Origin: an uncultured Actinomycetes bacterium
Lineage (GTDB): Bacteria; Actinomycetota; UBA4738; CALAEC01
Reading direction: 5' to 3'
Length of the DNA stretch: 40,718 bases
Assembly: GCA_937890785.1 (NCBI GenBank)
Contig: CALAEC010000080.1
Coordinates: forward strand, 1 to 40,718
Part shown: positions 1 through 40,718 of the stretch, one piece after another
How the letters are laid out: each line of letters opens with the position of its first letter
How positions within the stretch are numbered: position 1 is the stretch's first letter
Made by a program: the position numbers and the translations under genes
The notes under the pieces: model-generated
Told to the model about the DNA's origin: nothing
The model's database searches: none
The model's input: the letters and a program-made list of their open reading frames with translations, nothing else

Positions 1-254
1 AAGGTCACGGTGGCCACGGCATGGACCAACGAGAACAGCAGCCCGGAGATGGCGCCGATGGCCAGCCCCGCCACCGGCCCCCAGTTGATGGCCCCCCAGG
101 CCCCCATCACCGTGCCGGTGATCATGAGGCCCTCGAGGCCGATGTTCACGATGCCCGACCGCTCGCTGAACAGCCCGCCCAGCCCGGTCAGGTAGATGAT
201 CGTGAAGTAGGACAGTCCGATGGCGATGGCGGCCCCCAGGTCAAGCAGCGGCAC
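1..254 (-). CDS. ABC transporter permease, second membrane component of the BMP/nucleoside-type importer (N-terminal part only, runs off window start)
   Basis: Absent from ORF track (no stop in window). Reverse-strand reading from GTG at 254 gives VPLLDLGAAIAIGLSYFTIIYLTGLGGLFSERSGIVNIGLEGLMITGTVMGAWGAINWGP... and stays open to position 1. The SERSG-x-NIGLEG motif is typical of this permease family. The GTG overlaps the end of the upstream permease gene. Confidence 0.7.
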   Translation of the reverse strand, partial: MPLLDLGAAIAIGLSYFTIIYLTGLGGLFSERSGIVNIGLEGLMITGTVMGAWGAINWGPVAGLAIGAISGLLFSLVHAVATVT

Positions 255-1418
255 GCGACTCCCCCTCCTCTTCGCGGATCACCTCGGCCTGCCGGCGGAG
301 CTGGACCCGACGAGCGATCTCGTACGCCACCACCACCGAGAGGATCAGGAGGCCCTCCATGATCACCGTGATCTCGCGGGGCAGGTCGGTGGCCACGGCG
401 ATCCCGTCCTCGCCCCGGAACAGGATCCCGAACAGCAGCGCGGCCAGCACGATGCCCACCGGATGATTGCGGCCCAGGAAGGCCACGGCGATCCCGGTGA
501 ACCCCAGGGTGGTCTCGTAGTTCACGCCGAAGAACCCAGCGTCGCCGAGCAGGTAGTTCAGCCCGACGAATCCAGCCAGGGCGCCGGAGATCAGGAACAC
601 CCTGAGCTGGACGGCGCCGATGCCGATCCCCCCGGCCTCGGCGGAGCCGGGTGAGGCGCCCACCGCGCGAGCCTCGTAGCCGAGCCGGGTTCGGTACAGG
701 AGGAACCACACCGCGACAGATGCCAGGAGCGCCAGCGGGAAGAGCCACGTCAGGTGGGCGGACGCTGGGATCTGCTCCTCGAGGCCCAGCGCGGGAGCCA
801 GCGGCGGCATCAGCGCGCTCTCCGAGAACCGATCGCTCCGGAGGTCGACGAACCCCGTGTCGGAGGTCCGCAGCGGATTGAGAAGGGCCCACGCCACCAG
901 GCTGATGGCGATCCCGTTCATCATGATCGTGGTGACGACCTCGTGGGCGCCGGTCTTCACCTTGAGGATGGCCGGGACGAACGCCCAGATCATCGATCCG
1001 GCCACAGCGGCCAGGACCACCAGCGGCAGGTGGATCACCGCGGGGAGGTCGAGCCACACCGCCGCCCCCGTGGCGGTCATCATGCCCACGATGTACTGAC
1101 CCTCGACCCCGATGTTGAACATGCCGGCCTTGAACGCCACGGCCACGGCCAGGGCCGAGAAGATCAGCGGCGTGGCCTGCTCCAGCACCCGGGCCACGTC
1201 CGAGACCCGCGCCGTGGAGAACTGCCACAGCGTCGAGTAGACGAAGCCAGGGCTCTCGCCGTACGCCAGGATGATGACGCTCCCGACGAGCCCGGCGAAC
1301 AAAAAGGCCACGGCCACCGCGATCGACTGCACCAGGAGCTTCTGCGCCCACGGCCGGCGGATCCGGCGGTGGGGAGCGGGCGACGCCGACGGGGCCTCCG
1401 GTCGGGTGGCCACGGCCA

Positions 1419-1419
<1 letters not shown>
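241..1419 (-). CDS. ABC transporter permease (BMP/nucleoside-type importer)
   Basis: C-terminal 392 aa of track ORF 241..1887. Multi-pass hydrophobic protein containing FNIGVEGQ. Chosen start is ATG 1419 (MAVATRPEAP...), sharing 1 nt with the stop of the ATPase gene. The upstream Arg/Gly-rich extension overlaps the ATPase gene and is not credible. Confidence 0.85.
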
Positions 1420-2963
<1,544 letters not shown>

Positions 2964-2969
2964 CCTGGG

Positions 2970-4052
2970 CTAGCCCTGCGGCTCCTCCGGCACCGTGATC
3001 TCGCCGGCGATGATCGCCTCCTTGGCGGCGTCCATCTCGGCCCTGATCTCGTCGCTCAGCTCGGGGTTGCTGTCGGCGTAGTCGACGCCCTCCTCTGCCA
3101 GCCCGAAGACCTGGAACCCGGACTCGAACGCACCATCCACGACCTGCTGGATCGCGTCGAACACGGCAGTGTCGACCCGCTTCAGCATCGAGGTGAGGAT
3201 GTGCTCCTGCTGCTCGGGGTTGTCGGCGAGCACCTCGTACTGGTCCGAGTCCACGCCGATCGCCCACTGGTCGGCGTCGGCGGCCGCCGCGAACAGCCCC
3301 AGCCCGGACTGCCCCGCGGCGTGGTAGATGATGTCGGCGCCGTCGTCGTACATCGAGGCGGATAGGGCCTCGCCTCGGGTGGGGTCGACGAACGCCTGCG
3401 TGGAGTCGCCGATGTACTCGACCAGGATCTCGCAGTCGGGACACACCGACTGGACGCCGGCCTCGTACCCGGCCTGGAACTTCTCGATCAGGCCGGTGCC
3501 CTCCTGGCCGCCCAGGAACCCCACGGTCTGCGTCTCGGTCTGCATCCCCGCTGCGATCCCGACCAGGTACGACCCCTCGTGCTCCTTGAACGTCAGGTCC
3601 GCGACGTTCGTGAGCTCCTCGTTGACGGCGTTGGCGAACCCGTCGACGATGGCGAAGCTCTGGTCCGGGTAGTCCGGGGCGATCTCCGCGATGCCCTCGG
3701 AGAACGCGAACCCCACGCCGATGATCAGGTCGTACCCCTGGTCGGCGAGGTTGACGATGTTCTCATCGCGGTTGGAGCCGGTCTGGTTGGCCTCCAGCAG
3801 ATCGGTGTTCTCCTCCGAGACCAACCCCTCCTCGATGGCCTGCTGCAGACCGGCGTTGCCCGCGTCGTTGAAGGACTTGTCGCCGAGCCCCCCAACGTCC
3901 AGCGCGAGGCCGATTCGGACGTCGGCGGCTTCGCCGTCCTCTCCTCCGCCGCCGCCGGCATCGCCCTCCGGGGTGGCCCCCCCACAGGCCGCGGCGACGA
4001 GCGCCAGCAACGACACGGCCACGGCCAGCCTTCCGGGACGACTGATTCGCAT
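2970..4052 (-). CDS. BMP-family (basic membrane protein, PnrA/Med-like) ABC substrate-binding lipoprotein
   Basis: ATG 4052 (MRISRPGRLAVAVSLLALVAAACGG) gives a lipoprotein signal with lipobox Cys. GGGGGA-type RBS upstream. DKSFND and periplasmic-binding-fold motifs. First gene of the importer operon. Confidence 0.88.
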   Translation of the reverse strand: MRISRPGRLAVAVSLLALVAAACGGATPEGDAGGGGGEDGEAADVRIGLALDVGGLGDKSFNDAGNAGLQQAIEEGLVSEENTDLLEANQTGSNRDENIVNLADQGYDLIIGVGFAFSEGIAEIAPDYPDQSFAIVDGFANAVNEELTNVADLTFKEHEGSYLVGIAAGMQTETQTVGFLGGQEGTGLIEKFQAGYEAGVQSVCPDCEILVEYIGDSTQAFVDPTRGEALSASMYDDGADIIYHAAGQSGLGLFAAAADADQWAIGVDSDQYEVLADNPEQQEHILTSMLKRVDTAVFDAIQQVVDGAFESGFQVFGLAEEGVDYADSNPELSDEIRAEMDAAKEAIIAGEITVPEEPQG

Positions 4053-4174
4053 GCTTCCCCCTCTCTTCCTTTGCGGTGCCTCCCTGGCCCGTCCAGGCGG
4101 CATTCTCCATCCCGCTCGCCAGGGGCGCAACGCCGACGGGCCGGCTCCGATCGGCGCGTAGGATGGGGCCCGCC

Positions 4175-4795
4175 ATGCTGACCATGGTCGACCATCCGCT
4201 GGCGCAGCATCTCCTCACCTCGCTCCGGGACCGCGACACGCCGCCGCCGGTGTTCCGCACGCTGACCCGCCGTCTCACCCTCGCACTCGTGCTCGAAGCG
4301 ACCAGGGACCTCCCCACAGCGCCCCGAAAGGTCGACACGCCCCTCGAGCCCGTTGAGGGCCGGGAGATCCCCACGCCGCTCGTGGCGATCCCGATCCTCC
4401 GGGCCGGCCTGGGGATGCTCGAGGCCGTGACCGACACCTTCCCGGGGGTCGCCGTCGGGTACATCGGGCTGGAGCGGGACGAGCGGACGCTCCAGCCGAC
4501 GTCGTACTACGAGAAGCTCCCGAACCTCGCGGGGAACCACGCCCTACTCCTCGACCCGATGCTGGCCACCGGCGGCTCGGCGGTGCGGGCCTCGGCCTCG
4601 ATCCTGTCCCGCGGCCCCGCATCCCTCCGGATGGTCTGCGTGGTGGCCGCGCCGGAGGGCGTCCGGGCCATGGAGGAGGCGCATCCCGACGTGCCGATCT
4701 TCGCAGCGGCCCTCGACCGAGAGCTGAACCAACGGGGCTACATCCTTCCCGGGCTGGGGGACTTCGGGGACCGTCTGTACGGTACCGAGCCCTGA
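4175..4795 (+). CDS. upp: uracil phosphoribosyltransferase
   Basis: MLTMVDHPLAQHLLTSLRD..., PRPP-binding LLLDPMLATGGSA, C-terminal YILPGLGDFGDRLYGT. Start moved to ATG 4175, the homologue-like N-terminus. The track start 4076 overlaps the divergent promoter region. Confidence 0.9.
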   Translation: MLTMVDHPLAQHLLTSLRDRDTPPPVFRTLTRRLTLALVLEATRDLPTAPRKVDTPLEPVEGREIPTPLVAIPILRAGLGMLEAVTDTFPGVAVGYIGLERDERTLQPTSYYEKLPNLAGNHALLLDPMLATGGSAVRASASILSRGPASLRMVCVVAAPEGVRAMEEAHPDVPIFAAALDRELNQRGYILPGLGDFGDRLYGTEP

Positions 4796-4802
4796 GACCC
4801 GG

Positions 4803-5330
4803 CTAGTCCTCCAAGCCCTTGGCGATCAGGAAGCCCCGGGCCCGCTCCGCCAGCGGATAGCGGTCCACCAGCCGCCAGAACCTCGGCGAGTGCGAGGGCA
4901 CCTCGAGGTGGGCCAGCTCGTGCATCACCACGTACTCGCGGACCCACGCCGGGTAGTCGGCCACGCGGTGAGAGATCCGGATCGAGCCATCCTCGGGGGT
5001 GCACGAGCCGTACCGGTCCCGCTGGTTGCTGACGAACCGGATGGAGCTCCAACGGAGCCGGCCTCCGAAGTGCTCGCGGTTCAGCCGGTCGGCCGTCGCC
5101 TGGAGCCCGCGACGGGCGCTGAGGCGCTCGGCCTGCTCTCGCTCTGTCAGGCGGGTCACCATCCGGTGGACCCACTGCCGCTCCTCCGTTCGGGAGAGGC
5201 CGGCCGGGAGCCGGACCACCACCCGGCCCTCTCGGTGCTCGGCGGTGATCGTCTTCCGTCGGCGAGGGCTCCGGACCACCTCGATCTTCATGGGTGGCCG
5301 AATCCTAGGAGCGGGGGCCGACATGGTCAA
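4803..5330 (-). CDS. DUF45/YgjP-like (M48-type) metal-dependent hydrolase
   Basis: VVMHELAHLEVPSHSPRFWRLV (HExxH plus downstream H). N-terminal VVRSPRRRKT motif typical of the family. Alternative start ATG 5291 (MKIEVVRS...). Confidence 0.8.
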   Translation of the reverse strand: MTMSAPAPRIRPPMKIEVVRSPRRRKTITAEHREGRVVVRLPAGLSRTEERQWVHRMVTRLTEREQAERLSARRGLQATADRLNREHFGGRLRWSSIRFVSNQRDRYGSCTPEDGSIRISHRVADYPAWVREYVVMHELAHLEVPSHSPRFWRLVDRYPLAERARGFLIAKGLED

Positions 5331-5371
5331 AACCGCAGGTCAGCGGCCCACCGGCTCAGGGCGAGTGGGGC

Positions 5372-5752
5372 TCAGTACTCGACGTCGATGCCCTTGATGG
5401 CCTGGGGCAGGGTGGCGAACAGGCTCTGGAGCTGCATCAGCTTCATCAGGTCGCCCTGGATCTTGAGCTTTCCGCTCATGTACGCCGCGGTGGCGTTCAG
5501 CTCGTTCTTCATCAAGGCGGCCGCGGTGTCGTAGTCCTGGATCAGGGTGGCCTCGGCCTCGGGGAGCTCCCCCACGCCCACCTCGGCCTGCCCGTCCTCG
5601 AGCCTGAAGTAGAACTTGGACTCCTGGGGGGTGGTCACGACCTGCTGGACCTTCACGGTCCTGCCCTGGGCCTGCTGCTGGAACGCATCGTTCGAGTTGA
5701 GGGCGGCCGTCACGGCGCCGGCCCACTCCTCGGAGAGGAACTTGATGGCCAC
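5372..5752 (-). CDS. SCP2 sterol-carrier-like domain protein
   Basis: GTG 5752, preceded by GAGGAAGGAGGA, gives (M)AIKFLSEEWAGAVTAALNSN...YMSGKLKIQGDLMKLMQLQ, the SCP2 C-terminal signature. The track extension to 5965 is Arg/Ala-rich and unsupported. Confidence 0.8.
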   Translation of the reverse strand: MAIKFLSEEWAGAVTAALNSNDAFQQQAQGRTVKVQQVVTTPQESKFYFRLEDGQAEVGVGELPEAEATLIQDYDTAAALMKNELNATAAYMSGKLKIQGDLMKLMQLQSLFATLPQAIKGIDVEY

Positions 5753-5806
5753 GAGTCCTCCTTCCTCGTTGGATCTGGCTCGTAACCTACCAGGTGGTAA
5801 GTATCT

Positions 5807-5823
5807 CCCGCCGGCGCGGCGGG
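5807..5823 (-). terminator. candidate stem-loop terminator after the HTH gene (no U-tract)
   Basis: CCCGCCG-GCG-CGGCGGG, a perfect 7-bp GC stem starting 3 nt after the stop at 5826. Only a weak U-containing tail (AGAUACUUA). Confidence 0.3.
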
Positions 5824-5825
5824 GG

Positions 5826-6230
5826 TCAATCCGAGCCGGTGCGGCGGCGGCTCCGGCCCCGGCCTCGCTGGCGGGCGCGGAACGCGTCGCGGAACGACAC
5901 CACGTCTTCGCGGGCCCACACCCGCCCACCGGCCAGCTCCGCCAGCGGCTCGGGGAAGGCGCCACGCTTCACGTACGTGGCCACGCGGCGCTTGTCCCAG
6001 CCCATCATCTCGGCGGCCTCTGCCACGCCGACGAGCTTCGGCAGGACCTCGACGAAGACCACCGGCGGTCCGGACTCCCACGAGACCGCCGGCATCAGCG
6101 ACAGGGCGGCCTTGTGCACGTTGCGAACGCACTCTCGGGCGTCCCGGCCGGTGACCTCGATCGGGTGTCCCTCCGCCACGGCGCGCCACCGGCCGTCGTG
6201 CTCCTGCCGCATCCGGAACGCCACCGACAC
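5826..6230 (-). CDS. DNA-binding protein: HicB/UPF0150-like N-terminal domain fused to an excisionase/MerR-type HTH
   Basis: N-terminus VAFRMRQEHDGRWRAVAEGHPIEVTGRDARECVRNVHKAA follows the beta-DG-beta-G-x-helix pattern of HicB. C-terminus VGVAEAAEMMGWDKRRVATYVKRGAFPEP...GGRVWAREDV is HTH_17-like. Basic tail. High GC3. Confidence 0.6.
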   Translation of the reverse strand: MSVAFRMRQEHDGRWRAVAEGHPIEVTGRDARECVRNVHKAALSLMPAVSWESGPPVVFVEVLPKLVGVAEAAEMMGWDKRRVATYVKRGAFPEPLAELAGGRVWAREDVVSFRDAFRARQRGRGRSRRRTGSD

Positions 6231-6263
6231 GTTGACGGCATCATACGGAGGGTGGGTATGGGG

Positions 6264-7007
6264 TCAAGCCGCCGGCTTGGTGACCACCCACAGGTCCTCG
6301 GCGGGCCAGTCCCGGGCCCACCGCAGGGAGACGTAGTCCGTGTAGGTCGTGGTGGCGTTTGGGCGCGGGCGCAGGTGGATCAGCCGCTCCACCTCAAGGC
6401 CGCTGTCCCGGAAGAGGCCGACCCACTCGCCATACGGGAGCTGGAACTGGATCGTCTGCTCGTCCTCCTCGCTCCGCATCCCGAACCAGGGCGCGTGGAG
6501 GCGGGTGTCGACCCGTTCGGTCTTCGGGTTCCAGCACATGAACAGGAACGGGCTGGCGACGGAGAAGGCGAACCGGCCCCTGGGCCGGAGGACCCGGGCC
6601 ACCTCGGGCACGGTCCGCTCGGGGTCGGCGAACCCCATGGCGCCGTGATCGGACAGCACGAGGTCGAAGGAGCCATCGCGGAAGGGGAGCTCCTCGGCGC
6701 TGCCGTGGACCAGGGGGATCGTCGCGGTGGCCTCGCGCGCGTGGCGCAGCTGTTCGCCGGAGAGATCGATCCCGACCGGGCGGGCGCCGTCCGCCGCCAG
6801 CGCGATCGACCACTGCGCGGCCCCGCAGCCGAGCTCGAGCACGTTCCGGCCGGCCACCTCGCCGAGCGCCCGGATCTCGGTCTCGGGGATCCGCCACACC
6901 CCCCAGGCCCGGGCCCTCTCGGTGAGACGCTCGCCGTGCTTGGCCTGGTAGCCGGCGGCCATGAAGTCCCAGGTCTTGCGGTTCTGCCGGACGTGCTTCG
7001 AGGGCAC
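6264..7007 (-). CDS. class I SAM-dependent methyltransferase
   Basis: Motif I VLELGCGAAQWS, then GIDLSGEQL, then FDLVLSDHGAMGFADP. Confidence 0.85.
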   Translation of the reverse strand: MPSKHVRQNRKTWDFMAAGYQAKHGERLTERARAWGVWRIPETEIRALGEVAGRNVLELGCGAAQWSIALAADGARPVGIDLSGEQLRHAREATATIPLVHGSAEELPFRDGSFDLVLSDHGAMGFADPERTVPEVARVLRPRGRFAFSVASPFLFMCWNPKTERVDTRLHAPWFGMRSEEDEQTIQFQLPYGEWVGLFRDSGLEVERLIHLRPRPNATTTYTDYVSLRWARDWPAEDLWVVTKPAA

Positions 7008-7033
7008 GGCCGCATCGTACGGGGTTGCCCGAA

Positions 7034-7049
7034 TCGAACACCTGTTCTA
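7034..7049. promoter_or_regulatory. putative LexA SOS (Cheo) box, TCGAAC-ACCT-GTTCTA
   Basis: GAAC(7036-7039)-N4-GTTC(7044-7047), 8 nt upstream of the radical SAM ATG and 27 nt from the divergent methyltransferase start. It overlaps a TANNNT hexamer (TATCCT, 7048-7053). My manual scan found no other GAAC-N4-GTTC in the 40.7 kb. Confidence 0.55.
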
Positions 7050-7056
7050 TCCTTGG

Positions 7057-9147
7057 ATGCCCGTGCGCTGGGACAACCTCCGCCTCGACGTGGACCGGAA
7101 GGACGATCGGGTCACGATCCCCCTGTTCGAGCAGGGCGCGGTGGTCCGGACCTTCGACACGCCCGAGTTCAGGGGGATGACGTTCTACGAGGTCCAGGCG
7201 CGGTCGATCATCAACCGCGTCCCCGATGCCTCATACGTGCCGTTCCGCTGGTCCATCAATCCGTACCGAGGATGCAGCCATGCTTGTGATTACTGCATGG
7301 TCGGGGACACACCCATCCTCATGGCCAATGGGCGAACGAAGCCTATCGCCGACGTAAGGGTCGGGGATCAGATCTGTGGCACGGTCCGGCGGGGAACCTA
7401 TCGCCACTATGCCAAGACCATGGTTCTGGCCCATTGGTCGACGATCAAACAGGCCTACCGGATCAAGCTTGAGGACGGCACGGAACTCGTCGCCAGCGCG
7501 GACCACCGCTTCCTGACCAACAGGGGCTGGAAGCACGTCACCGGAACCGAATGGGGAGCGGATACCCGACCCCACCTCACGACCAACAATAAGTTGATGG
7601 GAACGGGACGTTTCGCTCCGGGCCCCCAAGAGGAATCCGACTACCGACGCGGATACCTCTGCGGAATGGTCCGGGGAGATGGAAGCATCCATTGGAAGAA
7701 GTACACGCGGATGGATGGCACATCAGGTCTCACTGCCACTTTTCGGTTGGCTCTCGCAGACCTTGAGGCTCTGCGTCGCGCCCGCGAGTACCTGATGGGC
7801 TTCGAGGTCGATAGCCGAGAGTTTCTGTTTCAGGCCGCGTCCAAAACCAGGAGAGAACTGCACGCGATCAGTAGCAGCGGCCGGGTCAAGGTCGCAGTTG
7901 TCGAGGACCTCATAGCCTGGCCACCGAAGTCCTCAGTTGAATGGTCGAAGGGATTCCTTGCCGGCATCTTCGACGCTGAGGGTAGCTACAGTCGTGGCGT
8001 CCTTCGTTTTTCCAATACCGCCCTGGACATCCTCGGGGAGATCGCTTCCGCGCTCGACCGACTCGGCTTCGCTTCCCGACTCGAGGTTACGGGCAAACCA
8101 AATGGCCAGTGCACCATCCGAGTGCTCGGAGGGATCCGCGAGGCCCTTCGCTTCTTCCACACCGTCGACCCCGCCATCACCAGGAAACGGTCGATCGAGG
8201 GGCGGGCCATCAAGAGCAATGCCCGGCTAAGGGTCACATCCATCGAGCCCCTGGGCATCGACCTCCCGATGTACGACATCACCACGGGGACCGGCGATTT
8301 CATCGCCAACGGGGTCGTGTCCCACAATTGCTTCGCTCGGAAGACGCACACCTACCTGGACCTCGACTACGGCGAGGACTTCGACACCAAGGTGGTGGTG
8401 AAGGTCAACGCGCCGGAACTGCTGCGGAAGGAGCTGGCCGCCCCGAAGTGGAAGGGCGAGCACATCGCCATGGGCACGAACGTCGACACGTACCAGCGCG
8501 CCGAGGGGCGGTACCGGCTGATGCGCGGCATCCTCGAGGCGCTCCGCGACTTCGCCAACCCGTTCTCGATCCTGACGAAGGGCACGCTGATCCTCCGCGA
8601 CCTCGACCTGCTCCGCGAGTGCGCCGAGGTGACGGACGTCGGCACGAACTTCTCCGTCGGCTCGGTCGACCCCGAGCTGTGGCGCGCCGTCGAGCCCGGC
8701 ACGCCAGCGCCGACCCGCCGCCTGGACGCGGTCCGAAAGCTGAACGAGGCCGGGATCGCCTGTGGCGTCCTGATGGCGCCCATCATCCCGTTCCTCTCCG
8801 ACTCCGACGAGGCCATGGAGGAGACCGTCCGGGCCATCGCCGCGTCCGGCGCCACGCACGTGATGCCGATCGTCCTTCACCTCCGCAAGGGCGGCGCCCG
8901 CGAGTGGTGGATGCGATGGCTCCGCCAGCACCGGCCGGACCTGGTGCCGGAGTACCGGGAGCTGTACGGCGACCGGGCCTACGCGCCCAAGGAGTTCCAG
9001 CAGCAGATCGCCGAGCGGGTTCACTCACTGGCCCGACGGTTCCGGGTCGGCGCGGCAGAGGGACCCCGGCGGGCCAGGCGGATCGCCGCACCCGCTCCGG
9101 AGCCCGAGCAGCTCGCGCTGCCCGAGCCGGCTCAGCGCGCCAGATAG
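7057..9147 (+). CDS. Rv2578c/SplB-like radical SAM protein (DNA-repair-photolyase-like family), intein-containing precursor
   Basis: N-extein ends ...WSINPYRGCSHACDY and C-extein starts CFARKTHTYLDLD..., so removing 7294..8328 restores the canonical CSHACDYCFAR radical SAM motif. Predicted spliced product is about 351 aa. Start ATG 7057 (MPVRWDNL); GTG 7063 is also possible. Confidence 0.9.
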   Translation: MPVRWDNLRLDVDRKDDRVTIPLFEQGAVVRTFDTPEFRGMTFYEVQARSIINRVPDASYVPFRWSINPYRGCSHACDYCMVGDTPILMANGRTKPIADVRVGDQICGTVRRGTYRHYAKTMVLAHWSTIKQAYRIKLEDGTELVASADHRFLTNRGWKHVTGTEWGADTRPHLTTNNKLMGTGRFAPGPQEESDYRRGYLCGMVRGDGSIHWKKYTRMDGTSGLTATFRLALADLEALRRAREYLMGFEVDSREFLFQAASKTRRELHAISSSGRVKVAVVEDLIAWPPKSSVEWSKGFLAGIFDAEGSYSRGVLRFSNTALDILGEIASALDRLGFASRLEVTGKPNGQCTIRVLGGIREALRFFHTVDPAITRKRSIEGRAIKSNARLRVTSIEPLGIDLPMYDITTGTGDFIANGVVSHNCFARKTHTYLDLDYGEDFDTKVVVKVNAPELLRKELAAPKWKGEHIAMGTNVDTYQRAEGRYRLMRGILEALRDFANPFSILTKGTLILRDLDLLRECAEVTDVGTNFSVGSVDPELWRAVEPGTPAPTRRLDAVRKLNEAGIACGVLMAPIIPFLSDSDEAMEETVRAIAASGATHVMPIVLHLRKGGAREWWMRWLRQHRPDLVPEYRELYGDRAYAPKEFQQQIAERVHSLARRFRVGAAEGPRRARRIAAPAPEPEQLALPEPAQRAR
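7294..8328 (+). mobile_element. intein (345 aa, class 1) with LAGLIDADG homing-endonuclease domain
   Basis: Block A CMVGDTPILMANG (Cys1). Block B ELVASADHRFLT. LAGLIDADG motifs GYLCGMVRGDGS (7651-7686) and GFLAGIFDAEGS (7951-7986). Blocks F/G MYDITTGTGDFIANGVVSHN, followed by +1 Cys. Exactly 1035 nt, in frame. Visibly lower GC than the flanking sequence. Confidence 0.9.
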
Positions 9148-9332
9148 CCCTCGATCCGGGTGAGGAGCGCGGACACGGCATCGTCGCCGTGCCCCTCCCC
9201 CAGCACGTCCATGATCGAGCGGTTCCCCAGCGCAGGGAACGGCACGGACGCGAACCGCTCGGGGTGAGGGATGCCCAGCCGGAGGATCCGATCGCGGACC
9301 GGGCCGGGCAGGTCGACCAGCTCGTGGTCCAT
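9132..9332 (-). CDS. small protein resembling the DUF2384 (Xre/MbcA/ParS antitoxin, toxin-binding) domain
   Basis: PFPALGNRSIMDVLGEGHGDDAVSALLTRIEGY matches the aLGGrsPldLL...G...V..LL.RIehG pattern. High GC3. GAGGA 3 nt upstream of the ATG. The 3' end overlaps the radical SAM gene by 16 nt. Confidence 0.5.
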   Translation of the reverse strand: MDHELVDLPGPVRDRILRLGIPHPERFASVPFPALGNRSIMDVLGEGHGDDAVSALLTRIEGYLAR

Positions 9333-9379
9333 GTGTCCTCATTGAGGTTTTCGGCCCGAGCGTGCCGATCCTTGACCGC

Positions 9380-10402
9380 TCAGCCGAGCCGCTCGGCGAG
9401 GTACCGCAGCCCCAGCGGATAGCGGTACTCGATCGCCCCGTGGCCCGCATCGAAGATCTCGAAGAACACCTCGGTCACGCCGACCCCGTCCAGGGCCCGA
9501 CGGTACGCTTCGGCGCCGAGGTCGAGGAAGTACTCGTCGCGCTTCCCGGCGTCGATGTAGATGGCCCGCATCGAGCGGAGCGCCTCGGCGTGGTCCGGGA
9601 CCATGCGCACCGGGTCGAGGGCCAGCCACCGCTCCCACACCTCGGGGATCAGCCGGCCCGTGGCCGGGTCGTACGGCAACCGGACGGTGCCGTCGGGATC
9701 GGCCGAGTAGCACGCCGCCATGCACCAGTCGTTCATCAGATGGTCGTCCCACTCCTTCGAGAAGGCCGGCCGGCTCCGGAAGTCCTCCCAGAACCGCTGG
9801 TACGAACCCCCGTACTCGTCGCGGAGCACGCGTGCCGACCGCCGGAAGTCGGGGAGGTAGCACGCCTCGAAGAGGGCGTCGCCGGCGTGGGTGGCCAGAC
9901 CGCCGAACAGGTCTTCGCGCAGCATCGGCACGACCATGGCCCCGTAGCCGCCGCTGGACTTCCCGGCGATCCCGCGGTGGTCTCGCTCGGCCATCGTTCG
10001 GTATCGGGCGTCCACCCACGGGACCACCTCGTCGCACAGATAGGTCAGGTAGTTGCCGGTTCCGGGCGAGTCGAGGAACTGGCTGCCACCGAGCGAGGTC
10101 CAGCAGTCGACCCATACCACGATGCAGGGTGGGATCTCACCCGAAGCGATCCCGCGGTCGGCCAGCTCCGGGAAGGTGGGGCGCATCGGTGGCCGGTTCC
10201 GCCACATGTCGAGCTGGCCGGTGAGCCCCTGGATCATGTAGATGGTCGGGTAGCGCCGTTCGGCCTCCTCGTCGTAGTCGGGCGGGACATACACCCACAA
10301 CGGGCGGCGATGTGGGTCGCCGAGCGGGTTCCCGCGGAGCGCCTCGCTCTCCAGGACGTGTTCGTCGAACCGGCCGGCGGGCTCACGCGACCAGGGGTCC
10401 AT
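9380..10402 (-). CDS. esterase-family alpha/beta hydrolase (enterochelin-esterase / esterase D-like)
   Basis: VYVPPDYDEE..RYPTIYMIQGLTG, nucleophile elbow GKSSGGYGA, acid/His region near the C-terminus. Confidence 0.8.
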   Translation of the reverse strand: MDPWSREPAGRFDEHVLESEALRGNPLGDPHRRPLWVYVPPDYDEEAERRYPTIYMIQGLTGQLDMWRNRPPMRPTFPELADRGIASGEIPPCIVVWVDCWTSLGGSQFLDSPGTGNYLTYLCDEVVPWVDARYRTMAERDHRGIAGKSSGGYGAMVVPMLREDLFGGLATHAGDALFEACYLPDFRRSARVLRDEYGGSYQRFWEDFRSRPAFSKEWDDHLMNDWCMAACYSADPDGTVRLPYDPATGRLIPEVWERWLALDPVRMVPDHAEALRSMRAIYIDAGKRDEYFLDLGAEAYRRALDGVGVTEVFFEIFDAGHGAIEYRYPLGLRYLAERLG

Positions 10403-10414
10403 ATCGAACTCCTC

Positions 10415-10678
10415 TCAGCGTCGGGTCCGCCGCTCCCGCTGCCAGCACGCCGTGTGCCAGTGACGGCGGAGGCTCGGATCGTGGTTCGGGACCACGACGA
10501 GGTGCACGGTGCCGGGCCGGATCTCCTGGTCGCACCCCGGGCACCGGTAGGGGCGGTCACCGGTCACCTGGCGCACGGTGACGCCCTCGGCATGCGCCCA
10601 CGCCGGCGCGCTGCTTCCGGTCTGTCGAGGCGACGGCGGTCCGGCGCGTTCGCGAGCGGCACGGTGTCGTCGTGGCAC
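10415..10678 (-). CDS. conserved actinobacterial zinc-ribbon protein (family often mislabelled ATP/GTP-binding protein)
   Basis: (M)PRRHR... N-terminus and YRCPGCDQEIRPGTVHLVV...RRHWHTACW, as I recall for Streptomyces homologues. GTG start at 10678. Confidence 0.7.
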   Translation of the reverse strand: MPRRHRAARERAGPPSPRQTGSSAPAWAHAEGVTVRQVTGDRPYRCPGCDQEIRPGTVHLVVVPNHDPSLRRHWHTACWQRERRTRR

Positions 10679-10700
10679 CCGGCCATTATGCTGAGGCGCC

Positions 10701-11120
10701 GTGTCTCAGGAGAGCTCCCCCGATCTCGACGAGTTCCGGCATCGCGGTGACGGCCGGTTCCCCGGGGCGCTGGGCGTCGAGGTGGCCGAGGTCGAGCGGG
10801 GCCGGACCCGTATGCTCCTCCAGATCCGCGACCATCACCTCGCCCCCAACGGCTACCTGCACGCCGGTGTGGTGATGGGGCTGGCCGACACGGCATGCGG
10901 CTACGGCTGCGTGGCCAGCCTCCCCGACGGCGCGATCAACTTCGCCACGATCGAGGTCAAGACGAACTTCCTGGGCACGGCGCTCGAGGGGGAGCTCGAG
11001 TGCAAAGCCTGGCTGGTGCACGGGGGGCGGACCACCCAGGTCTGGGACGCCGAGGTCCGATCCGGCGACCTCAGGCTGGCGCTGTTCCGCTGCACCCAGC
11101 TGGTCCTGTACCCGCGCTGA
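10701..11120 (+). CDS. PaaI-family hotdog-fold thioesterase
   Basis: LGVEVAEVERGRTRMLLQIRDHHLAPNGYLHAGVVMGLADTACGYG and VHGGRTTQVWDAEV. Confidence 0.85.
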   Translation: MSQESSPDLDEFRHRGDGRFPGALGVEVAEVERGRTRMLLQIRDHHLAPNGYLHAGVVMGLADTACGYGCVASLPDGAINFATIEVKTNFLGTALEGELECKAWLVHGGRTTQVWDAEVRSGDLRLALFRCTQLVLYPR

Positions 11121-11142
11121 CTACAATTCGCGGAGCGAGGGA

Positions 11143-11162
11143 CGGAGGGCTCGGCTCCTCCG
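11143..11162 (+). terminator. candidate stem-loop after the thioesterase gene
   Basis: CGGAGG-gctcggct-CCTCCG, 23 nt after the stop. 6-bp stem with no clear U-tract. Confidence 0.25.
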
Positions 11163-11305
11163 ATTAGCTCGCCCGGTCGAAGCGCCTTCCCGATGTTGCC
11201 CCCCCGTCGATCAGGAGACTAGGCTGGGCTTGTCCGGTTGGACCGGGCTGGGAGAAACGCATCGATTCCGGAGCTTCGCTCGGGTCTCCCCCCCAGGAGG
11301 CCGTC

Positions 11306-11728
11306 GTGCCCCCGGTCCCCAAGCCGTCCCTGCTCCGACGGGCTTGGCTCGGCTGGGCCGTTGCGGGGACCCTGATCGCGGCGGCGGCCGGCCTGAGCTA
11401 TTGGCTGGTCACCAACACCGAGCGCCTGTCCGACGAGGTGCGCCAGCGTCGCGACGCAGTCGAGATCGCCGAGCGGCGGGTGACCCGTCTCCAGATCCGG
11501 ATTGCCGCGTTGACGGAGGATCAGCAGCAGGCTCGGAAGACCGCCCGGGAGTGCCTCCAGGCAGCGGAAGACGGCCGGGCGTACACGGAGCTTGTGGACG
11601 AGGCCTTCGGCCTAGTCCGAGCTCAGAGCTTCGACCGGGGGGAGGCCACGGCCGAGCGGGCGGACCGGTTCCGCCGGGACAGCAACCGGTCCCTCCGCCA
11701 GTGTCGAGGCACCTCGGCGGGGACCTGA
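11306..11728 (+). CDS. single-pass membrane coiled-coil protein with Cys-x49-Cys module, paralogue 1 of 3
   Basis: GTG start preceded by CCAGGAGG. Basic N-terminus, TM (WLGWAVAGTLIAAAAGLSYWLV), heptad-like charged segment, then C..(49 aa)..C (ARECLQ ... LRQCRG). Confidence 0.7.
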   Translation: MPPVPKPSLLRRAWLGWAVAGTLIAAAAGLSYWLVTNTERLSDEVRQRRDAVEIAERRVTRLQIRIAALTEDQQQARKTARECLQAAEDGRAYTELVDEAFGLVRAQSFDRGEATAERADRFRRDSNRSLRQCRGTSAGT

Positions 11729-11729
11729 C

Positions 11730-12128
11730 GTGCGCTTCCTCCGCAGACCGTTGGTCGCCTGGCTGGTGACCGGAGCGGTCATGGCCGGCGGCAGCGTCGC
11801 CGTGGCCGCCGCAACGGCGGACCGGACGCGAGTGGCAGGGGAACTCGAGGACGTCGAACTGCGGCTCGACATCCTGCGGGGCCGGATCGTGGAGATGGAG
11901 GCTCGGGAGTCAGGTCTGGAACAGGAGGTGGACCGGCTGTCCGATGGGATCGGCCGCTGCGTTTCGAGGATCGATCTCCGGGTCCAGGTGAACAACCGGT
12001 TGGCCCAGGACCTCAAGAGGGCCACGTTCACGAGTCTCTCGCAACTGGATCCGTACGTGGCCCGCGTCGAGCACCTGCACCGCCTCAGCCGTCAGGACCT
12101 GAGGGCCTGTGAGCAGGCGATCGGATGA
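11730..12128 (+). CDS. single-pass membrane coiled-coil protein with Cys-x49-Cys module, paralogue 2 of 3
   Basis: GTG 1 nt after the upstream stop (TGAcGTG). TM (LVAWLVTGAVMAGGSVAVAAA), coiled coil, and IGRCVS ... LRACEQ with identical 49-residue spacing. Confidence 0.7.
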   Translation: MRFLRRPLVAWLVTGAVMAGGSVAVAAATADRTRVAGELEDVELRLDILRGRIVEMEARESGLEQEVDRLSDGIGRCVSRIDLRVQVNNRLAQDLKRATFTSLSQLDPYVARVEHLHRLSRQDLRACEQAIG

Positions 12129-12670
12129 TCTTCGGCGCTCGGGGAGGAGGACCGGTGAGAGGAGAAGACGGAGAGAGCCGCGGAGACACGTCGGAGGTCA
12201 AGGCCCCGATCCCGGCCGCTGGGGCCGTCGGGCCGGTCAAGTCTCCACGACGTCCCCGGTCGCTCTTGGGGTGGCTCGTGGCAGCAGTAACTTGGGCCGT
12301 GGTGGCCTCGGTGGTAGCCGCGATCCTGTTCGCCGGGCGGGGAGACCTCAACGGCGAGGTCGAGCGGTTGCGGCAGGACGTTGCCACTCAGCGAGGGCGC
12401 CTCGACGTCAGGGGGGAGCAGCTCGAGGAGGCCGAGGGCGAGGCCGCCCGCCTCTCGGCGGAGATGGAGGAGTGCCGGGAGGCGAGCCGGGCCAGCCAGC
12501 GGGCCCTGCGTCTGTGGGAGGACTTCGTCATATCCGCAAGAGGTCGACAGGGGTTCGAGACGATCCGGGCGTTCATCCGGCTCCAAGACTTCCGGCGAGA
12601 GTGGGGCCGAACGGCCAAAGCGTGCGTCGGCGAGGGTGCAGAGGTGTTCTTCTCTACCGCCCCAGGATGA
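12125..12670 (+). CDS. single-pass membrane coiled-coil protein with Cys-x49-Cys module, paralogue 3 of 3 (longer cytoplasmic N-terminus)
   Basis: ATGA overlap with paralogue 2. TM (LLGWLVAAVTWAVVASVVAAILFA), coiled coil, and MEECRE ... AKACVG with identical 49-residue spacing. Confidence 0.7.
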   Translation: MIFGARGGGPVRGEDGESRGDTSEVKAPIPAAGAVGPVKSPRRPRSLLGWLVAAVTWAVVASVVAAILFAGRGDLNGEVERLRQDVATQRGRLDVRGEQLEEAEGEAARLSAEMEECREASRASQRALRLWEDFVISARGRQGFETIRAFIRLQDFRREWGRTAKACVGEGAEVFFSTAPG

Positions 12671-13298
12671 ACCGGGCCGCGGCCTCGCCGAGGGCCGTGC
12701 CGGTGCCCTCGTCGTCCCGTTTCTGACCTCGAACCCGGAACGAGTGGTCGCCGCCCTCGATGCGATGGAGCGTGGCCCGCTTTCCGAGGCGGCCCAGCAC
12801 TCCCTCGAGGAGGTCCCACCGGGCGAACGGGTCCGCGGTGCCCTGGAGCCACAGCATCGGGATGCGGATCCGTCCGAGGTGCTCGTCGCGGAGCCGGTCC
12901 GGCTTGCCCGGCGGATGGAGCGGGTACCCCACGAACACGAGGCCGGCCGCATCGAGGTCGCCATCGGCCACCATCATCGACGCGATCCGTCCGCCCATCG
13001 ACTTGCCGCCGGCCCAGACCGGTTCGCCGAGCTCGACGCCGCGAGCGAACGCCGCGGTCCAAGCCGTGCGAAGCAGCGGCTCCCGGTCGGGGCTTCGCCT
13101 CCCGGCCTCTGAGTAGAGGAAATTGAACCGGAGGCACGTCACGCCGGCCGCCGCCAGGCCGGCGGCGAACCCGTCGAGGAAGGGGTTGCGCAGGGTGCCG
13201 CCAGCGCCGTGGGCCAGGACCAGGATCGGCCCCCCACCGGAGCCGTCCTGGACGGCGGAGATCCGGCCGTGGTCCGTCTCGATGGCCCGGCTCGGCAT
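12654..13298 (-). CDS. alpha/beta hydrolase (COG3571 / dienelactone-hydrolase-like)
   Basis: ILVLAHGAGG, nucleophile elbow GGKSMGGRIAS, and LWLQGTADPFA...GGDHSF. Confidence 0.8.
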   Translation of the reverse strand: MPSRAIETDHGRISAVQDGSGGGPILVLAHGAGGTLRNPFLDGFAAGLAAAGVTCLRFNFLYSEAGRRSPDREPLLRTAWTAAFARGVELGEPVWAGGKSMGGRIASMMVADGDLDAAGLVFVGYPLHPPGKPDRLRDEHLGRIRIPMLWLQGTADPFARWDLLEGVLGRLGKRATLHRIEGGDHSFRVRGQKRDDEGTGTALGEAAARFILGR

Positions 13299-13310
13299 GG
13301 AGCCCCGAGC

Positions 13311-17445
<4,135 letters not shown>

Positions 17446-17760
17446 CTATTCGACGACGAGGTTCTCGACGTTGGCCTCGACTCCGGAGAGCTCCAGTAGG
17501 CGGCGGACCTGCTCGCTCGGCCGCACGACTCGAAGGGTGCCCGATCGTCCAAGGCCCATGCACGCCTGGATCAGCGCTCGGACGCCGCCGCTGTCCATGA
17601 ACGTCACCCCCGAGAGATCGAGGGTGATGTCACCCGGCGTGCGGCACAGCTCGTCGAGGAGCTCGGGCAGGCTGCCGGCGGAGGGGACCCCGAACGACCC
17701 GGAGACCCGGTAGGCCCGGGGCCGGTCGAGCGGCTCGATGACGAACGGGACCTCGGCCAC
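17446..17760 (-). CDS. STAS-domain anti-sigma-factor antagonist
   Basis: ITLDLSGVTFMDSGGVRALI carries the conserved phosphorylatable Ser in the DSxG context. Also RVVRPSEQVRRLLELSG. GTG start 9 nt after the ku stop. Confidence 0.8.
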   Translation of the reverse strand: MAEVPFVIEPLDRPRAYRVSGSFGVPSAGSLPELLDELCRTPGDITLDLSGVTFMDSGGVRALIQACMGLGRSGTLRVVRPSEQVRRLLELSGVEANVENLVVE

Positions 17761-17769
17761 CAGGGATAC

Positions 17770-18588
17770 CTACGACGCGGCGGCCTTGCGGCGCCGGGCC
17801 TGCGTCTTCTTCTTCGGGGGCGCCTTCTTGGTCTGTTCGACGCTCTGCTTCAGGGCTTCCATGAGGTCGACGACCTTCGACGGTTCCGGGGCCTCGATGA
17901 CCTCGATCTCCTCGCCGGCCACCTTCTTCTCCACGATCTCGAGCAGCGCCTCGCGGTACTCGTCGCGGTACGCCGTCGGGTCGAACGACTCGCTGAGATT
18001 CTCGATGAGGCTCTCGGCCATCTGGAGCTCACGGTCGGAGACCTTGACTTCCTTCTCCAGGCCCGGGAGGTCGGCCTCGCGGATCTCGTCCGGCCAGAAC
18101 ATCGTGTCGAGCACCAGCACGTCGTCCATCAGCCGCACCGCGGCCAGGTGCTCCTTGTCGCGGAAGGAGACCTTGGCGATGCCGACCTTGTCGCCCTCGC
18201 GCAGGGAGTCGCGCAGGAGCTGATAGGCCTTGACCCCGGCCTCTTCCGGCCCGAGGTAGTACGTCTTCTTGTAGTAGATCGGGTCGATCTCGGAGCGGTC
18301 GACGAACTGAGCGATGTCGATCGTCCGGGTCGACTCGACGGGCACCGCCTCGAAGTCCTCGTCGTCGAGGATCACGTACCGGTCCTTCTCGTACTCGTAC
18401 CCCTTGACGATCTCGTCGAACGGGACCTCCTGGCCGTCCGTCGAGCAGACCCGCTGGTACTTGATCCTGCCGTGGTCCTTCTCGTGCAGCTGGTTGAACC
18501 GCAGGGTCTTCTCCTCCGTGGCCGTGTACACGCGGACCGGGATCGACACCAGGCCGAAGGAGATGGCGCCCCTCCACATCGTCTTCAT
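17770..18588 (-). CDS. ku: non-homologous end-joining protein Ku
   Basis: MWRGAISFGLVSIPVRVYTAT...LRFNQLH...I.YQRVC, plus the Lys-rich C-terminal tail typical of bacterial Ku. Confidence 0.95.
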   Translation of the reverse strand: MKTMWRGAISFGLVSIPVRVYTATEEKTLRFNQLHEKDHGRIKYQRVCSTDGQEVPFDEIVKGYEYEKDRYVILDDEDFEAVPVESTRTIDIAQFVDRSEIDPIYYKKTYYLGPEEAGVKAYQLLRDSLREGDKVGIAKVSFRDKEHLAAVRLMDDVLVLDTMFWPDEIREADLPGLEKEVKVSDRELQMAESLIENLSESFDPTAYRDEYREALLEIVEKKVAGEEIEVIEAPEPSKVVDLMEALKQSVEQTKKAPPKKKTQARRRKAAAS

Positions 18589-18668
18589 GGGAACCTCCAG
18601 AGCCGGTCGGAGCCTCGATTGTATCGCTGGGGGGACGCGAAGCCCCCCGAACTCGATACCCTCGGCCC

Positions 18669-21251
18669 ATGCCGTCCAAGCGCCGCCGGGGCCCCGCCTT
18701 CACCATCGAGACGCCCCAGCCGCTCCCCGCCGAGCGCGACGGCGAGCACTGGTGGATGGAGGTCGACGGCCGGCGACTCAGGCTGACCAACCTGGACAAG
18801 GTGTTCTGGCCGCAGGAGGGCTACACCAAGGGCGACCTGCTTGCCTACTACTGGAACGTCCGGGACCTGATCCTCCCCTACCTCCGGGACCGTCCCCTCA
18901 CCCGCAAGCGCATGCCCGACGGGATCGAGGGGCCGTACTTCTACGAGAAGAACGCGCCCGCGCACACCCCCGACTGGATGCCCCGCTGCCGGGTGGAGAG
19001 CGAGGAGGACGAGGCCCGGACGGGGTTCAACGACTTCCTGGTGGCCAACGAGCCGGCCGACCTCCTGTTCGTGGTCAGCACCGGAGCGATCGAGTTCCAT
19101 CCGCTCCACGCCCGCTGCGAGTCGATCGACCACCCTGACTACCTCTTCTTCGACCTCGACCCGATGGGCCAGGCCAGCTTCGAGGACGTCCTGGTGGTGG
19201 CCCGGCACATCCACGTGGCCCTGGAGCACCTCGGGCTGCCGGCCTATGCCAAGACCTCGGGTGCCACCGGCGTGCAGATCTACGTGGGGGTGGACCCGAG
19301 ACCGACCCACGACGAGGTTCGGGCGTTCGTCGGAGCGATCGGCCAGGCGGTCCGGGGGGTCGATCCCGACCGGGTCACCATGGAGTACCAGGTCAGCAAG
19401 CGTGGCGACAAGGTGTTCATCGACCACAACATGAACCGCCGGGGCGCGAACATCTCGGCGGTGTACTGCGTGCGCCCCGAGCCGGGGGCCACGGTGTCCA
19501 CGCCCCTGTCGTGGGAGGAGGTCGATGCGGGCCAGGTCCGGCCGCAGGACTTCACCCTGGCCAACGCCCACCAGCGGTTCGCGGAGGTGGGCGACCTCTT
19601 CGACGGGATGCTGACCAGCCCCGCCGACCCCCGCCCCGCCTTCGAGGCGTTGGGCATCCAGGTGACCGACCCGTCTCCGGTCGATCGGGCCAGCGGCGGG
19701 AACGGAACGGCAGCGGGCGGCGGCGGAGGGGCGACTGTGACGAGCTTGCCGCGGACGAGGAAGCGGTCAGAAGGTAGCGAGCGAGGAACCGGAACGACGA
19801 AGGTGTCTGAGGCCGCCGATCAGCGCGACGAGAAGCTGGCCGAGTACGAGCGGAAACGGCGGTTCGACGTCACGCCCGAGCCACCGCCCGAGGTGCGACC
19901 CGGGAACGACGAATTGTTCGTGATCCAGAAGCACGACGCCACCCGCCTGCACTACGACCTCCGGCTGGAGCACGACGGCGTGCTGGCGTCCTGGGCCGTG
20001 CCGCGGGGCCTGCCGACGAACACCGACGACAAGCGCCTGGCCGTGCACACCGAGGATCACCCGATCGAGTACGGCAGCTTCGAGGGATGGATCCCCGAGG
20101 GACAGTACGGCGCCGGGGAGGTCCGGATCTTCGACCGGGGGCGGTACGAATCCCTGGAGTGGAAGGACGACAAGGTCACGTTCCGGCTGGAGGGCCGGCG
20201 ACATCGCGGCGAATACCACCTCGTGAAGACCAGCACCGACTGGCTGGTGTTCCTGTCGAAGCGTTCGGCCGGCGAGCAGCCCGATCCGCCCCCGATGTTC
20301 GCGCCGATGCTGGCCGAGGGCGGCCACCGCCCGTTCGACGACGACGGCTGGCGGTTCGAGCCGAAGCTCGACGGGATCCGAACGCTGGCCTACGTGGCCA
20401 CCGACGGGACCCGGCTGGTCTCGCGGACCGGACGGGACCAGACTGCTATCTACCCCGAGCTCGACAACCTGGCCCGGTTCGTCAACGCCCTCCACGCCGT
20501 GATCGACGGCGAGATCGTGGCCGCCGACGAACGAGGTCGGCCGTCGTTCGAGCGGCTCCAGCAGCGGATGAACCTGTCGGCCCCCAAGGACATCGAGAAG
20601 GCCCGCCGCAAGGTCCCCGTGGTGCTGTTCGCCTTCGACCTGCTGTGGCTCGACGGGCGCGACCTGAGCCGCGAGCCCCTCGAGGAGCGGCGGCGGCTGC
20701 TCGAGGACGTCGTCACCGTCACGGGCTCGATTGCCACGACGTTCGTGGTGGACGGCGAGGGCACCTCGTTCTTCGAGTCGGCGAAACAGCTCGGGTTCGA
20801 GGGGATCGTGGCCAAGCGCCTGGGGAGCCCGTACGTCCCCGGCAGGCGGACCAAGGACTGGCGCAAGATCAAGGCCACCAACCAGCAGGACTGCCTGGTC
20901 CTGGGGTGGACGCCGGGGACCGGGTCGCGCGGGGCCACGTTCGGCGCGCTCCTGCTCGGCGCGTATCGTGACGGTGAGCTGATCTGGATCGGCCAGGTCG
21001 GGACCGGGTTCACCGATGGCATCCTGCGCGACCTCCTCAAGCGGCTGAGCGACCTGGAGCAGTCCGAGCCGCCGATCCACGACCCCGAGCTGGCGGCGGT
21101 GAAAGGGGCCCGGTGGGTCCGTCCCGAGCTCGTGTGCGAGGTCGAGTACCTCGAGATGACCCGGGTGGGGAAGCTCCGGGCGCCCTCGTTCAAGGGACTC
21201 CGCCCGGACAAGGCCCCGGCCGACTGCGTCCTCGAGCCCCCGGTCGGCTGA
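18669..21251 (+). CDS. ligD: multifunctional NHEJ ligase LigD (polymerase/primase - 3'-phosphoesterase - ATP-dependent ligase)
   Basis: Pol domain (RLTNLDKVFWPQEGYTKGDLLAYY, SGATGVQIYV). Gly-rich linker. PE domain (FVIQKHDATRLHYDLRLE...SWAVPRG). Ligase domain (FEPKLDGIR adenylation Lys, EGIVAKR). The domain order matches that of M. tuberculosis LigD. Divergent from ku. Confidence 0.95.
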   Translation: MPSKRRRGPAFTIETPQPLPAERDGEHWWMEVDGRRLRLTNLDKVFWPQEGYTKGDLLAYYWNVRDLILPYLRDRPLTRKRMPDGIEGPYFYEKNAPAHTPDWMPRCRVESEEDEARTGFNDFLVANEPADLLFVVSTGAIEFHPLHARCESIDHPDYLFFDLDPMGQASFEDVLVVARHIHVALEHLGLPAYAKTSGATGVQIYVGVDPRPTHDEVRAFVGAIGQAVRGVDPDRVTMEYQVSKRGDKVFIDHNMNRRGANISAVYCVRPEPGATVSTPLSWEEVDAGQVRPQDFTLANAHQRFAEVGDLFDGMLTSPADPRPAFEALGIQVTDPSPVDRASGGNGTAAGGGGGATVTSLPRTRKRSEGSERGTGTTKVSEAADQRDEKLAEYERKRRFDVTPEPPPEVRPGNDELFVIQKHDATRLHYDLRLEHDGVLASWAVPRGLPTNTDDKRLAVHTEDHPIEYGSFEGWIPEGQYGAGEVRIFDRGRYESLEWKDDKVTFRLEGRRHRGEYHLVKTSTDWLVFLSKRSAGEQPDPPPMFAPMLAEGGHRPFDDDGWRFEPKLDGIRTLAYVATDGTRLVSRTGRDQTAIYPELDNLARFVNALHAVIDGEIVAADERGRPSFERLQQRMNLSAPKDIEKARRKVPVVLFAFDLLWLDGRDLSREPLEERRRLLEDVVTVTGSIATTFVVDGEGTSFFESAKQLGFEGIVAKRLGSPYVPGRRTKDWRKIKATNQQDCLVLGWTPGTGSRGATFGALLLGAYRDGELIWIGQVGTGFTDGILRDLLKRLSDLEQSEPPIHDPELAAVKGARWVRPELVCEVEYLEMTRVGKLRAPSFKGLRPDKAPADCVLEPPVG

Positions 21252-21287
21252 GCGCCGGCACGGCAACCGGCTCGATCCGGTCGAAGC

Positions 21288-22193
21288 TTGCATCTCGAGC
21301 CGAAGCCGGTATCCTTCCGCGCCGTCGTGCGGCTACCCGGCCACCGAACCCGGAGGGGTGCCCTCGGGCTCGCCCTCGCCTGCGCCGTCGTCCTGGCGAT
21401 GCCCCGCCCGGGCTCGGCCGCCCCGACCCGGCTGGCTCCGTACCAGGGGGTGGGAGCGTGGATCGACATCTACGACGACCACGCCTGGAACCACCCGGTC
21501 AAAACGATGGAGAACCTCCGCCGCCGGGGCGTCCGGACGATCTACCTCCAGACGTGCCACTTCAACTGCGACGACGCCGTGTACCGGCCGACTCGGATGG
21601 CCCAGCTCCTCCGGGCCGCTCACCGGCAGGGCATCAGGGTGGTGTCCTGGTACCTCCCGGGGTTCCTCCGGCCGAAGCGGGACCTCCAGCGGTCGCTCGC
21701 GGCGATCCGGTTCCTCACCCGCGACGGCCACCGGTTCGACTCCTTCGCCCTCGACATCGAGGCGACGGAGGTCCGCGTGGCCGTCCGGAACCGCCGGCTG
21801 GTGGCCATGTCCCGACGGCTTCGCGAGGCCGTGGGGCGCCGCTACGGGCTCGGCGCGATCACGCCGCCGTGGTTCTTCTCGTGGCGTCCGTTCCCCTACC
21901 GGGCGCTCGCCCACCACTACGACGTGTTCCTGCCGATGAACTACTTCACGGTTCGAGGCGGGGGGCCGGCGGTGGCCCGCAGCCACACCCGTCGGAACAT
22001 CCGGCTGATCCGCCGGGCGACCGGAGACCCCTCCTTCCCGATCCACGACATCGGGGGCCTGGCCGAGGACCTCGGCGGCCGGGAGGTTCGGGCGGTGGTC
22101 CGCACCGATCAGCGGCACGGCGTGCTGGGGACCAGTCTGTACGACGCGTTCACCTCAGGCCCCAAGGCCTGGCGCCAGCTCCGGATGCACTGA
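21288..22193 (+). CDS. secreted protein of unknown function, paralogue A (possible glycoside-hydrolase-like barrel)
   Basis: Signal peptide with a possible twin-Arg (HRTRRGALGLALACAVVLA...AAP). Conserved blocks shared with the next gene. Alternative start GTG 21327. Confidence 0.65.
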   Translation: MHLEPKPVSFRAVVRLPGHRTRRGALGLALACAVVLAMPRPGSAAPTRLAPYQGVGAWIDIYDDHAWNHPVKTMENLRRRGVRTIYLQTCHFNCDDAVYRPTRMAQLLRAAHRQGIRVVSWYLPGFLRPKRDLQRSLAAIRFLTRDGHRFDSFALDIEATEVRVAVRNRRLVAMSRRLREAVGRRYGLGAITPPWFFSWRPFPYRALAHHYDVFLPMNYFTVRGGGPAVARSHTRRNIRLIRRATGDPSFPIHDIGGLAEDLGGREVRAVVRTDQRHGVLGTSLYDAFTSGPKAWRQLRMH

Positions 22194-22236
22194 GGCCGGC
22201 GGACATTCCGGGCCCGACCCGATAGCATCGTCCGGC

Positions 22237-23112
22237 ATGTCCTTGACCTCCATCCGCGTTCGGCTCCTGGCTGTCGTCGTGGCCGCCGCCGTGGCCTTCC
22301 CGCCGCTGGCGTCTCCGGCGGCGGCGGCGAGGGTGCGGCTGGGCGCCTACCGGGGCGTGGCGGCCTGGGTGGACATCTTCGACGACCTCGGGTGGGCCGA
22401 TCCGGAGGGGACCGTGGCGGCCATCGCCGCCACGGGCGCCCGGACGCTGTTCCTGGAGACGTGCAACTACAACTGCAAGAACCACCTGTTCCGCCCCCAG
22501 ATCATGTCCCGCTGGGTGGATGCCGCTCACGCGAACGGCCTGAAGATCGTGGCCTGGTACCTGCCAGACTTCGACAACCTGCATCTCGACCGGAAGCGCT
22601 CGCTGGCGGCGATCCGGTTCCAGAGCGCCACCGGACAGCGCTTCGACTCCTTCGCCCTCGACATCGAGGCCCGCATCGTCAACCCGGTGGAGCGGCGGAA
22701 CACCCGCATCGTGGAGCTGTCGAGGCGGATCCGGAAGGCGGCCGGAGCCCGGTACCCGCTCGGGGCGATCACCCCTCCCTGGTTCTACAACTGGGGCGGG
22801 CCGTTCCCGTACGCGGAGCTGGACCGCTGGTACGACGTGTTCGTGCCGATGATCTACTTCGGCGCCCGGTCCTCGGGTGCCAAGGCGGCCCGACGGGCGC
22901 TGGTTCGCAACGTCGAGCAGATCGTGAACGGCACCGGCGACCCGAGGACCCGGATCCACGCGATCGGCGGCATCGCCGACGAGCTCAACGCGAAGGAGGT
23001 CCGGGCCTTCTCCGCCGCGGCCCGGAACCGCGGAGCCGTCGGCGTGAGCCTGTACGACCACTTCACTTCGGGGCCCGAGGATTACCCGGCCCTGACCGCG
23101 TTCCTGCGCTGA
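22237..23112 (+). CDS. secreted protein of unknown function, paralogue B
   Basis: Sec signal (LLAVVVAAAVAFPPLASPAAAA). Shares with paralogue A: TC(H/N)(F/Y)NC, WYLP, RFDSFALDIEA, LGAITPPWF, YDVF.PM.YF, IH.IGG.A, SLYD.FTSGP. Confidence 0.65.
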   Translation: MSLTSIRVRLLAVVVAAAVAFPPLASPAAAARVRLGAYRGVAAWVDIFDDLGWADPEGTVAAIAATGARTLFLETCNYNCKNHLFRPQIMSRWVDAAHANGLKIVAWYLPDFDNLHLDRKRSLAAIRFQSATGQRFDSFALDIEARIVNPVERRNTRIVELSRRIRKAAGARYPLGAITPPWFYNWGGPFPYAELDRWYDVFVPMIYFGARSSGAKAARRALVRNVEQIVNGTGDPRTRIHAIGGIADELNAKEVRAFSAAARNRGAVGVSLYDHFTSGPEDYPALTAFLR

Positions 23113-23151
23113 CCCTGGCGGCCGCGATGGCCGTCGGACTAGGGTGGATAC

Positions 23152-23544
23152 GTGAGCGAATCCCGTCCGGCCGAGGAGCGCGTTCTCCGGCGCAGCAAGT
23201 CCGACCGGGTGATCGCGGGGGTGTGCGGCGGCCTGGGACGCTACCTCGGCATCGATCCCGTCATGCTCCGGATCGCGTTCGTGCTCCTCGTGGTGACGGG
23301 AGGGTTCGGTGTCCTCCTGTATGTCGTCGCGTGGATCGCCATCCCCGAGCAGGCCGAAGGCGAGGATCTCGGCCCGGCGCCGGAGCCCCGCAGCGACCTG
23401 TGGTGGTTCGTGGGGGTCGGCCTGATCTGCCTCGGCGGGGTACTCCTGATCGACCGTCTGATCCCGTGGTTCGATCGCGTGATCGCCCCGCTGATCCTGG
23501 TGGCGGTGGGGGCGGCCGTGCTGTACCGCGGCACCAAGCGATGA
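23152..23544 (+). CDS. PspC-domain membrane protein
   Basis: LRRSKSDRVIAGVCGGLGRYLGIDPVMLRIAFVLL..LLYVVAWIAIP is the canonical PspC domain, followed by two further TM helices. Confidence 0.85.
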   Translation: MSESRPAEERVLRRSKSDRVIAGVCGGLGRYLGIDPVMLRIAFVLLVVTGGFGVLLYVVAWIAIPEQAEGEDLGPAPEPRSDLWWFVGVGLICLGGVLLIDRLIPWFDRVIAPLILVAVGAAVLYRGTKR

Positions 23545-24158
23545 CCGAGCCGGCAACCCAGCCCGAGCCGCGGCCGCGAGGCTCGCTCGCCGGGATCGCC
23601 CTGGGGGCCCTGCTGATCCTGGCGGGGGGCGCGTGGCTGCTCCACACCCTCGACGTCGTCGAGGTCTCGCCCGATGTGGTCCTTCCCAGCGCCCTGATCG
23701 TCGTGGGGATCGTGCTGATCGCTGCGGCCCGGCGCAGCCGCCAGGGCGGTCTCATCGCCCTCGGCGTGATCTTGACGATCCTGTCGGCGCTCACGGCCTC
23801 GACCGATCTCGCCGGCGGCGTGGGGGATCGCCGGGTCGAGCTGAGCGGTGCCGAGCCGGTCCGGGATCAGGAGCTGGGGATCGGCCAGCTCGTGGTGGAC
23901 CTCTCGGAGCTCGCTCCGGGCGGACCGGTGGCGGTCTCGGCCGAGGTCGGCATCGGCCAGCTCGAGGTGGAGCTGCCGCCGGACCTGCCGGTGCGGGTGC
24001 GGGCCACATCGGGGATCGGGGAGGTTGAAGTGTTCGAGGAGCAGGACGGCGGCTTCGGGTCCGAGGTGGACCACGTCGACGACGGGTTCGAGGGCGCGAC
24101 CGCCTCGCTGGACCTGGAGCTGTCGGTCGGCATCGGGCAGGTCACGGTGACCCGATGA
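23541..24158 (+). CDS. LiaF-like (cell-wall-active antibiotic response) membrane protein
   Basis: ATG 23541 in an ATGA overlap with the pspC-like stop. N-terminal DUF5668-like TM pair, then a C-terminal beta-rich repeat region (GIGQLVVDL, GIGQLEVELP, GIGEVEVF, GIGQVTVT). It lies inside shadow ORF 22392..24158. Confidence 0.7.
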   Translation: MTEPATQPEPRPRGSLAGIALGALLILAGGAWLLHTLDVVEVSPDVVLPSALIVVGIVLIAAARRSRQGGLIALGVILTILSALTASTDLAGGVGDRRVELSGAEPVRDQELGIGQLVVDLSELAPGGPVAVSAEVGIGQLEVELPPDLPVRVRATSGIGEVEVFEEQDGGFGSEVDHVDDGFEGATASLDLELSVGIGQVTVTR

Positions 24159-24328
24159 TCGACCGGATCAATGTCGGCGCCGGGATCTTCTTTCTCCTGG
24201 CCGGGCTGGTGTTCCTCCTCGACGGCCTCGAGGTCGTCTCGGTCGGCACCGTGTGGCTGTGGCCCGTCCTGCTGATCGTCGCCGGTGTGGCACTCGTGCT
24301 GGCAGGACGGAACGGCCGGCGGGCCTAG
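24155..24328 (+). CDS. 57-aa two-TM membrane protein (DUF5668/LiaI-LiaF-TM-like)
   Basis: Below the 60-aa track cutoff. ATGA overlap with the upstream stop. MIDRINVGAGIFFLLAGLVFLLDGLEVVSVGTVWLWPVLLIVAGVALVLAGRNGRRA. High GC3. Confidence 0.6.
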   Translation: MIDRINVGAGIFFLLAGLVFLLDGLEVVSVGTVWLWPVLLIVAGVALVLAGRNGRRA

Positions 24329-24837
24329 CGCTCCGCGGCGAACGGCTCGAACCCGGCCTTGACCAGCAGGGCCCGGGCCTCCCGCTCCTCCATCCCCCGC
24401 CCGACCAGCTCGGCCAGGAGGCGAGCCGGCGCCGTCTGCCGCCCGCACCTCGGGCAGTACGCGAAGTGCGGCTCGATGGGAGCCTCGCACCACGGGCACG
24501 ACCGGACGTCGACGCCCGGCGCGCCGTTCAGCCCGGTGTCGGCGAGCGCGTCGACGTAGCCCTTGGCGTAGTCCCACAGGAGGTAGTCCTCCTCCTTCGG
24601 CTCGAACGCCGGCTCGTGCATGCGCGGCTCGCCGGTCGAGAGCATGTGCTCGAGGCTCTCCTTGAGGAGCTCCCACCCGTAGTAGTGGTCGGATCCGCAG
24701 TCCGGGCAGGCGATCACCACGCCCTTGGTGCCCTGCGGCTCGAACACCCCGCGCATCGCCTCGAGGTCCTCGAGGTCCGCCCGGATGTTCTCGCGCTCCT
24801 CCCCCTCCAGGGGCTCGGGCGATTCCTCGTCGGCCAT
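24325..24837 (-). CDS. conserved actinobacterial Cys-rich protein (DUF5319-like, two zinc-ribbon-like CxxC pairs)
   Basis: Start ATG 24837 (MADEESPEP...), sharing 1 nt with the PIG-L stop. ACPDCGSDHYYGWELLKESLEHML and CPWC...YCPRCG. Confidence 0.7.
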   Translation of the reverse strand: MADEESPEPLEGEERENIRADLEDLEAMRGVFEPQGTKGVVIACPDCGSDHYYGWELLKESLEHMLSTGEPRMHEPAFEPKEEDYLLWDYAKGYVDALADTGLNGAPGVDVRSCPWCEAPIEPHFAYCPRCGRQTAPARLLAELVGRGMEEREARALLVKAGFEPFAAER

Positions 24838-25547
24838 CAGTCCTCCAGCAGGAACGTCCGGAAGGCCTCGGCGTACTCCATGTCCTCGCTCTCTGCGATC
24901 GCCGCGGCCCATTCCCGGATCCGCGCGTCGACGTCGAAGTCACCCATATTGGCGATCTGGGTCGTGTGCGCCTCGAGCGCCTCGATCTTCCGCTCGATCG
25001 TGCTTCCGATATCGACCTTCGTGTCGGCCTCGCGGTGCTCGGTGGAGAGCCACAGCGCGGGCACCGTGAACGGCTCGAACCCCTCCTCGAGGAGCTCGGG
25101 GAACTGCGGGCGCGTCGGTGCGTCGCAGGCCACCACGGCCAGCACTGCCTCGCCGACCGCCCGATGATCGGGGTGGTTGATGTAGGAGCGGCCGGACCAC
25201 AGAAGCGACGGGTCGGGAGCAACGATCACGTCCGGCCGAACCCGGCGCACCTCTCGGGTCACGGCCTTCCGCAGCTCGAGGTCGGGCTGGAGGGTGCCGT
25301 CGACGAAGCCGAGGAACCGGACCTCCTTCACCCCGAGCACGTCCGCGGCGGCCCGGAGCTCGTCGGCCCGGACTGCCGCGATCTCCTCCCGCCCGAGATC
25401 CGGACCGTTCCAGCCGGCCGAGCCGTCGGTGGCGCAGACGTAGTCGACCTCGGTCCCTGCCTCGGTCCACCGCGCGATCGTCCCACCGCACAGGAACTCG
25501 GCGTCGTCGGGATGGGCAAAGACCACCAGGGCCCGTTCGAAGTCCAT
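24837..25547 (-). CDS. PIG-L/LmbE-family N-acetylglucosaminyl deacetylase
   Basis: ALVVFAHPDDAEFLCGGT and NHPDHRAVGEA, the metal-binding motifs of the LmbE fold. Confidence 0.88.
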   Translation of the reverse strand: MDFERALVVFAHPDDAEFLCGGTIARWTEAGTEVDYVCATDGSAGWNGPDLGREEIAAVRADELRAAADVLGVKEVRFLGFVDGTLQPDLELRKAVTREVRRVRPDVIVAPDPSLLWSGRSYINHPDHRAVGEAVLAVVACDAPTRPQFPELLEEGFEPFTVPALWLSTEHREADTKVDIGSTIERKIEALEAHTTQIANMGDFDVDARIREWAAAIAESEDMEYAEAFRTFLLED

Positions 25548-25575
25548 CCCGTCTAGGGTATCGCGCGCCGCAGCG

Positions 25576-26250
25576 TCACCCGCGCTCGTGCTTGATGTCG
25601 GTTCCGCCGAGGACCGTGAGCGCGTCGATCCGAAGCTCGGGACCCTCCCCGCCCTCGGCCTTGTTCTCGATGCCGCCGAGGATCGGCGTGCCGCTGGTGG
25701 TCACCCGCCACCCCCTGGGGACCAGGATCTCCACGCCGCCGAGGATCGCCGTGACGTCCAGGACGGCTCCCTCCGGATGCAGCCGGGCGTTGCGGAGATC
25801 GATGGTCACCCCGCCGAACACGGCGGTGGCCGAGCCGCCCCGGAACGAGCTCGACCGGCTGACGACCTCGTGTCCGCCGAACACCGCCGTCGCCCGGACC
25901 AGGTCCTCAGCCGTTCCTTCCTCCCGGAGCACCTCGGGGCCGCGGCCGTGACGGAACAGGATCGCCACCCCCACGGCGATCAGGAGCGCCGGCCACAGCA
26001 GCGCGAACACCGACCCCGTCACCACGTCGGTGGTGAACAGCAGGAGCACCACGCCGACCCCGATCACGATGCCGGGGCCCAGGAGCGACCGGGGCCGGTC
26101 GAAGAGCTGGACAACCCCCAGCGCCACGATGGCCACGGGCCACCAGTCGCCGATCGCCTCGCCGGCCTCGAGGACGTCCGCCCGGTCGAGCAGGAACACC
26201 ACGCCGAGGGCGATCAGCGCCAGGCCGAACAGCACCCTGCCGGGCTTCAT
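25576..26250 (-). CDS. LiaF-like (cell-wall-active antibiotic response) membrane protein
   Basis: ATG 26250 (MKPGRVLFGLALIALGVVFLLDR...). Four TM helices, then the C-terminal LiaF-type domain (ATAVFGG.E......ATAVFGGVTIDLR...VTAILGGVEILVPRGW). Confidence 0.8.
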   Translation of the reverse strand: MKPGRVLFGLALIALGVVFLLDRADVLEAGEAIGDWWPVAIVALGVVQLFDRPRSLLGPGIVIGVGVVLLLFTTDVVTGSVFALLWPALLIAVGVAILFRHGRGPEVLREEGTAEDLVRATAVFGGHEVVSRSSSFRGGSATAVFGGVTIDLRNARLHPEGAVLDVTAILGGVEILVPRGWRVTTSGTPILGGIENKAEGGEGPELRIDALTVLGGTDIKHERG

Positions 26251-26417
26251 CGCGAGCCCCCGAACCGGAACAGCACCCCGGCGATGGCGAACGACGCCAG
26301 CACCCACGCGCCGAGCAGCAGCAGCTGCGATCCGGCCTCGATGATGGGCAGCCCGGGGAACACCTTGGTCAGGTTCTCCACCTCGACGGCTTGCTGGTCC
26401 GTTGCTGTCGTCGTCAC
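26247..26417 (-). CDS. 56-aa membrane protein, translationally coupled to the LiaF-like gene
   Basis: GTG 26417, 4 nt after GGGAAGGAG. (M)TTTATDQQAVEVENLTKVFPGLPIIEAGSQLLLLGAWVLASFAIAGVLFRFGGSR. ATGA overlap with the downstream start. The track ORF 26247..26483 is probably over-extended. Confidence 0.5.
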   Translation of the reverse strand: MTTTATDQQAVEVENLTKVFPGLPIIEAGSQLLLLGAWVLASFAIAGVLFRFGGSR

Positions 26418-26634
26418 GCCACTCCTTCCCTCGCCACCTGCCGAAGCACCTCGTCGATCCAACTGATAGTGGCCCGAGCCCACACGCCAGCCCCGGTCAT
26501 GCTGTCACAAGGGCCCCAGCCGGTTCATATTCCCGCGAACGCCCCACCGGCGCGAGGCCGAACGCCCCACCCCGGCGATGGCCCGGACTGACTATCCATC
26601 ACCGCCCGGGCGGGGCCGATACACATGGCAGTCG

Positions 26635-28764
26635 ATGGCCACACCCGATCGCGCGGCCCCCGCGCTCAAGCAGGACCATGCCCAGGCGTCCTCGGCCGGG
26701 TTCGCCCCCGGCATCGACCATGCCGACCCGTTCCGCGACGCGTTCGAGCACGCCATCGTGCCCATGGCCCTGATCGCGCCGGACGGGAAGTACCTCCGGG
26801 TCAACCGAGCGCTGTGCGAGCTCACCGGCCGGCCGGCCGAGGCGTTCGTGGGCACGTCGTGGCAGCTGGTCACGCATCCGGTCGACATCGACGTGGTGCT
26901 CGCCCACGAGCGCGCCGCGCTCGATGGCGGGCCCCCCGCGTTCCGTGCGGAGAGCCGTCTGGTCCGGCGGGATGGCGAGGTCGTGTGGACGGTCCAGAGC
27001 CGGGTCCTGACCTCGGATGCGGACGGCGGCCCGCTGTACTTCGTGGCCCAGTTCGAGGACATCACCGAACGAAAGCGGATGGAGGCGGCCTTGCGAGAGC
27101 GTGAGCGGTTCAGCCGCGACGTCCTCGACTCGCTGGTCGCTCCGACCGCCGTGCTGGACGCGGACGGCACCATCGTGGCCGTGAACCGGGCCTGGCGGCG
27201 GTTCGGGGAGCGCGGCGAGGCCGACCCGGGGACGACCGGCCCGGGGGCGAATTATCTGCAGGTGTGCGAGCGCGCCGGGTCGGTGGAGGCGCTGGCGGCC
27301 GCGGAGGGCATCCGGGCCATCCTCGGCGGCAACCGTGACGAGTTCGACATGGATTACCCGTGCCACCCGCCAGGCGCCGAGGGATGGTACAGCCTCCGGG
27401 TCACCCCGCTCTCCGGAGTGGACCACGGCGCCGTCGTGTGCCACATCGATATCAGCGATCGAAAGCGGTCCGAGACGCAGCTGATCGAGCAGGCCGTGGT
27501 CGATCCCCTCACGGGGCTGCCGAACCGGCGATCCTTCGTGGAGCGGTTGACGGAAGCGCAGGCGGGTCCGGCCGGGCGCGACCTGGCGGTGCTCTTCCTG
27601 GATCTCGATCGGTTCAAGGTCGTCAACGACAGCCTGGGGCACCAGTCCGGCGACCGGCTCCTGGCAGCGGTGGGTGCTCGCCTCCAGGAGGCGATCCGTC
27701 CGACCGACCTCGTGGCGAGGTTCGCCGGCGACGAGTTCGCGGTGTTGTGCCGGGGCGTGCGGAGCGAGGCGGAGAGCGTGGCGATCGCGGAGCGGCTCGC
27801 CAACGCTGTTTCGGTGCCGTTCAGCGTGGACGGTGACGACGTCTACGTGACGGCATCCACCGGGATCGCCCTCGCGGCCGAGGGCCTGTCCCCCGAGGAC
27901 CTCCTGCGGGCCGCGGACACCGCGATGTACCGGGCCAAGCGATGGGCCCGGCCGCACCAGGTGTTCGACGAGGCGATGCGGGTGCGGTCGGCTGAGCGCC
28001 TGTCGATGGAGAGCGCGCTGCACCGCGCCCTCGAGCGGGGGGAGTTCCGCCTCCATTACCAGCCGGCCGTCTCGATCCTCGACGGCAGCGTCGTCGGGGT
28101 TGAGGCCCTGCTCCGCTGGGATCATCCCGAGCGCGGCTTGGTCCTTCCCGCCGAGTTCATTCCCGTCGCGGAGGACAGCGGGCTGATCGTTCCCATCGGC
28201 CGGTGGGTCCTCGAGGAGGCGTGCCGCCAGGCGGACCGGTGGCAGCGGTTCGGCCGCGAGACCTGGCTGTCACTGAACCTGTCGGCCCATCAGCTGACCG
28301 CGCCGGGCCTGGTGGAGGAGGTCGAGGCCGCCCTGGACACCACGTCGACCGACGCGGCGCGGCTCCACCTGGAGATCACCGAGAGCGCGCTCATGGCCGA
28401 CACCGAGGGCGCGGCCCGAGTGATCCGGTCCCTGAAGCGGCTGGGGGTCCGGGTGTCGATCGACGACTTCGGCACGGGGTACTCATCGCTTTCGCACCTG
28501 AAGCGACTGGCCGTCGACACGCTCAAGATCGACCGCTCGTTCGTGGACGGGCTCGGCCGGGAGCCCGAGGACACCGCGATCGTCATGGCGGTCCTGGGGA
28601 TGGCCCAGTCACTGGGTCTCTCCGTGGTGGCCGAGGGCGTGGAGACGGAGGAGCAGCTGGCGGCGCTGCGTGATCTGGGGTGCACCACGGCGCAGGGGTT
28701 CCTGTTCGCCCGGCCCCAGCCTCCGGACTCGGTCGGCCGGCTCCTGGCCGGCCGGACGGCCTAG
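26635..28764 (+). CDS. PAS-PAS-GGDEF-EAL c-di-GMP signalling protein
   Basis: Two PAS domains (second after [12 protein letters not shown]). GGDEF domain with AGDEF in place of GGDEF and an RxxD I-site. EAL domain with [22 protein letters not shown] and EGVETEEQ. Start is ATG 26635 or 26578. Confidence 0.9.
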
Positions 28765-29087
28765 GCGTCCTCGAACAGGCGCACCGAGCGCAGGCGGGCC
28801 TCGGTCCGCTCGATCTGGGCGGCTACCCACGCCGGCTCCTGCGGGCCGACCTCGTCCTCCCTCGGGAACAGGAACGTGTTCAGGTGCTCGTCGGAGCCGA
28901 CCTGGAGTCCCATCGAGGCGGCGAACTCGCCGATGGCAAACTCCCAGGTGAACAGGCACGTGCCGTCCTCGCGAACCTGGAGCCAGTAGGTCAGATAGGG
29001 GCCGGTTCGGCGGACGAAGTGCCGAACGCCGCGGCTGTCGCGATCGAAGGTGAATCCGAACCGGGCCAGCGACTCCTCGAACGTCAC
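28761..29087 (-). CDS. hypothetical protein (108 aa)
   Basis: High-GC3 ORF with a GTG start, 15 nt after the upstream gene. No motif recognised. Confidence 0.5.
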
Positions 29088-29102
29088 GCCGGAACTGCCC
29101 GA

Positions 29103-29945
29103 TCAGCCCCCGTGACCATGCGCGTTGCCGTTCCCCTTCCCGGGGAGCTCCTGGGCGGGAGGGGCCGAGCCCGCGTCCTTCCCTTTCGCCTTCGGCTGGG
29201 AAGCGGGCTCGCTCCCCTGGCCGTGCTTCGCGTGGCCCTTTCCCTTGCCCTGCCCGGGGCCGTCGCCGTCCATATTCTGATGGCCCTTGCCGTTCTTCTT
29301 CTCGTGGCCGGTGCTCTTGGTCGTGACCCCGCTCTCCTTGGCGACGGAGTCGCCGGGGTCACTGCCCGGCGGCTGGACATCATCGCCGGTCCCGGGCGAC
29401 ACGCCGCTATCCTCCTGGCCACCGCCCCCTTGGTCTCCCTCATCTTGACCGCCGCCGCCCTGGCCACCGCCCTGCTGGAGGTCGGTGGTGTCCGGGGGGG
29501 CCGTCTCGTCCACGGCCGGCGGCACGGCCGCCGTGACCGGCGGCTGAGCCGACGGGCCGGCCGCCGAGCCGCTCTCCGGCGCAGGGCCGGGGAGCACCTG
29601 GACCGGGGAGCCCACCACCTCGCGCACCAGCGGGGTCCGCGCGGGGACCACCGGCGAGCCGGGCAAGCCCCCGCTCCCAATCAGGGCCAGCGCGGCGAGG
29701 GACCCCAGGAGCAGGATCGACAGCAGGGCCGCGATCAGGGCCTGGAGCCTCGCGGTGGTCCCGGCCGGTTGGGAGGCAGCGTTGGACGCGCCGGCACCGG
29801 TGGCCGGCGTCATGCCGGGCTCCGACAAGGTCCCGCCGGGGCCGATCCGCTGCACCCGGAGAGGTTTCGCCTCCCCGAACGGCAGCCGCCCCGCGGGCGA
29901 GGAAGGTCCTTCGGTCCGGCGGAGGTCTCGGTACGGGTCAGTCAC
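29103..29945 (-). CDS. membrane-anchored low-complexity Pro/Gly/Gln- then Lys/Gly/His-rich protein
   Basis: One TM (LQALIAALLSILLLGSLAALALIG). Pro-rich spacer. GGGQGGGGQDEGDQGGGGQ. C-terminal KGKGH/GHG repeats (HEKKNGKGHQNMDGDGPGQGKGKGHAKHGQG...GNAHGHGG). Start is uncertain (GTG 29945 or an internal ATG). Confidence 0.55.
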   Translation of the reverse strand: MTDPYRDLRRTEGPSSPAGRLPFGEAKPLRVQRIGPGGTLSEPGMTPATGAGASNAASQPAGTTARLQALIAALLSILLLGSLAALALIGSGGLPGSPVVPARTPLVREVVGSPVQVLPGPAPESGSAAGPSAQPPVTAAVPPAVDETAPPDTTDLQQGGGQGGGGQDEGDQGGGGQEDSGVSPGTGDDVQPPGSDPGDSVAKESGVTTKSTGHEKKNGKGHQNMDGDGPGQGKGKGHAKHGQGSEPASQPKAKGKDAGSAPPAQELPGKGNGNAHGHGG

Positions 29946-29976
29946 CGATCACGCCGCCTAATCGCATCGAGAGACT

Positions 29977-30996
29977 CTACCTTCTCCTGGCTCCTCGGTC
30001 CAACTCCACGGCGTCACGAGCGAGACGAACGATCTCGGCGACCTCACCGCGAGGCGGCGTCGGTGGTTCGACCGCGTCGATGGGGCCCGACCGGGCCCGG
30101 GCCAGCGCCCCGCGCGCCCTACCAACCTGGGTCCGCCAGTCCACGGCCGCGTTGGTGAGCATCGTGGTCGCCCTGGCAAGCTTGTGCTCCAGGGTCTGCT
30201 CCATGGCCCCGAAGACGGCGTCGAGCTCGGCCAGGCAGTCCCGAACGTCACTGACGCTACCGTACCTCGAGGCCAGCACGTACAGGGTCAGGAGGACCGG
30301 CAGGGCGCTCGAGTACGGCACGATGACGACGCCGTCGACGAACGCATCGGCGTGGGCCCGGCGGCACGCGGCGAAGGCCGGATCCGGCACGCACGCCACG
30401 GCGAAGGGTGTGGTCAGGGCGGGATCGAGGTAGCCCCGCACCTCGCGCGCCCGGCGGGTGACCTCCTCCTCGACGCGGCGGCACAGCGCCTGGCGCGCCT
30501 CGGGGTCCTGCTCTCGCTGGAGCTCGGCTAGCTCCCGGGCCGCGGTCCACTTCGAATCGATGGGCAGCCGGCGCCCGTCGGGGAGGGCCAGGGCGAACTC
30601 GACCCGCCTGCCGGCGACCGCGAAGTCTCGGACCAGCATCCCGGGCGGCAGCTGGGAGAGGGCCTCCTCGAGGAGGTTTTCGCCCGCCCGACCGCGGGCG
30701 CCGCCACCGGCCAGCACCGCCTCGAGCCGGCGGACCGCGGCCCATACCGGGGCTTCGGCCCGGGCCCGGGCGTCGGCACCAGCCCGCAGGCCCTCCACGA
30801 GCTCGCGGACCCGCCCGAGGTCGCCTCGGACCTCGCGGTCGTCGCCGCCCTGCCGGGCCACCGCGTCGGTCAGCCGGGCCAGCTCGGCACGCACCAGGCC
30901 GACCTCGCCGGAGGCGTCGGGGCGGCGCAGCGCCCAGATCAGCGCGATCACCGCGGCCGCCAGGAGCCCGGCCAGCACGATCTCCACCGTGGTCAT
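29977..30996 (-). CDS. rmuC: RmuC-family DNA recombination protein (PD-(D/E)xK nuclease fold), short form
   Basis: N-terminal TM plus coiled coil. RGRAGENLLEEAL...VEFALALPDGRRLPIDSKW corresponds to the RmuC RGxWGE ... RPD...LP...iDaK core. Confidence 0.75.
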   Translation of the reverse strand: MTTVEIVLAGLLAAAVIALIWALRRPDASGEVGLVRAELARLTDAVARQGGDDREVRGDLGRVRELVEGLRAGADARARAEAPVWAAVRRLEAVLAGGGARGRAGENLLEEALSQLPPGMLVRDFAVAGRRVEFALALPDGRRLPIDSKWTAARELAELQREQDPEARQALCRRVEEEVTRRAREVRGYLDPALTTPFAVACVPDPAFAACRRAHADAFVDGVVIVPYSSALPVLLTLYVLASRYGSVSDVRDCLAELDAVFGAMEQTLEHKLARATTMLTNAAVDWRTQVGRARGALARARSGPIDAVEPPTPPRGEVAEIVRLARDAVELDRGARRR

Positions 30997-31003
30997 CTCG
31001 TCA

Positions 31004-31027
31004 CCCCCGGCCGAGGGTAGCCGGGGG
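31004..31027 (-). terminator. GC-rich hairpin between the SDR stop and the rmuC start
   Basis: CCCCCGGC-n8-GCCGGGGG, a perfect 8-bp stem. On the reverse strand its 3' arm overlaps the GGGGGTGA Shine-Dalgarno-like sequence of rmuC. Confidence 0.4.
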
Positions 31028-31045
31028 GTCTGACACGAACGCGGT

Positions 31046-31972
31046 TCAGACGTCCGTCAGGCCCGTGATGCGCCTGAGCGGCGAGGACTCGGGCGCGTAG
31101 GCGGTGGGCCGGTCGCCGAACAGGTCCGGCACGCGCTCGGCCAGCTCCGCCGGCGTCCACCGGCGCTCCAGCTCGTGCTCCGCCACCGGCGTCCAGCCCC
31201 GGTACAGTTGAACCAGGCCGCCGGTGATCCCGAACACCTGCCCGGTGATCCCGGCGGCGGCGTCCGAGCACAGGTACACCACCAGCGGCGCCACGTTCTC
31301 CGGCGCCAGCGGATCGAACTCCCCTTCGGGAGTGCGCAGGTCGCCGAACGTCTTCTCGGTCATCCGGGTCCGGGCGCCGGGCGCGATGGCGTTCACCCGG
31401 ACGCCGTACCGGGCCATCTCCATCGACACGATCTGGGTGAACGCGGCGATGCCGGCCTTGGCGGCCCCGTAGTTGGCCTGTCCGGGGATCCCCATGAGGC
31501 CGCTGGTGCTCGAGGTGTTGACGACGGCCCCGGCCACCTCGTCTCCGGCCTTCGACCGCTCCCGCCAGTGCGCGCACACGCGCTGTGTGCACAGGAACGT
31601 TCCGCGCAGGTGGACCTTGATCACCGCGTCCCACTCATCGGCGGTCATGTTGAAGATCATGCGGTCGCGAAGGATGCCGGCGTTGTTGACCAGCGCGTCG
31701 ATCCGGCCCCAGGTGTCGAGCGCCGTATCGATCAGCGACGCCGCGCCGTCCGGCTCTGAGATGTCTTCGTGGTGGGCCACGGCCTCGCCGCCGACCGCCC
31801 GGATCTCCTCGACCACCTCGCTCGCCGGCCTGGGGTCGCGTCCGGTCCCGTCCCAGTCGCCCCCGACGTCGTTGACCACGACCCGGGCGCCTTCGGCCGC
31901 CGCAAGGCGGGCCTCGCCCCGCCCGATCCCTCGACCCGCCCCCGTCACCGCGACGATCTTCCCGTCGAGCAC
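31046..31972 (-). CDS. SDR-family NAD(P)-dependent oxidoreductase
   Basis: VTGAGRGIG, NNAG, and catalytic S...YGAAKAG. Confidence 0.88.
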   Translation of the reverse strand: MLDGKIVAVTGAGRGIGRGEARLAAAEGARVVVNDVGGDWDGTGRDPRPASEVVEEIRAVGGEAVAHHEDISEPDGAASLIDTALDTWGRIDALVNNAGILRDRMIFNMTADEWDAVIKVHLRGTFLCTQRVCAHWRERSKAGDEVAGAVVNTSSTSGLMGIPGQANYGAAKAGIAAFTQIVSMEMARYGVRVNAIAPGARTRMTEKTFGDLRTPEGEFDPLAPENVAPLVVYLCSDAAAGITGQVFGITGGLVQLYRGWTPVAEHELERRWTPAELAERVPDLFGDRPTAYAPESSPLRRITGLTDV

Positions 31973-32094
31973 GCCAGAACGATACCCGCAACCCCACCTG
32001 CCGGTTCCCGTCGGGAGGTTCTCCTACCGTCGATCTGTGGGTTCCCCGCGTCACCGGGGCGCGGTAGGCTACCGGCCGTTCGGCCCACGGTGGG

Positions 32095-33543
32095 ATGACG
32101 ATGCTCGAGGTCGTACGACAGGCGGTGGAGGCGGCCCGCAAGGCCGGGGCCGACTACGCCGACGCCCGGTGGGTCCTGGAGGAGAACGAATCCATCACCG
32201 TGAAGAACGAGGAGATGGAGGGGATCGACCGATCCAGGTCCGATGGCATCGGCATCCGCGTCCTGGCCGGCGGGTTCTGGGGGTTCGCCGCCACGGCCCG
32301 GGGCGAGGACCCGGGCGAGGTGGAGCGGACCGCGGCCCTGGCCGTGGAGATCGCCCGGGCCGCATCGCGGCTGCCACGCGAGCCGGTGCGCCTGGCCGAG
32401 GTCGAGCCGGTCACCGACACGTGGGAGACAGCGGTGCAGGAGGACCCCTTCAATGTCTCGCTGGAGGAGAAGGTCTCGCTCCTCATGGAGGCGTCCCGGC
32501 GGATGCGCGCCGTGCCGGGGCTCTCGTTCGCCGAGGCGATGCTGGACTTCTACCGGAAGCGCTCCGCGCTGGCCACCTCGGAGGGCGCCGCCATCGAGCA
32601 GACCATCACCCATTCGGGCGGCGGGATCGAGGCCACGGCGATCGGCAACGGCGAGCTCCAGCGCCGGTCGTTCCCGAACTCGTTCCGGGGCCACATCGCC
32701 GCCGCCGGGTACGAGCACATCCGCGCCCTCGGGCTGCTCGAGGAGGCCGAGCGTGTGGCCACGGAGGCCGTCGAGCTCCTCTCGGCCAAGGACTGTCCGT
32801 CGGAGGAAACCACGCTGATCCTCGACGGCCCCCAGATGGTCCTCCAGGTCCACGAGTCGGTGGGCCACCCGATCGAGCTGGACCGGGTGCTCCGGATGGA
32901 GGAGGCTTACGCGGGAACCTCGTTCCTGGAGCCCGGCCATCGCGGGTCGCTCCGGTACGGCTCCGATCGGGTGAACATCACCGCCGACGCCACGCTCCGG
33001 GGCGGCCTGGGCACGTTCGGCTACGACGACGAGGGGGTCCCGGCCCGGCGCGTCCAGATCGTCGAGGACGGCCTGTTCCGCGACTTCATGTCGAGCCGGG
33101 AGACCGCGGCCGTCCTGGGGGAACGGTCGAACGGCACGATGCGGGCCGACGGATGGCAGAACCTCCCGCTGATCCGGATGACGAACGTCAGCCTGGAGCC
33201 CGGCGACGGGACCCTGGCCGAGCTCATCGGCAACACGAAGGACGGGATGTTCATGTCGACGAACACGTCGTGGTCGATCGACGACAAGCGGGTCAACTTC
33301 CAGTTCGGCTGTGAGATCGCCTGGCGCATCCGGGACGGGAAGCTGACCGAGATGTACCGCAACCCCAACTACACCGGGATCACCACCGAGTTCTGGGGCT
33401 CGTGCGATGCGGTGTGCGGACCGGAAGAGTGGACGGTGTGGGGCACCCCGAACTGCGGGAAGGGCCAGCCCGGCCAGGTGGCCAGGACCGGCCACGGGAC
33501 ATCGCCGGCCCGGTTCCGGAACGTCCGCGTGGGGGTGCGGTAG
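32095..33543 (+). CDS. tldD: TldD-family metalloprotease
   Basis: HESVGHPIELD (HExxxH), GxC..GQP near the C-terminus, and the family-typical N-terminus (AGADYADAR). Confidence 0.9.
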   Translation: MTMLEVVRQAVEAARKAGADYADARWVLEENESITVKNEEMEGIDRSRSDGIGIRVLAGGFWGFAATARGEDPGEVERTAALAVEIARAASRLPREPVRLAEVEPVTDTWETAVQEDPFNVSLEEKVSLLMEASRRMRAVPGLSFAEAMLDFYRKRSALATSEGAAIEQTITHSGGGIEATAIGNGELQRRSFPNSFRGHIAAAGYEHIRALGLLEEAERVATEAVELLSAKDCPSEETTLILDGPQMVLQVHESVGHPIELDRVLRMEEAYAGTSFLEPGHRGSLRYGSDRVNITADATLRGGLGTFGYDDEGVPARRVQIVEDGLFRDFMSSRETAAVLGERSNGTMRADGWQNLPLIRMTNVSLEPGDGTLAELIGNTKDGMFMSTNTSWSIDDKRVNFQFGCEIAWRIRDGKLTEMYRNPNYTGITTEFWGSCDAVCGPEEWTVWGTPNCGKGQPGQVARTGHGTSPARFRNVRVGVR

Positions 33544-33544
33544 C

Positions 33545-34897
33545 GTGCCCGACCCGATCGGTTCGGAGCAGATCCGGCGCATCGCCGAGGCCGCGCTCGA
33601 GCTGCCCGGCGCCGACGGCGTCGAGGTGCTGGCCGTGCACGATTGGGGCGGGCTGACCCGGTTCGCGGACTCGGCCATCCACCAGAGCACGGCCCGGGAG
33701 GACACCGCGGTCAAGGTGCGGGTGGTGGCCGGCGGGCGCCTCGGAGTGGCCTCGACGAACGACCTGACGAAGGAGGGCGCCGCGGGGGCGGCCCGGAGCG
33801 CCCTCGAGCTCGCGGAGATGGCCGCGCCGGACCCGGTGTTCCCCGGCTTGGCGCCTCGAGCCGAGGTCGCCGAGCCGGCGGATCGGTTCGACGTGGACAC
33901 CGCATCGACCACGCCCCGGGCCAGGGCCGAGGGCGTGGCCGCGCTGATCGGGACGCTCGGCGAGGGGTTCCATGCGGCCGGCGCCCACGAAACCGTGGCC
34001 TCCGAGGTGGCCGTGGCCACCACCGAGGGACAGTTCTGCTACGCGGCCACCAGCCAGGCCACCGCGAGCACGGTCGTCTCCGGCGGCGACGGCGGCACCG
34101 GGTACGCGGAGGCGTGGTCGGCCCGGATCGGCGACCTCGACCCCGAGGCCGTGGGTCGGCGGGCATTCGAGAAGGCCCGCGACAGCCAGGAGCCTCGCGA
34201 CCTCGACCCCGGCCGGTACGAGGTGGTCCTGGAGCCGCCTGCGGTGGCCACCCTGGTGGCGTTCCTGGCCTACCTCGGCTTCGGAGGTCGGGCCATCTCC
34301 GAGGGCCGGTCGTGTTTCTCCGGCCGGATCGGCGAGAAGCTGATGAACGACCGGATCACGATCTACGACGACGCCCTTGCCCCCGGCACCCTCGGCCTGC
34401 CGTTCGACTTCGAAGGGACGCCGAAGCGTCGGGTGGACCTCGTGTCCGAGGGGGTCGTCATGGGCGGCGTGCACGACCGCCGCAGCGGCAAGCAGGAGGG
34501 AGTTCCCTCGACCGGGCACGCCCTCCCGCCGCCGAACCCCCACGGCCCCTTCCCCTTGAACCTGTTCCTGGCGCCGGGTGACGCCTCGGTCGAGGACATG
34601 ATCCGCGACACGGAGCGCGGTCTCCTGGTCACGAGGTTCCACTACTCGAACGTGGTTCACCCGAAGGAGGCCATCATCACCGGCATGACCCGTGACGGGA
34701 CCTGGCTCGTCGAGGACGGCGAGGTACGCCACCCGGTGAAGAACCTCCGGTTCACCCACTCGATCATCGATGCCCTGCGCGACGTCGAAGCGGTCGGCAG
34801 CGACACCGAGCTCGCCAGCGAGTTCTTCTTCTCGGCCTCGCGCGTGCCCGCGCTGCAGGTCTCCTCCTTCCAGTTCACCGGCGCCAGCGACCACTGA
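33545..34897 (+). CDS. pmbA: PmbA/TldE-family protein (partner of TldD)
   Basis: GTG 33545, 1 nt after the tldD stop: (M)PDPIGSEQIRRIAEAALELPGADGVEVL... The TldD/PmbA fold lacks HExxxH, as expected for the E subunit. The track start 33407 overlaps tldD. Confidence 0.85.
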   Translation: MPDPIGSEQIRRIAEAALELPGADGVEVLAVHDWGGLTRFADSAIHQSTAREDTAVKVRVVAGGRLGVASTNDLTKEGAAGAARSALELAEMAAPDPVFPGLAPRAEVAEPADRFDVDTASTTPRARAEGVAALIGTLGEGFHAAGAHETVASEVAVATTEGQFCYAATSQATASTVVSGGDGGTGYAEAWSARIGDLDPEAVGRRAFEKARDSQEPRDLDPGRYEVVLEPPAVATLVAFLAYLGFGGRAISEGRSCFSGRIGEKLMNDRITIYDDALAPGTLGLPFDFEGTPKRRVDLVSEGVVMGGVHDRRSGKQEGVPSTGHALPPPNPHGPFPLNLFLAPGDASVEDMIRDTERGLLVTRFHYSNVVHPKEAIITGMTRDGTWLVEDGEVRHPVKNLRFTHSIIDALRDVEAVGSDTELASEFFFSASRVPALQVSSFQFTGASDH

Positions 34898-34927
34898 GCG
34901 TCGGGGTGATGGGCTACCCTTCGCGCC

Positions 34928-35842
34928 ATGCTCCTGGCCGTGGTGCTCCTCGCCGTGGGTGGGGGCGTGCTGTACGTCGGCGCGGAGGCCGCGGTCCGCG
35001 GAGGATCTGGACTGGCGCGGGCGCTGGGAGTATCGGCGTTCGTGGTTGGAGCGCTGCTGTTCGGGGTGGACCTCGAGGGGCTGGGGACCGCGGTGGTGGC
35101 CTCGGCTCGGGGCGACACGGCCATCGCCGCCGGAGAGATCTTCGGCACGGTGCTGTTCCTCTTCAGCGCGGCGTTCGGGGCGGCCTTGCTGGCGGCGCGG
35201 GCCCCGGTGCCCTCGCCGAACCGACTGATGGTCCTGGCGCCGGGCGTCCACCTGATGGCCGGCGCGTTCGCCGTCGCCGACCGGTACGTGGCCCGGCTCG
35301 AGGGCATCCTCCTGCTGGTGTTCTACGGGGCGTACGTGGGGCTGGTCCTGCGGGACGGTCGATCGAACCGCGATGACGAGCCGGCCCGAGCCGGGCCGTC
35401 GGCCGGCCCGGCCATCCTCCTCACCGTCGGTGGCCTGGTGGCCGTGGCCGGAGGGGCGGCGCTCCTCGTGGCGGGTGGTGCCCGGCTGGTGCGTGAGACC
35501 GGCCTGACCGCGGGGTTCGTCGGCGCGGCCGTCCTGGGGATCCTGGTGAGCCTCGACGAGGTGCTCCTGGAGGTCCTCCCGATCCGCCGCGGATCGCCCG
35601 AGCTGGCCACGGGCAACCTGTTCGGCACGCTGGCCGCGTTCACCACCGGGGTCCTGGGCCTGGCCGCACTGGTCCGGCCGCTGGAGATCGACGCGGCCGG
35701 GTCGGTGGCGTTCCTGGGGGTGGCTGCCCTGTACGCCGTCGTGGCCACGGTGTTCGTGGCCCGCGGTCGCGCCGGACGGGTGCTGGGCGTGTTCGTGCTG
35801 GCCGCGTACGCCGCCTGGCTGGTCTGGGCCGCGACGGTCTAG
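34928..35842 (+). CDS. Ca2+/cation antiporter (CaCA, YrbG-like Na+/Ca2+ exchanger membrane protein)
   Basis: About 10 TM helices. Alpha-repeat motifs GEIFGTVLF and GNLFGT. Confidence 0.8.
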   Translation: MLLAVVLLAVGGGVLYVGAEAAVRGGSGLARALGVSAFVVGALLFGVDLEGLGTAVVASARGDTAIAAGEIFGTVLFLFSAAFGAALLAARAPVPSPNRLMVLAPGVHLMAGAFAVADRYVARLEGILLLVFYGAYVGLVLRDGRSNRDDEPARAGPSAGPAILLTVGGLVAVAGGAALLVAGGARLVRETGLTAGFVGAAVLGILVSLDEVLLEVLPIRRGSPELATGNLFGTLAAFTTGVLGLAALVRPLEIDAAGSVAFLGVAALYAVVATVFVARGRAGRVLGVFVLAAYAAWLVWAATV

Positions 35843-35851
35843 ACGGTCCTC

Positions 35852-35887
35852 CTTCACACCTCCCGCCGGTCTTCACGACCGCTTCAC
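35852..35887 (+). promoter_or_regulatory. three CTTCAC direct repeats upstream of the membrane-protein/two-component operon (candidate OmpR-family response-regulator site)
   Basis: CTTCAC at 35852, 35871 and 35882. The last two are 11 bp apart (one helical turn) and sit about 11-32 bp upstream of a TANNNT hexamer (TACCGT, 35898-35903). Confidence 0.4.
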
Positions 35888-35925
35888 ATCCTCTCGGTAC
35901 CGTCGGCGTGTCGAAAGGAGGAGGC

Positions 35926-36279
35926 ATGCGCAGGGGAATCGGCGTCGTGACGGTGATCGTGCTGATCCTGGCGGCGATCGCCATCGGGGTGGGCGCTTAC
36001 AACGTCGGCCTCAACGAGGGGCTGGAGGAGGCCAGGCGGGGCGGCGAGGTCGTCCGGGTCGTTGGACCGGGGTTCGGCTTCCCCTTCGGGCTGATCCTGT
36101 TCCCGCTGTTCCTGTTCGGCATCTTCGCGCTGTTCCGCGCGGCGGCCTGGCGGGGGCGATGGGGCGGCAAGGGGGCACACGGTCCGTGGAGCGAACGGGC
36201 CGAGGAGTGGCACCGGCAGCTCCACGAGCGGGGGCCCGAAGGCTCGTCCGGGTCGGGCTCCGAACGACAGCACGTCTGA
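35926..36279 (+). CDS. small two-TM membrane protein with Trp/Arg/Gly-rich C-terminal tail
   Basis: ATG 35926 behind AAAGGAGGAGG. TM1 IGVVTVIVLILAAIAIGVGAY, TM2 FGFPFGLILFPLFLFGIFALF, tail AAWRGRWGGKGAHGPW. Confidence 0.7.
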   Translation: MRRGIGVVTVIVLILAAIAIGVGAYNVGLNEGLEEARRGGEVVRVVGPGFGFPFGLILFPLFLFGIFALFRAAAWRGRWGGKGAHGPWSERAEEWHRQLHERGPEGSSGSGSERQHV

Positions 36280-36287
36280 GCGAAGCG

Positions 36288-36314
36288 GCGGGGCGGGGGT
36301 TGCCTCCGCCCCGC
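36288..36314 (+). terminator. strong GC hairpin between the membrane-protein gene and the response-regulator gene (attenuator/terminator candidate)
   Basis: GCGGGGCGG-n9-CCGCCCCGC, a perfect 9-bp stem extendable by 2 GC pairs. It starts 9 nt after the stop at 36279. No U-tract. Confidence 0.4.
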
Positions 36315-36334
36315 TCGCTCGCCACCCTGCCATC

Positions 36335-37021
36335 GTGGGCCGGACGATCCTGGTGGTGGAGGACGAGAGGAAGATCGCGGGCCTGGTCCGCGACTACCTC
36401 GAGCACGCGGGGTTCGAGGTCCTCGTCGCCGGCGACGGCGAGGCCGCTCTGGCCGGCGCCCGGCGGACCCGCCCGGCCCTGGTGGTGCTGGACCTTGGTC
36501 TTCCCGACCGCGACGGTCTGGACGTGATCCGCGAGCTCCGGCGGAGCTCATCGGTCCCGATCGTGATCCTCACCGCCCGCGGCGACGAGTCGGACCGGCT
36601 CGTGGGCCTCGAGCTCGGCGCCGACGATTACGTGGTCAAGCCGTTCAGCCCGAAGGAGCTCGTGGCCAGGGTCAGGGCGGTGCTCCGGCGGTCCGAGGCG
36701 GCCGCGCAGGGAGTGACGGAGATCATTCGGGTTGGCGATGTCGAGGTCGACGTGCCCAGGATGCGGATCTCGGTCGGCGGCCGGCCGGTCGACCTCACGG
36801 CGACGGAGTTCCAGCTCGTGGCCACCATGGCCCGACAGCCTGGGCGAGTGTTCACGCGCTCCCAGCTCCTCGACGCGGTGCACGGCGTCGCCTTCGAGTC
36901 GTACGAGCGGGCCATCGACGCACACGTGAAGAACGTCCGGAAGAAGATCGAGCCGGTGCCCGGCCGGCCCAGATACCTGCTGACCGTCCACGGCGTCGGC
37001 TACCGGTTCGCCGATGGGTGA
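36335..37021 (+). CDS. OmpR/PhoB-family response regulator
   Basis: ILVVEDE, phospho-acceptor VVLDLGLPDRDG, KPF, and the winged-helix C-terminus (LTVHGVGYRF). Confidence 0.92.
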   Translation: MGRTILVVEDERKIAGLVRDYLEHAGFEVLVAGDGEAALAGARRTRPALVVLDLGLPDRDGLDVIRELRRSSSVPIVILTARGDESDRLVGLELGADDYVVKPFSPKELVARVRAVLRRSEAAAQGVTEIIRVGDVEVDVPRMRISVGGRPVDLTATEFQLVATMARQPGRVFTRSQLLDAVHGVAFESYERAIDAHVKNVRKKIEPVPGRPRYLLTVHGVGYRFADG

Positions 37022-38135
37022 ACACCGCCGATGGGGTCCCGGCCGCGGGTTCCGCCCTCCGTGGTGGCCGGAGAACGAGCCCTTCCCCCCTCGCGGGGGG
37101 CCGTGGTGGGCGGGACGGCGCCGGCGCTTCCGGCGTCGGGTTGGCTTCGCGTTCGCCACGTTCTTCCTCCTGCTGTTCGCCACCAGCGCGCTGGCGGTGA
37201 TGGTGGTCTCGGGCGCGCTGGGGGTGGGCGACCGCAGGGCGCTCCTGGTGCCGACGGCGATCCTCGGCTTGCTGCTGCTCGGGGCGCTCTTCGGCGTGGC
37301 CGTGTGGGCGGTTCGTCGGGTGGCCGGGCCGGTGGGCGACGTCATGGAGGCCGCCGACCGGGTGGCGGCCGGAGACCACGACGCTCGGGTCGAGGAACGG
37401 GGACCGCGGGAGACCCGGCGGCTCGCCCGGGCCTTCAACGAGATGACGGAGCGGCTGCGAGCCGCGGAGCACCAGCGGCGGGACCTCCTGGCCGACCTGG
37501 CCCACGAGCTCCGCACACCGCTGTCGGTGATCCGCGGCAACATGGAGGGGATCCTCGATGGCGTGTACCACGCCGACCGGACGCACCTTGAGCCGGTGCT
37601 CGAGGAGAGCCGGGTGATGTCCCGCCTGCTCGACGACCTCGAGACCCTCTCGACCGCGGAGGCGGGAGCCCTCCGACTGTACCGTGAGCCGGTCGAACCC
37701 GCCGACCTGGTCGACGACGCCGTGGCCGCGTTCGGTCCCTCGGCAGCCGACGCCGGGATCACGCTGGAGGCCAAGACCGCCGAAGGCCTCCCGGAGATCG
37801 AGGTCGACCGGGTCCGGATCGGCCAGGTCCTGGCCAACCTGCTGTCGAACGCGATCCGGCACACGCCGCCGGACGGTTCCGTGTTGATCGCCGCGGAGCG
37901 CGCGGGCGACCGGGTCGGGTTCGCGGTCTCGGACTCCGGGTCGGGCGTCCCGGTCGACGTCCTCCCCCACATCTTCGATCGGTTCGTCAAGACGGCCGAC
38001 TCCGGGGGCGCGGGCCTGGGGTTGGCCATCGCCCGCAGCCTCGTCGAGGCGCACGGCGGGGAGATCGCGGCGTCGAGCGAACCGGGCAAGGGAACGACGA
38101 TCCGGTTCACCATCCCCGTGGTCGCCCGTCCTTAG
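37014..38135 (+). CDS. sensor histidine kinase (two TM with a short extracytoplasmic loop, HAMP, HisKA, HATPase_c)
   Basis: H-box LAHELRTPLS, N-box LLSNAIRHTP, and G-boxes DSGSGV and GAGLGLAI. 8-nt overlap with the regulator gene. The loop between the TM helices is only about 10-15 aa. Confidence 0.9.
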   Translation: MGEHRRWGPGRGFRPPWWPENEPFPPRGGPWWAGRRRRFRRRVGFAFATFFLLLFATSALAVMVVSGALGVGDRRALLVPTAILGLLLLGALFGVAVWAVRRVAGPVGDVMEAADRVAAGDHDARVEERGPRETRRLARAFNEMTERLRAAEHQRRDLLADLAHELRTPLSVIRGNMEGILDGVYHADRTHLEPVLEESRVMSRLLDDLETLSTAEAGALRLYREPVEPADLVDDAVAAFGPSAADAGITLEAKTAEGLPEIEVDRVRIGQVLANLLSNAIRHTPPDGSVLIAAERAGDRVGFAVSDSGSGVPVDVLPHIFDRFVKTADSGGAGLGLAIARSLVEAHGGEIAASSEPGKGTTIRFTIPVVARP

Positions 38136-38812
38136 CCGGGCACGCCCGGGCGCAGACCCACCAGCGCCGCGGGCAGTTCCTCGAGCGTGCGAACCGCGGT
38201 GTCGACCCGAGCCAGTTGCTCGTCGGTCGGTTCGGACGGGGCTTCGCCTCGGAGCAGCCACACGCCCCGCATCCCGTGGCGCTTCGCCGCCAGGACATCG
38301 TTGTCGAGCCGATCCCCGACCATGGCGCACCGCGTCGCGGAGGCGCCGGCCTCGCGGAGGGCGTGCTCGAAGATGCCCGCGTCTGGCTTCTCCACGCCGA
38401 GCTCGCCGGACACCGCCCACACCTCGAAGTACCGGTCGATGCCGTCTCGACGCATGGTGTCGCGTATCCAGGGCTCCTGGTTCGCCAGCACCCCGAGGCG
38501 ATAGTCGGCGGCCAGCCGCTCCAGCGCCGGCCGCACGTCGGCCTGGAGGGACTCGGGCGGGTACGTCCACAGCTCCCTGCCGCGGCGAACCACGCGGTCG
38601 TAGTCCTCTTCGTCGACGAACAGCGTGGTCAGTCGGCGCGTGAACGGCCCCCGCTGGTCGGCGCGGCACGCTTCGAACTCGGCCCAGAACGCCGCCTCGT
38701 CCGCGTCGGGCCGGAGCTCCTTGATCGCCGCCAAGAGGCCTTCGTAGTACGGGCGGTCGCCGTACAGCGGTCCCCCCACGTCGAGGAAGACCACGTCGAG
38801 GTGCTCGGTCAC
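38132..38812 (-). CDS. HAD-superfamily hydrolase
   Basis: GTG 38812 in a GTGA overlap with the PHP gene stop. Motif I VVFLDVGGPL, motif II LGVLAN, motif III/IV EKPD...VGDRLDNDV. Confidence 0.82.
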   Translation of the reverse strand: MTEHLDVVFLDVGGPLYGDRPYYEGLLAAIKELRPDADEAAFWAEFEACRADQRGPFTRRLTTLFVDEEDYDRVVRRGRELWTYPPESLQADVRPALERLAADYRLGVLANQEPWIRDTMRRDGIDRYFEVWAVSGELGVEKPDAGIFEHALREAGASATRCAMVGDRLDNDVLAAKRHGMRGVWLLRGEAPSEPTDEQLARVDTAVRTLEELPAALVGLRPGVPG

Positions 38813-39639
38813 GCCGCGCTCCGCCGGGCTCTGAGCGCCTCGAACTCGGCGGGATCCGTGGTCACCGTGCCGAGCCGCACCGGGTCGAACCGGGTGCCGT
38901 GGCAATCCGACGAGCCGGTGGCCGGGATGCCGAACCGGCGGGCCATGGCTCGGTAGCGGGCTTCGGCGCCGGGCGGATGGTCCGGGTGCGCGCACTCGAT
39001 CCCGTCGAGCCCGACCGCGGCCAGTTCCTCGATCACGTCGTCGGCGACGCCGAGTCCCTCCCGGTGGAGGCCGGGGTGGGCCACCACGGCCAGGCCGCCG
39101 GCGCGCTTGATCAGCCGCACCGCGGCCACCGGGTCGAGGGCGTGCTTCTCCACGTATGCCCGCCCGCCGTCCTTGATCAGGTCGGGGGTGAAGGCGTCCT
39201 CGATCGTGTCGACCACGCCGGCCTCGACCAGCGCCTGGGCGATGTGGGGGCGCACGATGTTCTTCCCCTCGGCGATCTCCCGGACCCGCTCGAACGTGAT
39301 CGGGTAGCCGAGCTCCTGGAGCTTCCGCACCATGGCCTCGCCCCGGGCGAAGCGATCGTCACGGAGCCGGCGGAGCTCCGCTTGAAACACCTCGTCGTCG
39401 AGGTCGATCCAGTACGCCAGCACGTGGATCCCGTGACCGTCGCGCACCGCGGAGAACTCGACGCCGGGGACGATCTGGGGCGTGTCGTCGGCGGCCGCGA
39501 ACGCGCGCGGGAGGCCCTCGGTCGAATCGTGGTCGGTCACCGCCAGGACCGTCAGCCCGCGTTGGCGGGCCAGCGCCACCAGCTCCTCTGGCGTGAACGT
39601 GCCATCCGAGTACGTGGTGTGGGCGTGGAGGTCGATCAC
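38809..39639 (-). CDS. PHP-domain phosphoesterase (TrpH/YciV-like)
   Basis: GTG 39639: (M)IDLHAHTTYSDGTFTPEELVALARQRGLTVLAVTDHDS...VAHPG...CHG. The 231-codon extension in track ORF 38809..40332 is antisense to the acyltransferase gene and compositionally non-protein-like. Confidence 0.85.
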   Translation of the reverse strand: MIDLHAHTTYSDGTFTPEELVALARQRGLTVLAVTDHDSTEGLPRAFAAADDTPQIVPGVEFSAVRDGHGIHVLAYWIDLDDEVFQAELRRLRDDRFARGEAMVRKLQELGYPITFERVREIAEGKNIVRPHIAQALVEAGVVDTIEDAFTPDLIKDGGRAYVEKHALDPVAAVRLIKRAGGLAVVAHPGLHREGLGVADDVIEELAAVGLDGIECAHPDHPPGAEARYRAMARRFGIPATGSSDCHGTRFDPVRLGTVTTDPAEFEALRARRSAA

Positions 39640-39687
39640 GGCGGCAACTGTACCCGCTGGGCCCGCACGGTCGTCCACAATACGGGC

Positions 39688-40718
39688 ATGCCGAGCCGGC
39701 TCGACGAGCTCGTCGCGGCCACACCCGCCACTCGCGACCGCTACGTCGACTTCCTGCGGGCGCTGAGCATCCTGGTGGTGGTCGTCGGCCACTGGCTGAT
39801 CGGCGTGATCTTCTGGGAGGACGGCGTCATCGGCTCGACGAGCGCGATCGGCCGGACGCCGTGGCTGTGGATCGCCACGTGGTTCCTCCAGGTCATGCCG
39901 ATCTTCTTCTTCGTCGGCGGGTTCTCGAACCTGGTGACGTACCGGGCGTTCCGGCGGCGCGGCGACTCCACCTGGGAGTTCGTCCGGACCCGGCTGGCCC
40001 GGCTCCTCCGGCCCAGCCTGGTGTTCGTCGGGGTATGGGCGGTGATCCAGCTGGGGCTCCACCTGTTCGACGTGGGCGAGCCGACCACCCCGTTCCTGCG
40101 AGGGATGCGGCCGCCGGGAGCCACGATCCCGTTCGGGCCGCTGTGGTTCCTGGCGGTGTACGCGGGGGTCCTGGTGCTGAGCCCGGTGATGATCCGGCTG
40201 CACGAGCGATTCGGCCTCGGCGTGATCACGGTGATGCTGGTCGGCGCGGTCGCCGCCGACGCCATCGGGTTCATCACGCCGTTCGAGGAGGCCCGGTGGG
40301 CGAACGTGGCGTTCGTGTGGCTCCTCCCCCACCAGCTCGGGTTCTTCTACGCAGACGGCCGGATCACGAGGCTGTCACGCGGGGCGCTGGGGGGCGTGGC
40401 CCTCGGCGGGCTGGCGGCGATGTTGCTCTTGTCGAACCCGGTCTTCGGCGACACGGGTTGGGCGTGGTTCCCGGGCATCGGGCACTATCCGAAGTCGCTC
40501 CTCGGGACCGACGTCGAGCGGATCACGAACACCTATCCGCCCACGATCATGCTCGTGGCCATGTCGTTCTGGTCGATCGGGCTGGCGCTCATGGTGCGCG
40601 GGCCGCTGTCCCGATGGCTCCGGCGGTCGAGGCCGTGGAAGGCCACGATCTTCGTGAACAGCGTGATCATGACGCTGTTCCTGTGGCACATGACCGCCTT
40701 CCTGCTGGCGATCCTGGT
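39688..40718 (+). CDS. acyltransferase family 3 (OafA/YrhL-like) integral membrane protein, C-terminally truncated by the window end
   Basis: Absent from the track (no stop in window). ATG 39688 reads MPSRLDELVAATPATRDRYVDFLRALSILVVVVGHWLIG...FFFVGGF...GPLWFL..., open through 40718. Multiple TM helices and high GC3. Confidence 0.8.
   Translation, partial: MPSRLDELVAATPATRDRYVDFLRALSILVVVVGHWLIGVIFWEDGVIGSTSAIGRTPWLWIATWFLQVMPIFFFVGGFSNLVTYRAFRRRGDSTWEFVRTRLARLLRPSLVFVGVWAVIQLGLHLFDVGEPTTPFLRGMRPPGATIPFGPLWFLAVYAGVLVLSPVMIRLHERFGLGVITVMLVGAVAADAIGFITPFEEARWANVAFVWLLPHQLGFFYADGRITRLSRGALGGVALGGLAAMLLLSNPVFGDTGWAWFPGIGHYPKSLLGTDVERITNTYPPTIMLVAMSFWSIGLALMVRGPLSRWLRRSRPWKATIFVNSVIMTLFLWHMTAFLLAIL

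What the first reader, a model, noticed from the sequence alone, without database searches (positions are those of the whole stretch)
7294..8328. Full-length intein splits the CX3CX2C iron-sulfur motif of an SplB/Rv2578c-like radical SAM protein
Seen directly:
- The host reading frame runs ...NPYRGCSHACDY | CMVGDTPIL...(345 aa)...GVVSHN | CFARKTHTY...
- The insert has every class-1 intein element: Cys1, block B xxDH, two LAGLIDADG motifs, block F Asp, and terminal His-Asn followed by +1 Cys.
- Excising it restores CSHACDYCFAR, the canonical radical SAM cluster motif.

Consequence: the +1 splice nucleophile is itself the third [4Fe-4S] ligand, and the first two ligands lie 3 and 7 residues upstream of the N-terminal splice junction.

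Inference: the precursor cannot assemble the cluster, and cluster or redox chemistry at these cysteines could gate splicing. This would resemble the redox sensitivity reported for some mycobacterial inteins.

This is not a classic intein host such as DnaB, RecA, GyrA, RIR1 or SufB. I believe some archaeal radical SAM proteins carry inteins, so any novelty lies in the host family and the exact insertion point, and I could not check it.
Basis: partly seen in the sequence, partly recalled or inferred. Interest (0 to 1): 0.85.

Follow-up and report, generated by a model that had tools for sequence, protein, structure and literature searches.

The report
Known intein splitting a radical-SAM motif
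The window carries a real, full-length self-splicing intein exactly inside the iron-sulfur-binding motif of a DNA-damage-type radical SAM gene, but NCBI already curates this intein-plus-host combination and it occurs in hundreds of actinobacterial genomes, so it is ordinary.

Summary
Nucleotides 7294-8328 encode a 345-aa class-1 intein with a LAGLIDADG homing endonuclease. It sits between Tyr79 and Cys425 of a 696-aa ORF (7057-9147). Removing it gives a 351-aa protein with CSHACDYCFAR. That protein aligns end to end with intein-less Rv2578c-family radical SAM proteins.

The novelty claim fails:
- NCBIfam has a dedicated model, "intein-containing Rv2578c family radical SAM protein" (NF038136). 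The ORF scores 819 bits against a cutoff of 700.
- A 2015/16 intein survey lists SplB/COG1533 with 48 inteins in Actinobacteria.
- At least 595 species genomes matched, and the best 80 loci match across the intein. 118 of the 120 closest proteins share the same junctions.

The most likely reading is a mobile selfish intein that splices to restore the cluster motif. Its endonuclease residues are intact, its GC3 is atypical, and intein and extein divergence are decoupled. Redox or Fe-S gating is plausible, with the Pyrococcus abyssi MoaA intein as precedent, but it is untested.

By-products:
- A LexA/SOS box lies 8 nt upstream of the start codon.
- Related inteins occupy the same CX3CX2|C position in many other bacterial and phage radical SAM families.

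The parts
7034..7049 (.). LexA/SOS-box-like palindrome TCGAACACCTGTTCTA. It ends 8 nt before ATG 7057 and 14 nt before the alternative GTG 7063.
   Evidence: Sequence read. It is the only GAAC-N4-GTTC in the 40.7-kb window. 26 of 50 related loci have such a box within 120 nt upstream. M. tuberculosis Rv2578c/Rv2579 is a LexA ChIP-seq target.
7057..9147 (+). Precursor CDS, 696 aa plus stop: an intein-containing Rv2578c-family radical SAM protein. Most homologues start at the position of GTG 7063 (M-R-W...).
   Evidence: NF038136 scores 819.3 bits against a cutoff of 700. An identical 696-aa protein, P0001, is in public data.
7057..7293 (+). N-extein, 79 aa. It ends ...NPYRGC73SHAC77DY79. Cys73 (7273-7275) and Cys77 (7285-7287) are cluster ligands 1 and 2, at positions -7 and -3 from the splice site.
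   Evidence: C73 and C77 are invariant in 26 aligned precursors.
7264..7293 (+). Last 10 N-extein codons, with atypically low GC3 (0.4 in the window). Possibly a co-conversion tract that travels with the intein.
   Evidence: across 78 intein-bearing loci, GC3 is 0.67 in this block and 0.92-0.93 in the blocks upstream. Intein-less alleles give 0.8-1.0, except a lower-GC Arthrobacter.
7294..8328 (+). Intein, 345 aa, class 1: a Hint splicing domain interrupted by a LAGLIDADG homing endonuclease.
   Evidence: Foldseek of the model puts PI-PfuI, TliVMA and PI-SceI on top (E 1e-12 to 1e-10).
7294..7296 (+). Intein Cys1, the nucleophile for the N-S acyl shift.
   Evidence: Present in all 184 related inteins, but this is partly by construction of the search pattern.
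7495..7506 (+). Block B S-A-D-H, the TxxH equivalent. His71 is the conserved catalytic histidine.
   Evidence: His is present in 183/184 and Ser in 181/184.
7648..7686 (+). LAGLIDADG motif 1 (RGYLCGMVRGDGS), with catalytic Asp129.
   Evidence: Asp is conserved in 174/184.
7951..7986 (+). LAGLIDADG motif 2 (GFLAGIFDAEGS), with catalytic Glu229.
   Evidence: PF14528 gives E=8.6e-13, above its cutoff. Glu is conserved in 166/184. The model matches I-DmoI at TM 0.76-0.79.
8266..8313 (+). Block F (PMYDITTGTGDFIANG), with Asp328.
   Evidence: Asp is conserved in 184/184.
8323..8328 (+). Block G His344-Asn345. The terminal Asn cyclises to release the intein.
   Evidence: 118/120 homologues end in SHN.
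8329..9147 (+). C-extein, 272 aa plus stop. It starts with Cys+1 (8329-8331), which is both the trans-thioesterification nucleophile and the third [4Fe-4S] ligand. The rest of the radical SAM core follows.
   Evidence: PF04055 hits residues 453-587. The spliced protein matches NF038135 at 497.3 bits against a cutoff of 430, in one stretch covering profile positions 1-316 of 317.

Best explanation
This is a canonical class-1 intein carrying a LAGLIDADG homing endonuclease. It is inserted immediately before the third cysteine of the CX3CX2C motif of a chromosomal Rv2578c-family (COG1533) radical SAM gene that is probably SOS-regulated.

Inferred mechanism, from standard class-1 intein chemistry:
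1. The 696-aa precursor is translated.
2. Cys80 (intein Cys1) makes an N-S acyl shift at Tyr79.
3. Cys425 (+1) attacks the thioester.
4. Asn424 cyclises and releases the 345-aa intein.
5. An S-N shift leaves a 351-aa enzyme with CSHACDYCFAR, which can then receive its [4Fe-4S] cluster.

The free intein, or the precursor, is a site-specific endonuclease. It cuts intein-less alleles at the TAC|TGC junction and copies itself in by repair (homing).

The position inside the cluster motif is best explained by selfish-element logic, not by a built-in regulatory role:
- The site supplies an obligatory +1 Cys.
- It lies in sequence the host cannot change.
- Any imprecise deletion would kill the gene.

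The same element lineage uses this site in many radical SAM families.

Shown here: identity, boundaries, conservation and distribution. Inferred: splicing, homing and SOS control.
For: Identity and boundaries:
- NF038136 scores 819 bits (cutoff 700). TIGR01445 and LAGLIDADG_3 are above their cutoffs.
- The gap against intein-less orthologues is a clean 345 aa.
- The spliced product matches the intein-less equivalog NF038135 over 316/317 positions.

Splicing competence:
- Block B His is present in 183/184 related inteins. Block F Asp, the terminal His-Asn and Cys+1 are present in all 184.

Fold:
- The endonuclease domain is modelled at pLDDT 80-93.
- The best PDB matches are intein endonucleases PI-PfuI, TliVMA and PI-SceI, and I-DmoI at TM 0.76-0.79.

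Mobility:
- Catalytic Asp129 and Glu229 are intact here and in 174/184 and 166/184 relatives.
- Intein GC3 is 74.5% against 92.5% for the exteins in the window, and is lower in 69/79 loci.
- GC3 dips over 10 codons next to the N-junction.
- Between classes, intein identity (0.63-0.68) exceeds extein identity (0.45-0.50).
- Homologous inteins sit at the same motif position in PA0069, DUF5131, B12-binding, SPASM and QueE-like radical SAM proteins of bacteria and phages.

Prevalence:
- 118 of the 120 best homologues share the junctions.
- At least 595 species genomes matched, and the best 80 loci match across the intein. They span Actinomycetes, Thermoleophilia and Acidimicrobiia.

SOS context.
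Against: - No experiment. Splicing, endonuclease activity and LexA binding are all inferred from sequence.
- Pfam Intein_splicing is below its gathering score (30.9 bits against 35.8).
- TIGR01443 is below its cutoff when the intein is scanned alone (14.6 against 15.6).
- The Hint part of the structural model has only moderate confidence, and the exteins are poorly modelled.
- Intein and extein distances still correlate (r=0.63), so much of the inheritance is vertical. The GC3 signals could also reflect relaxed codon selection rather than transfer.
- The selfish explanation does not exclude an added regulatory role.
Confidence: 0.8

Rival explanations
1. Conditional protein splicing. Four cysteines (Cys-7, Cys-3, Cys1, Cys+1) converge at the splice centre. 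Under oxidising conditions a Cys-3/Cys1 or Cys1/Cys+1 disulfide blocks step 1 or step 2. Zinc, iron or an Fe-S cluster bound to the precursor's own C73-X3-C77-X2-C80 motif could do the same. The O2-labile radical SAM enzyme would then mature only under reducing, Fe-S-replete conditions. The intein would act as an adaptive post-translational checkpoint on an SOS-induced protein.
For: - The Cys-3-x-x-Cys1 spacing is the one reported for the native disulfide trap of the P. abyssi MoaA intein and for the engineered Ssp DnaE redox trap.
- The spacing is invariant in this family because it comes from the CX3CX2C motif.
- The gene carries an SOS box, so timing of activity could matter.
- Reviews list redox, metal and DNA-damage-responsive inteins as established phenomena.
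Against: - Nothing here tests it.
- The cysteine arrangement follows automatically from any Cys1 intein inserted before the third ligand, so it is not evidence of selection for sensing.
- The same intein lineage sits at this site in many unrelated radical SAM enzymes and in phages. That fits opportunistic homing better than host-specific regulation.
- The endonuclease residues are maintained, as expected for a still-selfish element.
Confidence: 0.2
2. A fixed, no longer mobile intein. The element was acquired once, early in these actinobacterial lineages, and is now inherited only vertically. Its endonuclease is inactive or retained for another reason, and the element persists only because precise deletion is improbable.
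For: - Intein and extein distances correlate positively (r=0.63).
- All 80 best genome loci and 118 of the 120 closest proteins carry it.
- Some relatives have shortened inteins of 250-331 aa, which suggests endonuclease decay in places.
Against: - Both catalytic acidic residues are present here and in about 90-95% of relatives.
- Inter-class intein identity exceeds extein identity.
- GC3 is depressed in the intein and the adjacent N-extein.
- Intein-less alleles exist in related genera: Nonomuraea, Streptomyces, Arthrobacter and Tsukamurella.
Confidence: 0.15
3. A non-splicing insertion. The Hint/LAGLIDADG module is a degenerate or domesticated domain that stays in the mature protein, and the gene is either inactive or works without the canonical cluster motif.
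For: Only weak points: Pfam Intein_splicing is below threshold, and the precursor retains a linear CX3CX2C using Cys1.
Against: - All splice-site and catalytic residues are invariant or nearly so across 184 relatives.
- The ORF is intact.
- The exteins are under strong conservation and reconstitute a full-length match to the intein-less family profile only after excision.
Confidence: 0.03

Closest known systems
NCBIfam NF038136 'intein-containing Rv2578c family radical SAM protein' (also SplB/COG1533 inteins in Novikova et al. 2016, PMC4760082)
   Same: Same host family, same insertion point and same intein type. The window ORF scores 819 bits against a cutoff of 700, and the intein maps to profile positions 76-334. 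NCBI uses this name for close homologues. The survey counts 48 SplB inteins in Actinobacteria.
   Different: Nothing essential. The window copy comes from an uncultured Actinomycetota lineage. The best species-genome match is 69% identical and the best non-identical proteins 78-79%, apart from a 95%-identical partial match, P0002. Its GC3 contrast with the host gene is stronger than average.
Pyrococcus abyssi MoaA intein (native redox trap; Callahan et al. 2011, as described in PMC3922620 and PMC10663303)
   Same: The intein has Cys1, and an N-extein Cys at -3 can disulfide-bond to it. The host is an oxygen-labile metalloenzyme. From my own knowledge, MoaA is also a radical SAM enzyme with an N-terminal CX3CX2C motif.
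   Different: It is archaeal and in a different host family. Redox control of splicing was shown experimentally there and not here. I could not verify that the MoaA intein sits at the same motif position, because the primary paper is not held.
Mycobacterial stress-responsive inteins (M. tuberculosis SufB, M. smegmatis DnaB)
   Same: They are actinobacterial class-1 inteins whose catalytic cysteines react to oxidative or nitrosative stress or zinc. SufB is also tied to Fe-S metabolism (titles and abstracts).
   Different: They have different hosts and insertion sites. Their cysteines are not cofactor ligands of the host. Sequence similarity to this intein is weak (DnaB intein PDB hits at E 0.004-0.03).
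P-loop intein hot spot in ATPases (Novikova et al. 2016)
   Same: The concept is the same. Inteins recur at the analogous position of a superfamily-defining cofactor-binding motif in non-orthologous proteins. Here the motif is the radical SAM CX3CX2C.
   Different: The superfamily and ligand differ. Here the +1 splice nucleophile is itself a cofactor ligand, and the inteins at the site are recognisably homologous, 20-55% identical including the endonuclease domain.
PI-PfuI / PI-SceI / TliVMA intein endonucleases and I-DmoI
   Same: Same architecture, a Hint domain plus a two-motif monomeric LAGLIDADG endonuclease. These are the top structural matches.
   Different: Only 12-17% sequence identity. 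They lie in different hosts (RNR, VMA ATPase, an intron), and this intein has no extra DNA-recognition region of the PI-SceI kind at 345 aa.

Membership tests
Class 1 intein (Hint splicing domain) | Cys/Ser at intein position 1 and Cys/Ser/Thr at +1 | tested here: met
   Cys80 (7294-7296) and Cys425 (8329-8331).
Class 1 intein (Hint splicing domain) | Block B TxxH with conserved His; block F Asp; block G penultimate His and terminal Asn | tested here: met
   S68-A-D-H71, D328 and H344-N345. Conserved in 183-184 of 184 relatives. Ser replaces the usual Thr in block B.
Class 1 intein (Hint splicing domain) | Matches curated intein splicing-region profiles above threshold | tested here: inconclusive
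   TIGR01445 N-terminal region: 28.4-30 bits against 24.5, met. TIGR01443 C-terminal region: 18.4 against 15.6 in the precursor, but 14.6 when the intein is scanned alone. Pfam Intein_splicing: 30.9 against 35.8, not met.
Class 1 intein (Hint splicing domain) | Hint fold | tested here: inconclusive
   The AF2 model has pLDDT of only ~58-73 in the Hint strands. Whole-model Foldseek still ranks PI-PfuI, TliVMA and PI-SceI first at E 1e-12 to 1e-10, but with global rmsd ~16 A.
Class 1 intein (Hint splicing domain) | Autocatalytic excision with extein ligation | not testable with these tools
   Needs expression and SDS-PAGE or MS.
LAGLIDADG homing endonuclease (two-motif, monomeric) | Two LAGLIDADG motifs, each with a terminal acidic catalytic residue | tested here: met
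   RGYLCGMVRGD129GS and GFLAGIFDAE229GS. PF14528 gives 48.8 bits against 22.5.
LAGLIDADG homing endonuclease (two-motif, monomeric) | alpha-beta-beta-alpha-beta-beta-alpha pseudo-dimeric fold | tested here: met
   The domain is modelled at pLDDT 80-93. I-DmoI matches at TM 0.76-0.79, rmsd ~3.4 A over ~185 columns.
LAGLIDADG homing endonuclease (two-motif, monomeric) | Site-specific cleavage of the intein-less allele | not testable with these tools
   Needs an in vitro cleavage assay.
NCBIfam NF038136, intein-containing Rv2578c family radical SAM protein | Whole-protein score at or above the curated cutoff of 700 bits | tested here: met
   819.3 bits, E=2e-246, residues 3-661 on profile positions 1-570 of 574.
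Rv2578c family radical SAM protein (NF038135) / radical SAM superfamily | The spliced sequence matches the intein-less equivalog above cutoff and carries CX3CX2C | tested here: met
   497.3 bits against 430, one stretch over profile positions 1-316 of 317. Motif CSHACDYC. PF04055 gives 49.3 bits against 29.5. Aligned to Nonomuraea and Tsukamurella orthologues.
Spore photoproduct lyase proper (TIGR04070 / PF20903) | Score above the curated cutoff | tested here: not met
   16.9 bits against 400, and 14.2 against 27. The PDB SPL entry 4k9r matches only at E=0.94. 'SplB' is a COG-level label only.
Redox-trap intein (P. abyssi MoaA type) | An N-extein Cys at -3 positioned to disulfide-bond with Cys1 | tested here: met
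   Cys77 is at -3, in C77-D-Y-C80.
Redox-trap intein (P. abyssi MoaA type) | Splicing blocked when oxidised and released by reductant | not testable with these tools
   Biochemical assay required.
Actinobacterial LexA (SOS) regulon | A TCGAAC-N4-GTTCGA-type box in the promoter region | tested here: met
   TCGAACACCTGTTCTA at 7034-7049, one mismatch to the palindrome and unique in the window. 26/50 related loci have a box. The Mtb orthologue is a LexA ChIP target. Binding itself was not tested.

The most novel reading that the evidence does not exclude
The window's intein may be one member of a large, recognisably homologous intein clade that specialises on the radical SAM cluster motif. It inserts just before the third (sometimes the second) cysteine of CX3CX2C in at least eight kinds of radical SAM protein in bacteria and phages: Rv2578c, PA0069, DUF5131/Gp37-Gp68, B12-binding, SPASM, Fer4_12-type, NrdG-like and QueE-like.

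In every case the +1 splice nucleophile is an Fe-S ligand, and a CxxC bridges the N-terminal junction. The strongest reading is that this geometry makes splicing redox-, metal- or cluster-gated across the whole clade. The O2-labile enzymes, here an SOS-induced one, would then mature only under permissive conditions.

The hot spot itself is directly seen. I found no paper describing it in the library searched. The gating is pure hypothesis.
Probability: 0.2. Interest if true: 0.7.

Novelty: already known. Interest (0 to 1): 0.3.

Why it matters
As submitted, the finding adds one more copy of a curated, widespread intein allele, so its main value is as a correct annotation. Two things give it some residual interest.

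First, it is a clean natural case where both the residue preceding-motif cysteines and the +1 nucleophile are cofactor ligands. The gene also appears to be SOS-controlled. That makes it a convenient system for testing whether inteins act as post-translational switches, which remains an open question in the intein field.

Second, following it outward showed that related inteins recur at the same position of the CX3CX2C motif across many radical SAM families and in phage genomes. This parallels the known P-loop hot spot in ATPases. If it is not already documented, it deserves a systematic census. It also matters for annotation. Intein-bearing radical SAM genes are easily mis-sized, mis-started or mis-named, and at least one phage SNF2-type protein is labelled 'radical SAM-like', possibly because of its intein.

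Tried and rejected
- Gene context lookup: the exact-sequence lookup for P0001 found nothing on record. I mapped neighbours by GC3-filtered ORFs and Pfam instead. They are unrelated housekeeping genes (ABC transporter, methyltransferase, esterase, thioesterase). No operon partner was found.
- Solved structures for the extein family: none. Only spore photoproduct lyase 4k9r matches, at E=0.94.
- AlphaFold of the whole precursor from a 26-sequence alignment gave mean pLDDT 60, with the exteins below 50. The model cannot be used for cysteine geometry at the splice centre, so I used only the endonuclease domain.
- Primary papers on the MoaA redox trap and the 2014 JBC intein review are not held. 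I could not confirm that the MoaA intein sits in the CX3CX2C motif.
- Supplementary tables of Novikova et al. are not held.
- Literature searches found no description of the motif-level insertion. Terms tried: intein + radical SAM, SplB, CX3CX2C, 4Fe-4S, Rv2578c. Hits for a Campylobacter phage and for Methanothermobacter were irrelevant.
- Homing-site conservation: the 60 nt around the insertion point are no more conserved at DNA level than the next 60 nt of extein, 1.32-1.40 against 1.38 bits per position. That argument gave nothing.
- The best phage GenBank hit to the intein, Virus Rctr197k gene 024, is annotated 'radical SAM protein-like'. It is really an intein in an SNF2-related protein, not a radical SAM host.
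- Rfam found nothing in the window.
Full report

Yes, exactly as written. The + strand ORF 7057-9147 translates to 696 aa. It reads ...NPYRGCSHACDY|CMVGDTPIL...GVVSHN|CFARKTHTY....

A script places the insert at nt 7294-8328, 345 aa. Deleting it gives a 351-aa protein with CSHACDYCFAR. All named intein elements are at the coordinates I list under 'parts'.

Profile searches rule out chance:
- Pfam Radical_SAM and LAGLIDADG_3 are above threshold.
- NCBIfam intein N-terminal region TIGR01445 is above threshold.
- The spliced sequence matches the intein-less equivalog model NF038135 in a single stretch over 316 of 317 profile positions, at 497 bits against a cutoff of 430.

I fetched real intein-less orthologues from the plasmid/chromid collection: Nonomuraea, Tsukamurella (annotated 'Rv2578c family radical SAM protein'), three Streptomyces and an Arthrobacter. 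They read NPYRGCxHxCxYCFAR. The three-way alignment shows one clean 345-column gap.

**2. What is it, and is it new?**

The same NCBIfam scan returned NF038136, 'intein-containing Rv2578c family radical SAM protein', at 819 bits against a curated cutoff of 700. The intein occupies profile positions 76-334. So NCBI already has an HMM built for exactly this gene architecture and insertion point.

Other evidence of prevalence:
- The 120 best hits in the 5.8-billion-protein search are almost all 680-720 aa (a few are partial) and share Radical_SAM plus intein-type Pfam content. NCBI names them with that phrase and JGI calls them 'DNA repair photolyase' (COG1533).
- 118 of the 120 have the junctions CxxxCxx|C...SHN|CFAR, with intein lengths of 339-348 aa.
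595 of 600 stretches were confirmed, and the best 80 all match across the intein. They come from Micromonospora, Planosporangium, Asanoa, Virgisporangium, Streptosporangiaceae, Pseudonocardiaceae, Conexibacter and other Thermoleophilia, and Acidimicrobiales.
- Novikova et al. (Mol Biol Evol 2016, PMC4760082) list SplB/COG1533 with 48 inteins, all in Actinobacteria, in the same table as DnaB, RecA and GyrA.

The window organism itself is an uncultured Actinomycetota lineage. The best species-genome match is 69% identical. An identical protein is already in NCBI/ENA from a contig of the window's length.

**3. Anatomy and likely mechanism**

Across 184 related inteins, block B His is present in 183. 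Block F Asp, the terminal His-Asn and Cys+1 are present in all 184. Cys1, Asn and Cys+1 were partly fixed by my extraction pattern.

The two LAGLIDADG catalytic residues, Asp129 and Glu229, are intact in the window copy. They are conserved in 174 and 166 of the 184.

An AlphaFold model of the precursor was poor overall (pLDDT 60) but confident for the endonuclease domain (80-93). Foldseek ranks PI-PfuI, TliVMA intein and PI-SceI first. It superposes the endonuclease domain on I-DmoI at TM 0.76-0.79.

The straightforward reading is standard class-1 splicing that restores the cluster motif, plus homing by the endonuclease.

Several features point to continuing or recent mobility:
- Intein GC3 is 74.5% against 92.5% for the exteins in the window, and is lower than the host gene in 69 of 79 loci.
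- The last ten N-extein codons have GC3 of 0.67 across 78 loci (0.4 in the window), against 0.92-0.93 further upstream. Five of six intein-less alleles do not show this dip. This looks like a co-conversion tract.
- Intein identity plateaus at about 0.57-0.59 while extein identity falls below 0.5. In inter-class pairs the inteins are more alike (0.63-0.68) than their hosts (0.45-0.50).

Against this, intein and extein distances still correlate (r=0.63), so inheritance is largely vertical.

**4. The redox / Fe-S gating idea**

It is reasonable but untested, and it is not specific to this locus. The Cys-3-x-x-Cys1 spacing is the one reported for the native disulfide trap of the Pyrococcus abyssi MoaA intein and for the engineered DnaE redox trap. 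I could not read the primary paper.

So 'cannot assemble the cluster' does not follow from sequence alone. Metal or cluster binding to the precursor is itself a possible brake on splicing.

Any Cys1 intein inserted before the third ligand produces this arrangement automatically. It is therefore not evidence for selection as a sensor.

**5. Surroundings**

The only GAAC-N4-GTTC in the 40.7-kb window is TCGAACACCTGTTCTA at 7034-7049, which ends 8 nt before the ATG. 26 of 50 related loci have such a box within 120 nt upstream. Three of six intein-less alleles have an exact box somewhere upstream of the motif, at varying distances. M. tuberculosis Rv2578c/Rv2579 is a RecA-dependent LexA ChIP-seq target. 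The gene is therefore probably SOS-regulated.

This also explains the spurious in-frame N-terminal extensions (…IEHLFYP…) in the 728-aa ORF and in some database entries.

Neighbouring genes are unrelated housekeeping functions: a divergent class I methyltransferase, an esterase, a thioesterase and an ABC transporter.

'SplB' is only a COG-level label. True spore photoproduct lyase models are far below cutoff, and no structure exists for the family.

**6. Where the evidence led beyond the finding**

A full HMMER search of the intein alone against 1.84 billion representative proteins gave 2,643 hits, 304 of them below 1e-30. Among the best 150:
- 81 of the 95 sequences with an N-junction present have CxxxCxx|C.
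- 73 of the 84 with a C-junction present have N|C.

Many of these hosts are not Rv2578c proteins. After in-silico splicing they match ParB_N-DUF5131, B12-binding radical SAM, PA0069 family, NrdG-like or generic Radical_SAM. One (P0176) has the intein before the second cysteine instead.

An IMG/VR scan with an alignment of these inteins gave 353 confirmed viral stretches. Of the 31 best that I examined:
- 27 sit directly before the last cysteine of the cluster motif;
- 2 sit before the middle cysteine;
- 2 sit elsewhere.

All ten spliced viral hosts I tested match Radical_SAM (some also with SPASM or Fer4_12) or DUF5131. A QueE-like motif was judged by eye from the junction sequence.

So the CX3CX2C motif is an intein hot spot across the radical SAM superfamily, occupied by a homologous intein lineage that phages also carry. 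This parallels the P-loop hot spot. Five literature searches found no description of it. The library lacks most subscription papers and the InBase tables, so I cannot claim it is unreported.

**7. Verdict**

- Observation: confirmed.
- Interpretation: partly supported. Intein, host and site are correct. The novelty claim is wrong. Gating is untested.
- Novelty of the finding as given: already known.
- Interest: 0.3. The residual interest is its use as a test system for conditional splicing and as the entry point to the superfamily-wide hot spot.

Noticed in passing
window 7034-7049: LexA/SOS-box-like palindrome TCGAACACCTGTTCTA, ending 8 nt upstream of the start codon. It is the only GAAC-N4-GTTC in the window. 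Similar boxes occur upstream of 26/50 related intein-bearing loci, and three of six intein-less alleles have an exact box upstream at varying distance. The Mtb orthologue Rv2578c is a LexA ChIP-seq target.
   Followed up: partly
P0149, P0163, P0167, P0176, P0200, P0216 etc.; L088-L122: Inteins 20-55% identical to the window's sit at the same CX3CX2|C position in many other radical SAM families of bacteria and in IMG/VR phage contigs. The families include PA0069, ParB_N-DUF5131, B12-binding, SPASM, Fer4_12-type, NrdG-like and QueE-like. This is a superfamily-wide hot spot, and I found no paper describing it in the library searched.
   Followed up: partly
P0176; L114 2501-3481, L122 2501-3469: There is a second insertion point in the same motif. 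The intein lies before the middle cysteine (CX3|CX2C), for example SRGCPYR|C...HN|CNFC.
   Followed up: no
window 7264-7293; 78 related loci: The last ten N-extein codons next to the intein have strongly depressed GC3: 0.4 in the window, 0.67 on average, against 0.92-0.93 upstream. The first ten C-extein codons dip slightly (0.84). Five of six intein-less alleles lack the dip. This may be a co-conversion tract from homing.
   Followed up: partly
window 7294-8328 vs 7057-7293 and 8329-9147: The intein has 60.9% GC and 74.5% GC3, in a gene whose exteins have 92.5% GC3 and a window of 70.8% GC. The lowest block (GC3 0.48) lies in the endonuclease domain.
   Followed up: partly
184 related inteins and exteins: Intein identity levels off near 0.57-0.59 while extein identity keeps falling. 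Thermoleophilia versus Actinomycetes pairs have inteins more alike (0.63-0.68) than their host proteins (0.45-0.50), which suggests horizontal intein flow between classes.
   Followed up: partly
window 6961-7056; P0003, P0013, P0018, P0054 N-termini: The mechanical ORF extends upstream to ATG 6961 (728 aa). Several database homologues carry N-terminal extensions such as ...GIERVFYP.... These are translations of the conserved SOS box and promoter region, so they are probably mis-called starts. Most homologues begin at the position of GTG 7063.
   Followed up: partly
L083 792-4061 (Virus Rctr197k gene 024, KX853510.1): This protein is annotated 'radical SAM protein-like protein', but the host matches SNF2-related domain only weakly and below Pfam's threshold (E=1.2e-4; DEAQ box read by eye) and carries an intein 25% identical to the window's. 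The label may come from intein similarity to intein-bearing radical SAM proteins.
   Followed up: partly
Related loci and proteins: A minority of relatives carry shortened inteins of 250-331 aa at the same site, and about 5-10% have lost one of the two endonuclease acidic residues. This is consistent with endonuclease decay in some lineages.
   Followed up: no
window 25936-26028 (- strand): ARAGORN calls a 93-nt tRNA-His(GTG) inside a high-GC3 ORF (25576-26496, -), but Rfam finds no tRNA or any other family in the window at gathering threshold. It is probably a false positive.
   Followed up: no
10.1101/2025.02.27.640095: In Streptomyces, the orthologous intein-less Rv2578c-family gene is the attB target of the Samy prophage integrase. 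This gene family therefore hosts a second, unrelated kind of mobile element.
   Followed up: no

Follow-up and report, generated by a model that had tools for sequence, protein, structure and literature searches.

Genes, leader and genomic setting of the cassette

The window, a stretch of 40,718 nucleotides, carries three consecutive genes on the forward strand, which we call A, B and C. Each encodes a small protein with a single predicted transmembrane helix, a heptad-repeat stalk and a pair of cysteines (Cys1 and Cys2). The genes and the features discussed below are as follows.

11121-12653, + strand: indel block (leader plus three genes) between two convergent stop codons; not at the orthologous locus of the closest genome
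11121-11305, + strand: leader, 185 bp, non-coding; possible -10 element TACAAT at 11122-11127; Shine-Dalgarno sequence AGGAGG at 11295-11300
11306-11728, + strand: gene A, 140 aa; LLRRAWLGW motif in a short basic N-terminal tail; transmembrane helix at about residues 14-35, heptad stalk 36-82, hairpin 83-133
11345-11410, + strand: transmembrane helix of A, residues 14-35; hydropathy peak at residues 18-36, positive N-terminal flank
11552-11554, + strand: Cys83 of A (Cys1); heptad "d" core position, invariant column in a 12-sequence alignment
11702-11704, + strand: Cys133 of A (Cys2); family motif N-R-S-L-x-x-C directly before it
11730-12128, + strand: gene B, 132 aa; GTG start 1 nt past the stop of A; transmembrane helix at about residues 8-29
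11958-11960, + strand: Cys77 of B (Cys1)
12108-12110, + strand: Cys127 of B (Cys2)
12125-12670, + strand: gene C, 181 aa from ATG 12125, or 171 aa from GTG 12155; transmembrane helix at about residues 47-70, after a disordered cytoplasmic tail of about 45 aa rich in Gly, Pro, Arg and Glu
12473-12475, + strand: Cys117 of C (Cys1)
12623-12625, + strand: Cys167 of C (Cys2)

A first-pass annotation of this DNA had described three translationally coupled genes. The three forward-strand reading frames and the first junction, TGAcGTG at 11726-11732 with its 1-nt gap, were found as it claimed. Its second junction carries a caveat. B and C do overlap by 4 nt at ATGA (12125-12128), but an in-frame GTG at 12155, only 27 nt past the stop of B, is preceded by a much better Shine-Dalgarno sequence, GGAGGAGGA, at 12143-12151, and the contig's public record begins the 171-aa version of C at this codon. 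The ATGA overlap is present in the sequence, but the start actually used for C may be another. Public gene calls also shorten B, to 115 aa from an internal ATG at 11781. The alignment favours GTG 11730 as the start of B, since ATG 11781 would cost the protein its transmembrane helix and the conserved FLRRPLVAW motif of the family alignment. At its 3' end, C shares its last 17 nt with the 3' end of a convergent hydrolase gene.

The 185-bp gap and dedicated ribosome-binding site previously ascribed to the cassette are both present, and AGGAGG lies 5 nt upstream of the GTG of gene A. A sigma-70 consensus scan of the leader did not find a full promoter, and the leader has no Rfam match and no unusual RNA structure (z +0.54). 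In the closest genome (L004; GlnD 77% identical), the stop codons of the alpha/beta-hydrolase and PaaI-thioesterase genes overlap in CTAG at 13160-13163 (L004 numbering) with nothing between them. Relative to that genome the cassette and its 185-bp leader are present or absent as one block, in keeping with the self-contained unit that had been proposed. Two other genomes, L002 and L003, have neither the cassette nor PaaI, and a search of the GlnD-anchored loci of 48 genomes, using tblastn and the family HMM, recovered the cassette in none of them. Judged from these genome sequences, the cassette is accessory rather than core. Its neighbours in the window are a radical-SAM gene with an intein, an esterase, a 4HBT thioesterase, the alpha/beta hydrolase, GlnD and AmtB. 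Terminal direct or inverted repeats, a shift in GC content and an integrase are all absent at the block, and the GC content of the cassette equals that of its flanks.

Long open reading frames are common in high-GC DNA, and several overlap here, which would suit a reading of A, B and C as spurious, unexpressed frames in a high-GC intergenic insertion. The codon-position pattern GC3>GC1>GC2 is found in the proposed frames, as in neighbouring genes (0.74, 0.56 and 0.87 at positions 1, 2 and 3 of gene A), but not in the alternative ones. The frames are also conserved outside this genome. An orthologue of C (P0004) is 61% identical from the transmembrane helix through Cys2, an orthologue of B in L049 covers the C-terminal 63 aa and retains the cysteine pair, and several population variants, at least 90% identical, retain both cysteines. 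Comparison with L049 gives dN/dS values of 0.23 for the C ectodomain, 0.49 for the C tail and 0.45 for the C-terminus of B, and homologues at 14-32% identity keep both the architecture and the cysteine pair. This conservation pattern effectively refutes the spurious-frame explanation, to which we attach next to no probability. By the measures of sequence evolution used here, A, B and C are real genes under purifying selection.

Shared architecture and predicted fold

Three comparisons support the proposal that A, B and C are paralogous. BLASTP relates A to B and A to C with E-values of 0.007-0.008, while the B-C match (E 0.26) is by itself not significant. Ungapped scores between the ectodomains lie at z 4-5 over shuffled sequences, and leave-one-out HMMs recover the omitted paralogue at 12-23 bits. 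A MAFFT alignment of just the three proteins misplaced Cys1 of A by one heptad, an error that was corrected once further homologues joined the alignment.

The architecture described for the three proteins (a basic N-terminus, one transmembrane helix, a charged heptad stretch and two cysteines) is borne out in each. Every protein has exactly two cysteines, at residues 83 and 133 in A, 77 and 127 in B, and 117 and 167 in C. Counting confirmed the identical spacing noted earlier, C-x49-C or 51 residues inclusive in all three; random placing of two cysteines per protein would give three identical spacings with a probability of about 9e-5. Hydropathy analysis finds one hydrophobic peak in each protein. 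The N-terminal flank of this segment carries a net charge of +3 to +4 and no acidic residues, and the C-terminal flank is neutral or negative. By the positive-inside rule this charge bias indicates an N-in topology, and it agrees with the extracytoplasmic placement suggested for the remainder of the chain. The transmembrane segments are rich in Ala and Gly, with a peak Kyte-Doolittle value of only 1.57 in A, and AxA-like motifs follow the segment in several members of the wider family.

Beyond the membrane, the strongest hydrophobic period of the stalk is 3.5 residues in A, B and C, and the heptad repeat extends for about 47 residues. Its a/d pattern spans six heptads without a break and places Cys1 at the final "d" position. 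The a positions are rich in Val and Ile, and the d positions, apart from Cys1, in Leu. Counts of e-g' charge pairs make A-A and C-C homodimers acceptable, find four repulsive pairs in B-B only, and do not favour hetero- over homodimers.

AlphaFold2 (AF2) models of A and C were obtained in separate runs and rest on shallow alignments (2 and 9 sequences). The model of A (pLDDT 86) consists of a helix from residue 9 to 105, a turn at 106-108 and a second helix from 109 to 138, and that of C has the same fold, with helices at 47-140 and 143-168 on either side of a turn. The turn is 24 residues from Cys83 and 26 from Cys133 in A; the distances in C are 24.5 and 25.5 residues. In the predicted fold, the chain runs through one continuous transmembrane-plus-stalk helix, turns and comes back as a second helix, which sets the two cysteines side by side. 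That the two models agree independently, with the cysteines facing each other, speaks for the shared helical-hairpin fold that had been put forward from spacing. Foldseek comparison of both models with the PDB returned only generic or designed helical hairpins, all with E>1. When the family profile was searched against PDB sequences, the best match was the fusion-peptide and heptad-repeat-A region of pneumovirus F (E 7e-4), and FtsB chains matched at E 0.016-0.03. We judged both matches to be compositional, reflecting an Ala/Gly-rich hydrophobic segment followed by heptads, and not homology.

A rare family built around a cysteine pair

HMMER, run exhaustively over 1.84 billion representative proteins, gave 16 matches with E<1e-3 and only about eight clusters, all of them unnamed and metagenomic. 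The true relatives from this search (P0008, P0009, P0012, P0013 and P0015) are 120-161 aa long and share the architecture of A, B and C. A metagenome scan added two members, L056 and L057, the latter of which had no part in the profile and reaches 82 bits with the family HMM; a first metagenome scan, using C-type patterns, had returned no matches. The first-pass annotation had proposed testing for the triplet across Actinomycetota, a wording that overstates the distribution of the family, which is extremely rare and patchy. On the databases searched, the family is very rare and undescribed, and is so far found in only a few uncultured high-GC soil actinobacteria.

Twelve sequences (A, B, C and nine homologues) align at 14-32% identity, and the two cysteines are the sole invariant columns. 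The pair is kept in orthologues and in all distant homologues alike, and the first-pass proposal thus survives the refuting condition that it had set for the cysteines. All twelve proteins have one N-terminal transmembrane helix and a heptad stalk that ends in Cys1 at a core position, and all show a hydrophobic period of 3.4-3.5 residues. Cys2 follows Cys1 at 47-51 residues (inclusive), lies 3-14 residues from the C-terminus and is preceded by a motif resembling N-R-[ST]-L-x-x-C (12/12). The spacing thus varies from x46 to x50 across the family, and those gaps that can be placed fall between the cysteines near the predicted turn, as a 3-residue gap in P0004 and L054 and an extra residue in P0008. 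Two members have one extra heptad, exactly 7 residues, in the stalk. The cytoplasmic tails vary, being short and basic, disordered, or folded as a zinc ribbon. A-like members carry an (F/L)LRRxWLxW motif right before the hydrophobic stretch, and the L054 members have an N-terminal zinc ribbon and a long linker upstream of the transmembrane helix, a layout that also speaks for the predicted N-in topology. Contigs hold one to three copies in tandem, with pairs in L055 and L054 and single copies in L057 and L056, and the order of B to C is kept in L049. Genomic context is different in every family contig, and no neighbour is conserved. The L052 member adjoins a divergent PilT-like T2SSE ATPase.

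These features bear on whether the hydrophobic segment is instead a cleaved Sec or Tat signal peptide, in which case the mature products would be soluble, secreted helical proteins. The twin arginine of the A-like motif directly before the hydrophobic stretch, the Ala/Gly-rich composition of that stretch, the sequence ATA|D that follows it in B and the modest hydropathy peak of A would all suit such an arrangement. The stretch is nonetheless 20-24 residues long, the length of a transmembrane helix, and in the AF2 models it is continuous with the stalk helix. P0015 and P0012 have no twin arginine, C and P0004 have a Pro after it, and the folded zinc ribbon and long linker before the stretch in L054 are unlike signal peptides. 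We regard cleavage as improbable and retain the predicted membrane-anchored topology.

The lack of any recognised family, remarked on from the outset, persisted under systematic searching. Pfam, NCBIfam, PADLOC and PHROGs, queried first with the three proteins and later with every family member, yielded only sub-threshold coiled-coil and transmembrane noise, and searches of PDB sequences and PDB folds gave nothing significant for the family. Nor did these library and profile searches assign the three proteins to unrelated known families. Three of the sub-threshold signals correspond to readings that deserve discussion.

The first is that the cassette is the remnant of a phage lysis module encoding an Rz-like i-spanin, or is other mobile-element cargo. 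Seven of ten members weakly match PHROG "Rz-like spanin" families (best E 8e-4), and comparison with close relatives shows the cassette to be an indel. The PHROG matches cover the transmembrane helix and coiled coil only, however, and two control transmembrane/coiled-coil proteins without the cysteine domain (P0016 and P0017) match the same PHROGs equally or better (E 5e-5). An hhalign comparison of the 12-sequence family with lambda Rz (a query sequence 100% identical to that of phage Lambda) returned a probability of 0.3%. No lipobox open reading frame of the o-spanin kind was found behind a start codon in any frame between 11100 and 12750. Endolysin and holin genes are absent at the locus, as are the integrase and repeats sought above; GC content matches the flanks, and IMG/VR, INPHARED phages and PLSDB plasmids hold zero relatives. 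We know of no outer membrane in Actinomycetota hosts that would need spanning. The controls, the hhalign result and the missing o-spanin and phage context bring i-spanin identity close to refutation, and we consider the phage or mobile-element origin extremely unlikely.

The second signal comes from the NCBIfam GspM profile (NF040576), which six of the twelve members match weakly over the N-terminus, transmembrane helix and first helix (best E 7e-4) and which both control proteins fail to match. Together with the ATPase beside the L052 member, this could place the proteins, as accessory subunits analogous to GspM, PilO and PilN, in the assembly platform of a type IV pilus or type II secretion-like system. 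Against this, the scores are about 15-20 bits, compared with a 60-bit cutoff, and involve only profile positions of about 2-95. GspM and PilO have a C-terminal ferredoxin-like (alpha-beta-beta)x2 periplasmic domain. This defining domain is missing here, where the AF2 models are all-helical with about 50-55 residues past the stalk. Pilus and secretion genes are absent near the cassette in the window and in six of the seven other contexts, and the profile search of PDB sequences gave no GspM, PilO or PilN. We give this reading very little weight.

A similarly small chance is left for the third, in which the family would work in the divisome or elongasome as linkers like FtsB, FtsL and DivIC, which are small bitopic coiled-coil proteins that pair and bring in partners for wall synthesis. 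The plan is shared, with an N-in transmembrane helix running into a coiled coil, a length of 100-180 aa and interacting, paralogue-like partners, and the weak profile matches to PDB FtsB chains (E 0.016-0.03) point the same way. Yet A, B and C match neither DivIC (PF04977) nor FtsL (PF04999) in Pfam at E<=10, and DivIC and FtsL are not among the 25 Pfam families listed for the 12 members. FtsB and FtsL belong to the universal core and keep their gene context. This family, by contrast, is an accessory one, missing from the closest relatives and extremely rare. FtsB and FtsL also have no cysteine-stapled hairpin.

Proposed assembly and comparison with known systems

The reading we prefer, whose chances we put at about even, is that A, B and C are predicted co-transcribed paralogues encoding N-in/C-out envelope proteins that would serve as a scaffold, bundled through parallel coiled coils and capped by disulfide-stapled heads. 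Each protein would keep its N-terminus in the cytoplasm and insert into the membrane by its single transmembrane helix. This helix would lead into the unbroken six-heptad coiled-coil stalk, about 47 residues or roughly 7 nm long, which in turn would continue as the first arm of an antiparallel helical hairpin of about 50 residues (about 3.5 nm). The invariant cysteines would lie at the open end of the hairpin and, once oxidised after export, would form an intramolecular staple between the stalk helix and the return helix. Their oxidation would probably be catalysed by the actinobacterial DsbA/MdbA-VKOR pathway. In aerobic Actinobacteria, proteins that are exported tend to have even numbers of cysteines and use Dsb-like oxidoreductases (PMC2823432), and mycobacterial envelope proteins depend on DsbA-VKOR (PMC12421883). 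The stalks would associate in parallel, the combination of Val/Ile at a and Leu at d looking dimer-like. They would build a rod about 10 nm long that projects from the membrane's outer face and ends in a head of four helices, or of six in a trimer.

The intramolecular Cys1-Cys2 disulfide that the models suggest for A, B and C has one competitor, namely bonding of cysteines between chains (Cys1-Cys1', Cys2-Cys2', or one paralogue to another), which would produce covalent dimers or oligomers, as in lambda Rz. In its favour, the stalk looks dimer-like in its a/d composition and has Cys1 in its core at a "d" position, and lambda Rz has a similar layout, with a transmembrane helix, a coiled coil, a cysteine, a second helix and a cysteine near the C-terminus. 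But both AF2 monomers fold the C-terminal helix back and place the cysteines nearly equidistant from the turn. The spacing is moreover held at x46-x50, with gaps near the turn, and an intramolecular constraint explains both directly; homotypic bonds need neither. We consider intermolecular bonding rather unlikely, and continue with the intramolecular staple.

In the host of this cassette, three subunits would be made from one mRNA and would probably mix, so that A, B and C may form the hetero-oligomer that had been suggested. Genomes with a single copy would rely on self-association. Because L057 and L056 are single-copy members, hetero-association is, going by gene content, not obligatory for the family. 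Serving in the wall zone as a structural scaffold, a spacer or a platform for docking is the most likely role, since enzymatic and transport domains are absent and only variable cytoplasmic tails are present. A bolder variant would make A, B and C an obligate hetero-oligomeric "bundle of hairpins" on a stalk, its head about 10 nm from the bilayer, serving membrane or envelope apposition, cell-cell contact or the measurement of the wall zone. The six-helix (or four-helix) head of this arrangement can be likened to the post-fusion core of a class I viral fusion protein or to a SNARE bundle. We think this variant very doubtful.

If the predictions hold, the family represents a compact, self-contained envelope module composed of an anchor, a rigid stalk and a disulfide-locked head. 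No curated database contains a relative of it, and its carriers are a handful of uncultured high-GC soil actinobacteria. It would provide a testable example for two poorly charted sets, the small bitopic proteins of monoderms and the substrates of actinobacterial oxidative folding. Presence or absence between very close relatives, combined with repeated tandem duplication, makes it a candidate strain-level surface trait. Practical impact is limited by the uncultured hosts, the tiny distribution and the lack of a tie to a known process, and this clean orphan family solves no open problem.

Phage i-spanin Rz, a close architectural counterpart of the family, differs from it in several respects. 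Lambda Rz has an o-spanin partner, a lysis cassette and a phage association, none of which the family has, and there is no detectable homology between the two. The disulfides of lambda Rz are intermolecular, whereas those of the family are predicted to be intramolecular. The family has the Rz architecture (an N-in bitopic protein with a coiled coil and conserved cysteines), and the likeness is one of architecture only. Both are small type-II bitopic proteins in which the transmembrane helix is followed by a long extracytoplasmic coiled coil, a break and a second helix. In each, one cysteine closes the first coiled coil and a second comes shortly before the C-terminus. Their spacing is 53 in lambda Rz and 47-51 in the family, and the architecture depends on disulfides, as a prediction in the case of the family.

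GspM, PilO and PilN resemble the family in their short cytoplasmic N-terminus, one transmembrane helix and helical coiled-coil segment, and as adjacent heterodimerising paralogues. Oligomers of helical hairpins, such as the designed proteins 5j2l and 5j0k and ROP-type bundles, offer a comparison for the head. The AF2 hairpin superposes on 5j2l/5j0k at about 1.5 Å over about 67 residues, and their bundles are built by association of hairpins, as proposed for the family. Unlike the family, these proteins are soluble and have no membrane anchor or stalk, and they are fold analogues only. FtsB, FtsL and DivIC offer a further comparison. FtsB and FtsL do not possess a C-terminal hairpin or a conserved cysteine pair, but the three are likewise small N-in bitopic proteins whose transmembrane helix continues into an extracytoplasmic heptad coiled coil, and they work as hetero-oligomers of paralogue-like partners in a non-enzymatic scaffold.

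Genes and coding status of the cassette

Three adjacent small genes, A, B and C, follow a non-coding gap in the window:

11121-11305, non-coding gap upstream of the cassette, 185 bp, read from the sequence
11306-11728, + strand, gene A, open reading frame of 140 aa
11730-12128, + strand, gene B, open reading frame of 132 aa
12125-12670, + strand, gene C, open reading frame of 181 aa

The reading frames match the positions in the first-pass annotation exactly, and the sequence also contains the 185-bp gap and the TGAcGTG junction at 11726-11732 that the annotation reported, as well as an AGGAGG 5 nt before the GTG of A. The proposed ATGA overlap of B and C (12125-12128) is present too, but may not be the functional start of C, because a far stronger ribosome-binding site, GGAGGAGGA (12143-12151), precedes an in-frame GTG at 12155, from which the public record of the same 40,718-bp contig calls C as a 171-aa protein. 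Both candidate starts lie close enough to the stop of B for coupled translation. Public calls begin B at ATG 11781 (115 aa). Such a start would remove the transmembrane helix and an FLRRPLVAW motif conserved in the family alignment, which favours GTG 11730 and suggests that the public call is too short.

A, B and C are real genes. They share the GC3>GC1>GC2 pattern of their neighbours (0.74/0.46-0.56/0.79-0.87), which is seen in none of the overlapping alternative reading frames. Orthologues of B (C-terminal 63 aa) and of C (P0004, 61% identical from the transmembrane helix to the second cysteine, Cys2) lie on L049, a contig from a soil metagenome. Against L049, dN/dS (Nei-Gojobori) is lowest in the C ectodomain (0.23); the B fragment gives 0.45 and the cytoplasmic tail of C gives 0.49. 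Several population variants of at least 90% identity occur in assemblies from ENA, JGI and Logan; every one of them retains the two cysteines, and the hairpin region of A has a single variable position among them.

Architecture and predicted fold

Each protein contains exactly two cysteines (A 83/133, B 77/127, C 117/167), giving the identical C-x49-C spacing described in the first-pass annotation. With two randomly placed cysteines per protein, three equal spacings would arise by chance about 9 times in 100,000. A single hydrophobic peak in each protein agrees with the proposed transmembrane helix. Its N-terminal flank carries a charge of +3 to +4 and zero acidic residues, the C-terminal flank is neutral or acidic, and this bias indicates an N-in/C-out topology. 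The proposed heptad-like region is also evident, with about 47 residues between the transmembrane helix and Cys1 and a peak hydrophobic periodicity of 3.5 residues. This stalk comprises six heptads in an a/d pattern without breaks, with largely Val/Ile at a, largely Leu at d, and Cys1 at a d position.

A juxtamembrane motif, (F/L)LRR(A/P)(W/L)(L/V)xW, occurs in A (9-17), B (3-11), the homologues P0008 and P0009, and L055b, L056 and L057; its twin arginine immediately ahead of the hydrophobic segment has a Tat-like look. The motif is missing or changed in C-like members and in P0015.

AlphaFold2 models were obtained for A (9-sequence alignment, pLDDT 86) and C (2-sequence alignment, mean pLDDT 67, with a disordered N-terminal tail and 70-89 elsewhere). 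Helices span residues 9-105 and 109-138 of A, around a turn at 106-108, and 47-140 and 143-168 of C, around a turn at 141-142. In both models the transmembrane helix, stalk and first hairpin arm are unbroken, in keeping with the shared helical hairpin fold that had been suggested. Cys1 and Cys2 each lie 24-26 residues from the turn and are therefore predicted to be adjacent at the hairpin's open end. Foldseek searches of the PDB with both models returned generic or designed helical hairpins only, all at E>1. Standard helical rise gives estimated lengths of about 7 nm for the stalk and 3.5 nm for the head.

Aerobic Actinobacteria export proteins with the even-cysteine bias of disulfide formers and possess Dsb-like oxidoreductases (PMC2823432), and mycobacterial envelope proteins require DsbA-VKOR (PMC12421883). 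These reports make an oxidised Cys1-Cys2 staple plausible.

Neither a catalytic nor a transport domain is present in A, B or C, and their cytoplasmic tails are variable. We propose that they are N-in bitopic proteins, oxidised following export, whose stalks would associate in parallel, the a/d composition being dimer-like. The product would be a rod of about 10 nm bearing a disulfide-stapled four- or six-helix head. The main rival to this preferred reading keeps the architecture and makes the disulfides intermolecular. Those of phage lambda Rz are intermolecular, and Rz has the same layout as the family (N-in transmembrane helix, coiled coil, Cys99, second helix, Cys152); the models of A and C, for their part, place Cys1 beside Cys2. 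In this genome A, B and C would be co-produced and would probably mix; counting e-g' charges gives repulsion in B-B only and does not discriminate between homo- and hetero-association. The most likely role would be an accessory one in the wall zone, as a scaffold, spacer or docking element. We hold the structural description with good confidence, and consider the full statement of structure and role to be about evenly balanced.

A sparse family in unrelated contexts

BLASTP relates A to B and A to C marginally (E 0.007-0.008); B-C is not significant alone (E 0.26). The three proteins are collinear and nearly gap-free from the transmembrane helix to the C-terminus, their ungapped ectodomain alignment scores 4-5 sd over shuffles, and an HMM built from any two recovers the third at 12-23 bits, so the claim that they are paralogues is borne out. 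When MAFFT is given A, B and C alone, A slips one heptad; with more homologues the alignment is essentially ungapped and both cysteine columns are in register. The paralogues of one cassette differ from each other as much as members from different genomes do; the duplications are therefore ancient and were kept.

When 5.8 billion proteins were searched through a word index with A, B and C as queries, the only matches were near-identical copies and P0004. A family profile run exhaustively with HMMER against 1.84 billion cluster representatives gave 16 proteins at E<1e-3. Beyond self-hits, the complete architecture is seen in P0008, P0009, P0012, P0013 and P0015 (120-161 aa); the remaining matches are long coiled-coil proteins, or transmembrane/coiled-coil proteins without the cysteine pair. 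A metagenome scan for the motif LRRxWLxW added L056 and L057, the latter, independent of the profile, scoring 82 bits with the family HMM. None of the members bears a name beyond 'hypothetical protein', and all come from metagenome assemblies of 67-71% GC, except this contig's own copies, which are also in NCBI.

Across a 12-sequence alignment (14-32% identity), the two cysteines are the sole invariant columns. Loss of the pair in orthologues had been named beforehand as grounds for refuting the idea; orthologues keep it. Their spacing is x49 in 8 members, x50 in 2 and x46 in 2. The placeable gaps (three residues in P0004/L054, one extra residue in P0008) fall between the cysteines near the predicted turn, and the stalks of P0012 and L057 are longer by seven residues, exactly one heptad. 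An N-R-[ST]-L-x-x-C-like motif leads into Cys2, which lies 3-14 residues from the C-terminus.

We used the adjacent GlnD as an anchor to collect 48 related loci. The closest are in MAGs labelled Actinomycetota (GlnD identity 77, 72, 62 and 60%), and neither tblastn nor the family HMM detected the cassette in any of the 48. One of them, L004, retains the window's gene order (GlnD, alpha/beta hydrolase, PaaI-type thioesterase, esterase, radical-SAM gene with intein), and its hydrolase and thioesterase stops overlap (CTAG) with zero sequence between them. Window 11121-12653, which holds the leader and all three genes, is therefore a clean indel. No flanking repeats, GC anomaly or mobility genes were found at the cassette. 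The hydrolase-esterase interval (window 10701-11120; L002, L003 and L004) is a hot spot for indels: PaaI and the cassette are both present in the window, L004 has just PaaI, and L002 and L003 lack the two. In L004 a frameshift interrupts the esterase gene, which tblastn recovers in two pieces (13878-14375 and 14380-14898). Neighbouring features in the window are:

6961-9147, + strand, radical-SAM protein of 728 aa, intein with LAGLIDADG homing-endonuclease domain
10415-10678, - strand, small 87-aa reading frame between esterase and PaaI, CPGC…H…H…C pattern (…YRCPGCDQEIRPGTVHLVVVPNHDPSLRRHWHTACW…)
13311-17381, - strand, downstream of the cassette, alpha/beta hydrolase (Abhydrolase_11), then an apparent actinobacterial amtB-glnK-glnD nitrogen operon
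17770-18588, Ku gene

Pfam confirms AmtB and GlnD only within the apparent operon. With the hydrolase, this operon and Ku nearby, the cassette is surrounded by housekeeping genes. The 87-aa product, which has no Pfam match, is possibly a small zinc-binding protein. The intein, also found in the L004 orthologue, splits the radical-SAM CxxxCxxC iron-sulfur motif (…CSHACDY|C MVGDTPIL … VVSHN|CFARK…), so that the third cysteine of the motif would be the +1 extein residue.

Outside the window, family contexts are unrelated to each other:

L049, family gene ahead of an FMO-like monooxygenase
L052, adjoins a divergent PilT-like ATPase and rpoD
L053 and L056, family gene, then a conserved 103-aa membrane protein
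L054, tandem copies with a zinc ribbon
L055, two tandem paralogues after a cold-shock gene
L057, lone family gene with an MFS transporter on one side and an enoyl-CoA hydratase on the other

Since single-copy members exist, self-association must suffice for the family. On L054 (3-329 (-), 557-1174 (+), 1194-1367 (+)), a cytoplasmic-type zinc ribbon is followed by a Pro-rich linker, a transmembrane helix and the family domain, an order that fits the N-in topology. The next gene opens with the same zinc ribbon and transmembrane helix, and the divergent upstream gene ends in a Pro-rich region and a transmembrane helix. In the P0009/L056 lineage a single family gene precedes a conserved small protein, roughly 103 aa long (MSRREATGDLSALLDQAAAM…; L053:738-971, L056:1028-1339) with a hydrophobic C-terminal half and no Pfam match, which could be a lineage-specific partner.

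Comparison with known systems

A, B and C, as the first-pass annotation had supposed, correspond to no described family, and neither do the other members: no Pfam or NCBIfam model reached its cutoff, and PADLOC gave nothing consistent. PHROG 'Rz-like spanin' families matched 7 of 10 members weakly and recurrently (best E 8e-4). Membership of the i-spanins was rejected: two controls with a transmembrane helix and coiled coil and no Cys domain (P0016, P0017) match the same PHROGs better (E 5e-5), hhalign assigns 0.3% probability to a match between the family and lambda Rz (sequence verified 100% against phage Lambda), no o-spanin candidate (lipobox ORF) or lysis context was found around the cassette, and IMG/VR, INPHARED and PLSDB contained no relatives. 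By analogy, the family may nevertheless act somewhat like an i-spanin stalk.

Matches to the GspM model are weak (best E 7e-4, against a cutoff of 60 bits): they involve 6 of 12 members and neither control, and are confined to the N-terminus, transmembrane helix and first helix. The family lacks the ferredoxin-like domain that defines GspM, and no secretion genes lie near the cassette, so this kinship is a weak lead. The best PDB sequence matches of the family profile are to human metapneumovirus (pneumovirus) F (E 7e-4 to 3e-3), and take in its polybasic cleavage site and fusion peptide as well as heptad repeat A. The two layouts are strikingly parallel, but the match appears compositional, with heptads coming after a hydrophobic segment rich in Ala/Gly. 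FtsB and FtsL share the overall plan of the family but not its sequence or Cys hairpin, nor does the family share their core-gene status. The finding is real and its original interpretation stands: this is an orphan family, extremely rare and undescribed, that follows the familiar plan of bitopic coiled-coil envelope proteins.
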